A stretch of 63,497 bases of DNA, filler included, from Rhabdomonas costata (lineage: Eukaryota), in NCBI GenBank assembly GCA_019059605.1. It is 34 parts of 34 records of this genome, joined end to end, with 100 filler letters (N's around TTAATTAATTAA, not from the genome) between each part and the next. Parts side by side here need not be neighbours in the genome. Positions count along the whole stretch, not along the records: positions 44,899 to 46,669 come from JAHMHO010009306.1; 33 more parts are not named here. One strand, 5' to 3'. Position numbers and translations under genes: made by a program. Shown in pieces: positions 1-63,497 of this stretch. Within the stretch, counting starts at the first letter, position 1; every line of letters starts with the position of its first letter. Under the pieces are notes generated by a model that searched no databases, was not told the origin of the DNA, and saw only the letters and a list, made by a program, of their open reading frames with translations.

Positions 1-12
1 AGATGCGCCCAC

Positions 13-1611
13 CTGCGGGGTGAGAGAGGGTGGCGTGGGTGTAGCTCAGCCGCAGCCGCAGCTCCGGCGCGCTGCCCACGGCGCAGGTTCCGGCCCAGCT
101 GTGCACGGTGTCGTCCGCACGGCTGCTCGCGAAGACCAGGAAGGAGCCCCGCGTGCCCTCCCACTCCTCTGCCGCCCGCCCGCACAGCCCAGCGAAACCA
201 CAAAAAAAAAAACGAAAGAAATGCGCCATATGCATTCACGCTGGACAGCCATTTAATTTCATGCGTAGTGTCACTTGCTCTGCCTCGATGTCTCGCTTTT
301 TGTCACAGCGCAACGAATTGCTATATGTTAACGCAGAAAGCTGAACTTGAAGGGTTCTTCTCCAAAGCTCGTCTTCCCCATCCTCAACTGCGCACTCAAC
401 ACCGCACACGGATGAAGCCCAGAGGCCTTGCCGCATTTAGATAGCCCCTGGATGCAAATGGTGCCCACAGGAGGTCAGATTCCGATGCATACACAAAGAT
501 TGCAGCTCACAGGAAGTGTGGATTGGAAGCACTTTTGCCCTTGAGGAAGTGTGCCGATATCAGGGAAAGTGAGCGCCGCAGACGTGCCTTTTTGCACATC
601 TGAGACCACAAGGGTGGAAACAATGCCCTTAAGCAAGGAAGCAAGCAAGGCAAGCAAGGGGCCTGCGATGCTGGAAATTATGAGCACTGTGGATCAAAAA
701 GTTGGTCGCTTGGACCCCTTAACTCACAGATTCGTATTTTTTCCATACCGCTGCCCTGCAAGCAGCCAAGGCCTTGTGAACCACAGAAATCACGCGGTCC
801 CATTATTATTAGAAATGGCAGCAAATCGCATTTCTCGAGGTTCTGACTTGTTGACATTCACTTAAAAACAACCAACCAACCAACCAACCAACGAACCCAA
901 GGTTGGACTTCCCCAGAAATGGGGTGTTACGCGACGACGCGATTGCGCACTGACTTCTTTAGAAGAAGCAACAGGAAAAAGGGATCTACAGGGGGATCCC
1001 TGACAGTACCCCTCGGTGCACGCTGACTGAGAAAGAGAGAAACAGAGGCCCTGGGGCGCCGCAGACCTTGCCGGATGTATACGCGGATGACATCGCGGAG
1101 GGGCAGGGTGGCCCTGCGGACGGGCCTGTGGGTGCTGTAGACGTCAAACACGGCGACGCCCTCACCAGTGGCGACGTAGAGGTTATGGCACGGGTCCATG
1201 GTCAGGCTGCGGACCCGGGTCAGCCCCAGGTCCTTGTGCAGGACCAGTGTGGGGCTGCCCCAGGTGGTATCGAACGACACCACTTCCTCCGTGTCCTGCC
1301 CCGGAAACAAACAAAACGAAAGGGGACCAAAACGCCGCCCGTTATTGTAACACATTCAAATTTAGGGAAAGAATTACTGAGAATGGAGTTGGATGGAGAG
1401 AAAGGGGGAGAGGAGGTGTGCCCGGGGCGCCACAGACCTGAGAGGAGACATACAGGGCCTGCCCTCTGTCCTTGCGGTCCGAGCTGTACGGGAGGGGGCC
1501 CAGGATCAGCCCGTAAGGGTGCAAGATCTCCGGAGTGCGGCGGTGCGACGCCAGCTCCCGCACAAAGACCCGGCTGTGGTTGTGCCTGCTGCACGGCGCG
1601 AACTCCAGGAC
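13..1611 (-). CDS. Partial beta-propeller (NHL/strictosidine synthase-like) protein, 3 exons
   Basis: Exons ~1611-1438, 1295-1067 and 168-13 are joined by phase-consistent GT-AG introns: VLEFAPCS...ILHPYGLILG...ALYVSSQ|DTEEVV...RSLTMDPCHNLYVATGEGVAVFD...IRQ|EEWEG...FASSRADDTVHSW...LSHPA. The fold is inferred from repeat-like motifs. Confidence 0.7.
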
Positions 1612-1763
1612 CTTATGATTTTGATTTGGGTTCGCTACACAATCCATTCGTGGGGAAAACCTCCCCCACCTCACCAATCCCCCGATAGGGCCAAAGTCAC
1701 CCCCCGGGGGGGGTTAACCCCGTTATTCAGCAAAAGTCAAATTTTTGCAAGACCACCCCCCAC

Positions 1764-1863
1764 NNNNNNNNNNNNNNNNNNNNNNNNNNNNNNNNNNNNN
1801 NNNNNNNTTAATTAATTAANNNNNNNNNNNNNNNNNNNNNNNNNNNNNNNNNNNNNNNNNNNN
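1764..1863. other. Artificial contig linker N44-TTAATTAATTAA-N44 (first of 33, recurring about every 1.87 kb; last at 61628-61727)
   Basis: Identical 100-nt spacer with a palindromic 12-mer that has stops in all six frames. The flanking segments are all about 1.77 kb and unrelated, as expected for length-sorted concatenated contigs. Confidence 0.98.
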
Positions 1864-2222
1864 TCCATCGCCCACGCCTTCCGTACTATCTACAAAACGG
1901 AAGGTATCCTTACTCACCCGCTCGCTTTTTTGGTGGTGTGTTGATATGAGAGCGTGATTGGCGTCCGAGGCTGTGTGGTGGTGGTGGTGGTGGGAGTAAT
2001 GTGCGCGCAATAACAGACTGCATGGTTGAAGCTCCGTGACTGGAAGTGCATAGCCACATATTGGTCACACACGACAGGTGGTGCCGTGCACCACACCTCG
2101 TGTGCCGAAGTACACGGTGGTGCTTGCTCACTGTGACCGGACTGGTGCACCCTTATCATCTCATCTCATTCCAGCATCTTCCCCAATTGGTATGAACTTT
2201 GGGAGGCCACCATTCACCTTAG

Positions 2223-3515
2223 GAGATTGCGGCGAATTACATGGGAGAGCCCGTGTACGTCTGGAACTTGTACCCGCACCGCAACCTGCTGCACGAGGAC
2301 TGTGACTCCAGCGACCACACTCACACTGCAGTGAGGACAACCAACGAGGGGTGTGTGCCCGTCCCTGTCGCCCGCACCACGGCACCCGAAAACTGCCGCT
2401 ACAGTGACCAAGGCAAGCAGGCAAACGCCCGTATATAAAGCGAGTACTGTCGCAACTGAAAGCTGTGGTATCGGTGAAAACAGAATGATCCGGTGGGTAG
2501 GTCACCATGAAATAAACTCGTGGTGCACTATTTTCTTAGTTTTGGACCATGAGGTAGCAGGGCGATGTTAGTTTTGCGGCAATTGGGTTAAAGTCGGGTC
2601 AAGCACCACATGTACCAAGTACATATATCTGCATACTGTGGCATCAGTCAGTGTCGTAAGGGTTCCTACACAGTGGCCTCATCCACCAGACCGTACAACC
2701 CGAGTACATTTCGAACCAGCTCTTGCCGGTTGCCTCGACCACAGACATCAGCATCCGTGGTGGCGGCTAAACTGCTACGAAGGAACGACGTTCTTGCTTT
2801 GAGGCCCGCTGGTAGTCCCAATGAGGCCCGTTGCCCTCCCAAGCAACACGTCGACTCCCATGAGTGCGCTGCAAGTGGACCAGGCTGTGCTCGCCTTAGG
2901 GTGCCGCTGTGCTCGAGCTACACCGGGGTGTACGGCGGGCACGTGAACATGCAGACCTTCCTGAAGCAGGTGGCCTTCCTGCCCCCGCTGGGGGACTTCT
3001 TGGCCACGGGAAGCGACTGCGGCCATCTCTTCGTGTGGCACAAACAGACCGGTAAGTCTGTGTTTGTGAGGGGGTGAGTATCCCTCACACCTTCACAGCA
3101 AACAAGGAAGTGCACCTGCAGCGGGCCAGTTGAGGGTCGTTTGTTAAGGGCTCCGAGCAGCCTGCGTGTAGTATCGTTGGCCTACACGCAGCTGAGCTCA
3201 AACCCCCTCCAGTACAGGCTATGTTGCCGTTTCTGTGCTACTTGGTTGCTATCGCACCTTCCCAAGTCTCTCAAACTGCCCCGCTGGATGATCTGTCGTG
3301 CATGAATACATGGGGTACGTGCGAAGACTGTTGGAGGGTTACATGGGTTGATTCTTCTTTTGTTGACACCAGCCAAACCATACAAATAAAAAAAGGAAAG
3401 CTGGTGCAGGTCCTGGATGCGGACGAAAGTGTTGTGAACTGCATTGCGCCACACCCCTTCCACCCGTACCTCGCCACCAGTGGGATTGAGAATGACATCA
3501 AGATTTGGACTCCAG
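2223..3515 (+). CDS. Partial WD40 repeat protein, DCAF8/DCAF6/WDTC1-like C-terminal repeats
   Basis: Exons 2223-2350, 2900-3051 and 3396-3515 splice in phase: [14 protein letters not shown]...[16 protein letters not shown]...[57 protein letters not shown]. Confidence 0.88.
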
Positions 3516-5757
3516 GTGCAATGCACTAACAGCAGCTTTGCCCCGGCCCTGTCTTTCTCATACCTGCCCATTCTCTTTGTATTCTTTCCCACTTCCCTGC
3601 ATCCCTGCATTCTTCTTCCTCTCAACACACCACACNNNNNNNNNNNNNNNNNNNNNNNNNNNNNNNNNNNNNNNNNNNNTTAATTAATTAANNNNNNNNN
3701 NNNNNNNNNNNNNNNNNNNNNNNNNNNNNNNNNNNAGCTGGCGTGGCTCCGTGAGGTGGGGGAACCCCTGGGGTGGGTCTCTGATTATCCCGTGGTGGTT
3801 AGCGTTGCTCAAAAGCTCGTTTGCTGCTCCGCTGCGTCGGAAGGAGTGACGCTCTTAGTGCAGACGCTGCTGAGGAACGCTTGCCTGGGGTTTGAGGCCA
3901 CACTGGGCCCCAAGGCGGCAGAGACAGTGAACGCACGGACGTTGTTGGAGGCGGGTCTTCGGAGCACAGCAGGTTCGGTGGTGTGCTCCGAAGTAACCGG
4001 GACCCCCGCTGTTACATAGCTGCAAGTAGCGACGGCTGCCTGATTTGCGAAGAACTCTGATCCGTTGATTCTGGTGGTCGCAGCCATCGCGGGGCCTGTG
4101 TCGCACGCTGATTTCTTTTTGCATTTCCTATGGTAAGTGAGTCTCCTCTCACCACCACCATTCATGGGTCTGCAACAATGTAACAGTTCCAAAGGAAAGC
4201 TGGAAGTTCGCCACCCTTGTGCGCAATTGTTAATGCTTGTAACCGCTCTAGCAGATGCTGGATTTCTTAATATTTATGTTGGCAACCTCGCGCAGTGACT
4301 TTGTCTGTCTGATCACGTGTTTGCGCGAAAATCATTTTTGGGTGAAATCTCTGATGATCAATACCTGCAACCCCAACCAGGGTAGAGTTTCACATTGACA
4401 CCTGGAAATCGCGCGTGTCGATCATAATGCTTCAACGGGGGTCAAGCTTGCGTTGTGGACGCATTCTTATTGTGCCGTGAGCCGCCTTCGTCATCAAAGG
4501 TCTCGCAAGCGTTGACCCAAGCTGTTCATGCGGCGCATGCTTTTTGCAACAACAATAACTACAACAACCCTTGTCTGCACATTTCCGCTGCGCGAGTGCC
4601 GCCTAGCAAGTATTTCTCTTTTTGATGCCCGCAGGGAGGCCAGCCGACGCCCATTTTGATGCCAGCAGGAATCACTCCTGAGGGCTACGCTTCGGCAGCC
4701 CAAGCAGCCCCGGCCGAAAGCTTAACCCCAGCCTGGAGGCCGGAAAAGGGCCAAAATGGCCCTTTCACCAGGGAGGGCCAAAAAGACCGAAAAACGGCCC
4801 AAAATGACCCCCAAACGACCCAAAACTCTTGTAGGACACTTCTCGGCGCGCCGCACTCTGGAGCCGATCCGGCCGATTGCTTGCGTCTTGCCGGCTGGCC
4901 CCAATGGGGCTTACAGGGAATGGACACTGTACCATCATTACGCGCTTCAAGCCTTCCTATGGGAAATCTCCCCTATCACGCGGTTGCCCAGAATACCGGC
5001 CGCCTTCCCCCCGATGGGTGGGCGCCGCTGGAAACCCAAAAAAGAGAACAACTTTTACATAACACCTTCCCGTCTGGGGCTGTTTCCCGCTACGCCCCTT
5101 TTGAATTGCCAACGCATACGTCGAAAAGGAAGGCCCTTGTTCCCGGCCAAACCAAAGAAATTGCGGGCGCAAATGGCGTCAAAGGCGGCCAACGTTCGCA
5201 GCAAAGTTTATATGGAAACCTTTTTAGCACAAAGCTCAGTCAAAGTGGACCATAATGATACACAAAACGAACCAGTCTCGCCGAAACAAGATGGAAAAGC
5301 GCACGTGCCGCGGCAAAAGCCGTTTGCAAAAAAGAAAGCACGCCTGGATGGCTTTATAAAAAAGGTGTGCCCGACTGAAAAAGGAGCGGAATATTGCTAG
5401 AATCTGCGTTGGAATGGTAGATTTTTCCATACGCCCGTGCTCCTTTTACCACCCGTCACATCCCCATCCACATTCTTTGCCCTATAAATTCCGCATACCA
5501 ACAACCNNNNNNNNNNNNNNNNNNNNNNNNNNNNNNNNNNNNNNNNNNNNTTAATTAATTAANNNNNNNNNNNNNNNNNNNNNNNNNNNNNNNNNNNNNN
5601 NNNNNNCTACCGTGCGTCCTCTTTGCGTTCGCGGTTGGTAAGTGCAAAATCCCCGAACGCCCAGACGTGTCGTGTCTTTCACTTGCCCGCTTCTGTTGGC
5701 GCCCCTCTGGTTTTGTTCATCATTTGCCCATTTTGCGCCTTACAATCGCAGCAACGT

Positions 5758-5802
5758 AACTGAACTGAACTGAACTGAAATGAACTGAACTGAACTGAAC
5801 TG
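5758..5802. repeat. (TGAAC)n microsatellite, about 9 units
   Basis: Read directly from the sequence. Confidence 0.95.
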
Positions 5803-6186
5803 CATCGAGCTTCTGAACTCAACTGTATCCATGCTTATGGATGAGCTCCTCTTTTCCACAAGGGCTGTCGGCTGTTGCAGTGATGCAATGAAGTTTACCA
5901 CACGTGTTACGTTGCCAATTTATTTTGCGTGACATGGCATTCCGCATCAACGTAGGTCATACCAAATGCACCACAATACAAAAAAACGTCCACCTAGTTT
6001 CCTCGTTTCTGAGCTTTGACCGAATAATGTGAGCACCAGAATGCCCATTGCGCATGGAAAAATACACAACGGAGGAACAAAGCTCATCATTGAGTCCACG
6101 GTGATGCAACAGCCCCAAAAAAAACAGAGAACAAAAAGCTGAGCCCAGCGTTCCGGACTCCTGATGAACGCCATAGAGGGGAGACG

Positions 6187-6222
6187 TAACCCTAACCCCT
6201 AACCCTAACCCTCACCCTAACC
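6187..6222. repeat. Interstitial telomere-like (TAACCC)n, about 6 imperfect units
   Basis: taaccctaacccctaaccctaaccctcaccctaacc, i.e. TTAGGG repeats on the minus strand. Confidence 0.85.
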
Positions 6223-6506
6223 TCACATTGTTTATGTGACAAGGAAGGACATTTGAGAAGGCGTGAAAAAACATCAGAAAAATGCAAGTGAGTTGGCCAA
6301 AGGCGTCAAAGACAGGTTCACACCATGATCCAAGGAAAGGGCACAGCTAGATGACTCTGAGGAAGCAAAATCACTAAAACAAAGACAACAGAAACCTTGG
6401 TGTCAACGCACTTCCACGAATGAAAACGGCGAAGCCCAAAATGCATTACACACCCAACTTCCTTCCAAAAACTGGTTTCCGTGCTTCCTTTTCTGCTTAC
6501 GATAAC

Positions 6507-7117
6507 TCAGTGAAGCGCTTCCACCGGCCAACGCCCTGAGTTGCACTGGTGTGGGAACGCGCCGGCGGGGATGAGAAAGTGCAAGGCGTGGTGATCGGGG
6601 AGCGTGCCCCCAGTGGGGGTAGAAAGGGGCAGTCGTCATCCTCTGCCTCTGCTGCAGCGCTACCGAAAGGACGGGCGTCTCCAACAGTATCTTTGGAATT
6701 GGCTTGCCCAGACCTGTGAATACCCAACCACTCTTCACTACGCTCCCCACAAGGAGACAAGAGACATGGTTTCCTGCATGCCAATTTGATTTGACAATTG
6801 CTGTACACACACAATTTGACAATTTGACAATTTGATGAAAAGTCAACGGCCCAGAAAAAGTAAAGTAGAGATTCGAACAATGGGGAGGGGGGCACCACGG
6901 AGACACAAATCAATGAAAGCACACTATCGCAGAGAGTGAAAAAGAGGAGGAAGTGAATCGATGAAAAGCGAAGGACGGAGCGCAGAAAGATGGAAACCTC
7001 TTCTTCTCGACCTGCACCAGGTCAACCACGACCTGCAGCAGGCTTTTGTGTTGCCCTTGCAGCTCCTTCAGGAGACTCAGCACATCCGCAGAAGAGAACG
7101 AAGGGTCCTCCTCCACC
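6507..7117 (-). CDS. Hypothetical protein, 2 internal exons
   Basis: Exons 7117-6998 (VEEDPSFSSADVLSLLKELQGQHKSLLQVVVDLVQVEKKR) and 6713-~6507 join in phase 2 across a GT-AG intron. Confidence 0.5.
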
Positions 7118-8329
7118 CTGTGGATTGGATGTAATCCACAAGAAAAAAAGAGCTTGCATCCGTGCGAGAGACTGCATTCATATCCACCTTGTGAGCCGAA
7201 CCCACTGCGTCAGCAATGTGCCTTTCGCGCGCAAACCAACCTGCACATTAGGGGGTGTACAACTTTTACACCTACGCAGTGGCGTACCTGTTGTCTCCCT
7301 CGACAGCAGGTGCAAGCCTCCTCCGCCTCCCCCACCGTCCTCACACACCACTCTGTGCATTGAATGTTTCCCCCGTAANNNNNNNNNNNNNNNNNNNNNN
7401 NNNNNNNNNNNNNNNNNNNNNNTTAATTAATTAANNNNNNNNNNNNNNNNNNNNNNNNNNNNNNNNNNNNNNNNNNNNAAATGCAGAGGCGCGAGGGGAG
7501 GGGGGGTGAGAAGGGTGCCCTTATCCTTTCTGTAATTTTGTCGAGGCTTGGAACGAACAACTTCATGCGTAATTACAAAAACACAATCATAGGTATTCCC
7601 CTCCATAATGAGCCTTCTTCAAAGGCTTGAAGCGACACTATGAAGGCACATCTGACATCAAGCATACTATTTTGTAGCGCATAGCGCAACACTTCTTCTG
7701 CAGCTCGAAGCTCCTACGTGTCACGAGCTTTTTGTCGTGATGCCCTTCATTTTTTCGAGTACACCACCTCTCCGGCCCAAATATCTATAAATATCGGGTC
7801 CTTTCCATTAGTGCTCCTGCTAACAGTCGAACAGACAAGACACCATACATCGCATGGGAACCTCCCGAAACACGTGAACGTGGGACCGGCTTTCACCAAA
7901 CTTCGTACTTCAACAGAGTTAAGTCATTGCGTCCTTGGATGTTGTGAAGGTCATCGAGGAGGGAGATGCAATTCTGTCACTAACACGTTTTGACACCCGT
8001 TATGCGGTTTCCTGACTGCAGTCCTGACACGGCCGAGCATAGTTCTGACAGAATGGCCCACCACAACCTAAGACTCACGCAACAAGATCCTGCGTTTCCA
8101 AAAAAACTATCGGGACATTTTGACGGGACACCCGGTAGCACTTCAAAAATACTGATTGCCTTAGGACTGGTCTGTTGGCGGATGTGATGGACGAGATGGA
8201 CCACAAGTAAAGGAGCGGAGGAAAAATGGTCACCACCGGAGGCCCGTACCCTTTTACCTTTGCCCCTCGTCCCGGCGAGAAGACGACCAAAAAGGAAGGG
8301 GTCGCGGACACCTGAGCAAAAACGTGCAC

Positions 8330-9237
8330 CGCTCGACGACCTCCTCCAGGCCTCCTCCGGTGCCCGCCCCCGATGGCTCCCCCACGGAAGACTGCTGCCC
8401 AGAGGACAGGGAAGGCGGCTCCGCCTCACTGGTGGCGCTGCGGTCACGCTGGTCAATGAGCCAAGGCAGCAGGGACTCTACCAGCTTGTAGCAGGCCATG
8501 ACCTGTGAGGTGACCTTCACTATCACCGCGGGAGGGGAGGCAGAGGAGGAGTTGGTGGTGGTGGTACCCGGGGCCTTCTCTGTGCGGAAGCAGGCCGAGA
8601 TTGGGACCTGGCTGTGCTTCAGCACGGCGGCCAGAATGTACCTGCCGGGCGGCCAGGAAACGGAACATTACGACGACCCGCCACAAGAAGAAAAAGAAAT
8701 TTGAGGAACACAACGTCCACCCCTCGTACGCTTTCTGGTGCACAACGTTTCAAAAGTCCGACAAAAACGGGGGGCGTTCTGGACCGTTGTCTTTTACTTC
8801 CTGTCACCTGTCATCCGATGCGTGGGGGTTGTTCTGGCTTGATGTTAGTGCTGCCACTGCCGACACTGCTGCTACCGCTGCCCCGCCGCTGTATGGGGCA
8901 CACAGTGGCCTCGCTGCGAGGCATCTGTCTCAGTGTTGGGCGCTGACGTATCCTCTGAACTTGGGGCGTGTGCAAAACAAAAATCAACAGGTGCCCAGGG
9001 AGGAAGTGCGGTCAAGGAACTAGGAACTGTTGAATACAAATCGCTTAGCACTGCAGCACAGTGCAGTGCGAAAGCATCAGCTGCCAAGAATTCAGACGCT
9101 GGTCACCATTGAACTCACGCGTTCGTCGTGGGTTCAGAACGGGACTGAGGACGCAATGGGGTCAGATGGAGCTCACCTCATGGCCTCAGCCACCTTGGGC
9201 CCGCCCACGGGACTAGCCCGAGCCTCCCCGCGGATCG
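8330..9237 (-). CDS. Partial large protein, possibly a HERC/HECTD4-like helical region
   Basis: Exons 9237-9177 and 8641-8330 splice in phase (GT-AG) to give PVGGPKVAEAMRYILAAVLKHSQVP...; the family assignment is tentative. Confidence 0.55.
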
Positions 9238-11318
9238 CTACAAACAACANNNNNNNNNNNNNNNNNNNNNNNNNNNNNNNNNNNNNNNNNNNNTTAATTA
9301 ATTAANNNNNNNNNNNNNNNNNNNNNNNNNNNNNNNNNNNNNNNNNNNNTGTGTTGGGGATATGTGGTTGGGAAGCAGCAAGATGGACGAGAGAACTAAC
9401 TCTCTTGGTTTGAATCATATCGTGAAAAGCATTCACGTGCGAGAGACGGGGGCTCATTAGCAGTTCGAGTGATCACTATCGCTGGGTGACCTTTGCCACC
9501 TAGCCAGGCAGATTACATCCAGCGGCGAGGAAAGAGATGATGACAGATGATGACAACGGCCATCGTGTGAACCACAAAACGCATTTTGCAGCACCTTAAT
9601 CGCTCAAAAAGGGGCTAATTGTTTCACGCTGCTGAACGTTTTTGACTTTTTGGAATTGTCGTTGCTGGGCTTAGGCAGACAAATGGGACAATATTAATTA
9701 GGTGCGAAGGCCAGCGCCGCGGAGGCCAGTCAGCGGCGCGGCCGCAGCGGGCGGATGGGATGCTAAACGTTAAGCAGTGCCAAACGACCGAAGCAGACAA
9801 TTTTTTTTGGATGTTATTAAGGGCACTAGGGTTGTGTCAAATATCTCTAATTGCATTTATTTTTGCAAAGTGGTGTGAGGTATACTAATTTTCTGACTCC
9901 TAAACAGACGTAGTTTAATTTAAGAGACACGCTTAACGCCTCCACCCATGCAAACACAAAAAAAGACAACAGCCTTGGAGACTTGGGAAATAGGTCAGGG
10001 TGTTGATGAAACTGAATTTAAAAGAAATACCCCGCAATGGGACAGCCTCGTCGCAAAAAGCTCCCGACTCCAGCAGGTCACGTTTCCGAAGCTTTTGAAT
10101 CTGCAGAGCAACATTCCCTCCCAATGAATGATAGTAAATGAATTTTCGTTCTAATTGATACTTCGGAAGAGCCCAAACGCAAAACAACTGCTTCCAGGGT
10201 TCCAACTGAACTCCACCAATTTACTCATGGAACGCACAGGCCGCTGGATGATACCAGGTGACAGCAGAGAAGCCCGAAGAGAAGAGAGTATGAGACACGC
10301 CACACCTGTGGTGCAGACCATGGGTGAGGCGGCCCCACGGTGTCCACGAAGGCCTCGGACACGCGAGGTGCTCTTCTGGGAGCGGCCCACGGCGAGGGCA
10401 CTTCTAGGCTTGCCTGCACATACACAAACATTATGCAAGACGTGCACGACGCATTACTCGAGTCACCTTTCAAAAACACATAAGAAACGATGCTTAGAAA
10501 CAGATGGCAACTACCATTCCATCAAAAATGGGGAGAAAATGCCGATCGACACAGATCCAACGCACACACCACACGCACACAGCTCTAAAAAAGACTGTCG
10601 TGCTTGATCCAAGTTCACGATGTTCCATGATAATGGCATCCGGTGCGCCTTCGTGCACAATAACAACGTGCACAAGAGATCTACACTTGCCTGTTCAGAG
10701 AAGCAGCATCAACACGTACAGAAAAGGGAGCAGAAACTGCGTCTGTCCCACCGGGCACACGGACGTGGTGAGCCAAATGCAATCCACGAGGAAAAAGAGG
10801 CGAAAAGAATGATGGAGAGGGGGGATCGCGGGAAAGAGAAGGGCACGTGGAAGGACCGAGCAATCTGCGGCACTCCCAGCAGTGCCATCGTCGGGACCTT
10901 GGCAATGCGACACATGCTTCTCCAATGCGTGGACGGCACAAAGCTAGGAGAAGACAACATCAATGAGGTGACAGCTAAGTTCCCAACACACAGTCGTCAC
11001 CGGAAATCGAAACCCATGAAGCGGAGACTGCTCCTCGTCCATACGCCCCACCGTAGCAACGAAAGAAAATGGTAAGGAGCATAACGTTCATTTCAAAACT
11101 TCACTTCAGTCCAACCAACCNNNNNNNNNNNNNNNNNNNNNNNNNNNNNNNNNNNNNNNNNNNNTTAATTAATTAANNNNNNNNNNNNNNNNNNNNNNNN
11201 NNNNNNNNNNNNNNNNNNNNTTTGTTGTGTGCATCTCACTCAACTCTACTGCTTTCCATTATTTCCAGTTTTTCCTTCTTTACTGCCACTGGTGCCCTGA
11301 CGTGCTTTCTTGCCTGAG

Positions 11319-12650
11319 AATGCCTCAGCTAAGTGGCTCGAAGACACCTGAGGGACAGACCACCCTCTCAATGAGGCCCGAGTTGGACTCCCACTACGGC
11401 ATTCGGGAGATCGACGACGACGACGGCATTCGGGAGATCGATGAGCCCCAGTTCTCAGCCGAAGGTCTGAGGGCTGTGTGGTGTCTTCTTCATGGACTGC
11501 CGCGGTCGGTCTGGACATTTAGGTAGGTTTAGTTGGCACCGCGTTGTGCGAAGCTTTTGGGGGCAGACGGAGACCCTTTCTAGGCCTTTGCAGGCGCCTC
11601 ACGGCTAGCTGCCAACCGCTGTAACAACCAGAATCCGCTAGGGCTTCCCTCCCTTCCGAGGGTTGAGAATGCTCTAAAACGGAGCCTTTGTTCGTTCGTC
11701 TGGATGGTAATTGAGGTGATTACCAAGCGATCCCCAAGCTGTTTTGGCATTGCCTCACCCACCGCCCAGAAAATACTTAAAATGGCATTTCCAGGTGTTT
11801 TTTTTTACATGACACCTTACATGACTTGGCCCCTTCCCCTTCAGCGGGCATGCCAATCCGATCTTTTCGCCATGAACGGCATAATGTGTCCCCCCCCCCC
11901 TTTATCCCAGATTTGCTCGAAAAGTTCCAGGCGAAGGATGAGGTCATCCGTGAACTTCAGACGAAAGTGGAGCTGCTGAACGCCCAGCTTCAGTCCTCAG
12001 ACGAGGCCCACGTCCGGGAGCTAGGTTTTCGAGACGGGTATGCCCCCCATCCCTCTCAGTCGTGGTCTGAAAAGATCTGAATACAAGACGAGCTTTTGCG
12101 CACTGTGTAGCATCGATGCATGCTCTCTTTCGAATGGGCGGGCCTTTCCTTCAGTTTGGTCGTTTGTTTGCGCTTGTTGCTCGTTCGTTCGTAGCAATGG
12201 CATTCCAACAATCATCGTCTTCGGAGGCCCAGCTCCCTACCCGAGCGGTCATTGCGAGATGACGAGGATGTCGTTGAAGTACCGCAAAGCACCAAAATGG
12301 GCAGATGCAAAGTGGAAGTGTCAAAGTGTCCAATTGAATATTGAAAAAAGTGTCCAAATGAATAGAATAAATGTCCCTTCCGTGCTTGGGCGGTCGCCCT
12401 GGTAAGTGGTTTGTGGCTTGACCTGAAAACCACGATTTCATATGACTTTTCTGTTAAAAGCCAAAACCAGAACTTCTCGTCACTTTTTGAAGAAACTCGC
12501 TTTTCACGATTCGCGCTCTTAACTTTTCTGAGCCATTTGTTTTTTAGAGCGCTGTCCGAGAAGGAGCAGAGGCTCCGTGAGATGGGGAACATGGTAGAAG
12601 AGTTGCAAGCCCAAACCCAGCTGCTCATCCAGCAACACAAAGCAACGGAG
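11319..12650 (+). CDS. Partial coiled-coil protein, 3 exons
   Basis: Exons ~11319-11464, 11911-12037 and 12548-12650 are phase-consistent: ...FSAEDLLEKFQAKDEVIRELQTKVELLNAQLQ...RDGALSEKEQRLREMGNMVEELQAQ. Confidence 0.72.
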
Positions 12651-15600
12651 GTGAGGCTGTATTTTCCTCCCCAGTTAAAAAGGAAAAAGTTGCGGAGTAG
12701 AGATGCACGAGGGGGTACATCCTAGTTCCCCTTGAAACAGGGGGACTGAAGATTGACTATGTCATGCCAGAAAGCGGAGTCAGGTTCTGAGAGAAGTAAT
12801 GCCTTATTCTCCGTCCTTTCCATGAGACGCTTGGACTAACTCGAATTAGGTTACTCGCTCCCATCCGGTTGCTTTACGTGAAACGATCTGCGTGCCCGTT
12901 TCCTTCTTCCTCCCTAAGATACTCCTTTGCCTGAAACATGGACCCTATCTGAATCGCCAAACCCCCACATAGCAGTGTTCACGGGTAGCGGNNNNNNNNN
13001 NNNNNNNNNNNNNNNNNNNNNNNNNNNNNNNNNNNTTAATTAATTAANNNNNNNNNNNNNNNNNNNNNNNNNNNNNNNNNNNNNNNNNNNNGGTTGGGGG
13101 GTGAACCCTAAATCCCGATTCGGATAAAGCGGAACCAGTTCATCTCGGAAGCTGTTGTGGCGTCCATTTATGCCACAGGAAAAGCAACAAAGACATTGGC
13201 GGATCCTGGGGGGCTTTGCAAAACGAACAGAGAAGTAGGATACACATGCACACGCTGCATCGTTTTGCCACTCCTTCACTACAGAACCACGCACACGCGG
13301 TCAAGATTTGTCTCTTTGCTGTGTACAACGCCTCATTTTTTTGCAGGTCGGATACTACCTTTCAAACCAAAACCTGGAGAAGGACTCCTACCTTGCCTCG
13401 AAAATGAGTCCAGAGTTGTGGGTTAAGCTGAGCGTTCTTTGCGGTATGTGTGTGTTTCTGCTCTCCTTGTAGTTTGAAGAAGTTGAGAGTTGGGGCTTCG
13501 TAATGTTTCACAGAGGGACCTCCGCCCAGCAGAGCAAGAGTGGCAGCCTCATCCTCATAATGCGCAGATGTATGTATGTGTGTGTGGATGATAAGTGTGT
13601 TGGTGGAGACATGTTGCAGACACTTAACCGATGCCATGTTTGTGGATTTCATGACAGGGACGTATTAATAGCGGTAAACAATGTGTGTGTGTGTGCGTGT
13701 GTATGTGTGGTTGAGAGAGAGATAGACCTTCTTCAGTCATCATCTTAAGTCTTAAGTCTCGCAACTGTTCGAGACTCCGTCATCTCCAGGCAACTTATGT
13801 CCCCAACCAGGCACCAGCTGGCACCCTTGTTCCACAGGAAGTCCTGGTTGGGGCAGGGTTTCACCTCCATTGATCTCTGCTGAAGGCTTGATGGCCTTGA
13901 TTTCAATGGATGGTGCATCTGAACTGCATCCTGACTTTATGCCTGTGAATTAGAAGCACTGGCATGGAGGGACTGGTTCGCGCTGGTTATGGAATACGTG
14001 TTTTCTGTGGATGAGCTTATCTTGTATCCCAAGGAAGTTGCTCTGGTGTGATACGCTCATTCCTCACCGCACCGGTGCGGGACGCCTCGATGAGGTTGTT
14101 GTCAAGCCGTGTTCTTATCATCTTCGCGCAGAGTTTCCCTTGTTGAAGGAGCTGGGTGTGAACGTGGAGGAGGTCAACATCGCCCTTCACAAGTGCTCGG
14201 AGTTTGAGGTTTATCTTGCCCTCTTTCGCGCGCTGCACTGATCCACGCCGCTAGGATTTCTCTCGTGTGGCTTTGTGAATACCGCTCACTATGTACATCA
14301 TGTGTCATCTGCGTTTGCTCCAGCCCATCTCCGTCCGTGTTTGTGAGAGTGAGCAGAAGAAGGCAACCAAGCCACTCCCATCCCACATCAGTGCCGGAAT
14401 GGGGAGCGAGAATTATGTCTGCAAAAACTTGGCCATATAAATGAACGGGAATTTCGAGCACCTCAGAAAGAGATCTCCAAACACCCGCAAGAACCCAAAG
14501 AAATAAACACCCGAACTACCGAATGAACCAACAAGGCTACGCAGGACCGAAGACGCAAAGAACCATGAAGACCAAATACCTCAACCTCAGAACCTTGAAC
14601 CCACGAACCCCAAAATCTACCAAACTCGAAACCCAAAAACCTGACCTCTGAAAAAGATGCCAGGGTCAGAAATCCACCCCTCATGTCAAGAACCAGCCGA
14701 TGTCACCCGACCCTATACCCACATGACCTGATCCACCGATTCGTGAACCCTACCTCAGGTGACCTGACCTCCAACTCCGCATGGCCCCTACGTGAGCACC
14801 CTCCTGCCTCCAATACCCGACGCACTCACCACCCCAGGAACCCACGCATACACCACCAACACNNNNNNNNNNNNNNNNNNNNNNNNNNNNNNNNNNNNNN
14901 NNNNNNTTAATTAATTAANNNNNNNNNNNNNNNNNNNNNNNNNNNNNNNNNNNNNNNNNNNNGGGTGTGTTGTTGTTGTGTACCTGTTGAAAGGCCAAGA
15001 TAAGATACGAGGTTAGGGCGCCGGAGGATACTATCCAGGGTGAAGGGAAGGATGGAAGGGTGGGAAACAAGAGAAGAAAGAGAAGAGGGTCAGGAATTAT
15101 TTGGGCTTCGAGAAGCAGAAACCAATGGTAAGTAAGAGGCAATGGTAGGTAAGAGGCGTAAGAGGTGTTTGTCTGCCAGAATGGTTTTGTCACAGCAAAT
15201 TGGCATCAAATAACCAACATATGTGGAGCAAGAAGAATCTTTTGGAGAGGGGTCAGCCGAAGCAGGCCTGGGGGTCTTTTGTATGTACAGCAGGCCTTCA
15301 AATCATTGTGCGCCGCTTCTTGCTCCACGCAGCGGAGGGTTTAAGTCGTACGAATAAGAAAAAGGGGAAGGTGAGCCCAAATAAGTCCTTCGAGCAAAGG
15401 TAGCATTTGTGCACAGGTCTGCAATCCAGCTCACACAGCGACCGTTTAAATCCAAACTGGGCAGTTTAATTTGGTGCCGGTTTCGATTTCACATTGCTTT
15501 TGTTTCCTTTGTGTCACCCAAAACCCCTCAGAACCGAAGGCCATGCAGGGGCATATGACACTGGGGGGCAGAACCTGCCTTTCTGGTGCTCACTTTTTGT

Positions 15601-15691
15601 GCTTTCTCTGAATCCATCGCTTTGCTTCTGCGCTGAAGGACCCTTTTCAGAGCTAGATACGGAACCCTCCGAATAAAACCGATCACACTAG

Positions 15692-16320
15692 GGCGGGGAG
15701 GACGTCGACCTGGCCATCCGGAACCACTTCCTTGCGGTGATGAAGCAGCAGCACAACGTGGACCTTAGCTCGGACATCATCGCCAGCAACCGCTTCCGCG
15801 AGGCCGCCGAGAACGCCAAGAAGGAGCTAGACCACAACAAGAAGGTGCGCAGAGGAAACGTGATGTTGAGAAATGAATCACACAAACATACTTGTACTCG
15901 CACTGCTCAACAAGACCCCATTTCCCCGAAGTCGCTTTCGGGCTTTTTCGATTTTTTTCTCTCTTTTCTTGCTCAATGTGAAGAGGAATTCATGCTTCCC
16001 TGACACACACAACCAAAAGTACTTTGGACCTTTTTTTGAACACCTGACTTCGAGAGGTTGCTCCCCCCCCCCCCATTCGTCTCAGCCAGCTAAGAGCTTC
16101 TCCATGTGTAAACGTTCCTCCTTCCACCTTTCTCGCTTGTGTTCCCGTCTCGCTGCAGATCAACGTGGAGATCCCGTTCATCACCCCGGAGCACAACTTC
16201 ACATATGAGTTCACCCGCGCGAAGTTCGACGAGATCATTGACCCCATCGTCAAGCGCTGCGTTGAGCCCTGCAAGCAGTGCCTGAAGGACGCTGGCATCG
16301 ACAAGAGCGCCATCGCCCAG
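15692..16320 (+). CDS. Partial Hsp70 ATPase domain, DnaK/organellar type, divergent
   Basis: Exons 15692-15844 and 16159-16320: GGEDVDLAIRNHF...RFREAAENAKKELDHNKK|INVEIPFITPEHNFTYEFTRAKFDEIIDPIVKRCVEPCKQCLKDAG. This is collinear with DnaK GGEDFD...EAAEKAKIELS...NLPYIT...TRAK. Confidence 0.9.
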
Positions 16321-19150
16321 GTCCTCTTGCCCCCTACACATTCTCACTCACATTGGCCGTATCCCTGCTCGCCATTACTGTGCTACGCTATGGTATGCTT
16401 CCGTGTTCTTCAGAAACGCAAACGCAAAGCAGCGGGTTTCTTTAACATCCTCTGCGAAGATGAAAAGCCTTTCAAGAACACAATTGGTTCTTTAAAGGAT
16501 CAGAAATACTGTAAAGGAGTGGACTTGGCAGCAGCAGCGAAGCCCCGCAGAAGCACTCCGCTGGTTGGGGCTGGAGTGTCGGAATTACCCCGAAGAGTAT
16601 CTGAGGAGAGCTGCCCTGAAGCCTCAGAAAGCCCCTCTTCAGCAGCACACAGCACACAAAAAAGTGGACAAAATAGCAGCGCAGCAGCAGCAGTCGCGGC
16701 GGCCACACATTGGAGCTTGTCGACCCAAACAANNNNNNNNNNNNNNNNNNNNNNNNNNNNNNNNNNNNNNNNNNNNTTAATTAATTAANNNNNNNNNNNN
16801 NNNNNNNNNNNNNNNNNNNNNNNNNNNNNNNNGTGGGGTTTGGGACGGAAACATTTGCCATGACAGCCTTGCAGTAACCCAAGGTGCATTATTGCAGGAG
16901 TCGTCCGTGGCTCAGGGACAAGGCATCAAACAATGCACAGTTAAATCAATCCCATATCGCCTCCCTGATTCCTATTCTTCAACTTTCCGGCAATTCGGCC
17001 GGCGGCCAATTTTGAAGTTGATTTCCTGCTATATTCTCTTCCTTCCTCCTTCCCCCCTTCCGCTTTGGAAGGTCGCTACGGTCATTTCGGTCGTTACGCA
17101 ACTGATTCCAACTCAAGCTTTTGCTTTTTGGGGGTCAGGTGGCAATACAAGTGTCATTAACCGACAAGTAGCGATCATGCGTTGCGAGGGCGGCGGGGTG
17201 GGGGGCGTCAACCGTCCCACCTTTTAGAAAAAAACACCGCTCCAACCCACATTCACCCAAGAATTCACTTGCTCACTTCATTACAACGGAAAAGAACAAG
17301 AGTCTACCCTGGCACGGCGGAGGTGACACAGCGCTCCGGCGAGGGGGAGAGGGGGGCCGAGGAGTGGGAGAGGTGTTCCCAAACGGCCGCGGAGACCCCG
17401 TGAAGATCATTTGTGTATCTCTGCCTTTACTCACACAGATCAGTAATGGAGTGATGCCTCTGCGTCTCTGAAGGCTTTCGGGGGGCCCAAAAAATGAGAC
17501 AAGGAAGAAGCCTGATCCAAGGGATACCATATCCAAAAGGATTGTCTTGCGGTGCACTGCATGTCCTCTGGTGCAGCCAAGGTGCATCAACCAATTATAA
17601 AACTTCAACGCTGTACGTTATGGAGAATCCGATGCCTGCTCCCACGAGAATCCTAAAAAAAAAAATAGCGCTTCACAAAACAGCGGAGCGTCTTTTCCAA
17701 GCTGGCACCCCACAAGGTTGCATTCTGTTTAGACTTCAACCTTTCCCATTGAACTGGAGAAGTGAGATTCAAACAATCAATAATCCAAACTAACGTCAGG
17801 ACAGGGACTTGGATCAACCAAAAAATGGACCGTAGGGGTCACGCCGGTTGTGGTGACACAAAGAGCAGCACCACTGGTGGTTGCATCCGTCAGAGGAGCA
17901 GAGAGAGATAGAACGACAGGCCAGGGTGGGGCTAGCCTGCGAATCCGCATCTTCGTATGTGTTGACCTGACCCACCCTCAATTCCTTGTTCTCCTTCTGA
18001 AACAGAGCAATCGGTGAAGGAGGAGAGAAGAGGACCAGAAATTGCTGGGGAGAAGACACTGGAGAGAGGGACAGAGGATGGGTGGGGCGAAAAAGGAAGG
18101 GAAATGCTGCCCGTGGACAAATGAAGAAATCACTGCACTTTCCTGGTTCGCGTATATGGGCACGGTAGAAAGCGATAGAATACGAAGTCTAAAAAAATGT
18201 TTGCACAAAGGATAGGTAGTGGCCATCCTGAACGACCTCTAGTCTAACTTTTCGTGTTCGATGAATAAGACAGCAGTGTGCCTTTATCTTCCGCTGGCAT
18301 GTTTCGATAAACTCTGAAAATAAGTGGATTGTATGGCTCAATATAAATCAGTGGCGATTTCATGCGCCAATAATGAAAGCTCTGCAGACGCGAAGCATTC
18401 CCACAAACCCTGAAGGCGAGCTTGGAGGAGGTGTTGAACTTCCTCACACAGAGAAAAAGGCGTTCATAGCAGAGGGGCTTCATGGGAGAAAGGGAGAGGG
18501 AAAGAGAGAGGAGGGATTCAGGAAGGATGGGCCCCTCCTTGGCCTCCCAAAAGCTGGAAGGATCGTTCGTATTCAAGACCCCCGGGCCTTGCAACACCAC
18601 CACNNNNNNNNNNNNNNNNNNNNNNNNNNNNNNNNNNNNNNNNNNNNTTAATTAATTAANNNNNNNNNNNNNNNNNNNNNNNNNNNNNNNNNNNNNNNNN
18701 NNNGTGGGTGGTGCACTACCCCATATCCACACCATTAAGTTGAAATTTGGCGTTTTTCTGGTTCTGGCATTTGATTTTCTCCTCGATGCCAAACAATTTT
18801 TCACTCACTTCTCTTCTTACATCTCTGCTCTCTCTCTCTCTCTCTCTCAACACCCCGCTCAAGTTTCTCAATCGCTCCAGACACCCTGATATGCTCGGAA
18901 CCACCCATCAGGGATGGAGCTCAAAAATGCATAAAGTCATTCCCTTCACTGGTGAGGCTGCGTACACAATGTTTTCCCTTGCTTCTCGAATGTGTAATTG
19001 AATGCAGACAGGCTTTTGGGGAGGCAACGGGCTGTTTGGGTAAAACCAGGAAAAAGAAAAGGAAAAAGAAAGGGAGACGTCCAAAGCAGTCCGAAACATG
19101 GGAGTGAGAAGCAGGGACCCCACCACCACCACCACCACCACCACATACAC

Positions 19151-20444
19151 CTTGACCTCGCCCCGGTTGTTGTAGAGCAGGTTAGGGAGCTTGAGGTCCC
19201 TGTGCAGCACGAAGTTCTGGTGCAGGTAGGCGACCGCCTTCAGTACCTGGTGGATCAGGCACTTCACCTCACTCACAGAGAACCTGGTTTTCATTTTTCA
19301 ATCAGCGACAGTAAGAAAAAACCAGAATGCAGCAGAACGTGAGCATCATTCAGAAACGCACCCTACGATTCGGAGGACACCATGAAACCCTTTGCTCCAA
19401 CATCCACACGGAGAATGCTTGACTCACCCAGAACTTTCTGAAGCAGATGGGAGCAAAAAAAAAGAAAACGAATGCTGATACCGGCAGGTCGCAAGACGCT
19501 CAGAGGCGTCTCTAAGGCGTCTCTCTTAGACACATCTCGAATTTCGTAATTCACTCCATTCCTCCTAATAACCAGGATGTTCCTTCTTCGATCTCGTTCC
19601 CTTGACCGTGCGCACAAGGAAAAGGGGAGCAGGGAGTATGCGACACGCACACTTCTTGCGCATGCTGTCGACCAGCATGCCCAGGTCGTGCTCGCAGTAC
19701 TCGCACACCAAGAAGACGCTGTTCAGGCGGTACCCCACGGCGACCTCCCGCAGCCCCACCAGGTTGGGGTGCCGGAAGCGCTTCAGCAGCTGGATCTCTC
19801 GGAAGGCCGTCAGGGGCATTCCCTCCTGGGGAAGGAACATGAAGAAGGTGTCAAAGGTGGGGGTCAGAAATCGGGATCATTGTGTGTGCGTGTGTGTGGT
19901 GAGTGTAAAATGCGTAAGCGGGGCAGCTGTCTCCGTTTACTGACGCGTATCTTGGCTTGGAAGGTCTGTGTCTGTGCGGGTGTACATGCACCTCTTCTTA
20001 TGCCCCACCTCTCTTTCTTGTTTGTTGTACGACATTCATCGTCGACCGAACTGTCTTCACTCCATTGTGAATCCTCTTCTGTCCCCTAACTCTCCCTTGC
20101 AACTTTTGGGGGGTATTATCCCTTGCACGGTAACGGTTTCCAGATCTTGTCACTGTACTCAAAGCAGCTGCTCAGGTCATGAATAGACGGCCCAACATTC
20201 CCGAGCGCCACACCAGCCGGATTTTCTGTGCACGTACCCCTAGTCGTAAAAGGTTAAGGTAGAAGCCAGCATGGGAAATCAACTGCAGACAACTTCATGC
20301 CAGTGCCTGAGCGCTTTCCTTTTGCTTGAAATCAGCAGACTCTTCAGCAAAGAAACAGCGACGTACCCGTTCAACGTCCCGATCAATTTTGATTTGCTTC
20401 AGCGCCACGATCTCATTGGTTTCCCTGTCTCGCGCCTTGTACAC
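19151..20444 (-). CDS. Partial cyclin-dependent kinase, CDK10/CDK11 family
   Basis: Exons 20444-20367, 19825-19653 and 19283-19151: [19 protein letters not shown]...[14 protein letters not shown]...[21 protein letters not shown]...FSVSEVKCL...[18 protein letters not shown]. Confidence 0.93.
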
Positions 20445-21247
20445 CTATACACGGATCATAACGCAGCTGCAGNNNNNNNNNNNNNNNNNNNNNNNNNNNN
20501 NNNNNNNNNNNNNNNNTTAATTAATTAANNNNNNNNNNNNNNNNNNNNNNNNNNNNNNNNNNNNNNNNNNNNGGTGTTTGGTCCTTGTGTGCAGGCATCC
20601 TGCCTTGTCTGCTTGTCGCTTATTTTTTGTTTCCTTGTATTTCCTTGCATTTGCTCCCTCATTTTGGATTCATTTTGGCCGGCACGTATGTCACTCGGTT
20701 GTGAAGAACACCTGCGGGGTCTCATGTATTATTGACCTTAAACATTAATTCACCCATCAACGTTTTGCAAAACGAACACCTCCTCCCCACCCACCCCACG
20801 TGGTTTGGTTCGAAGGAAGTGAAACGCTTTTGAGGGGGGGGGGAAGGAGGATTGCAGCAGCTGCCAGTCTCTTGACACCTCTGCACTCATTTAGCCTTTT
20901 CCTCAGATAAAAAGGACTGCTTTGCAGCGCCATTATATGACAATACGGGCCACATCCGGTACAAGCCTTGCCTGCCCTTGATGGAGAACTTCATGTACGA
21001 TAAGGTATCGTTTTTTTTACCTTTTTTGTGTTCCATTTTGACTGCCCCCCACCCTTCCTCACAGTGCATAGTCATCTGATCCTGTACTCCTTTGGTGTGC
21101 GATTAGCTTTCCGTATTGCAACAGTTACACGTTCCGCGCAATGCCACCACCAGGATATATTGGCGCTCCGTGTTTTTTGTTCCGGATTTTGCGCATTTTT
21201 TATGGCGCGGCAGCAGTACTGTGCGTTTGTGCACACCTGCCTTGCAG

Positions 21248-21800
21248 AGTTGTGACCTTCATGTGCACTACCTCCGGGTCAACAAGTGGGTTCCTGGTGT
21301 TTCTGGGACGCAGCGGGAACTGAAGCAGTTTTTGGCTCGGCTCAAAGGCGTCGACTCCAGCCCCATTGGTTTGCAAGCTTAACATTGGATTTCCGCAACC
21401 CTGCTCTTCCTCTATCCCTATCCCAGTCCCCAGCCCAGTCAGCCAGACCTTGTCGTTCTTGCCTACACTTTTCTACACGGAAATAATGATCACGAGTGAT
21501 CGTGAAGGTTCTGTGGACTAATGTGGATTATACGACCGTGGGTTGTTCTCTCAGCTGTTTCATGCAGTTGGGGGAGGCTGCTGTTTGGGTCCCGTTGTCT
21601 CGCTCCCGGTGAGGGCGTGTATGGGATGGCTGAGCCTGAGGTTGGTTTTCGTGTTCAGATCTCCTCTACATTAACTTTGGCCTCCACCACATGGTGGCCT
21701 GGCCCGATCGCGTGCTCTCCGCCTACTTAGCCTGTGTTCGGCGTGCCATGGAGATCCTTTTGGAGGCCACCGAAGGACAAGGCATCCCGCCTGCGCACAA
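21248..21800 (+). CDS. Partial SGNH/PC-esterase-like protein
   Basis: Exons 21248-21368 and 21659-~21800 join in phase 1: ...GVDSSPIDLLYINFGLHHMVAWPDRVLSAYLACVRRAMEILL. The DxxxxNxGLH block is typical of this fold. Confidence 0.6.
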
Positions 21801-22728
21801 GTTTTCTTCCCTGGTACCGCTAATTTATTGTGCCTTGGCGCTTAGAGCTCGCCTGGGCTGTTGGGTCATCGAACTTTGCATCTCATCGCATTTCACATCA
21901 ATCATTCCATTGATACCTCACGGCCGCGGCGACTGGGGACGAGGGGGTGAGTTGGGGCCGCCCTCCCACACGCAGATTCAGACTGTTTTTAGAGTATAGA
22001 CTGCATATCGTGTCTCTTTTTGTTAGTTGACATCCAAAGGAGTCGCGCACTCTCTTCGAATAGTCGAATACTTTTGCTCTAATAAAACAGCATTGTCATT
22101 ATGATGCTGCCTTTGCTTTAAGAAAGGGGTGGAGGCCATTCTTTTCGACTTCCCACCGAAAATGAAAAGGAACGAAACTAGTTTGGGCCGGCATCACCGC
22201 CCAGCACGTCGCGAAGAAACCTCCGGAATGGAGGAGGCTGCAGGCCAACTCTCGGGTCCAGGTCCTCTACCCATTGCTTCTTGCCCAGTACGAGTATGCA
22301 ATGCAATTCAGCTTTCTCCGCGCTTGAACAATTACCAACCACCNNNNNNNNNNNNNNNNNNNNNNNNNNNNNNNNNNNNNNNNNNNNTTAATTAATTAAN
22401 NNNNNNNNNNNNNNNNNNNNNNNNNNNNNNNNNNNNNNNNNNNGGTTTGGGGGGGCTCACCTACCTCAGGGTTGAAGTGGGCGGGGGGGGGGGCACCAAA
22501 ATCTCAACCACAACACCTTGCCCTTGCGTATCTTGTGTCGTGTAGATTGGCTTTATTTGTTTCGCAAGGAAACGCCATGGCGAACAGAGTTTAGCCACCT
22601 CTGCCAACCTAAATTCTCCCATCGCACAGACTTCCACCCAAGACTCGGAGAAACGAAATAATCTAATACCCATGGTGCACACAAATTCAGGACTGAAAAG
22701 AAGAGAAACAAGCAAGAGGAGCGCTCAC

Positions 22729-23966
22729 CTGGTAGTAGAACTCCGCCGTCTGGATCTTCGCCGTGTAGAACTCCTTGTCATCGCCCGTGGCGCTGCCCAC
22801 CTGAGTGCGGGTGCATGTGCATGTGGGCCCACAGTAATTCCAACAAAGAGCAGCCGCAAAGCAGCCAATAAAGGTAGATGGATGGATTCTGCAGCAAATC
22901 AAGGCAAATGAGAAAAACCGAAAGAAAAAAAAGAGAGAAAGCTGATCGGTTCGCAAAACGTGGGCAATGGAAAGCAGGAGGTTGAGCAGGGAGAGGGCGT
23001 GACGGCGGACCTTCTTCTGCGCGGCCTTCGCCATCAGGGCCCACTGGTGTGCCAGCATGATGTACCCGGAGTAGAACAGGTAGTCCACCGCACCGGAGCC
23101 CACAATCTCACGATCCTTCTGGGCCTTCATGGCCAGAGCACCTTTGCAAATAAATACGCGTAGAGTACCTTTGAAAACGCTCAGAAGGGTGAAAAAAGGT
23201 TTCTCAACTGAGGCTCTGGTACAATTGTTTTGAAGGTGAAACGATTCAGATTTCTTGCGGGGGGGGGGATCTCCACTGCACTGCCAATGGAGATCACAAA
23301 TCATTCTTCTGGGAATTAATAATCACAAAAACCCCCACAACCAGAAGGATGTACCACATCCTCCGATGGATGTCCTGTGATGGTGTCCTGACTAACTTGA
23401 ATGAAGTTGGGGAAAATATGCCAGCACCCTCGAAATGATGGGATTAATTGAAGGGAATACCCTTAGCTGCAGTGGTCGAAGCTGATTATGCCGCCCGAAT
23501 TGCCGGCACCACTCTCCTCACGATTCCTCGACCGACTGGAAGCCGCTTTAAAGACCCCATTACCATGTTTCGAGATCTAGGGTGCGCAAGAATTTTGCAT
23601 GGCAGATACCCTTTCTTGGTTACGTATTGAATTGCTCTCCAACTCCAACTGAGTCGAAAACCGTCCAGCGAGATATCTTCCATTCGTCTCCATAGTAAGT
23701 CAACCGAAAACTCTACTGACAGGTCGCAGACAATCCATGGACAGTAGAGGTGTCAACGTTTCGTCTGTCCTCCCCACCACCACCACCACCACACAGAACG
23801 AATCGCCCGCTGGTAAGGCGTAAATAAATGAGAAGTTGGCACACAACGAAGAGTACCCGTCTTCATCCACCACTCGCTGGTCAGGCGGGCAAGCGGGAGG
23901 ACAAATGGCCTCATCTTGGAGTCCGCCATGTTGCTCCAGCAGAAGTTCAGCACCTCCTTGACGTAA
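22729..23966 (-). CDS. Partial acyl-CoA dehydrogenase, long form with Acyl-CoA_dh_C C-terminal domain
   Basis: Exons 23966-23857, 23141-23011 and 22800-22729: ...KAQKDREIVGSGAVDYLFYSGYIMLAHQWALMAKAAQKK|VGSATGDDKEFYTAKIQTAEFYYQ. Confidence 0.88.
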
Positions 23967-24790
23967 CTGAGCAAGGCACCCCCCAAAAAAAATCCACCCA
24001 GGGAGCGATGACTTTCCTTCTTCGAACGCAAGAACAGGTTGGGCACGGAAAGTAGAAGTTGACAAACGACCGAAGCGCCGTTGTAAAGAAAACGGCGGGA
24101 ACAGATCACGATACATAACCAGGTTTGAAAAAAGAACCTGTCAATTCGCAAAATCAACGCCCAATGACAATTTGCAATAAGCAGTTTTCCGCACACAATC
24201 TTCGCCCACCCAACNNNNNNNNNNNNNNNNNNNNNNNNNNNNNNNNNNNNNNNNNNNNTTAATTAATTAANNNNNNNNNNNNNNNNNNNNNNNNNNNNNN
24301 NNNNNNNNNNNNNNTTTGTGGTTGAGAAAAAAAACTGTCTCTCTATGGACAATGGCAGTTCTAGGAACGTCTTCGGGCACCAGCGGTTTTCATGCAAAAG
24401 GCTTTATTATTAAAAGGCTTTATCAAAAGGCTGGTCCAAGGAACCCTCTTTGAATATGTCGTTGTAATTTTAGTTCGTTTAACTGGCCGGTGCCATGAGG
24501 AACTTCCCGCTTAGAGCAGCGGCATATTGCAAGCACTTGGAGAAACCAAGGCAATTCTGCAATGCAGGTCCCCTCTGGTGGTGGGATCTCGACAACGGGA
24601 AGAGGGTTTTGGGGTTTTGGTGCAATTGCGGCGACATTGAAAAATTTCAAGAACCAACCAAAATAGTAAGCCGGTGCGGGGGCTGGAGCCTTTTCTGTTC
24701 CCTCCGCGATCGATTCGCCACTACTTCTCTGCAGCTATCAGCATCCTCTGCCGAGAATCCTCCACCCAGCAGCACCAACCAAGCACCGAC

Positions 24791-25831
24791 CTCTGAAGGC
24801 GGCGGCGACTCCGCAGCCTGGCCACCATCGCCTGCCTGACTGGAAGACGCTGCGGAAGGCTCCCTCGAAAGAGACGACCCCCGGCTAGGCCTGGACTCTG
24901 CGTCCCGATCACCGTCCATCCCGTTGTGCTGCTCCTGCTGCTGTAGTGACTGCTGCTGCGGCTGAAGGACGGGCGGAGGTGGGGTTCCCGGCCGGGATGG
25001 GGGCCCTGAATCTCCCCGCGGGCGCCGTCGCAGCTGTTGCTGCCCCGGGGCCGGGGGAAGGGAGAGCTTGGTGACAGGAGCGGCCTCGCCGGTGTAGGAG
25101 TGAAGGTGCAGCAAGCTCTGCCCGGAAGACAGGGTTCTAACCCCACTTGGAGGGCTGAAAGGACGGGAGAGAACAATTGGTGGGACGTGAGCGAGATGAA
25201 GGGGGATGAAGGGGGAAGCGGGATGAAGGAGGACATGTGAAGGAGAAAAAAGGACCCTCCGCTTCGTCCAAGCCCACTCTTCTGCCCCGAGGACACAAAA
25301 GACGTTATACTGAAAGACTGATCACTTACACAACAGGTTTGCACGATTGCTGCAGCGACATTGACCCAAAGGCAAAAGGGGACAATAGAGATCGGGAAGA
25401 AAGGGGAGGGAAAGAGGTAAGGGCAAGGTTGGATTATAAGATTGCCCCCCCCCCTCCGATCTCTCCAGACTGTGGGAGACGGGTGTACTTCAATTTCTGA
25501 GTACACCATTCGGATCTACACCGCCGAGGCTGTGCTTTCTTTGTTCTTTGCGGTGAACTTTTACCCCTCACAACCTGAAAGTGAATTTGGATCAACATTC
25601 GAATCTTCAACGCTGGATGATCCGTACAGGTCCTCTTCAAAAAGCCCTAAACATATCAGCCCCCCTGGTCGGCATCTCCACACAAACGCATAAAAGGTAC
25701 CCGGCATCGTCGTCCTTGGAGGATCTCCGCCCCGAGCGCCCCGAGCGGGGGCTGGGGCGCGTAGCCGCGTCAGCCAGCGCCCGCTGCGAGGCTTCCAGCT
25801 GCCTCTTTGTCGTCTCCAGCGCAGCCTCGGC
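24791..25831 (-). CDS. Hypothetical coiled-coil/low-complexity protein, 2 exons
   Basis: Exons 25831-25701 and 25136-24791 join in phase 2: AEAALETTKRQLEASQRALAD...DDAGTLSSGQSLLH...QPQQQSLQQQEQ. Confidence 0.6.
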
Positions 25832-26768
25832 CTAATCAGACAACCAAAGATATCTAGCTAGCTGCTGAGACAAAAGGAAAATGGCTCTCATAGCTACCTG
25901 CAGAACCATCCCTGCCAGCATGAAGTTCTCTTGAGCCTCACCCTTGGGTATCCTAAGCCCAAGTATGCAGACCCCTATGGTCCAAAAAGCAGTCGTTCCA
26001 AGGCCTCCAGTAATATGCTCTGTTCCAAGGACCCCCCCCCCCGTCTCAACAAACAAACCAACAGAACCTAGAGAAAACAAACAACNNNNNNNNNNNNNNN
26101 NNNNNNNNNNNNNNNNNNNNNNNNNNNNNTTAATTAATTAANNNNNNNNNNNNNNNNNNNNNNNNNNNNNNNNNNNNNNNNNNNNGGGTTGGTGGGGAGT
26201 CCAGATGGGAAGAAAAACGGCTTCCTCTGAAAAAAGTGACCCTGGCCAAGTGCACAAATTGTGTGTGTGTGTGTGTGTGTGTGTGTTTCAGTGTTTGCGA
26301 AAAGTATGATGATGTAGCTCATGTTGACCTGGAAACCGCTGTGATCCCCCTGGCTCCTTTGGCATGCAAACACCCGTCGATTTCATTTGTGACCACCGAA
26401 GCTTTGTTCGCCGCGATCGGTTGATTGGGTCGTGCAGAGACCTTAGTTGATTTGTAAATACCGCCAGATGGTCAAAAGGCGCCAAGTTAACCGTTTATTT
26501 GCGGGAAGTCAGAATAGGGCACTCCCTATTGTCCGTGTCACCGGAAAAGTGCTAGTTGCGCTGGGGGACTTTTGAAAAAGAGAACAGGACGTAATAAACC
26601 AGCAAAGGAAAAGGCGCGAGAATCTGCAATGCACTTGAACCGCTTGTGTTCGTTCCCGTGCCCACTTGGACTGAAAGCAGACGTTTAGACGTCTTTTGAC
26701 AAACTGTACGACCAGTGCTGCTGCCCTTTCGCCGACTCTCGCTCTCGTTTCCACCATTCCCGGTACAG

Positions 26769-26943
26769 GATTGCAGAGCTCGACGTCGAAGCCCAGCACC
26801 TCCGCACTCGTGTGCAAAAGGCCGAGTCGGACCGTACTTCACTGGAGAAGAAGCTGCAGGAGGCCGCAACGTCTGGGCCTGCCACCACCCTGCCCGTGCA
26901 CGGACACAGCAGCTCGTCGGGGAAGCCCGCTGCGGAGTCGGAA
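26769..26943 (+). CDS. Single coiled-coil exon
   Basis: Polypyrimidine tract and CAG acceptor, GTATGT donor; encodes IAELDVEAQHLRTRVQKAESDRTSLEKKLQEAA... Confidence 0.6.
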
Positions 26944-28263
26944 GTATGTGCGAGATAGATGAATTTATTCAACTTTCCTGTGTGTATGTGGAAGATCCCC
27001 TTGACGCGATGACTGTCAGTAGCAATAGTGGTGGTGGGAAGGGGTGACTCAGTGTGTTGTACAATTCTTGTGTGCGGGGACAGAAACCAGCCGCACGAGA
27101 AGCTTTGCTGCAATGTTGTCATGTGCAGGTTTTGTTTAACTGAAGACGTCCCCCTTTTGCTCTTTGTTTCGGGTGAGATGAAAGAGCGATCACCACAGAA
27201 AGTGAGTTCGATGTATTTGTGCGGGCATGTCCGATGTGTGCGTGTGCATTCTATGTGTATTTGTTCGAGGGAAAAGTGAGAGAGTCATGCGGCAAGTGGG
27301 GCAAAGGATATCACCACACAGGGGTGTGCCAGTGCTGTGGCATTGAGCGCTCAGAAAGTTCACTCCTCCCATTTCAGGGCCCCTAAACCTGCAGCACACC
27401 CTGCCCTTGTGTGGAAGCGATGTGAATGAATGGTCACAACCAAGGAACCCCTCAAAGCGCAAAGAAAGGCGAACCAGGAAGGGAGTAACGCTGAAAAGCT
27501 TATCCGAACAGGTTAGCATACACTCTTAGGTTAGGACAGCTATTCCTATTTCGTTGTCCGTCGTATCCATGAACTCTGTCCGAAACCCCATCCCCTAGCA
27601 TCATTCCCTTCTTTTCAAATCTGTGTCCACACATTTTATTTTCGTTACATCCGCTTCCTCTTTTCTCATTCTATCCTGTCCTTTCGCCCTTTGTCTTTTT
27701 TTTATCCCCGCGCTTTCTCCCTCTCCCTCGTTCATTCCCTCCTGTCCCGGTTTCATTCCCTCTCCTTTCCCTAGCTAACCCCCTTCAGAGAGGCTCTTTA
27801 GCACTCTATGACGATCAGCATATGCTACTTCGTATCCATCACACTGACCAGCCAACTCCAGGCACTTCCACAGTTCACGAGCACAGAAGCAGGGAGATCG
27901 ACAGAACAGCGGCACATCAACTCCCCCTCAGCTAGCGAGCTCTGCTCTCAACACAAAACNNNNNNNNNNNNNNNNNNNNNNNNNNNNNNNNNNNNNNNNN
28001 NNNTTAATTAATTAANNNNNNNNNNNNNNNNNNNNNNNNNNNNNNNNNNNNNNNNNNNNGGTGTGGTTGAGTCGCAGGAAGCGCGGGTTGGGCACATGTT
28101 AAACACGTGAAACAACCGTAACGCTGACTTGCTCTTTTTCGTTTTGCATAACCGGGATGCCAACAGAATTGCCAAGCAAGAATGCTTTGCATAAATGATG
28201 GGGAGAGATCTATTGGGTCCAGCTGCCCGAAGTGCAACGGGCAGGGATGAAAACGGCTCACAC

Positions 28264-28881
28264 CGTCCCAATTCCAAGCCAGACAGATTACTGCTCCTTT
28301 GTGCGCGTCGACCGACTTCTCCACACGGCCCGTCACAGGGTTAACGATGCGAAAGGTCCCTACAAAATCAAAATCAAATTGACTTTAAAGCATAAAAAAC
28401 CAAAAAAAAGCAGTCTGAAGAAAATTAAAACAACACCGTCAGAACAGGCCACCACAAAAAGGTCGGACCCCCCGCTCTTCTTCGTCACATTGGGGAACCA
28501 GCGAATTGCAGTAAAACAAGTGTCAATCTCACAGACCTGCAGGGGTGAGAGAAAAATTCGAACAGAAAAGGCACGAGTAAACTGGGATGCGTTGCAGAAG
28601 TAACAAGAAACATCATATTTCACGCGCCAGCATACTTTCGAGATAGGTTCCCCATTCATGTTCCACTTCCAGATTGTGGAGTCATCTCCACACGAAAATA
28701 GTTCCCCAGAGTACGACCAGCTCACGGCCGTGCATGTTTCCTGGTCTGCGCGTGAAAGAAAAACGTCCAGAATATTTCGGAGGTGGTGAAAGAGGATACG
28801 ATACATTGATACATTGATCACTCAAAAACATCCTATAAAACCACGCATGCTTTGTACCTCGGCTTGTAACTCAAGGCTCAT
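28264..28881 (-). CDS. IFT80: Intraflagellar transport protein 80, N-terminal 4 exons
   Basis: ATG at 28881; exons 28881-28845, 28745-28636, 28536-28437 and 28359-28264: MSLELQAEVQSMHQETCTAVSW...ELFSCGDDSTIWKWN...WFP...FVVACSDGTFRIV...GRVEKSVDAHKGAVICLAWNWDG, matching the IFT80 N-terminus. Confidence 0.93.
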
Positions 28882-29633
28882 TGGTATTCACTACTCACTA
28901 CTCACTACTGTTGTTCACTAGGTAGCTTGTAGCTTGGTGTTTTTTGGACTTTTGAAGAAACAAAAATGACGGATGGTGTTCACTGCTGCAGTATGCCAAA
29001 GTGGACGACAACCCCTCGCCCCATGTCTTACTCATTAGTCACCGCTTTGTGCACAAATGCCTGAAAAAAGATAAGGGGCATACGTTGATTTGTTGGGGAT
29101 TGTGTGACAATGATTCTCATTGGTCCGTCTTCTCGTCTTTTCTAATTTCCTAATTTACAGCTGTCTGATGAAAAGCTAAAATTTCCATTATAATATTATT
29201 TTAGCTTTAATGGAATTGAAGCACTTCAATTTTGTATTTTTGTTTCATTTATATTCATGGCTGAGCACGTTTTTATTGTTAAAACGCTTTCTGTTGTCGT
29301 GGTTTTAATGTCAGCGTACCGTAAATATGTCTTTTATTTTTGGAAGTCCCCCTCCGGACCAACTTCTTTCACGGAACCCACGCACTCGTCGCAATTACCC
29401 TGTCTACAGCATGTGGAACGCGTGCCGTCATTATTTATCACACCCTGGCACCCCACTTTCACCTTGTCTGGCTCCCCTTTCTTAGCTTCCTCAATCCGCA
29501 TCAAGCCCTCTAACCACCACTTGCGGTCCGTCTGGAGGTTTTTCGGCTGTCCCCTAAAAGCCCCTCTGTTACAAAGTGCGACTTGCGGCCCATGCTTAAT
29601 AAGTCTTCGGGGTCCTGGCATTCTGAGGAGGGG

Positions 29634-29823
29634 CCGAAATTTTGGAAGAAATCCTTGAGGACTCGAGACTGGATCTTCTTCGCCCTCACACACTAATATT
29701 AGCGGTGCAATTAAATTGTGGCACCTTTCAATTGCTGCGCTAACATTTGCACCGCTAATATTAGTGTGTGAGGGCGAAGAAGATCCAGTCTCGAGTCCTC
29801 AAGGATTTCTTCCAAAATTTCGG
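29634..29823. repeat. Perfect 77-bp inverted repeat with 36-nt spacer
   Basis: 29634-29710 is the reverse complement of 29747-29823. Confidence 0.95.
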
Positions 29824-30676
29824 ACCCCCANNNNNNNNNNNNNNNNNNNNNNNNNNNNNNNNNNNNNNNNNNNNTTAATTAATTAANNNNNNNNNNNNNN
29901 NNNNNNNNNNNNNNNNNNNNNNNNNNNNNNTCGGCTTCTGGGGCTCTCTCTCTCTCTCTCTCGCGTTCCCTGCCTCTCTCGCTCGCTCCCGTTGGTGTAG
30001 CAATCTCTCTGGTGGTGCTTCCTTCGAATGCGGACTTTGGCTTTTGGCGGGTGCTGTCCCCATTTTCGGCTTATGGCCTGGCGTTCGACCTGGGGTTGGA
30101 ATTCGTTGCCTCTTCTTTCTGGTAATCGCCGAAATCTGTGGAGGACCCCTTGGGTGAATGCCCCTCCCACCTTCCTCGCTGCTGCCACATACCTTAGCCC
30201 CGAGAAGTGGCGGGGCTGATTATCAAATGTACAGTGCAGTCGCGGTTTTTTTTTCGACTTTCTTGGGGCGGGCTGTGTTGCCGCGGCTGCGCCGCCTTGA
30301 CGCAACCCTTGGCTCGCTCGCCGTGATGGCGGCAACTCCGAGAGGTTCTTTTTTGTCCTTTCTTTTCCTTTTTGGTTTTTTTGTTTTCTGCCACAGGGCG
30401 GTGTGTATACAAGTGTACAAGTGTGTTGTTGACGCGAAGCTGATGCACCTTCTGCGCTTGAGAGGTGCTCGGGGCTTGGAGAACGATATCATGCAGCAAC
30501 CTTGTCGTAATCACCAAGGTGTTCACACCTCACCCTCACCTTTTCTTCTTCATCACTTCACCTACTGCGAGCACTCGGGCCTATTGAGGTATTCTCAAGC
30601 GGCACGGTGCTAGGCGGGCGTTGCCCGGTTCCAAAGAGGAGGCGGAAAATATCTATTACGACTTCGGAAACACAAC

Positions 30677-31320
30677 CAAGGCCCCATCGGTTGAACAGGG
30701 GGGTTGGGGGAGCGGTTGACGGATATGGGCTGAGTTCCAGGAAGTACCTAATGTCTGCAGAATCACGGCAAGCCTCTCCGATAAGCTCACCTTCGCCATG
30801 TACCCCGCTTGCACGTGCACCGGGAATACGGGCTGCCCTGCGAAGACTTGCAACATGAGGCACCCCAGGGCCCAGATGTCGCTCTTGGGGCAGGGCTCAC
30901 CCCCCCAGATCTGCTCCGGGGCCTCGTACACTGCCCCAAGGGTGGCGGAAGGCTCAAAGAATGCCGAGCACACGTCCAGCTGGACGTGGCCCTTGTCATC
31001 CATGAAGACGCTGGTGGGGTCGACCTTGCCAAGGCACAGCCCAGTCTAATGGCGACGGAAACCAAGAACGGGGAGGAAAATGTAAACTGGATACGTGAAG
31101 GGACGAGGCAGGGGGTCTCAGTGCGGGTGTTATGCGGAGGAAAGGTGGCAGCACACTGCAGCAGGGCAGCAGGGTAGCAGCGTGGTTTGGCTCACAGCAT
31201 AACATTGCACGTGAGATGGAGAAAAGCAGCGTATAGAAGAGGTGAACCTCGTGAAGGAAGGCTAAGGCCTTCAGCAGTGCACGGAATTGCTTCCTCCCCA
31301 GCGAAAGGTCGACCGCTCGA
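30677..31320 (-). CDS. Partial CMGC-like protein kinase fold, probable pseudokinase
   Basis: Exons ~31320-31248 and 31045-~30677: FRALLKALAFLHE|TGLCLGKVDPTSVFMDDKGHVQLDVC...YEAPEQIWG...KSDIWALGCLMLQVFAGQPVFP...RLAVILQTLGT. Confidence 0.8.
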
Positions 31321-31882
31321 CTCCAGGAAGAGGCTTTGTTTGAATGAGGTGAGGGAGAGGGATAACAGCCAAACAAATTTCACGCTTCCGCTTATCCTTC
31401 ATGTTTTCCTAACGTGAAAGGACACCGTACTCATCATCCAAGTGGGAGAAATCACGAAAAGGGGTGAAGAGCACCAAGGAGCCACCACAACCATTTTTGA
31501 AAAGAACCCGTGCATCGAGACCCTCTGTAGCAAAGACGCACAGGATGCCATTCCCTTTGACACAACGCAAGCGGGGGATGCAGTCCTTGAAATACAAAAG
31601 AAAAGCTGAGCCAAAATGGGAGGCGGAGCTCCAGCGACTCTCTCATACGTGCAGCGGTGAGCGCGTAGAAGCTGTTGCCCCCGGCACGTAAACCCAAACC
31701 CNNNNNNNNNNNNNNNNNNNNNNNNNNNNNNNNNNNNNNNNNNNNTTAATTAATTAANNNNNNNNNNNNNNNNNNNNNNNNNNNNNNNNNNNNNNNNNNN
31801 NGGGTGGGGTTGTTCATTGTGGCGTCCACGAACTCAGATTTCCTAGATCTAGAGAGTCCTTCTCCGCAATGAACAAGCTCAT

Positions 31883-33561
31883 TCAAGGGAGATACGTTAC
31901 CACACTGACGCGGTGGCTGCGCCCACTTGCACTTCCCGGTCCCGCAAAGAAGCGCTCATCACGAAGCTTGTCGTATACCTGCCTCAATGCCGCCAAATGC
32001 TCCTCAAGAGTCTTGGTGTAAACCAAGATGTCGTCGATGTAGGCTCCTGAGAACTTCCTCATCGTTTGGAAGATGAAGTTCATCGTCTTCTGGAATGTAG
32101 CTTGGTCATTGCAGAGACCGAACGGCATGACCTGATAGGCGAAGGTGCCGTACTTCGTTTTGAAGGCTGTGCGCTCCACGTGGTGTTGGTGGACACGTAT
32201 CTGGTGGAAGCCAGAGTGCAGGTTAAGCTTGTAGAATAAGAAGCTATCTCCAACTAGATCAAGCATCTCGTCGATTCGTGGAATGTAGTACTTGTCCACC
32301 AGGGTCAGCTTGTTGATGGGTCGGTAGCCCACCACCATCCGTAGCTTCCAGTTGGCTTTTGGGAAGAAAAGGATTCCTGATCCGTAGGGGGACGTGACTT
32401 CCTTGATGTACTTATGGTCCAGCAAGTCCTTCGGCTGACGCTGTAACTCAGCATCTTCGCTGGGGGCCAATCTGTACATGCGCGGAGCTGGGATGCGAAA
32501 CTTATCTGGGAAGTCAATGCGGTGATCGGTTGGACGAGCTGGTGGTAACCCTGTTGGCAGCTTCTCTGGAAAGATATCTTTGTACTCCACGTTGATCCTG
32601 ATCACCTGTGGTGTAATTGGAGCTGTATGAACTGGAGGGCCACAGGTCGCTGGATCAAGATTCCTGATCAGCTCCTGAACGTCTTTGCGCGCTGACAGCT
32701 TCTTCTGCTTCCCCATCTTCCTTTCGGGGTCGGCGGCGAGCAGCACACGCCTGTCACGATCAGAAGGTTACACCTCTTCCAGACTGTGGAGACCAAACAT
32801 GGTGGATAGCGGCTCCTCCATTGATCTGGGCGTGATTACCGCAGGTGTTTTGTGTTCTGGCTGCGGAGGCAGAGGCGGAGCAGCCGCCTTGCGCTCCAGA
32901 AAGGTTAGCTGATATCTCGATTGTGGCAACACAAAATTGCTTTAAAGGGCAACATGTGATATATAAGGAAAAGCATCTTCCAATTCCAAAGCGTCCGAAT
33001 TGGAAGATGACGCATGTCGTACTTCCAACTTCCGTGTGACGTCGGTTTTGGGGTCGATCACTTCTGTGGTTGGCTGCTATGAAACACAAGGAGCGGCCTG
33101 GGGTTCCGAAACCGAACCAACTCCAGAGGATCCGAACCCACCCTTACCTCGCACACTCCCCCAAAGTTGTGGAACAACGCGCACGGGGGGTGTCGCAATG
33201 TAATCAAACAGGAATTGCGCCACCCAATTACCCTTCTTGACGTGGTAGTCCATACTTACGTGGTTGAACAGCAAGATATTCACATTCCCTCGGTAGTCGG
33301 ATTAATTACTCCAGCTCCAACCGAGATGTGGTGCTTCCAGGCCAAACCACTGCGCGAGGCAATGCGTCCATACAAGCCTGTAGGTATGGCAAAGGCCAAG
33401 TCTGTGGGAATAAGCGCATTGTATCCAGCTTCAATGACCACATCTTCTGCACTGGCCAGGTCAAAACCTGATGCAAGTTGGGTGCTTCGGCGTAGCAAAA
33501 TAGCCTTGCTGATGAGGCATTTAACCAGCAGAGGTTCCACCTCTGAAACCAAAACCCACAC
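31883..33561 (-). mobile_element. Degenerate Ty3/gypsy LTR retrotransposon pol fragment: dUTPase, linker, reverse transcriptase
   Basis: RT motifs HRIDF, SPYGSGILF, LRMVVGYR, SGFHQIRV, TAFKTKYG, MPFGL and YIDDIL lie at 32746-31883, downstream of a dUTPase. There is one frameshift near 33298, three in-frame stops, and RT is truncated near 31910. Confidence 0.93.
33110..33545 (-). pseudogene. Trimeric dUTPase domain within the retroelement, frameshifted
   Basis: All five motifs are present: SGFDL, GRIASRSGLA, AGVINP(D)YRG, KGNWVAQ and RGKGGFGSSG. Confidence 0.92.
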
Positions 33562-33683
33562 ACACCCAACACNNNNNNNNNNNNNNNNNNNNNNNNNNNN
33601 NNNNNNNNNNNNNNNNTTAATTAATTAANNNNNNNNNNNNNNNNNNNNNNNNNNNNNNNNNNNNNNNNNNNNGTGTGGGGGTT

Positions 33684-33753
33684 TGCCTCCCCTCCTAACC
33701 CCCGAAAAGAGTCACCCCGAGGTGAGTTTATTCGGGGGTTAGGAGGGGAGGCA
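33684..33753. repeat. 70-bp hairpin/palindrome
   Basis: 23-bp perfect arms (tgcctcccctcctaacccccgaa / ttcgggggttaggaggggaggca) plus an imperfect inner stem closing a CCGA loop. Confidence 0.9.
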
Positions 33754-34154
33754 CACGTCCCGGCAGCACATCAAACATTCGTTCACTGCGATCACAATAA
33801 TATTTCTAAGTGAATAAGTGAATTTTTATTGCACAGCAATGAAGAGGGGCCTGCAAACAAAGCAAGCCCCGTGCAGTCCCCAAGCTTAGCTTATGATAAT
33901 AGGCAAAGCCATATTAAATGCAATTTAAAAACGTGCCTGGTGAGATGCTTCTGCACAACAGAAAGGCGAGTTTGCTGCAGGCCCAGCGCCTGGAGACAAA
34001 AGAAGAGAAAACGGGCCAGTAAGCGGACAAGTGTTCCCGATTGTCACGCCGGTTTGGGCAGTGGGCAGCAAGTGCTTTCGAGCCTTTTGTTTTTTGTTTT
34101 TTTTCAGGGGGGGGGCTTTTGGCTCTGGGTCCATTCAGTCCGTTTCCAATCCAC

Positions 34155-35257
34155 CTTGATCGCGTGCAGCCCGAACTGGAAGAAGTTGAAAAACACGCTT
34201 ACACGGACACACACACACACACACGTAAACTGACACACAAAACGTATCAATTATCCAGGGAATATTGTCGGATCTCATTGTGGAAAAAACAATTACGCCA
34301 GTTAGCTGTCATATTTGCGCCATTTGGTCATTTACGGCAAATTAGACCAAAGCACCAAGTTGAGAGTGACGCTCATTCCCGAACACAAAACGTATGTCTT
34401 TGGTCAAAATAAGGTAAAAACAACGTAAAATAAGCCCTGATATAACCCAGGTGTCCAAGGTATCCAGGTACCCAAGCGGACTGTTTGGGAAGCACTCCTT
34501 CTTCAGTGATTTTGACAGCCATTGCCCCCGTCTGCCTTCAGTTCGGCTAGAAGGCAAGTCGTTTGGGACAACTCCCTTCTTTTACATTCTCTGAACAAGG
34601 TGCGAGAAAGAGCTCTGACTTCCTTGCAACTGTTTCTTTTTTTTGTCGAACCCCCGGGATCAACAGCTTTCAGTTCCTGAACTCGTATTCAACCCCCAAA
34701 AAGAGAAAAGTACGAATAGCGAAGGAAAAGGGCACAACCTGGGCTGTAATTGAAACGGGCAAAGAGCAGCGAACCCAACGCTGCCACACAACGTTGGAAA
34801 TTTCGGGCACCTCTTCCGGAGCCATCGGCTCCTGCCGGCTTTCCAGGGTCATTATTTGACGTCCTTTGCTGAAAGCAGCTGAAATTAAATGCTGAAGACG
34901 GGCGAAGAACAAGCCGCGAGGAGCTGTGGAGTCAGGGGAAGGCCAAGGGCGTGCTTAAATAGTGCAAAATGCCTCTGTGGCAGAAACAATCAAAAAGGTG
35001 GGCAGGGAGGTGAGTGGTGAGGGTGATGGACAAGGAGGTAAAAAAGCTGAATCCAAAATTGCCCTCCATGCCGTTCATGACTTCAACGGCGGAAATTCGG
35101 AAAAATAAAGGGAAACAGCAGCTTCACACTTGGACGATGTCCGCGCGTCCGCTTTCCGGAAACAGATGTCTTCTCAAGACTTAAAAATCGTATTTGTTTT
35201 TCATCCAGCTCAAGAGCACATGCCCCACAATCCCAAGCACAGCTCGAAGCGTGTAGC
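34155..35257 (-). CDS. Two small exons of a putative membrane protein
   Basis: Exons 35257-35224 and 34197-34155 join in phase via a GC-AG intron to give YTLRAVLGIVGVFFNFFQFGLHAIK. Confidence 0.4.
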
Positions 35258-37791
35258 CTTTTCCTTTGCTGTTTTCGTAAAGTCCAATCACCCAAGCCGA
35301 AGAGAAACGCAGTGGTGCTTACCACTTGGAGAAGTGCCACCGTCGCTGGATTTGCTTCACAATTTGCGTGACGCGACGCAATTTGTTTTCAATGAAAGCC
35401 TCGCCCTGCACCGTCTGGAGTGATCTGAAGCCTCAAAAAAAAANNNNNNNNNNNNNNNNNNNNNNNNNNNNNNNNNNNNNNNNNNNNTTAATTAATTAAN
35501 NNNNNNNNNNNNNNNNNNNNNNNNNNNNNNNNNNNNNNNNNNNGGGGTTGGGGAATGATTGACAATTAGCTCCCGACGATATGTGACGTAATCACTCCTC
35601 ACAAAAACCTTGAATATGCGGAAACGCAAATAAGGCGTATTATGGCGTATAGCTTAGTGGCCCTTTGAAAACCTTCAGTCTTTCAGTGGCATTGGGGTGC
35701 CATTATTTGGGATCAAAGCCCCTCAGCACAGGCCTGAACTTTCGGTCTCCCGGGGACCCAGGTGGACTTCATAACCGGTGTGGCGGAAATATGGCCGTTT
35801 TCTGTTGGGGGGTGGCTTTTTTTTGGCAACACAGGACGGGAAAACCTCATACAAAAAGGGTTGGGATGCCCAACTCCGGGACCCAGGCGGCCGGCGATCG
35901 CCGCGAGCCCAAACTGGGTGGTCTCACACGGGGCTTGTTGTCGACCAACGGGGTCCCTGCGGGGTCCACCGGGGCGCTGGTGGCCAAGCATGCTTACGAT
36001 CTAACAAAGTGTGTTGCACAAGTGTGCGAAAAAGGTTCCGACCGGAATGAAAGAATCATAGGTGAGCGCCCTTGTTTTCAAAAATCGGATTGATCGGCGA
36101 ATGTTAGCTTATAAACCCCATTGAAGCACAAACAGAACTAACCCAAATGGGCGTGGGTCTCGTGAAAAATGCCGTAATGCAGCCCTGTGGTGGGGGGGAG
36201 GGCGGAATCGCCGCTCGAGCACCCTATAGCCGCGCCCGGAAAGGGGACAGTGACGAAGAGGAAGAACCAGAAGAAACGTCCCTCCCGGAGGCCTCCTGCT
36301 CCACACGGTCAGCAAGGCGGTCAGGCGGGGAATCGTGTAGAACACGCATCTGATTCATGTGCTGGACAGGAGGAGATGTAGTGCGGTGTGGAGGACAGCA
36401 ATCGCTGAAGAGGACAAACAGAGCGATAGCAGCGAGAACGAGAGAGTGAAGAGCAAGCAACTCATCAGGGGGTAGCGGGGAACTCCTCCACTGCCAGTCT
36501 CCGTCCTCACCAGCGAGGACCAGTCCCAACCCCAAGGCTCCACAATCCGTGGCACCCCGAGCCTGCCCTCCTCGGGCTCAACCCGTCACACCCGCCCCCT
36601 CTCGAGATGCAGGAGGTGCTGAGCGAGTTGTGCCGCTTCTGCGGGAACCGGCTCCCCCGACCAGCCAACACCAACGCCCACCACCACACCTCTGAGCTCT
36701 GCGGTGGAACCGCATATGACGGCTAACGCATAAACAGGCGGTTACCACCACGTGTGCCCCAGAGGACTCCACCAGGGCGTGCGGGCGCAAACCCATGTAC
36801 CCATCAGCGAAACCTCCATCCACGTTTCTACGCCAACCAAGCGCTATGATGATCACCACACGAAGGTAGGTTGAACAAGATGTCGTGAATATGGCGCAAA
36901 AGTAAGTCACTGAAACTCGCAATGAAGGTGTGTGAACCCGCATTGGGGTCGTCATGTGGGCGGTCCATAAAGTCTGCACCATGTTCGATTCGTGCTGCCA
37001 GAAGAAAAGCGTGTAATGTAATAGGAATAGGTCCCATCGTCCTGAGAAAGGCTGGGGTGCTAGTGTTCTTGTGCGACATTGTTCAGGGTATGCGGGTGTG
37101 GTAGTCCGCGTTGGGTGTGGTGTGGTGGTCCAGTGGCGGGTGTTGCAATGGCTGTGCAGGTAAATGAGAATACTCTCCACGGGGTACTTTTGGCAGTTGA
37201 GTTATGAGACAGTCCATGGCCACTCACATTCCAGTGGTTCTCACGGCACCCTTAGCTTTCCAGTTGGAGCTTCCGGCACCAGTTTCGTTCCACAAGAGCT
37301 CCAGGAGCTGATCGNNNNNNNNNNNNNNNNNNNNNNNNNNNNNNNNNNNNNNNNNNNNTTAATTAATTAANNNNNNNNNNNNNNNNNNNNNNNNNNNNNN
37401 NNNNNNNNNNNNNNGTGGTGGGTGTGTTTGGGGTGTGTTTTTTCTCGTGCTCTTCTTTGTGCTACCCTGTTAAATGCTTATTTGTGTTTTTCAGGAACTC
37501 CACGCCACTGCTGCACCACCCTTCCGCGCGTATGTGTTTCTTTGCTTGTCTTTCTGGTCTCCGCTTTGCTTTTGTACCAGCCAGAGTGCGGCCAACCTGC
37601 CGCCAGCATGCCGCCAAGTGGCAGCCCCCGACCGCCAGTCAGCCCTGGGCGCCGGGACAGCCCGCCTGATGCCCCTGATGCTCAAGAAGACCAACACACA
37701 TGCACACACACAAATGTACACTGCACTTGACCTCTGCACCACTTTTGCTGCACCCGACTAACGGATTCTTTTGGCCACACCCTAACCCACC

Positions 37792-37883
37792 CAGTTTCTG
37801 ACATTAGTCGCCCCTTGACTTTTTCCGGGGCTCCCCCGCCCCTATGGGGAAGGGGGTAACGGACCTCCTAATGTCAGAAACCG
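37792..37883. repeat. 92-bp element with 16-bp terminal inverted repeats (MITE-like)
   Basis: cagtttctgacattag ... ctaatgtcagaaaccg, 15/16 complementary; no clear target-site duplication. Confidence 0.55.
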
Positions 37884-38913
37884 ATTCTTCTACCCCGGCC
37901 AAGGATCACTCCTTGCACCTACAACACATACTTTCGCCCCCATTTCCCCCTAACGAAATTCCCTTTTGGCCAAATGACCTTTCTGGCCATTCCCCGTGAC
38001 CGTTGCTACTGTCTTTTCCCTGCACAACACCAGTTGTCTTTTTCGTGCTTTTCCTGCTTTTGGTTTCCTTGGGTACCGCTTTTCCCCCTCGGATCTTTTG
38101 ATCACTTGACCATACCGGCTTGTTTTGAAATTTGCTACCGCATTAGACCAAAACTAAAGGAATCTAAATGGAAACCCTCCTTTGCTAGACCAAAACTCCC
38201 AACCCCACAAAACTACCTGACTCGACCCGGAAACTTAGTCCGATGCATTGTTGTAAATATTCCCCATTTTTCTCATGCACCTTTGCTTTCCATTTCCAAG
38301 TTTTTACACACTTTTCTCCCCTCCCTCAATCCAGCATTTTCCTAATTCCGAAGAGGAACGTGGAACCTGTGTGTTTGTTTTTTGGTTCCTTCTAACGGTT
38401 TTGCTTTGGGATTTGGGAAAGAGAGGACTTTAAACTAAATTCCTACCGAAATCAGTTAACTATTTTGTAAAGCAAGTAAGTATCAGTAAAACGGGCTCTG
38501 AGCCCAGTACGAGGTTCGGGAGCCGAGCCCTCTAACCCATTTGCGGCAGACAATGGTACCTCCGAGCATTTTTTAACCGGAGTTGCAACACCTTTGCGGT
38601 TGGCGGGATTGGACTTTCCGCCAGCGCCACACTGTGGGACGCACTGGCATACCAGGGACGCGTTTGCAGCCTACTTGAAGAAAAAGTTCTTTTCCAACTT
38701 TGTTTTTTGGAAATTGGATGGGCGCAAAGGTGAAGAAAACAGTTTTTCGTGTCTTACACTTTGAGCCAAGCTACTAAGAGGTTGCCCTTTTGTTTGGGGC
38801 TTTCACGTGGGGTACCGTTTCATAAATGTGTATAAAGACATGCCGGCTGCGCTGATGTCGAAAAGCTTTTGAGTTTGCATGAAAACGTTGCGGACCCTTA
38901 AAGCGCTGGACAC

Positions 38914-39185
38914 CGTACTTCGTTTAAGACTAAGTATGATACGTTTCACTACCGGGTCATGCCATTTGGGTTTTTTAACGCCCCTCTACCTTCCAACTGA
39001 CGATGGACTTTGTCATGTACGATCTCCGTGAGTTTGCCGTAGCTTACATTGACGATGTGCTAATCTTCACTAAAGCGCTTGAGGAACACCTGCACTACAT
39101 CCGAGAAGTGTAGGAACGACTTGACAAGAACCATCTATTTGCCAACCCGCAGAAGTGCTCCTTCTGTCAACCGGAAGGTGAGTAC
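38914..39185 (+). mobile_element. Ty3/gypsy reverse transcriptase remnant
   Basis: RTSFKTKYDTFHYRVMPFGFFNAPSTFQ...AYIDDVLIFTKALEEHLHYIREV*ERL...NPQKCSF. One in-frame stop; runs off the contig end. Confidence 0.9.
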
Positions 39186-39838
39186 NNNNNNNNNNNNNNN
39201 NNNNNNNNNNNNNNNNNNNNNNNNNNNNNTTAATTAATTAANNNNNNNNNNNNNNNNNNNNNNNNNNNNNNNNNNNNNNNNNNNNGCCGTGAAGCGGCGG
39301 GGCGTGTAAACCAGCCCGCAGCGCGGCCGGAGCGGACGGATGAGGCGGAGATGTGCCATTGGGGTGCGTGCAAAAATTTGAATTTACGTTAAACTGTTTG
39401 AAAATCTTGTTCCTCAAGAAAGTCATTTTCTCAGCACGGGGCTTAGGTTAACTGTGCCATCTCGAGAACTCTCACTTGCAAGGTGGTCTTGGGCAATACC
39501 CGTCTACAGGACGGTAAGGCACCAACAAAGAGCTGTGTGATTTTGTAAGTTTTGCTGTGCTGCTTTTCAACTGGCGTAGGATGAGCTCATGAGTATTCTG
39601 CTCAGCCAACAAGCTCAGTGTAATGGCCAATTGGGCTGCTTCCGCACACACTCACAACTGCACAGGCCCAACCCGGCGGGTTCATTTTGTTCCACAGAGA
39701 GCTCTCACACCCTACTGTGCAGAACGCTCTTACCTCTTTTGTGTTGCCTCTTTCTTCCTTTCCATTTACTTCGCCGACGCTACTCTTCCCTATCTGCTCT
39801 CATCTCCTCCGCTCGCACTCCATCTTGTCCCCTCAAGT

Positions 39839-40757
39839 ATGGCGGCGAGCTGCAACCTGAGGGCCTCGAAGGACCTGAAGGAGCTGAACTCCACCCCGAA
39901 CACGGACAACCCCCCGATCCTGGCTTGCGCGGTGGAGGAAAAGCTCGACCACGTCGTGGCACTGGTCACGGGGCCCCCCGACACGCCGTACCACTTCGGG
40001 TTCTACTTCTTCGACATCCGGCTGCCTCAGACCTACCCCAACCACCCCCCAAAGGTGAAAATTGTCACCACGGACTACGGCAGGGTCCGCTTCAATCCCA
40101 ACCTGTATGCCTCACTCTTCCCCGTCATCAATATATATTGAATGGAGTGAATGCTTTTTTCACCCACCGCATCCTCCTTTCATTCATTGCTGGGATGCTG
40201 CCCTGGAAGATCCAACCAGAGAGCTTAATTGCGCCGCTTGTGTTTTTTTTTGGTTTTGATTCTCTGGTAAATGCTGTACCACAACAATGAACTTCGGTGT
40301 TTATGCGTCTTCTCTTAAGATACACCTTTTGTTCCAAAATAAACGGAACAGCAGCTTGGGGTGTAGTGGCGTCATTCCCCGTTCGGGTGCTGACAATGTC
40401 GCTTCAGTCTCTCTGGTCTCTTCTTTCCTGGAAGCCTGAAGGCTGAGTTGAACCCACAACTTCCCCTTTGAGCGTTACTCTGCACTCCTCCCTCCTCCTC
40501 CCGTTCCATTAACGAGCAAGTTCTGTCTCTCTGTCACCCCATACCAACAGGTACGCCGACGGCAAGGTGTGTCTGAGTATCCTGGGTACGTGGAGGGGTG
40601 AGACTTCAGAGATCTGGCGGTCCTCCTACTCCATTGGTTACGTCCTCAACGCCATCCAGTGCCTCATCATGAACTCCTCCCCGTACCACAACGAACCGGG
40701 TTACGAGAGCGAAACCCTCAGCAAGGCCGAGGAGGAGGACGAAGATGAGCGAAAGCG
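39839..40757 (+). CDS. Ubiquitin-conjugating enzyme E2, UBE2Z-like, first 2 exons
   Basis: Exons 39839-40104 and 40551-40757: [20 protein letters not shown]...YPNHPPKV...[27 protein letters not shown]...PYHNEPGYE. Confidence 0.92.
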
Positions 40758-41715
40758 GTGACCCACACAACACATACGCACATACCCGATCTCTGTTGTT
40801 ACTGCGTTACTGCTCCTTCTGGCAGCTCGACGAAGCCAAATCCGGACAGCAGAATCTGCCCGCTCATCCTCAGCACGCCTGCACGCTCATTGCCTGCTTC
40901 ACCCCAACCACTGCCACCCGTTCTCACCCATCTCTTTCTATTTCCAACCCTGGTCTGATGCACTTTTTCCGGGGGGGGGGTACGGTTTTACGTTAGCATA
41001 CCCCTGCCCAGCCCCAGCTCTTTGCCATTTCCAATTCTGCGACCGGCAACTGGTTTNNNNNNNNNNNNNNNNNNNNNNNNNNNNNNNNNNNNNNNNNNNN
41101 TTAATTAATTAANNNNNNNNNNNNNNNNNNNNNNNNNNNNNNNNNNNNNNNNNNNNGGGGTTGGTGCGCATCATCGCTTTTTCGCGGTTCTTTGCGTGCC
41201 TCCGGTTTTCTGATTCACACTTGCACACCAATGCCTCCTCGCCCCACATCGTGTCTTCTTTGCCAAACCCCAGACGCTAGTCTTGCGTATGGGTGAGGAT
41301 AGATGGGTGTAAAAGGGGACCATGCGCGCAGGAAAATATATTTTGCAACGGGGAAGCGAGGAGAGGGAGGGGCAGGCGAGATGGTTCGCGTGCACCACAT
41401 CGCTATTCCATGTCGGGGAGTATCTCTTGCGACAGGCGAGGTCCTTGGCGGCGGTGACTGATGCATTGCCCACAAGTGAAGAACATCTCAGAATGGAGAG
41501 ACCCTCGAAGAACGGGCTCCCAACCTTCACAGGAAGGAGAAGGAACGGCGAACCGAAGGGAGCCAATATGCAGCATATGGCGCGGGCGGATTGGTGACTG
41601 GTGACTGGTGGGGAAGGCAAGTCAGTTGTGTCAGGTGTGAACACCACCCTCACTTTGACCCAAAATGGACAAAAGATTCGGTTGGGAGGGGGGGACAACG
41701 GCAGGGCCTCATCAC

Positions 41716-41825
41716 CTTCATCAACGCCGCGGCAGCCGCGCAGGCAGGCACCATGGCCATAGCTACACCTGTGATGACCATTATTCCCGCCTCCAGGCCA
41801 AGCGGAAGCGAGGCCAACAGCTTGC
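41716..41825 (-). CDS. Hydrophobic exon of a hypothetical membrane protein
   Basis: TAG acceptor and GT donor flank KLLASLPLGLEAGIMVITGVAMAMVPACAAAAALMK. Confidence 0.45.
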
Positions 41826-43627
41826 CTAAGAGCAAAGGTATTATTGTGAGAGCCAAACTCACCACCAATCCAGAGTGACAATTTCGCCCTCCACTCCCAC
41901 CCCAAAAAACACAGATGACGCAACGAGATTGAGATTACGGCACATTTCAAACCGACGATATGACAGGTGGTCGACGTGATGTGTTCCGCACCCCGCCCAC
42001 ATACACTCAGAAACAAAGCACAAGTAGGCTTATGCGGTAACAGCCGCAGCGAAGACACGGAGACCGAGCCGCCCCGCTCCAAGGCTTTGCGCCGGAACAA
42101 GCGGGGGAGACGGTGCTCAAGGTCGAGAAGCAGAGGGGGTTCCAGGTTCATGCCTACTCCTCCACTCGGTTCTTTTGACCAATCTTTTCTTTGCCAGTGT
42201 TGCCCGTAAGTAGATAGTTGGGTGTTTTTTTTTTGTTCTTTGAGCACAGTTCAGTTCAGCCAGCAGTCGCGTGCAGATCTCGCCACACTGCCAGGTTCGG
42301 CATTCTGCCGAAGCGGCAGGCCGAGCTTCACTTAGCCTCGCTTAGTCCAGGGGCAGCTTCAGGCACTGTGCAACTCTTCTGCTCAATTCGCAGTCTTTTC
42401 TCCTCTTTTTTCGCAGAGACGCGGGTGACCGAACACTCTTTGACACCAGCTTTACCGTGATTGACCCCCTCAACGAGTACAGCAAAACGGTTCCTGCCTT
42501 TCTTCTTTCTTTCTTCCTGCCCCCATTCCCCATAGCTGATTTTCATCCCTCACCCCCCAGTAGAAAGAAGGACTGAATGGAGCGAGTTGCAACAGTAATG
42601 CAGACAGCGATGTAAAAGACGCACACTTGTGAATCTGGTACGGTCCCACACTGCTTCTGATCGGTGGTCGCAGTGGAAATGCTGTCGAAGGAACGCGCTC
42701 AAGAGCGCACACCATCACTGGCGCCTTTCCTTTTGCTGAAAAATCAAAGTAACCAGAGTTCAAACGACGACCGACGAGGGAAGACCCTTCTCTTCTTTCA
42801 ACCACGGCTCAAAACAAAGAGTACGCTTGAGCAGAAGCAAGCGCTTGGGAGTAAGCTGGAAAGCGACAACTGGTGCCTTCCGAAAGAAGCCAGACCTGTT
42901 CTGGGCAGCACCCCCACACACAAAACANNNNNNNNNNNNNNNNNNNNNNNNNNNNNNNNNNNNNNNNNNNNTTAATTAATTAANNNNNNNNNNNNNNNNN
43001 NNNNNNNNNNNNNNNNNNNNNNNNNNNCTGATTTAGAGTGCACTGTTTTCGGTTTTGAGGTGACGCGGGCAAAATGGGGCTGGAGTCTATGGGAGACTTC
43101 GGAGTTTTTCTGCCCGTCAAGCTCTCAAATATGTCGGTCCTCATATCTTGTGCGCGCGCCACCCGAAGGATTCGACATTTCCAATCGGGTTGGACGGTGA
43201 TTATGCTGATTATCGCTGATTATGAGGCGGGTACGAATCATGATAAGCGACTACAGCTACTGCTTGAGTCAACATCATCCGTGTTGGAAGGAAGGTTTCG
43301 ACCACTTCGACAAGGTAGGGCTCAATTGGTAATACTCAATCGCCGGTATCAGCTGGCGCTTGCGAGGGACCTTTGCAGTGCACTCTTCACTCAGCTCCCA
43401 GCCCGCATTACCAAACGACCACCATAAAATCCCTGTACAGAAATACAAAAACGGCATCCAGTGGCACAAGTCCTCAGAGCCGGCTGAAAAGTTGAAAGTC
43501 TGAGTACTGCACCGGAGATTGGATACCGCGAGTTCCTGTAAAAGGTAATAGTTCGTACAAAAGGTAATACGCAAACCGGAGGAAACACCCCCCCCCGCAG
43601 GAACACAAAGAAAACACAAAGACAAAC

Positions 43628-44450
43628 CCCCCGGTACAGGCCAGCCGTACGCTCAGACCCAGCTTCTGCGTCGCCAAAAGCAGCTCCTGCGCCGCGGCCA
43701 CGCACCGCGAGGCGTGGTCCGAGCGGGCGTTGCGGACATTCCAGTAGGCCAGCACCTTGTCCCCGGCGAAGGGCGTGGAGAGCCCGCCGTGAGATTGGAT
43801 CGCCTTCCCACACAGACAATACCCACCCACCAGTCACCAAGACCCTTACTTTTTGCTTTATCATCATGGCGAGGCGGGTCCACTTTGTCCTAGGTGTCCG
43901 GGGCCTAACTCTCTTCTCTAATGCTCACGCTATCGTCGATGCGCAAACGCACAGGACTGATGCAACCTGGCTGGTCGCCTGGATCACCGTCGTGTGCGTC
44001 GAGACCAGCGCGTCTTCATCCGCGGCAAGCAGGTGGAACCCGGCGATGTCCATCTGCAACACAGACACCGTGCGGTGGGTCAGCGCCCCGACCTGCCGGT
44101 GGGCCCCTGCGGAGAGCTTCCGCTGCATCGCCGGGCACTTTCGACTCGTCATTACGCTCAGCCTCGACTCCACGGATTCCTTCCGCCGTCCCTGTCGCCC
44201 GCTCGCCTTGGGGGAAGTCTGGTAGGCTTCTTCTCGGTGGGTGGCCTGGCTTCGGCCGGAATCGGGGTGCCCTAACTCTTGCCGCGAACAGTCACTGCGG
44301 ATCTCGCAGTTTGCCGGGACGGGGGCAGGGGCCACTCGGCGGCCATTGCCGGTAGGGCTGCGGACCTCCTCCGCTAACTCGGCCTCTTCGGGGTCGACCT
44401 CGGCGCCCTGGTCGGAGTCCTCGCCGGAGCCCAGCACGGCCTCCGGGAGG
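43628..44450 (-). CDS. Partial class III adenylate/guanylate cyclase-domain protein
   Basis: Exons ~44450-43967 and 43803-43628: RTVSVLQMDIAGFH...|AIQSHGGLSTPFAGDKVLAYWN...HASRCVAAA. Both metal-binding Asp motifs are present. Confidence 0.82.
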
Positions 44451-44914
44451 TAGGCCCGGAACTCCTTTGATTAAGGGATTGGGAGGTGATGACACGAGGC
44501 AACGAACAGAAGCGCATGCGGTGCTCTCCTCAAATCTCTGCGCCACCTCTGAGGGTGACGTAGCGCAGAGAGTGAGCGCTATGGGTACAAAAGAAAGCAA
44601 AGCGGTGCAAATGGTGGTGCCGGCTAAAAGGGCAAAACTCCACGTGGCATAAATGATTTACAGAACGCATACCATTAGAATCTATACTACACATCATCGT
44701 CATCATCAAACACCAGAGTGAACCGGGGGCAACTTCAGAAGCGCAGCCAATCATGAGCAAATCGCAGAATTAGCAATACCTTAAAGTCACAAACAAACNN
44801 NNNNNNNNNNNNNNNNNNNNNNNNNNNNNNNNNNNNNNNNNNTTAATTAATTAANNNNNNNNNNNNNNNNNNNNNNNNNNNNNNNNNNNNNNNNNNNNTG
44901 TGGTATTCTGTCTC

Positions 44915-45515
44915 TCACTCGCATCAGCTCGTTCGTTCCGACGTCAGGATTCTCAGGTCTTCGAGTCCTTCCTCTACGTGTGGTTCGCTTCACCGCTGTC
45001 ACGGTTACGCTCACGGTTCGTCACTCGCTACGCGCTCGTTCCTCTCGACGTCCTCACTCGCTACGCTTCGTTCGTCCTCTGCATACGTTCTTTCGATCAC
45101 GGTTCACAATCGTCCTATCGTCGCTGCGCCCCTCAATGTCCTCATGTTCACAGGGTTAAGGGCTGTATTCTGGTCGTCGTCACTCACTGCGTTCGTTCCT
45201 CCTCCTGTCTTCCTGTCGGCATTCTCGGTACCTCGAATGCCTCCTTCTATCTTTACGTCCTCAGTCGCTGCGCTCCTTCGTCCTTCTATCCCCATTCGCT
45301 ACCCCCTCATGGGGCCCCTCCTACCTGCGGTGCTGAGACCGAACGTAGGCACCTTATGGTGGTGGAGTGAGGGGGGGAAGAGTGGAGGATGCTTGCGAGG
45401 GACGGAGCAGCACGACGATGGGAGGAGGAGTGGAAGCGCGCAGCGGTGGAACGACGACGTAGGGAAGGTGAAAGGTGATGGATGTCGTCAGTCAGTCGCT
45501 ACGCTCCTTCCTTCC
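44915..45515 (-). repeat. Cluster of at least 6 GNA-loop hairpins with tandem G.A pairs
   Basis: Motif TCASTCRC-loop-GYTCSTTC on the + strand at 44915, 45021, 45054, 45180, 45261 and 45492, with compensatory changes between copies. Confidence 0.8.
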
Positions 45516-46269
45516 TCCTAGATGCGTTGTTCGGTCGCTCCCCGCAATGCGGTACGCTCCCTCACGAAGACAGAAGCTAAGGGGTATTCCTGTCACTCGG
45601 TCGCTACATATCCAAGGAGGCGTCGTCCGCACCCCAATTCCAAACGAGGAGGCGATCAGCTTAGTCCTGAGATTGGCAACGTCTTTCTGGGTGGAGATGT
45701 GGCCCTTGTGCAATACCCCATTGTCTCGCAATCGGTAATGACGTTCGAGGCGTTGGACGCATCTCTGCCCTTTCGGATGACCACAAAAATCCCCCCACCT
45801 CTGCAGTTGGGTGTTTTTCGTCACCTCACACACTCTTGCCCCCACTATGAATAAAGTGCTGTTTTCCTGTGTACCCTTTGCGTTCGCGGCCGCCTTTGCC
45901 AGCCACCTTCCTCGCGATGTGCCGCAGTTGGTGTCTAGGGTCCCAAGATGCGCCAAGATGCACCGGTATGGGGTGGTATCCCGGGGTCATGGAGGTCCCC
46001 CTACCACCCTCCTACCCCTCAGATTTCCACGTGTTGGTTTTTAGGGGTAGGGAAGCATGTCTGTACCCTCTCGGCATCTCCTGGGGTGGTAGGGTTTGGT
46101 GTCCGTAGGTGTCAGGGTCCTTGGATGCAGGTAGCGGCACCATACCCCACTGTTATCCCGGGGTGATGGAGGTGGTCCCCCCAGGTGGTAAAATTCGCGT
46201 GGTTTTTTAAGTCTTTAGCACGGGAGGATACATTCTTTTTTGGCTTAGTTTGGTATGCTTGGCTTTGTC

Positions 46270-46430
46270 TCTGGGTTCAGGGGTTCGGCTGTCGGGTTTC
46301 GAGGTCTTGGGTTCGGGTTTTTGCCTTTGGGGTTCGGGATTTCGGGTTTTGGTCTTCGGGGTCAGGAATTCGGTCTTTGGGTTCGGTCTTTGCCTTCGGT
46401 CTTTGGGTTCGGCATTCGGCATTCGGGTTT
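46270..46430. repeat. Degenerate (GGGTTC/TTCGG)-like low-complexity tandem array
   Basis: Repeated gggttcgg, ttcggg, tttggg and attcggc units; almost no A on the + strand. Confidence 0.7.
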
Positions 46431-46668
46431 ACGCGCATGGTTCAAGGAGTACAAAATACACCACTGGTAGTTGTTGAGTAGAGCTCGAGATAACTCGCCA
46501 CTCCCCACACAGTTAATTTGCTTTCGGCATATGCGCCGACAAGGAGAAGGTACGGTGGACTTTCGGCATTGTCAAGTTTGGATTCGGTTTTACGCGCATG
46601 GTTCAAGGAGTACAGAATACACCACTGGTAGTTGTTGAGTAGAGCTCGAGATAACTCGCCACCCCACA
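46421..46668. repeat. About 88-bp direct repeat, two copies, 161-bp offset
   Basis: 46421-46509 vs 46582-46668 (attcgg.tttacgcgcatggttcaaggagtac...gagataactcgccac), with few differences. Confidence 0.92.
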
Positions 46669-46967
46669 ANNNNNNNNNNNNNNNNNNNNNNNNNNNNNNN
46701 NNNNNNNNNNNNNTTAATTAATTAANNNNNNNNNNNNNNNNNNNNNNNNNNNNNNNNNNNNNNNNNNNNGTGGTGGTGTGTTTGGTGTTGTGGTGAATCA
46801 GCCTGTATGCCGGGATCCTTTTCTTGAATTCAATATCTTTGATGCGTGAGCCATCCCGAGATTAGTCTGGACCTTCTTTGTGTGTCTGGTGTATTGTTGT
46901 TGAGCGAAGCAAAGTTGCGGTGTATGTACTTAGTCCAGATGTTCATGCTGCCGGAATGGGTGCACAG

Positions 46968-47997
46968 GCAGGGGCCTTGCCCGGGATCTGCGTGTGGCAG
47001 TGGGAGTCCGCCACGTCTGTGGTGAAGCTGAAGTCCGGGCACAAGGCCTCGGTGCACCAGCTGTGCTGGTGCCCGTCCATGAAATATTGTACGGTGCCGC
47101 CTCCCATTTCTTTTCGTGTTGGGTTTGTTTTCTAATCTTTTTGGGGATCCGGCAAAGAACAGCCAGATGGGGTTTCCTTCATTCTTTCCCACGTGACTCT
47201 TGATCTATCCTTCGCTTCTCTGTTTTCTTGGGTTCTCACAATATTTGCGGTTTGTTTCATGTTCCATGATGACATTCATGCAACAGTTGGAAAATGGTCC
47301 TTATATGCTGCTTCCCGCAGAGAAGAGTCGCTCAATTTGCTACTTCTTTGCATATTTTGAATGGACTTGATTCCTGTTCTTGTAAGTTGTTGAAGAGAGG
47401 GTTCCTGCCTTTCGTTCACCTGCAGTGCTCTCTTTGGGCCACCCGACCGAGGATGGGCACCTCAAGGTCTGGCTGTGGAAGAGGTCCTCCACTGTGCTGG
47501 TCGCCTCCACGAAGACTCCGCGGGTACGAAAATAGATAGAACAGAATAAATCCCACTACTCCAACGCCCAACAAGAACCCCGAGAATCGCAATCGTCTAC
47601 GGAAGCCCAAGCCCGAAAATATTCTGCCCTGCCAAAGGTTCAAAGCCCCCCCCCCCTCTGATGAGCAATATATTTGTCCCCCGGTTGTGGAAAGCTATCC
47701 AATGAAAACCCTCCAATGAGTTTTTTTATCATGTTTATGATGGCGTGCGGGTAAGAGGAAAGTGATGCTTTTGCGTTACCACTATTGCTTCTTCGTCTTT
47801 ATCTGCAAGTGGCATGCCTCAATTGGCACTGTGATTCTGGAATGCATGTTCAAATATATTGTCATCCTTGACTCCTGTGGTTTGATTTGCAGGTAAATGG
47901 GGTGGCGTTCGGTGGTGGAGGCAGCTATTTCGTCACCGCCGGTGCCCACTCTGTGAAATTCTGGCCCACTCAAGAGCTGGACAAGCTTGCGGAGAAG
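46968..47997 (+). CDS. Partial WD40 protein, MAPKBP1/WDR62-like
   Basis: Exons 46968-47088, 47426-47523 and 47893-47997: PGICVWQW...GHKASVHQLCWCPSMKYLLSLGH...LKVWLWK...LVASTK..RVNGVAF...SYFVTAGAHSVKFW, collinear with the MAPKBP1 N-terminal repeats. Confidence 0.85.
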
Positions 47998-48676
47998 GTG
48001 GCTTTTGCTTGCGTGCTGTTTCTATATAAATGTCACACGGTGGTGAGCAGAGACCCTCTGCGTTTCTGCTCTTTTTCATTTCTTTTCCATGCCTGAGCTG
48101 TGAAACTATCTTGTAAAGTATGTGTGAATGTGCTTTGTAGTACCAGTGCGTTTTTGTGGACCCCTGTAAGTTCTTTGATTATGGTTCATGTGCTGGTATT
48201 CCGCCAGAATACTGTGTTCCGAAAAATGTGGTCTGGGTGTTGTTGACCCCCTTTCCGCTTTTTTCCAGAATCTGAGCGGCTGCATGCGGCCATGAGAGAT
48301 CCAATCAAATTCAATTACCATGCTCTTGAACACGTGTCCTAGGGGGAGGGGTGAATTTGTTTTCTAATGTTCTCCCAGCACTTTTCTCGCCCAGACCAAT
48401 AACATTTGGAAAATCCGACTCACAACCTCTGTGTGTGTGTGTGCGTGCGCGCGCGCGCAATACTTGTGCTCTAGTTTCACGAAGCTGAAAGCTTGCTCGG
48501 GGAGGGGAAAAAGCGGAAAGGGGGTCAACAACCCCCAACNNNNNNNNNNNNNNNNNNNNNNNNNNNNNNNNNNNNNNNNNNNNTTAATTAATTAANNNNN
48601 NNNNNNNNNNNNNNNNNNNNNNNNNNNNNNNNNNNNNNNGGGTTTGGTGGATGGGCGGGGGCGCCGGGACGGCGAC

Positions 48677-49152
48677 CAGCCACTGCCGCGCTCCGAGGGG
48701 CTCCAAGTGTGTCGCCGCGCTCTCGGGAGCCCGAGACGGGGACCTTGGCGGAGTTGAGCTCTACCACAACACACACGCACACGGTCACACACAGCATCAT
48801 TTCGCGAACTGAATGCTCCGGGACAGAGCTTCGTGTGCCCTTCTTCCCCCCTTGGGTCCTCGCGTGACTGCGCTGCGAAACCTTTGTTCCTCTACCTCAG
48901 CCCCCTTCTGCAGCCGCAGCTGTTGTGACGTATTGTTGTGTTCTTTCGTTTCATCCGTGTTATGGCGAGGTGATCAGCGGGGAATGGTGCCTCACAGGTG
49001 CATTCCAATCCGGCAGTAAGCCAGTGTAGAACCGAATCCCACCGCCTTTTTGCCGCCTGACCTGAGCGGGGTTCGCGTCCGGCGCCTTCCGCCGAGGACG
49101 GCGATTCACCACGGCATTCAGGAAGTCCGTCTCTTCGGGGGTCAGCTCCACA
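48677..49152 (-). CDS. Hypothetical protein, 3 short exons
   Basis: Exons 49152-49062, 48919-48882 and 48760-48677 are phase-consistent with GT-AG introns: VELTPEETDFLNAVVNRRPRRK... Confidence 0.45.
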
Positions 49153-50807
49153 CTACCCCGAGAAGGGACACATCAAAGCCCAAAAATAGGAATTCAAATG
49201 ATCATCACACAGCGGGAAGGAATATGCCCTCACATTTGGAACAGAAAATTGGCCATTCTTTTTGCTGCTTAACAACGGGCTCTTGCTGCACCATAGGCTG
49301 AAGACCACGCGTTCAAAAATGGGCGCTTGCATCACTTCAACAGGCATGTGAGGAAGGTTGCTCTGGAAGGGAAGGGGGGTCCATAAACGGAAATGCCGAG
49401 ACCCAGTACGAAGCGGGGAGGTGGGCTGGATACACTACCCTCCCGATGAGGTTATGAGCCCTCTCCCAGCCACAGATGGTTCCGCACACGGAGGGCTGTA
49501 ACGACTGGGGCCAAAGGGGGCTTGTCGTGACGATATGCATATCACAGAAAGGGGCACAACGTTTTGGGGAGCGAGTTAAGTGCAAAAAATGGTTTCCCGT
49601 AAAGTCTTATACGGGCATGCCATGTGAACCAATAATGAGCCACACAGCAGATATTCTCAAAATCACAAATCTGGAGGATCCCTTAAAGCCCCGTTCCCAC
49701 ATCAATGGAATGACACATGTAGTACAACATCCCGAGGGATGACAGAGCCAATTGAAGAAAATATGGACACACCCTCCAGGTTGCATTTTTCCTTCTCTTG
49801 AAAACGGCCTTCACCAGCGTTTCATAAAATAGGCGTCGCAAACGAGGTGGAAAAACTTTCAAAACTTTCAAAACTTTTTAGAAAGCGTCAACTGCAAAAC
49901 AGCAGAGGAAAAAGAAAAAAAAAACAGCGGCAAAAACGCACCGCAAAACCAGACGCTGTATCGTACAACAGTTGTGCTCCCCACACAGAGTTGAGTTGGT
50001 ACCCCAAAAAGAATGCGACTCATAAGTGCTCAAAAATCACCTGGGACTCTGCCGAGTGACGGGTCAAAGCGCAGCCAAAATGCGTGTTCCACGCTTGCAT
50101 TCCCCTTGCACCGCTTGGCCGAACTCTACTTATCACAGCCCGACGTAAACAACACGCCGCATATGCATATGTACGGCAGCTCGTGGACACCTGAAGCTCA
50201 AATATTCTGTGGTAATCCTCTTGAACGCACAATTAATTTACTGCAAGGGTTCCGCTTTCGCCACCACTTCCTTACTTGAACCCACGCGAGGAAGACACCA
50301 AGAAGCTCATGCGGAACGCCACCAGTATTGCCACACACAACCACACAGGTTCGCTGTCTGCATAGCATTCATGCACAACATACCGACTACTTGCAGGACC
50401 ACACCAACANNNNNNNNNNNNNNNNNNNNNNNNNNNNNNNNNNNNNNNNNNNNTTAATTAATTAANNNNNNNNNNNNNNNNNNNNNNNNNNNNNNNNNNN
50501 NNNNNNNNNGGTGTGTGTTGTCACGAATACCGTGATTGGCAGTGACAATAGTGATCACTTTCCGTAAAACGTGATTGAGGGTGATGGTACAGTCGATCCC
50601 AGTGCTTAATGAAGGCGTATGACCCAGCGTTTTTGATGAGAAAAGTTGTAGGAGTCCCTCCCACAAGACAGACTAAGGCGCATGGCTTTGGCTTCGCACT
50701 CTTCAGAGTTTAGTGGCAAAGTTGTGATAATGCTTGTAACCTTATCCTTGTAACCATTTACCTGGTGGACCCAACCCGTCGGAATGTCCACTCACTCCTC
50801 TACGTGC

Positions 50808-50812
<5 letters not shown>

Positions 50813-50850
<38 letters not shown>
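50813..50850. repeat. (CT)n microsatellite
   Basis: Read directly. Similar simple repeats: (AACC)n ~869, (CT)n ~18828, (CAC)n ~19120, (GT)n ~26260, (CT)n ~58604. Confidence 0.95.
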
Positions 50851-50855
<5 letters not shown>

Positions 50856-51011
50856 CTCGAGGGTTTTGTTGGGCCTGAGTCTTCACCTCTTTATCGTAGC
50901 TCGGGCGATCGAGCACCCACCTTTTGCAAGGATTCCGCCATCTTCCTCTCCGCCTCCCTTCCAATGCGCGAGGCTCCCAATCCAAACTGCACAAAGACGA
51001 CGCACGCGCAC

Positions 51012-51719
51012 CGGTTTGCCCTTCTCGCGGGCCTCGAGCTGCTCCAAGGTCAGCCCCTGGCTGTGCGCCAGGGCCCGGAAGTGGTTCCGGATCCCGTCCA
51101 CCAGCTTCACCCCGTGCAGCATCTCCATCACCAACACGTTGGACCGGCACAGCTCCGTCACCGGTGCGGGCACCACCACGCGGCTGGGGTCCCACCCTGC
51201 CCGCCGCAAGTTGGCCCGCACCTGTTCACCAGCGCAGTGGCACGATGCATGGATACGGTCCAAAGGCGTTAAATAAGCAGATCAGATCAGCTAGCAAATC
51301 CGGGGCGGCTCAGTCCCTACGCAAGAGAGACCCCAGTGCCGAAGAAAGGCCCAAAAATACAGAAAATACACGTCCTGAGAGTTTCCGAGGTTCTGCCAAG
51401 AAACGGTGGTGTGTTGCCTCCATTGCCACAGACGCCCTTATGACGCCGCATCAATCTGGTGGTGCCGATGGAGGAGGGGAAACGACCGAAAAGCGAAAAA
51501 GAAAAGAAAAAAGAACTGGGAGTCTATAGGGTGCATGATTACAAGCACAAGCCTTTTTTTGCCCAGCCACGGATCCCCCCTTGGTCTCTTTCCCACTCTT
51601 CCGCCCTTCCTGTGCACGGGACCTCGGAGAGCAGGGAGGCCTCGGCGCGATAGTCAAACTCTGTGGCGAACTGCCGCTCAAACTCCTGCAGCGGAGTGAC
51701 GTGCTGCGGCATCGCCAGC
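51012..51719 (-). CDS. Partial ABC1/UbiB (ADCK) atypical kinase
   Basis: Exons 51719-51623 and 51221-51012: LAMPQHVTPLQEFERQFATEFDYRAEASLLSE|VRANL...VVVPAPVTELCRSNVLVMEMLHGVKL. Confidence 0.9.
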
Positions 51720-52459
51720 CTGAGGGAGAGGCCCCACCACACCACCCACCACCGCAGAGTACTCCAACTCCCTGATTCCTGAGTTGGGAGCCGAATAGGG
51801 TGGGGAATTAGACAGTTAACCAACGAAAAACGTTTTGAACTCGTCAAGCGGTTTGAAACTATCAAAGAGTTTTGACGGTGCCGAACAATGAGGTGGTGGT
51901 GGGCGAGGCTCGGCGCACGAGAACTCCCCACAAAGGTGGTGCTTCTAATGCACATGCGTCGCCAGCCACCCGCTTTGACAGCGCGCCGTGCCTGGTCTTG
52001 TTGCAACTCTTCCGTCAAAATTGAAACAAGTCCAACCATCTAAAAAAAACCACCAGAAAAGCAGCCAAGGGCCGAGCAAGACCAAATTCCAAGTTTCATT
52101 CCTCATCGCTACCCCCCCCCCTCAATTTTCTTCGCTTCACACCGGGCGAGGGCACTAAACAAGTACAGCGGTATCAAACGGTGAAGCCTTGAACGGGGCC
52201 AGAGGGTCAAGGGTTCACTCCAGCTACCCTGTTGATGTTAGGCGTGAATCACCGGCTAAAAACCAATTTAGAACCCCCAACNNNNNNNNNNNNNNNNNNN
52301 NNNNNNNNNNNNNNNNNNNNNNNNNTTAATTAATTAANNNNNNNNNNNNNNNNNNNNNNNNNNNNNNNNNNNNNNNNNNNNGGTTTTTGGTTCATTTCGT
52401 CCTTTCACTTGCACGAAACGACTGCAGGACTGCCAGGTGAGCTGCTCGTTATTTTGCAG

Positions 52460-54131
<1,672 letters not shown>

Positions 54132-54814
54132 GCCACGCCCTCACAACACCCNNNNNNNNNNNNNNNNNNNNNNNNNNNNNNNNNNNNNNNNNNNNTTAAT
54201 TAATTAANNNNNNNNNNNNNNNNNNNNNNNNNNNNNNNNNNNNNNNNNNNNGTAACCGCTGTCTTAATTTTCCGCTGATGAGCTGCACTGTCATTTAATT
54301 AATGGCTTTGTCATTTTTTGGTCTCGTATTCTTCTTAGCATTGAGCACGGGGATTACTGGGTTTATTGTACTACTGCTACCAGTATTTTGTCTTTCTCAC
54401 CACAAAAACTTACAACCGAATAAAAGTGCACTCTAAATCAGGCATTTTTGGACTTAAATCCTCAATAAAGTTAGTGAAAAAACTGGTGTATTCCTGAAAT
54501 GCTGTGCTTCTTGTCGCCGTGTTCTTGGGTGTCTACCTCTCACTCTCTCGTACTATGGAAACTACGCGGGCCAAACCGTTTTATACAGATGGTTTGGTAT
54601 AATATGCCATTAACAAACACTTAACGGGCCCCACCGTGAAAAAATCATTGCCTTCCCGAGTGCGGAGCCTTCTTGAGTGTGGAAGGTTCCTAAACTTCCC
54701 CATCATTCGTTCGTTTTACGGTAAACGGGACCCACCCCAAGAAATGTCATTGCCTGCTTCCTGGGAATGGAAGGTTTCCGTGTCGTTGCTCTTCCTCTTG
54801 GGGTTCGCTCTCAG

Positions 54815-55031
54815 GAAGCAGTTCTCCTCGCAGTTCCGGCGGTGGGCCTCTCGGATGCGGAACCTCCGCAAGGAGTACGCCGAAGTGTTGCGCCTGCTCG
54901 CCCGCTTCACCCCCGCCGACTCGGCGTATTCCGCGGGCCTCCAGCGGAAGGGCGAGCTCCGCGCGGAGTTCGCCAAGCTGAGCGACCAGCAGCCAGTGTG
55001 GCGGTTCACGGTGAGCTCTGTGCCCATTGAG
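54815..55031 (+). CDS. Single exon of a hypothetical protein
   Basis: CAG acceptor, GC-rich third positions, KQFSSQFRRWASRMRNLRKEYAEVLRLL...; donor at 55011 or 55032. Confidence 0.6.
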
Positions 55032-56119
55032 GTGTGGAACAAAATGGCCTACCGCCGTTTTCCTGTGTGCGTCCGTGCTTCCTGGTGCTTCGTCGCATTA
55101 GCCATCTGAGTCCCCACACTGTTGAAAAAATTGGGGTGTTTTGTTTTCCGATGTATCCTGTCGAGATTTGAGATGTCGCTGCTCTAAGTCTGTGCCGCAC
55201 CCCAGACAGATGAACAGCTGAACGCAGCGACCTGTTTTTCTTGACCTTGTTTTTCTGCTGAATCATGGAAGCCGTCTCCGACCAACCCTTCCCCTGTTTC
55301 TTTTCGTGCTTTTTCGTTCGTGCTGGTGCGTTTTTGCTCTTTGTTTCTTCCACGGCTTTTTTCTGCGTTTCCTTCCACCTCTACCTTTTGTTTTCCCTTT
55401 GCTCATTTTAATATTTGTCTGCCGTGTGTCTTCCGCAGTGTGCTTCGTCGACCTATATGTACCGAGTATCCTGTGCCCGTTATTAACATCAGGATCACCT
55501 TTTACCCAAAACCCTTATCTGCACATTCTTGCAGCGCAAGTGCAGACCAGGATATGCCGTGTACTCGTACATGAATTGGGGGGAAAGCAGGAGGGCCCGC
55601 CCCTTCCGGGGCCAGGGAGAAATACTCCTGATTTCTCTTCCTTGGATGGTTCCAAAAATGTCCTCTCAGATGGGGGAAAAGCCCGATAATAAGCCGGAAA
55701 TGGCCTCTTGGGCAGCTGCAAACTGAATTATTGCGGCGCACTCCGGGAGACTGGTCGAAAAGGTCTTAAAAGGGCCCAACACTGCCCCGAAAGAACTCGC
55801 CGCAGATGAATTCAAGATCCAGAAGCTGTCAGATCAACCTTTAGGAGTGTTAACATTCCGCCATGCTAGCGTAAGTTATGAGGTCGATGTTATATTTCCG
55901 GTCCAGCGGTCCGGTCGGGTTCTCTCCAGAGGGTGACTTGGATGAGGTCACCCAACCACTGCTGAATACACTTGAGGGTATAAAGGTATAATCAGTCCCG
56001 CTCAGGAGGCTGATCAGCANNNNNNNNNNNNNNNNNNNNNNNNNNNNNNNNNNNNNNNNNNNNTTAATTAATTAANNNNNNNNNNNNNNNNNNNNNNNNN
56101 NNNNNNNNNNNNNNNNNNN

Positions 56120-56973
56120 TGCACCTCCTCGGCGTGCAGTGCGGTGGCGAGCTGCACGGGCTCGAGCTGCTACACCGTGCCCTCCTTCCAGACCCACTTC
56201 GCGCAGACCCAGGTCTGATTCTCAATAGGGGGTGCATCCTGCCGCTGTCTGCTCCTGTAAGGTGGTCACGAATTTTCCCTTGCTGCCTGCCTTTCTCTTT
56301 TTTTTTTATCGGTTTGACCTGGACGAAGTGAAACAGAGAAGGGTGCGCATGCACAAGACGATTGAGCTCATGTCGTAGAGTCCACGACACAAAATGGGTC
56401 TGCGTGTGTGGTGATAGGTGAGGGATTCACATTTGCTCAGCAAATATTGCTCGCCTCGACGGCCAGCAAAGGCCTGATTGACAATGTCAGCGAACTGGCG
56501 GGGACTACGGGACTGGCCAAGATAGCCTTCGATAGCGTCCTCGGGGTGTGCAATGACTACCAGCAGGGGCTCCATCTGGTTTGTGCATATGCCCACGCAT
56601 CTGCGCGATTTTCCCGTGCGTTGAACGTTTGCCGGCTTTGCAGGTTTTGTATTTTGGGTTTTCCCTGCGCACCCATACACACCGCTCTGCGTGATTTTGA
56701 TGACACCGTGCCTTCTTTGCTACACTCCAGAATCAGTGTTATGTGGAGAGAGGGAAGCCGACTGTGTGGTTGCTTATTTTCCGTGATCGGCGTGTTTATT
56801 CTTGAAGGCGATGCATGTTAAGTGGCTATCATGCTAAAGCAAAGGAGAGCTACGTAGTTGCGCTGAGGTCACGCTGGGGATTTTTGTGTGTTTGCACAGA
56901 TTAATGCTGGCTGTGGACTGCTTGCCGCCACCCTGTGCTTGGCCATTGTTGCCGTCAGCATGGGACAGAAAAG
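56120..56973 (+). CDS. Partial membrane protein with a Cys-rich ectodomain and C-terminal TM helix (tweety/prominin-like layout, tentative)
   Basis: Exons 56120-56212, 56441-56578 and 56900-56973 in phase 0: ...VLGVCNDYQQGLHL|INAGCGLLAATLCLAIVAVSMGQKR. Confidence 0.65.
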
Positions 56974-58934
56974 GTGGGTTCCAGGGCTCTCATTCCTCGC
57001 AAGCCGCCCACTCCCAAACACCCTGGGGTGCCCTGACCAACCTAACCATCGGTCTGCTATCGCAAACTCTCTAATTGCTCCAAATTAGTAATGCCCGTGT
57101 GTCGCGACATAAATGAACTTGACTTTACGTCTTTGCTTAATTAACTTTGGGTTTCGCGTCTTTCAGAAGTCGATGTGCATTTCCCCGTGAGGTTCACGTG
57201 GTCATTTTGTGGGGGAATGATTTTTGCCGGGCCGCCGTGGAGCCGCTGATTGCGTTTGGTTGCGGTTGTTATGTTGGTTCGAAGCCTTTGATGGATTTCA
57301 ACACCTGTGACCTTTGTGTCTCAAGAGTCTTTGCAGTAGTCCTAGAAGGAAAGGAGTTGTTGTTGTGTTTGCGTTCGCGGGTGGCACTCTCGAATGGAGG
57401 TTGTGTGAATGGTGGTGGATGTTGGCGGCAGATGGTTCAACCCCAACAAGCACCCCGAGATGATGGTGGTGGCGATTGACCACCCGGCGAAGTTCCACAC
57501 CTTCGTTACTCCACTGCAGCCCGTGATCGGCATCCCCATGGAAGATAACTCCACACAGTATCTGTGTGCGCGCGCTTGAGTTGGGTGGCTACAAGGCTCT
57601 CATCGCGCGAATTCGGTTTCGACGGGGTGGCCTGCTCTGCGCAATGACGACAGCGGCAAGAGATACCAAGAATATACAGAACAATCAAGAAAAGAAAATA
57701 GCGAAGTTGGTGGAGCGCCCCAATTGATGGGTTTGGAATCCTCTACCAGGAAAGATTCGCTCTCCTTCCAACTGCAAGAATTATGTCCGGGCCTGCACGA
57801 TCGCGTTCGAGGGGTCAACCGCACGCGAAGAAATCTCAGCGCGTTGGTTTGGTCAGTGGCGCGAATTTCGTCAATACCACCCCCACCCNNNNNNNNNNNN
57901 NNNNNNNNNNNNNNNNNNNNNNNNNNNNNNNNTTAATTAATTAANNNNNNNNNNNNNNNNNNNNNNNNNNNNNNNNNNNNNNNNNNNNTTTTTGTTTTCG
58001 GAAGAGTGCGGTTTCGTAGATTCCAACGGCTGAGCCCTTTGGGGTTCGTTGTGATCCTCAGGAAAAACTGAGGATGGTTAAAAGCTTCTGCACGAACCCC
58101 CAGAGTACTCGAATTCTGTCTGCCCATCCACGCCATAGGTATGCCCGTTCGCGAACACAGTTACCACATCCTCCAAACTATGCCTGCAGGTTGCGGCGCT
58201 GAGGCCGAATCTTTCCGCGGCTTTCCACCGGGCAAGCATCGCTCGGAGTGCCGGAGTGTCAACTGAGCTCCGTTCAGGTCCCTTCAGCCTTTTATCGCCA
58301 TCTTCCCCCTCATTCCTTGGAATAACTTGTTTTGTTGTGATGTCATGCTCTGTGGTCGTCCTTTGCTTTTTTTCTTTCTGGTGCCACCATTGGGAGAGGC
58401 GGGGAGCGGATTTGACAGCATGCATCGCACCCGAGCTTGCAACATGGCTCAGGGCGTGTCGGGGCTGAGCTTCTGGAGAGCCTTCTGCGCCTGCTCTCTG
58501 GTGGGCTCGCCCGCCTGCGCGAGCCCCCGTGTCTGGCAGCACTGAAACAGTCCATGGGGATCTTTCAGCTGTGCGTTCGTGCAGTGCTGCGTAAGCTTTT
58601 GTTCCTCTCTCTCTCTCTCTCTCTCTCTCTCGCCGCACTCCACCCAAAGTTTCTGCTTTGTTGCTTTTCCAGCGGTCAATACTTTTGCTGTTGAGCTCCA
58701 GTGAACATTCCGAAGCAATCAACTGGTCGAGAATCGAAATTAAATTTCTCCCTTGTGTGCACGGCTTGTGGGTCGTGTGAGTCTTTCCCGTGTGAGTCGT
58801 GCACAGCTCAGCTCTGTAACGCTCAGCTCTGTAAATTTCTCCCTTATGCGCAGAGCTTAGCTCTGGTATGCAATTGTGCAGCATAGAAGCGGCCGCAGGG
58901 CAATGTTTTGGGTGCGAGTGTGGGCAATGCCCAG

Positions 58935-59307
58935 GTCAGAGGAGAAGCTGGCGTACGAGCTGAAGAATCTTCCGCCTCAGCAACGGCCGTTTCCAATGCC
59001 CCCTGTCCGGATCCCTCGGTGGGGCTCCGCTGATGCGGTACGCCACTTTCTCTCTCCTTCGCCGCACCGTACTGCTTTTCTCTCTGGCTCCTGTGTGTGC
59101 AACCGCAGACCAGAACATACGTTTTTCTTTTCAGGCTCCAGGCACTCAAGTTGAAAGCCTCTTCCCCAAGTACCACCAGCTGCACCGCCTTCATTTCCTT
59201 GCATGATGTGTTTTCGTCAGGGCACCGTGCGGAAGCGAAACCTCATTTTTGGCATGAGCACGGTGCCTAGATCCAGGAACTACCTCATCCAAACGCTACG
59301 ATCGTTG
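58935..59307 (+). CDS. Partial MGAT4-like glycosyltransferase (GT54)
   Basis: Exons 58935-59037 and 59221-59307: ...WGSADA|GTVRKRNLIFGMSTVPRSRNYLIQTLRSL, resembling the GT54 motif GIPTVKR...YL..TL.SL. Confidence 0.7.
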
Positions 59308-62300
59308 GTACGCTGCCTCCGTGTTTCATGGGCAAGGTTGGTCAAGTGGATTGAAACACACGAAAGGGGAGTAAACCCGGAAACGAGATCAGAGGACGCC
59401 GGTATTGTATTATGGCAAACCCCCTTGGATTATTGTGTTGAGGATGCACTTCGTGGACTAGCGTCACCCCCTAAATAGCTTGACGGGTTTTTCAAAAGAA
59501 GACGGCGTACAACAATGATACACGTCGCATCGTCACATCACCGTGGTGCGAGTTGAATGCCTTGTAGTGGTTTGGAGAGGAGCCCCCCCCATCCCCGTGA
59601 ACATCCTGCCATGTTGGGCGTGGGGAGTTAACGTCGCACAACATTGATATGCGTCATACTCAGCTTTGGACCTTTCTTGTTTCCCTTCCTGTGGACAACG
59701 ACAATGGGCTCACCAACGTGACTTCTTGCACTGTTGTTGGGGGTGGGGCCGCTTGAANNNNNNNNNNNNNNNNNNNNNNNNNNNNNNNNNNNNNNNNNNN
59801 NTTAATTAATTAANNNNNNNNNNNNNNNNNNNNNNNNNNNNNNNNNNNNNNNNNNNNTGTGTTGGGTTACCCCTCCGCGGGTTCGCGGTGGAGCCTCTGT
59901 GGTGGCGACTATTGCGGGCCAGTCCTCGCCGCAGCGGTGTCCGTGTGCAGTTTTTTTTCCGACTCATGGATCATTGCCTCGTGTGTGGGGGGGTTCGCTC
60001 TGCTTAATGCTGGTTTTCGTACAGCGGTCTCCGACCCCCTTCCGACATTCATCGATGTTGTAACGAGGGGAGCATCGCTTTCCAGGCTTTGATGTGAACC
60101 ATGTGATCAGGTGCTCGTTCTTTGAGCAGACCAGAACTCGAAAGATTTGTTTTTTCAATATAACTTCTGGGCTCAACCTGGTGTTCAGAAGTGGGGGCTA
60201 TTGCACTGGGCTGACATTATGAGGCCTGAATGAGGCCCCCCCAAAGCATTTGCTTTCGGCCAACAGAAAGCTGTCGTGCAACAGTCTTCGCTCACGGATA
60301 CGAATCTCCGCGAAGCAGCACTTTCATTTGTCAAAGCAAGCTGAACCTCGACAGCATCGGCAGCGAAACATTTCACTAACCGCGTGAAGCCCCCCCCTTC
60401 CCCTTCGGAGGCTTACAAGACCGCCCCTCCTGCAGGCTGCAAAATATATTCTGCTGCAAAATCTGTCTGATTAACCTAACCCCCTCCTCACCTTTCATCT
60501 TCTTGCAAAAATTTGTGTGATTCATGGTTTTTTGTTTACTTTTCCGTCGAGCGGCAATGTCTCGTGCCGACTCTTGAATGGCGCTCGTTTGACACACTAA
60601 AGCCACAGATGCTTGGGGTGGGGCAACCATTTTTCACTCTCGGTGTTTCACAGGGGCAGCCCTGGCAGGCTATTCTTTAGTGGGAAGGTCAGATCACTAT
60701 CAACGGCATGCCCGCCCTCGCTGCACTTTCTTTTGCACTTTATTGTTAGTATTTATTAGACACGAGTGTTCTTGGTACGAGCTCCCTGATAGAAGCTCAA
60801 TGGAGCCCAAGTGGTTCCTTTCGTTCGTAGTTTGAAGTATTTTTTAGGGGTGATACTTCACATTCCCTCACCAAACACCTGCACCTTTCTCACTTTGCTT
60901 GTTCTACCGCCGACAGGGAGAAACGGGCTCACCCAAAAACCATGTTGTGCAGATCGGCTTTGCAGCTTGAAGTCAGTTTTACACAAACTTCTGGCAAGAA
61001 AAAACTCTTGAATGGAGGCAGGGAAGCTAAACGGCCAAGGGGAGCTTTGCTCTGTGCATGCTTATATGTTTACGTTTGCATTCTTTATGTTTGCATGTGA
61101 TTTCAGCGATCCGGTCTTTCCGACTTGACCTTCTCACCTGGGAAGCGCATGAGAACCTGATTTCGCATCGAAATCCGTTTGGTAGCGTATTTCCAGCTCC
61201 GCGCGGAATTCGGCGAGCATCACAGTGAACCCTCCTGGAATTGTGCAGTTTCTGGCTCTGCGTTTCGCTCTGTCTTTTGCATTGTGGTTCTGCAGCATCG
61301 TTCGATAGTGCTCTTTTGGTACAGTGTGACACTTGTTATTGTGCTGTGTTATTTTGTAGGTTTTCTGCGGTGATGGTATAAAATGAAAGCGGAACAATTC
61401 GCCGATTCGCGGAGCTCGGGAATTCCGTTAGAACTGAATGAATTTACCTAGCCACAAACTCGTAAAGGTTAAACAACTTCAACCGAAACCAAGCGCCAAC
61501 GCCCCTCAACCACCATGACACATACAAGCACTGACAAAGCGTAGAACATGAACCCACACACAGAACACGTAAACCCTTACACAAACACACAAGGCATGAC
61601 TCAGCTTGACATCGCACCATGAACTCANNNNNNNNNNNNNNNNNNNNNNNNNNNNNNNNNNNNNNNNNNNNTTAATTAATTAANNNNNNNNNNNNNNNNN
61701 NNNNNNNNNNNNNNNNNNNNNNNNNNNTGTGTGTTTTTTCGCGCCCCGACTAGAGGAGGACGAATTGTTCAAAAATCCGTGGCGAGAAAAAATATGGGCC
61801 ACAAAGACAACAAAGCTTCAGTGCGAGGAGTCACTCAGATGGTTAAAGGTACCCATTCCATAGGATATCTTTGACATGCGAAGCTATCTGAAGTGGAGTT
61901 GCCACGGGAGTACGCCACAGTCACTCCCGAACCGGAGCGAAGACCTAACGTTGACATTGACCTCAGAACTCGAGCTAGAATAGAGCGCTGATGCTCATAT
62001 CTGGTGGTATTGTAGGAGATGAGTTGGCCGCTTCCCGCCCTCGAACTCCTTTTCTATGCTGAGATTTTTAGGACGAGGGACATTTGCGGTATCGACTGTG
62101 TCATCCGTCCCCTTTTGTCTCCTAAGTCAAAGAAGAAGAGGCCCTGTGCCGAGAAGTAAAAGGTGGGTTCAAAGAAAGGCAAGGCAAAAAGCACACTTGC
62201 ACACTTGGACAACACAAAGGCAGAAGAAACGCAAAGAATGCACACAAATCTCAAAGGTGGCCACCCCGCCACCCGGGTCGCCTATCACATAACACATCCA

Positions 62301-63497
62301 TAGCATAAGCATACACAGCATACACCTCGGGCAAGTGTTTTTGGCATAGTACTGCTTCCTCGGCGCAGTGTAACACCTTGGCAAGAAGACCCAAAACTTC
62401 CTGTGAAAGTCGAAAACCAACATGAAAATGCTGAGACTCTGCAGTAGAGTCAGGATATGGCTTTCTGCAGGGACTCTATAGTCAAAAACGCCGCCCAGAT
62501 AGGGTTAGATGGCTTCAGATGAAATGAGATGGAAAAAAATAAAGTCAGAAGGTTTGGATAAAATCCGACGGAATAATGCTTTATCCAAAATTTTGTGGTC
62601 GCCCTCTTGTGGTGCCGTGTGTACGCACTTCATGTTTAGTTTCCGCTGTTGAATGTTTAAGCTCAAGCTGGATTTCTCCGCGCGTGCTTGCGCTCGCAGG
62701 GACCGGCCTCCTAGCACGTTGTGGTGTCACTTCAAACTCTAAGGCTGCTGGGAGGCTCCACCAGCCACAAGCTTTTGTTTGTCAAGGCAAACGTGCAGTA
62801 ATTTTTCCTTTAAAATTGCACCCAAGAGTTTGTTTCCGGCTCAAACCGGGTGTCCTATTAAAAACAAACACTTCTGCTGTGCGATGTTTTCTGTATACAT
62901 TGGTCTTGGGATTGTGTTTGTTTGTGTAGATCCAAATGTAAATATCTTTTTCCTTGACTGAGGCTTTGTGGGGTGCGTCGTCTCGTTTGCACTATTGGCA
63001 CTCCGTTTGTTCGGGCAAGGTTCCGATTTTCGTCAGTTTTACAACATAAAAATTCAGGTGAAAATGAGGTAATTTGTTTTGTGATAAAAAGAACAAAAAG
63101 CTGGGCTTACTCCGCTTGCTCCACTATGTGAGAATTTTGGGGGTAAGCACTGCCCAATTTGTATCACAGGTTTTGACTTTCTGCTCTATTTTGACTTTTA
63201 AGTTTTTTTTACCAATGCGATGGGTGGAGCGTCCAAGAGAGGGCTCGGGCCGTTCCTGCGCCGCGGGTCGTCGCTTCCCTTCCCATCCTTCTCAGGTCCT
63301 GCTCACCCCTTGGTGTCGCTTGGTTTCCACGGCATCTGACCCACCTCTGTTTCACTTGTTGCCACCCATTTCTGCTGCACTCCTCTCTTTGCCGCTGCGA
63401 CTTTTCCGCTCCCATTGCTGTCGCCGCCACCGTTGTTCTCCTTTCTCTCTCTTGCTCCCATGTCCGTTGTGCCCATTTTTGTCCGTATTGATCTGCA

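Follow-up and report, generated by a model that had tools for sequence, protein, structure and literature searches.

Small DNA hairpins with a GNA triloop and tandem G.A pairs are already well known from oligonucleotide chemistry. In the GCGNAGC mini-hairpin of Hirao and co-workers, a GNA triloop with a sheared G.A closing pair sits on two G-C pairs, and the motif is strand specific and stable as DNA in the published measurements that a review recounts (PMC13037366). In nature, according to that review, the motif is documented at a small number of signals in phages and plasmids; GNA-capped mini-hairpins are carried by the sites at which complementary-strand synthesis is primed in phages G4, St-1, and alpha3, by the plasmid site ssiA, and by the early single-strand promoters of phage N4 (PMC13037366). 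The catalogued REPs, as described in two accounts of these repeats, have an 8- to 9-bp Watson-Crick stem, a 4- to 5-nt loop, a GTAG or CGTC tag that stays unpaired, and in many cases a CCA tail, and the best-studied REPs are recognized as single-stranded DNA, the CGTC-tagged Neisseria NTS/dRS3 repeats being cut by the GIY-YIG single-strand nuclease Ssn (PMC3733652, PMC11893778).

Here we describe a dense cluster of GA-laced hairpins in DNA assembled from the euglenid Rhabdomonas costata (GCA_019059605.1). The window, i.e., the whole stretch of DNA analyzed (63,497 nucleotides), was split at 33 identical linkers into 34 contigs of about 1.77 kb each. One of these (44899-46669, 1,771 nt; JAHMHO010009306.1) carries, at one of its ends, at least eight modules of 27 to 35 nt each, all on the minus strand and within 620 nt, which fall into two classes (Table 1). 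In class 1, one or two Watson-Crick pairs separate successive 5'-GA/GA-3' steps under a GNA cap, mostly GCGNAGC, whereas class 2 (modules G and I) has a 7-bp Watson-Crick stem between GA/GA steps and a 4-nt loop, without the GCGNAGC cap. The eight modules hold two to four GA/GA steps each, and four of them have GNA triloops (GTA in A and D, GCA in B and C). GCGNAGC is found on the minus strand at 45504, 45273, 45129, 45066, and 45033 (A, B, the remnant, D, and E), within 472 nt. Module A contains, in its inner 27 nt, an exact instance of the three-step descriptor GA-NN-GA-NN-GA-GCGNAGC-GA-NN-GA-NN-GA with all four pairs complementary, and module B matches its two-step form.

Table 1. Features of the hairpin array and its contig, in window coordinates. 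Layers are coded from the loop outwards: w, Watson-Crick pair; Z, GA/GA step; b, bulge; x, mismatch.
Feature	Position	Strand	Description
Contig joint	44799-44898	.	N run, 12-nt linker, N run; array begins at contig end
Hairpin block, 722 nt	44899-45620	-	Descriptor matches; no Pfam match, no tandem repeat
Composite unit 2	44899-44972	-	Module I, 3-nt spacer, module F, AGAATAC
Module F, class 1	44910-44939	-	wwZwwZw x Zw, one A.A mismatch; 4-nt loop; then AGAATAC, contig end
Module I, class 2, paralogue of G	44943-44972	-	wZww x wwwwZw; one C.A mismatch
Module E, class 1	45018-45044	-	wwZwwZwZ; 5-nt loop containing GTA cap
Module D, class 1	45050-45077	-	ww b ZwwZwZw, one bulged A; GTA triloop
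Remnant	45112-45134	-	GCGNAGC cap, arms not matching
Composite unit 1	45160-45244	-	Module G, 9-nt spacer, module C, CAGAATAC
Module C, class 1	45173-45205	-	wwZwwZwZwZw; GCA triloop on C-G closing pair; then CAGAATAC
Module G, class 2	45215-45244	-	wZwwwwwwwZw; 7-bp stem, 4-nt loop
Module B, class 1	45257-45283	-	wwZwwZwZw; GCA triloop; GCGNAGC cap
Inverted island, purine-rich	45331-45483	+	Purine fraction; inverted pairs I1, I3; contains loose copy 45422-45458
Module A, class 1	45484-45518	-	wwZwwZwwZwZw; GTA triloop; GCGNAGC cap
Degenerate candidate module	45529-45561	-	Found by eye; matched by neither descriptor
87-nt repeat, two copies 161 nt apart	46421-46668	+	Family D2, 95%; other contig end

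The array is modular, not tandem: the spacing between modules runs from 3 to more than 200 nt, one loose copy is inverted, and likeness between modules in self-BLAST is limited to 29 to 45 nt. In our reading, the two composite units of Table 1 correspond to each other. The degenerate candidate combines an outer GA/GA step and Watson-Crick pairs with a 3x3 purine-rich internal loop and a 4-bp inner hairpin, and part of it appears in the fold of the long strand. Some copies are decaying, as seen in the remnant, the loose plus-strand copy, and the mismatches in D, F, and I, and the module arms resemble short tetranucleotide or trinucleotide runs mirrored on both sides. An earlier note on this DNA had named six minus-strand zipper motifs, four of them with a GNA triloop; all six are present, inside modules A to F, and the triloops are those of A, B, C, and D. 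The same note had called a plus-strand copy at 45422-45458 looser, and indeed it gives no descriptor match, with a weak relaxed match next to it (45411-45432, score 7.5). Its expectation that an ordinary inverted-repeat finder would miss these hairpins was borne out, since the modules are absent from the listing of such a finder.

The hairpin array is real and lies far beyond chance, as we confirmed with two descriptors, a strict one (unbroken Watson-Crick pairs and 5'-GA/GA-3' steps) and a relaxed one that permits one defect. The strict descriptor finds six distinct matches, all on the minus strand of the block, and none on either strand of the other 33 contigs. Dinucleotide shuffles of the 722-nt block contain on average 0.035 strict matches, and shuffles in which every GA is fixed in place contain 0.10; in each series, none of 2,000 shuffles reaches six. 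With the relaxed descriptor, eight matches are found on the minus strand here (scores 10.5 to 16), and the other 33 contigs hold two weak ones (7.5 and 8.5). The whole window contains 42 GCGNAGC heptamers, 36 of them in the other 33 contigs (both strands together), and GA flanks the heptamer on both sides in two of the 42, both in the block. We rejected an amplification artefact as the source of the array, since chimeras would be expected to give Watson-Crick palindromes and not GA opposite GA.

Variation among the modules bears directly on the fold. Between the paralogous modules G and I, 9 of 30 bases have changed: three compensating pairs account for six of the differences, two fall in the loop, and one breaks a pair, with no change among the eight GA bases, a pattern that random placement of nine changes gives with a P of about 2.5e-5 (200,000 trials). 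In the class 1 core, 23 of 24 cells are paired and two of the four pairs have changed on both sides, compared with 4 to 50% paired cells in slid controls. Both comparisons agree with the claim that the paired positions vary yet stay complementary while the GA steps are fixed. Since the G/I pairs compensate while the GA bases stay unchanged, the fold, including its GA steps, was selected; the data support selection on the block for a fold specific to one strand, with the GA/GA steps acting as paired positions. These steps are candidates for G.A pairs of the sheared type.

The same design is found in phages and prokaryotes. In viral contigs, both free pairs of the two-step descriptor are complementary in 70 of 120 matches, compared with 10 of 114 and 10 of 125 for control descriptors with AG or GT steps; counted by distinct cores, the fractions are 22/62 for GA versus 8/87 for AG and 7/63 for GT. 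Among matches to the three-step descriptor, 49 of 106 from viral contigs and 56 of 140 from prokaryotes have all four free pairs complementary (chance, 0.4%), and these covarying hairpins come from phages, haloarchaea, actinomycetes, and a myxobacterium. The zipper design thus covaries strongly in phage and prokaryote DNA, and not with AG or GT steps, and many of these sequences are under the same constraint as the modules here. Small phage contigs had been taken for Microviridae; this was abandoned, since a large terminase gene in 7 of the 12 examined marks them as tailed-phage fragments. The phage hairpins occur in both orientations relative to flanking open reading frames, as far as rough ORF calls can tell.

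In haloarchaea and actinomycetes, the hairpins recur as dispersed repeats in intergenic DNA, next to unrelated housekeeping genes; haloarchaea also have GA-bracketed longer stems resembling class 2, and the myxobacterium has tandem arrays of zipper hairpins. Two haloarchaeal loci (L279 and L291) hold four distinct zipper hairpins within 722 nt each, and the peak density among the retrieved loci, reached at 2 of the 124 from prokaryotes, is four strict hairpins in 722 nt, versus six here. In metagenomes, three GCGNAGCGA cores spaced 24 to 54 nt apart occur at at least 122 loci; among the matches listed, just three have at least three strict zipper hairpins on one strand, and none of those listed is like the diversified euglenid cluster. 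A search of 40 hairpin-bearing phage and prokaryote loci with Rfam returned only a tRNA and a ribosomal leader, both elsewhere in the loci, and a keyword search of the literature, which was not exhaustive, found no description of GA-laced REP-like repeats.

Set beside the described systems, the locus shares something with several of them. The exact heptamer of the mini-hairpin caps A, B, D, E, and the remnant, with module C carrying GCA on a C-G pair; however, the published cap is of 7 to 8 nt, whereas here up to four GA/GA steps, alternating with Watson-Crick pairs, lengthen it, in eight modules per 620 nt, and in what is apparently a eukaryote. With the GA-mismatch repeats of prokaryotes and phages, which are unnamed and absent from Rfam, the modules share fixed GA steps and covarying pairs between them. 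Those repeats are mostly lone modules scattered between genes, often topping a longer Watson-Crick palindrome with family-specific flanks, in contrast to the modules seen here, all of which lie in one 720-nt block. The likeness to REP/BIME elements and CGTC-tagged REPs, as portrayed in the accounts of these repeats, lies in short, oriented, non-coding hairpin modules that are clustered and sometimes inverted (PMC3733652, PMC11893778). The stems differ: class 1 is GA laced with 3-nt loops, and class 2 has a 7-bp stem with GA brackets. No module has an unpaired GTAG or CGTC; CGTC on the plus strand begins A, B, C, D, and E, yet it lies inside the paired base of the modules. The contig has no RAYT or Ssn gene.

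Single-stranded initiation sites and hairpin promoters, too, are GNA- or GNNA-capped hairpins of one strand, read by a primase or polymerase in the cases that the review treats, which agrees with the statement of the earlier note that GNA hairpins occur at plasmid ssi sites (PMC13037366). Unlike the eight diversified modules here, they number one to three and occupy fixed places in a defined replicon. A Helitron terminus carries a 3' hairpin some 10 nt before its CTRR end, and no CTRR was found within 10 nt after any module on the minus strand. Fold-back satellites likewise show G.A pairing of a non-canonical kind in repeated DNA, on the strand rich in purines. The Drosophila dodeca-satellite is such a purine-strand fold-back satellite. 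Another, as reported, is formed by the ATGGA repeats of human satellite III (PMC11014236). Satellites form long homogeneous tandem arrays, whereas TRF finds no repeat here and the modules differ from one another. We also considered box C/D or H/ACA snoRNAs, SECIS elements, K-turns, and non-conventional introns and set them aside, their box sequences and sizes being a misfit. The AGCGA-quadruplexes that have been described need four AGCGA tracts, unlike the modules, each of which has one exact AGCGA (PMC5442326).

As far as tested, the results support a non-coding block, as the earlier note had it. Pfam returned a single sub-threshold row for the 14 ORFs of the contig and no Rep/HUH, primase, recombinase, reverse transcriptase, polymerase, capsid, transposase, or nuclease match on its 1,771 nt. 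Rfam gave no match at the gathering score in the whole window, with a best E-value within the contig of 0.46 and just chance-level miRNA-like rows there at E up to 10, and the tRNA search was empty. Long open frames on the plus strand exist because purines are scarce there, and since they match no family, a coding reading was dropped. TRF detects no tandem repeat inside the block and reports no row between 43627 and 45943. The contig shows no terminal structure and, taken whole, has no BLAST match in phage and plasmid collections; an exact 24-mer from its 87-nt repeat has no match in metagenome contigs or prokaryote genome contigs. On the plus strand, a polypyrimidine tract is followed by AG and then ATG (45505-45524), so that a transcription unit may be close by.

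The composition of the contig is uneven. The block is an outlier, with a trinucleotide correlation of 0.09 to the pooled other contigs and a CpG observed/expected ratio of 1.13, and the purine fraction of its minus strand is 0.69, 0.27, and 0.57 across its three parts. The unique middle part of the contig is host-like, with a correlation of 0.61 (pieces of other contigs, 0.71 +/- 0.12) and a CpG ratio of 0.64 (other contigs individually, mostly 0.64 to 0.90). Taken whole, the contig correlates with the rest of the window at 0.50, the lowest value of all, and has a CpG ratio of 0.94. Its right half consists of degenerate microsatellite-like sequence and 161-nt repeats, and in the 87-nt repeats CAGAATAC (46613) occurs along with a near copy, in the orientation opposite to that of the block. 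The other contigs examined hold exon-sized pieces of eukaryote-type genes.

DNA is favored as the folding molecule. The GCGNAGC motif melts at 70 to 76 C as DNA, and the RNA counterpart measured for a related octamer melts at 39 C, according to values compiled in the review (PMC13037366); the stability that we ascribe to the modules as DNA would rest on such published oligonucleotide work. With RNA parameters, A, B, C, E, F, and G take the zipper as their best fold (seven modules were folded, D adopting it in part), with -7.4 kcal/mol for module A (z -3.1) and -11.5 kcal/mol for module G (z -3.5). DNA parameters give module G -6.3 kcal/mol (z -3.1). The DNA nearest-neighbor parameters of ViennaRNA predict no class 1 folds because terms for the GA steps are absent, so that this result speaks neither for nor against them. 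The plus strands of A, B, and C fold weakly under RNA parameters (0 to -1.9 kcal/mol), and that of G folds at -9.5 kcal/mol (z -2.39). A long structured molecule is not supported by the RNA fold of the 722-nt minus strand (z -1.30, with 2 of 20 shuffles as good), and the plus strand gives a z of +1.16 against 20 shuffles. In the long single strand, the GA-rich arms can pair instead with the inverted, pyrimidine-rich island (45331-45483).

We tentatively propose that the array consists of REP/BIME-like modules folding on single-stranded DNA, an explanation that we consider plausible, if somewhat short of probable. Each module would fold into a small rod on the purine-rich strand alone. The GA steps may provide this strand specificity, because the complementary strand would carry TC/TC, and they would also keep the duplex from being a perfect palindrome. 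The modules could act whenever the DNA is single stranded, during replication, in repair, or in transcription bubbles, and might be landing sites for a putative structure-specific protein that binds or cuts single-stranded DNA. Like REP/BIME-type repeats, they would multiply, invert, and diversify in non-coding DNA. A bolder version, in which they would be the first eukaryotic counterpart of REP/NTS-type repeats, spread in the euglenid genome and bound or cut as single-stranded DNA by an HUH or GIY-YIG enzyme, seems to us very doubtful.

Could the modules work as RNA instead? The minus strand may be transcribed, its modules serving a non-coding transcript or an untranslated region as hairpins for protein binding, processing, or stabilization. 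RNA commonly has G.A pairs in tandem, energy minimization with RNA parameters yields the zipper for six modules (A, B, C, E, F, and G), one account of the catalogued REPs presumes that many of them function as RNA (PMC3733652), and the plus-strand polypyrimidine-AG-ATG stretch lies nearby. We nevertheless regard this as unlikely: GNA triloops on two G-C pairs are stable as DNA, with the RNA octamer melting at 39 C in the work reviewed (PMC13037366), Rfam offers nothing beyond the chance-level rows at E up to 10, the 722-nt strand folds no better than shuffles (z -1.30), and the phage hairpins, by rough ORF calls, point both ways relative to open reading frames. The earlier note had gone further on the side of DNA, with a block selected to fold as single-stranded DNA, a candidate origin or terminus of, for example, a mobile element, endogenous virus, or extrachromosomal circle. 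The selected, strand-specific fold stands, and DNA is favored; the origin or terminus, like a virus or mobile element, is left unsupported, the contig having neither a Rep/HUH, recombinase, reverse transcriptase, or polymerase match nor a terminal structure. A single-strand origin, priming signal, or terminus of an unrecognized replicon (such as an endogenous single-stranded DNA virus, a rolling-circle element, or an extrachromosomal circle) would be in keeping with the GNA-capped mini-hairpins reported at the G4, St-1, alpha3, ssiA, and N4 sites (PMC13037366), and with an array at a contig end whose opposite end has a repeat holding CAGAATAC inverted. It is highly unlikely, given that the origins known so far have a single hairpin or a few and not eight diversified ones, that the unique part of the contig is host-like in composition, that primase and capsid matches are missing along with those just named, as are phage or plasmid matches, and that the Helitron end signature is absent after every module.

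A different objection is that the array might have no function, a hairpin-prone low-complexity repeat having originated a single time and been copied locally and its symmetry arising from slippage or repair on folded strands rather than from selection. The mirrored tetranucleotide and trinucleotide runs in the arms, the confinement of all copies to 620 nt of a compositional island, and the decay of the remnant, the loose copy, and D, F, and I are what such a by-product would leave. Yet copying of arms would yield Watson-Crick pairs and not GA opposite GA; G and I keep eight GA bases while three Watson-Crick pairs are replaced by others, two structurally different classes share the GA-bracket design, and in unrelated lineages of phages and prokaryotes the design covaries, which versions with AG or GT steps do not, so that we find this account decidedly unlikely. 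A contaminant, i.e., a contig from a bacterium, archaeon, or phage with an ordinary prokaryotic cluster of GA-mismatch repeats, is conceivable because the block is a compositional outlier and prokaryotes are where the design is otherwise known. Beyond its wide occurrence in prokaryotes and phages, with four hairpins per 722 nt at L279 and L291 and tandem arrays in the myxobacterium, the low trinucleotide correlation (0.50) and high CpG ratio (0.94) of the contig point that way. So does its provenance, the published draft of this species being based on amplified DNA and the protein set derived from its transcriptome having needed removal of bacterial sequences, as the genome report relates (PMC8219788). 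We still hold contamination to be highly improbable: 1,771 nt without a recognizable gene are unusual for prokaryotes and phages, the right half is microsatellite-like with 161-nt repeats, the unique middle part matches the other contigs in its CpG depletion and its trinucleotide usage, no match exists among phages or plasmids (BLAST) or among prokaryote genomes or metagenomes (exact 24-mer), and the other contigs examined carry exon-sized eukaryote-type gene pieces.

The reading as REP/BIME-like modules that fold on single-stranded DNA comes with an experimental handle, since a swap of GA to AG should abolish the fold while keeping the base composition. More generally, a simple descriptor recovers the extended zipper as a strongly covarying element across phages, archaea, and bacteria, and an apparent protist has the densest and most diversified cluster among all of the loci retrieved. 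If the contig is truly nuclear, REP-type structured single-strand DNA repeats would not be confined to prokaryotes, and the euglenid would be a place to seek the proteins that read them.

The block at 44899-45620 carries, on its minus strand, eight hairpin modules (A to G and I) in which Watson-Crick pairs alternate with steps of 5'-GA facing 5'-GA (GA/GA steps). The earlier note had reported six such motifs, four with a GNA triloop; reading the sequence there confirms all six, with GTA or GCA triloops in A to D. Our strict descriptor, run on both strands of all 34 contigs, required a Watson-Crick closing pair around a loop of 3 to 5 nt, extended outwards by Watson-Crick or GA/GA layers, with at least two of the latter and at least four of the former. 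It matched at six separate places, every one of them on the minus strand of contig 44899-46669, and nowhere on the plus strand of the block. Shuffling the 722-nt block 2,000 times with dinucleotides preserved gave a mean of 0.035 strict matches, and 2,000 shuffles permuting only the letters outside GA gave 0.10; the maximum was 2 in both sets and none reached six, so that the excess over shuffled sequence expected by the earlier note is present. When one defect (mismatch, bulge, or wobble) was tolerated, all eight modules were recovered, with scores of 10.5 to 16, and the other 33 contigs yielded two weak matches (7.5 and 8.5). The heptamer GCGNAGC, a known DNA mini-hairpin, occurs 42 times in the window, five of them on the block's minus strand inside 472 nt, and the only 2 of the 42 with GA on both flanks lie in the block. 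A standard inverted-repeat finder listed none of these hairpins, as the earlier note had foreseen.

Hairpin modules of the R. costata block, and viral and prokaryote loci with the same design
Feature	Position or loci	Strand	Class or basis	Strict-descriptor place
Module A	45484-45518	-	class 1	45484-45518
Module B	45257-45283	-	class 1	45257-45283
Module C	45173-45205	-	class 1	45173-45205
Module D	45050-45077	-	class 1	
Module E	45018-45044	-	class 1	45018-45044
Module F	44910-44939	-	class 1	44914-44935
Module G	45215-45244	-	class 2	45215-45244
Module I	44943-44972	-	class 2	
Degenerate candidate module	45529-45561	-	read by eye	
Capped remnant	45112-45134	-	read by eye	
Haloarchaeal family	L223, L230, L232, L247, L254, L267, L268, L275, L283, L289			
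Actinomycete family	L226, L255, L270, L272, L286, L297, L299, L300, L301			
Enhygromyxa salina arrays	L222, L225, L249, L256, L265, L325, L343			
Terminase-linked IMG/VR fragments	L128, L129, L136, L146, L147, L148, L174			

Class 1 modules (A to F) are built of layers such as wwZwwZwwZwZw (w, Watson-Crick pair; Z, GA/GA step), the loops of E and F being longer than the triloops of A to D. In class 2 (G and I), absent from the earlier description, a 7-bp Watson-Crick stem stands between GA/GA steps on both sides, with a single closing pair and a loop of 4 nt. GGA opens and GAC ends every module except E, which has GAG and CGA instead; defects are confined to a bulged A in D, an A.A mismatch in F, and a C.A mismatch in I. 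The 4 to 5 bases ahead of B, G, I, D, and A on the minus strand are loosely conserved as TAGA(A)/AGA/TA. The modules do not form a tandem array: TRF reported nothing within the block, self-BLAST found likeness between modules over 29 to 45 nt only, and the shortest spacer is 3 nt while the longest exceeds 200 nt. The order class 2, class 1, (C)AGAATAC is seen twice (G-C, 45160-45244; I-F, 44899-44972). This 8-mer has three copies in the contig versus about one expected across the whole window, the third lying in opposite orientation within a repeat of 87 nt at the contig's far end. Between B and A, a 150-nt island is inverted in composition (minus-strand purine fraction, 0.27 versus 0.69 leftwards). 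It is purine rich on the plus strand and contains the looser inverted copy of the earlier note; the relaxed descriptor gives the block's plus strand a single weak match.

The covariation with fixed GA steps put forward in the earlier note is borne out by the two class 2 modules. An ungapped alignment of G with I shows 9 differences in 30 positions: six of them make up three compensating pairs (two G-C to A-T, one C-G to G-C), two are loop changes, one disrupts a pair, and the eight GA bases are all unaffected. Pairing between the arms is 94% in register versus 12 to 44% with partners slid by 1 to 3 columns, and the slid controls contain no compensating changes. Nine random substitutions on G left the GA bases untouched, compensated at least three pairs, and broke no more than one in a fraction of 2.5e-5 of 200,000 trials. 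In the class 1 core, 23 of 24 cells are paired, the sole miss being due to where the aligner put the longer loop of F, and two of the four pairs have changed on both sides. The copies compared are paralogues and the events few; they are nevertheless of the right kind, and the GA steps are the most conserved "pairs." Slippage or templated repair fails to explain this pattern, since a polymerase copying one arm would place TC, not GA, opposite GA, and it is accordingly quite unlikely that the modules are a by-product of a hairpin-prone repeat.

Which nucleic acid folds is a separate matter. RNA parameters, in which tandem G.A pairs add stability, return the zipper as the lowest-energy structure of A, B, C, E, F, and G, and part of it for D; on the complementary strands A, B, and C fold poorly, while the plus strand of G reaches -9.5 kcal/mol. 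DNA parameters recovered only the Watson-Crick stem of G, a failure on zippers that reflects a limit of the model, which has no GA terms. The GCGNAGC caps speak for DNA: PMC13037366 describes this heptamer as DNA that melts at 70 to 76°C, resists nucleases, and binds SSB poorly, whereas the RNA counterpart of a related octamer melts at 39°C. Moreover, the whole 722-nt strand folds no better than its shuffles (20 each; z = -1.30 for the minus strand, +1.16 for the plus strand), and in this long structure the GA-rich arms find their partners in the inverted island instead, so that module folding, if any, would be local. An RNA element appears unlikely, and the earlier proposal of an ssDNA origin or terminus belonging to an unrecognised replicon is less probable still. 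The statement that the block was "selected to fold as ssDNA" holds as regards selection on pairing and GA steps; DNA as the folding molecule is favoured, tentatively.

The contig probably belongs to the host. It is the least similar of the 34 in composition (trinucleotide r = 0.50; CpG observed/expected, 0.94), and the description of the R. costata draft (PMC8219788) reports that it was made from amplified DNA and that bacterial sequences were removed from its transcriptome-derived protein set, all of which would fit a contaminant in which such a cluster would be an ordinary prokaryotic one. However, the low similarity comes from the repeats on the right and from the block (r = 0.09); the unique middle (45621-46280; r = 0.61; CpG observed/expected, 0.64) is no outlier when the other contigs are cut into 660-nt pieces (r, 0.71 ± 0.12). 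Furthermore, 1.77 kb with no recognisable gene, half of it degenerate short repeats, would be unusual in a bacterium or phage, and no matches came from the phage and plasmid collections, compared with the whole contig, or from the prokaryote-genome and metagenome collections, probed with an exact 24-mer of the 87-nt repeat. We therefore regard contamination as improbable.

The right half of the contig includes a degenerate 13-nt repeat (46282-46433, T/G-rich on the plus strand) and 70-nt segments at 45927-45996 and 46105-46173, 69% alike and 177 nt apart. On the plus strand, a polypyrimidine tract followed by AG and ATG (45505-45524) opens a 110-codon frame (45522-45854) for which no family was matched; the arrangement may represent a splice or trans-splice acceptor or have arisen by chance. 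The array starts 11 bases from the contig's left end, so the N run ahead of it is an assembly joint. The window's 34 pieces of about 1.77 kb, apparently ordered by size, are joined by 33 identical linkers (N run, 12-base stop linker, N run; e.g., 1764-1863 and 3636-3735), and features seeming to span or abut an N run are joining artefacts. Other pieces hold exon-sized fragments of eukaryote-type enolase, Hsp70, ubiquitin-conjugating enzyme, and reverse transcriptase genes. An open frame at 31886-32767 on the minus strand has a reverse-transcriptase domain (RVT_1, E = 9e-20) and is a retroelement fragment. A telomere-like TAACCC repeat of about six units lies within another contig (6187-6226), and the neighbouring contig 43028-44798 is a second compositional outlier (r = 0.57; CpG observed/expected, 0.96), whose two strands both carry long open frames, none assigned to a family.

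The same design recurs in viruses and prokaryotes, as judged by complementarity at the free NN positions of search patterns. A two-step pattern (GA NN GA, GCGNAGC, GA NN GA) hit at least 116 IMG/VR loci with at least 120 matches; among the matches listed, both NN pairs were complementary in 70 of 120 (chance, 6%), in 37 of 87 after removal of the self-complementary GC/GC class, and in 22 of 62 distinct cores. Controls with the same cap gave 10 of 114 (AG steps; 8 of 87 distinct cores) and 10 of 125 (GT steps; 7 of 63). For the three-step pattern, which module A fits exactly, all four pairs were complementary in 49 of 106 matches from 105 viral loci (chance, 0.4%) and in 28 of 58 distinct cores. 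Prokaryote genomes gave at least 124 loci; of the 140 matches listed, 56 were fully complementary (38 of 108 distinct cores) and another 49 had three complementary pairs out of the four (40 distinct cores).

These prokaryote matches form families with constant flanks and covarying pairs, whose unrelated housekeeping neighbours mark them as dispersed intergenic repeats. In the haloarchaeal family, the zipper hairpin precedes a G-rich stretch and often follows a GC-rich hairpin; in the intergenic actinomycete family, it sits atop a longer Watson-Crick palindrome, the outer stems of which show covariation from genus to genus. In the loci of both families it lies near position 2001. The myxobacterium E. 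salina carries tandem arrays (period, ~137 to 140 nt; several at contig ends) of a zipper hairpin, a perfect GCA-triloop hairpin, and a C/G-run hairpin. Rfam had no family for the hairpins in the viral and prokaryote loci scanned, among them five haloarchaeal (L223, L232, L254, L267, and L289) and four actinomycete (L226, L270, L272, and L301) loci. In phages, by rough ORF calls, 21 of 34 fully complementary distinct hairpins lie outside ORFs, in either orientation relative to the flanking ones. The small viral contigs are tailed-phage fragments; 7 of 12 examined carry the large terminase gene, often 0.2 to 2 kb from the hairpin, which may have to do with packaging sites or genome ends. The R. 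costata cluster differs in its apparently eukaryotic host and in density, with six strict hairpins per 722 nt versus at most four in prokaryotes (2 of 124 loci among the matches listed) and three in viruses (2 of 105 loci). Its nearest likeness among the loci fetched is in haloarchaeal L279 and L291, with four different zipper hairpins per 722 nt and GA-bracketed 5-bp stems like class 2.

A REP/BIME-like family fits these facts better than any other kind considered: the modules are short and have defined ends, their two classes obey a single design rule, they are strand specific, both pairing and GA steps have been under selection, the modules are clustered and a copy is occasionally inverted, their surroundings are non-coding, and dispersed prokaryote repeats show the same design. 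Membership in the catalogued REP superfamilies, by the criteria of PMC3733652, is ruled out, since the modules lack the unpaired GTAG or CGTC tag, the 8- to 9-bp Watson-Crick stem, and the CCA tail described there. Our preference for single-stranded DNA, itself tentative, follows from the best-studied relatives, whose hairpins are read in that form: REP hairpins by RAYT enzymes (PMC2817692, PMC3116915) and Neisseria NTS hairpins by the GIY-YIG nuclease Ssn, described as dependent on the fold together with a tag placed upstream in a set orientation (PMC11893778). We thus propose, with some reserve, that the R. costata modules are REP/BIME-like: upon opening of the duplex they would fold on the purine strand, and the folded modules would offer sites for a structure-specific single-strand DNA protein. 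By this analogy they may, if our tentative reading holds, work like REPs while standing outside any named REP family.
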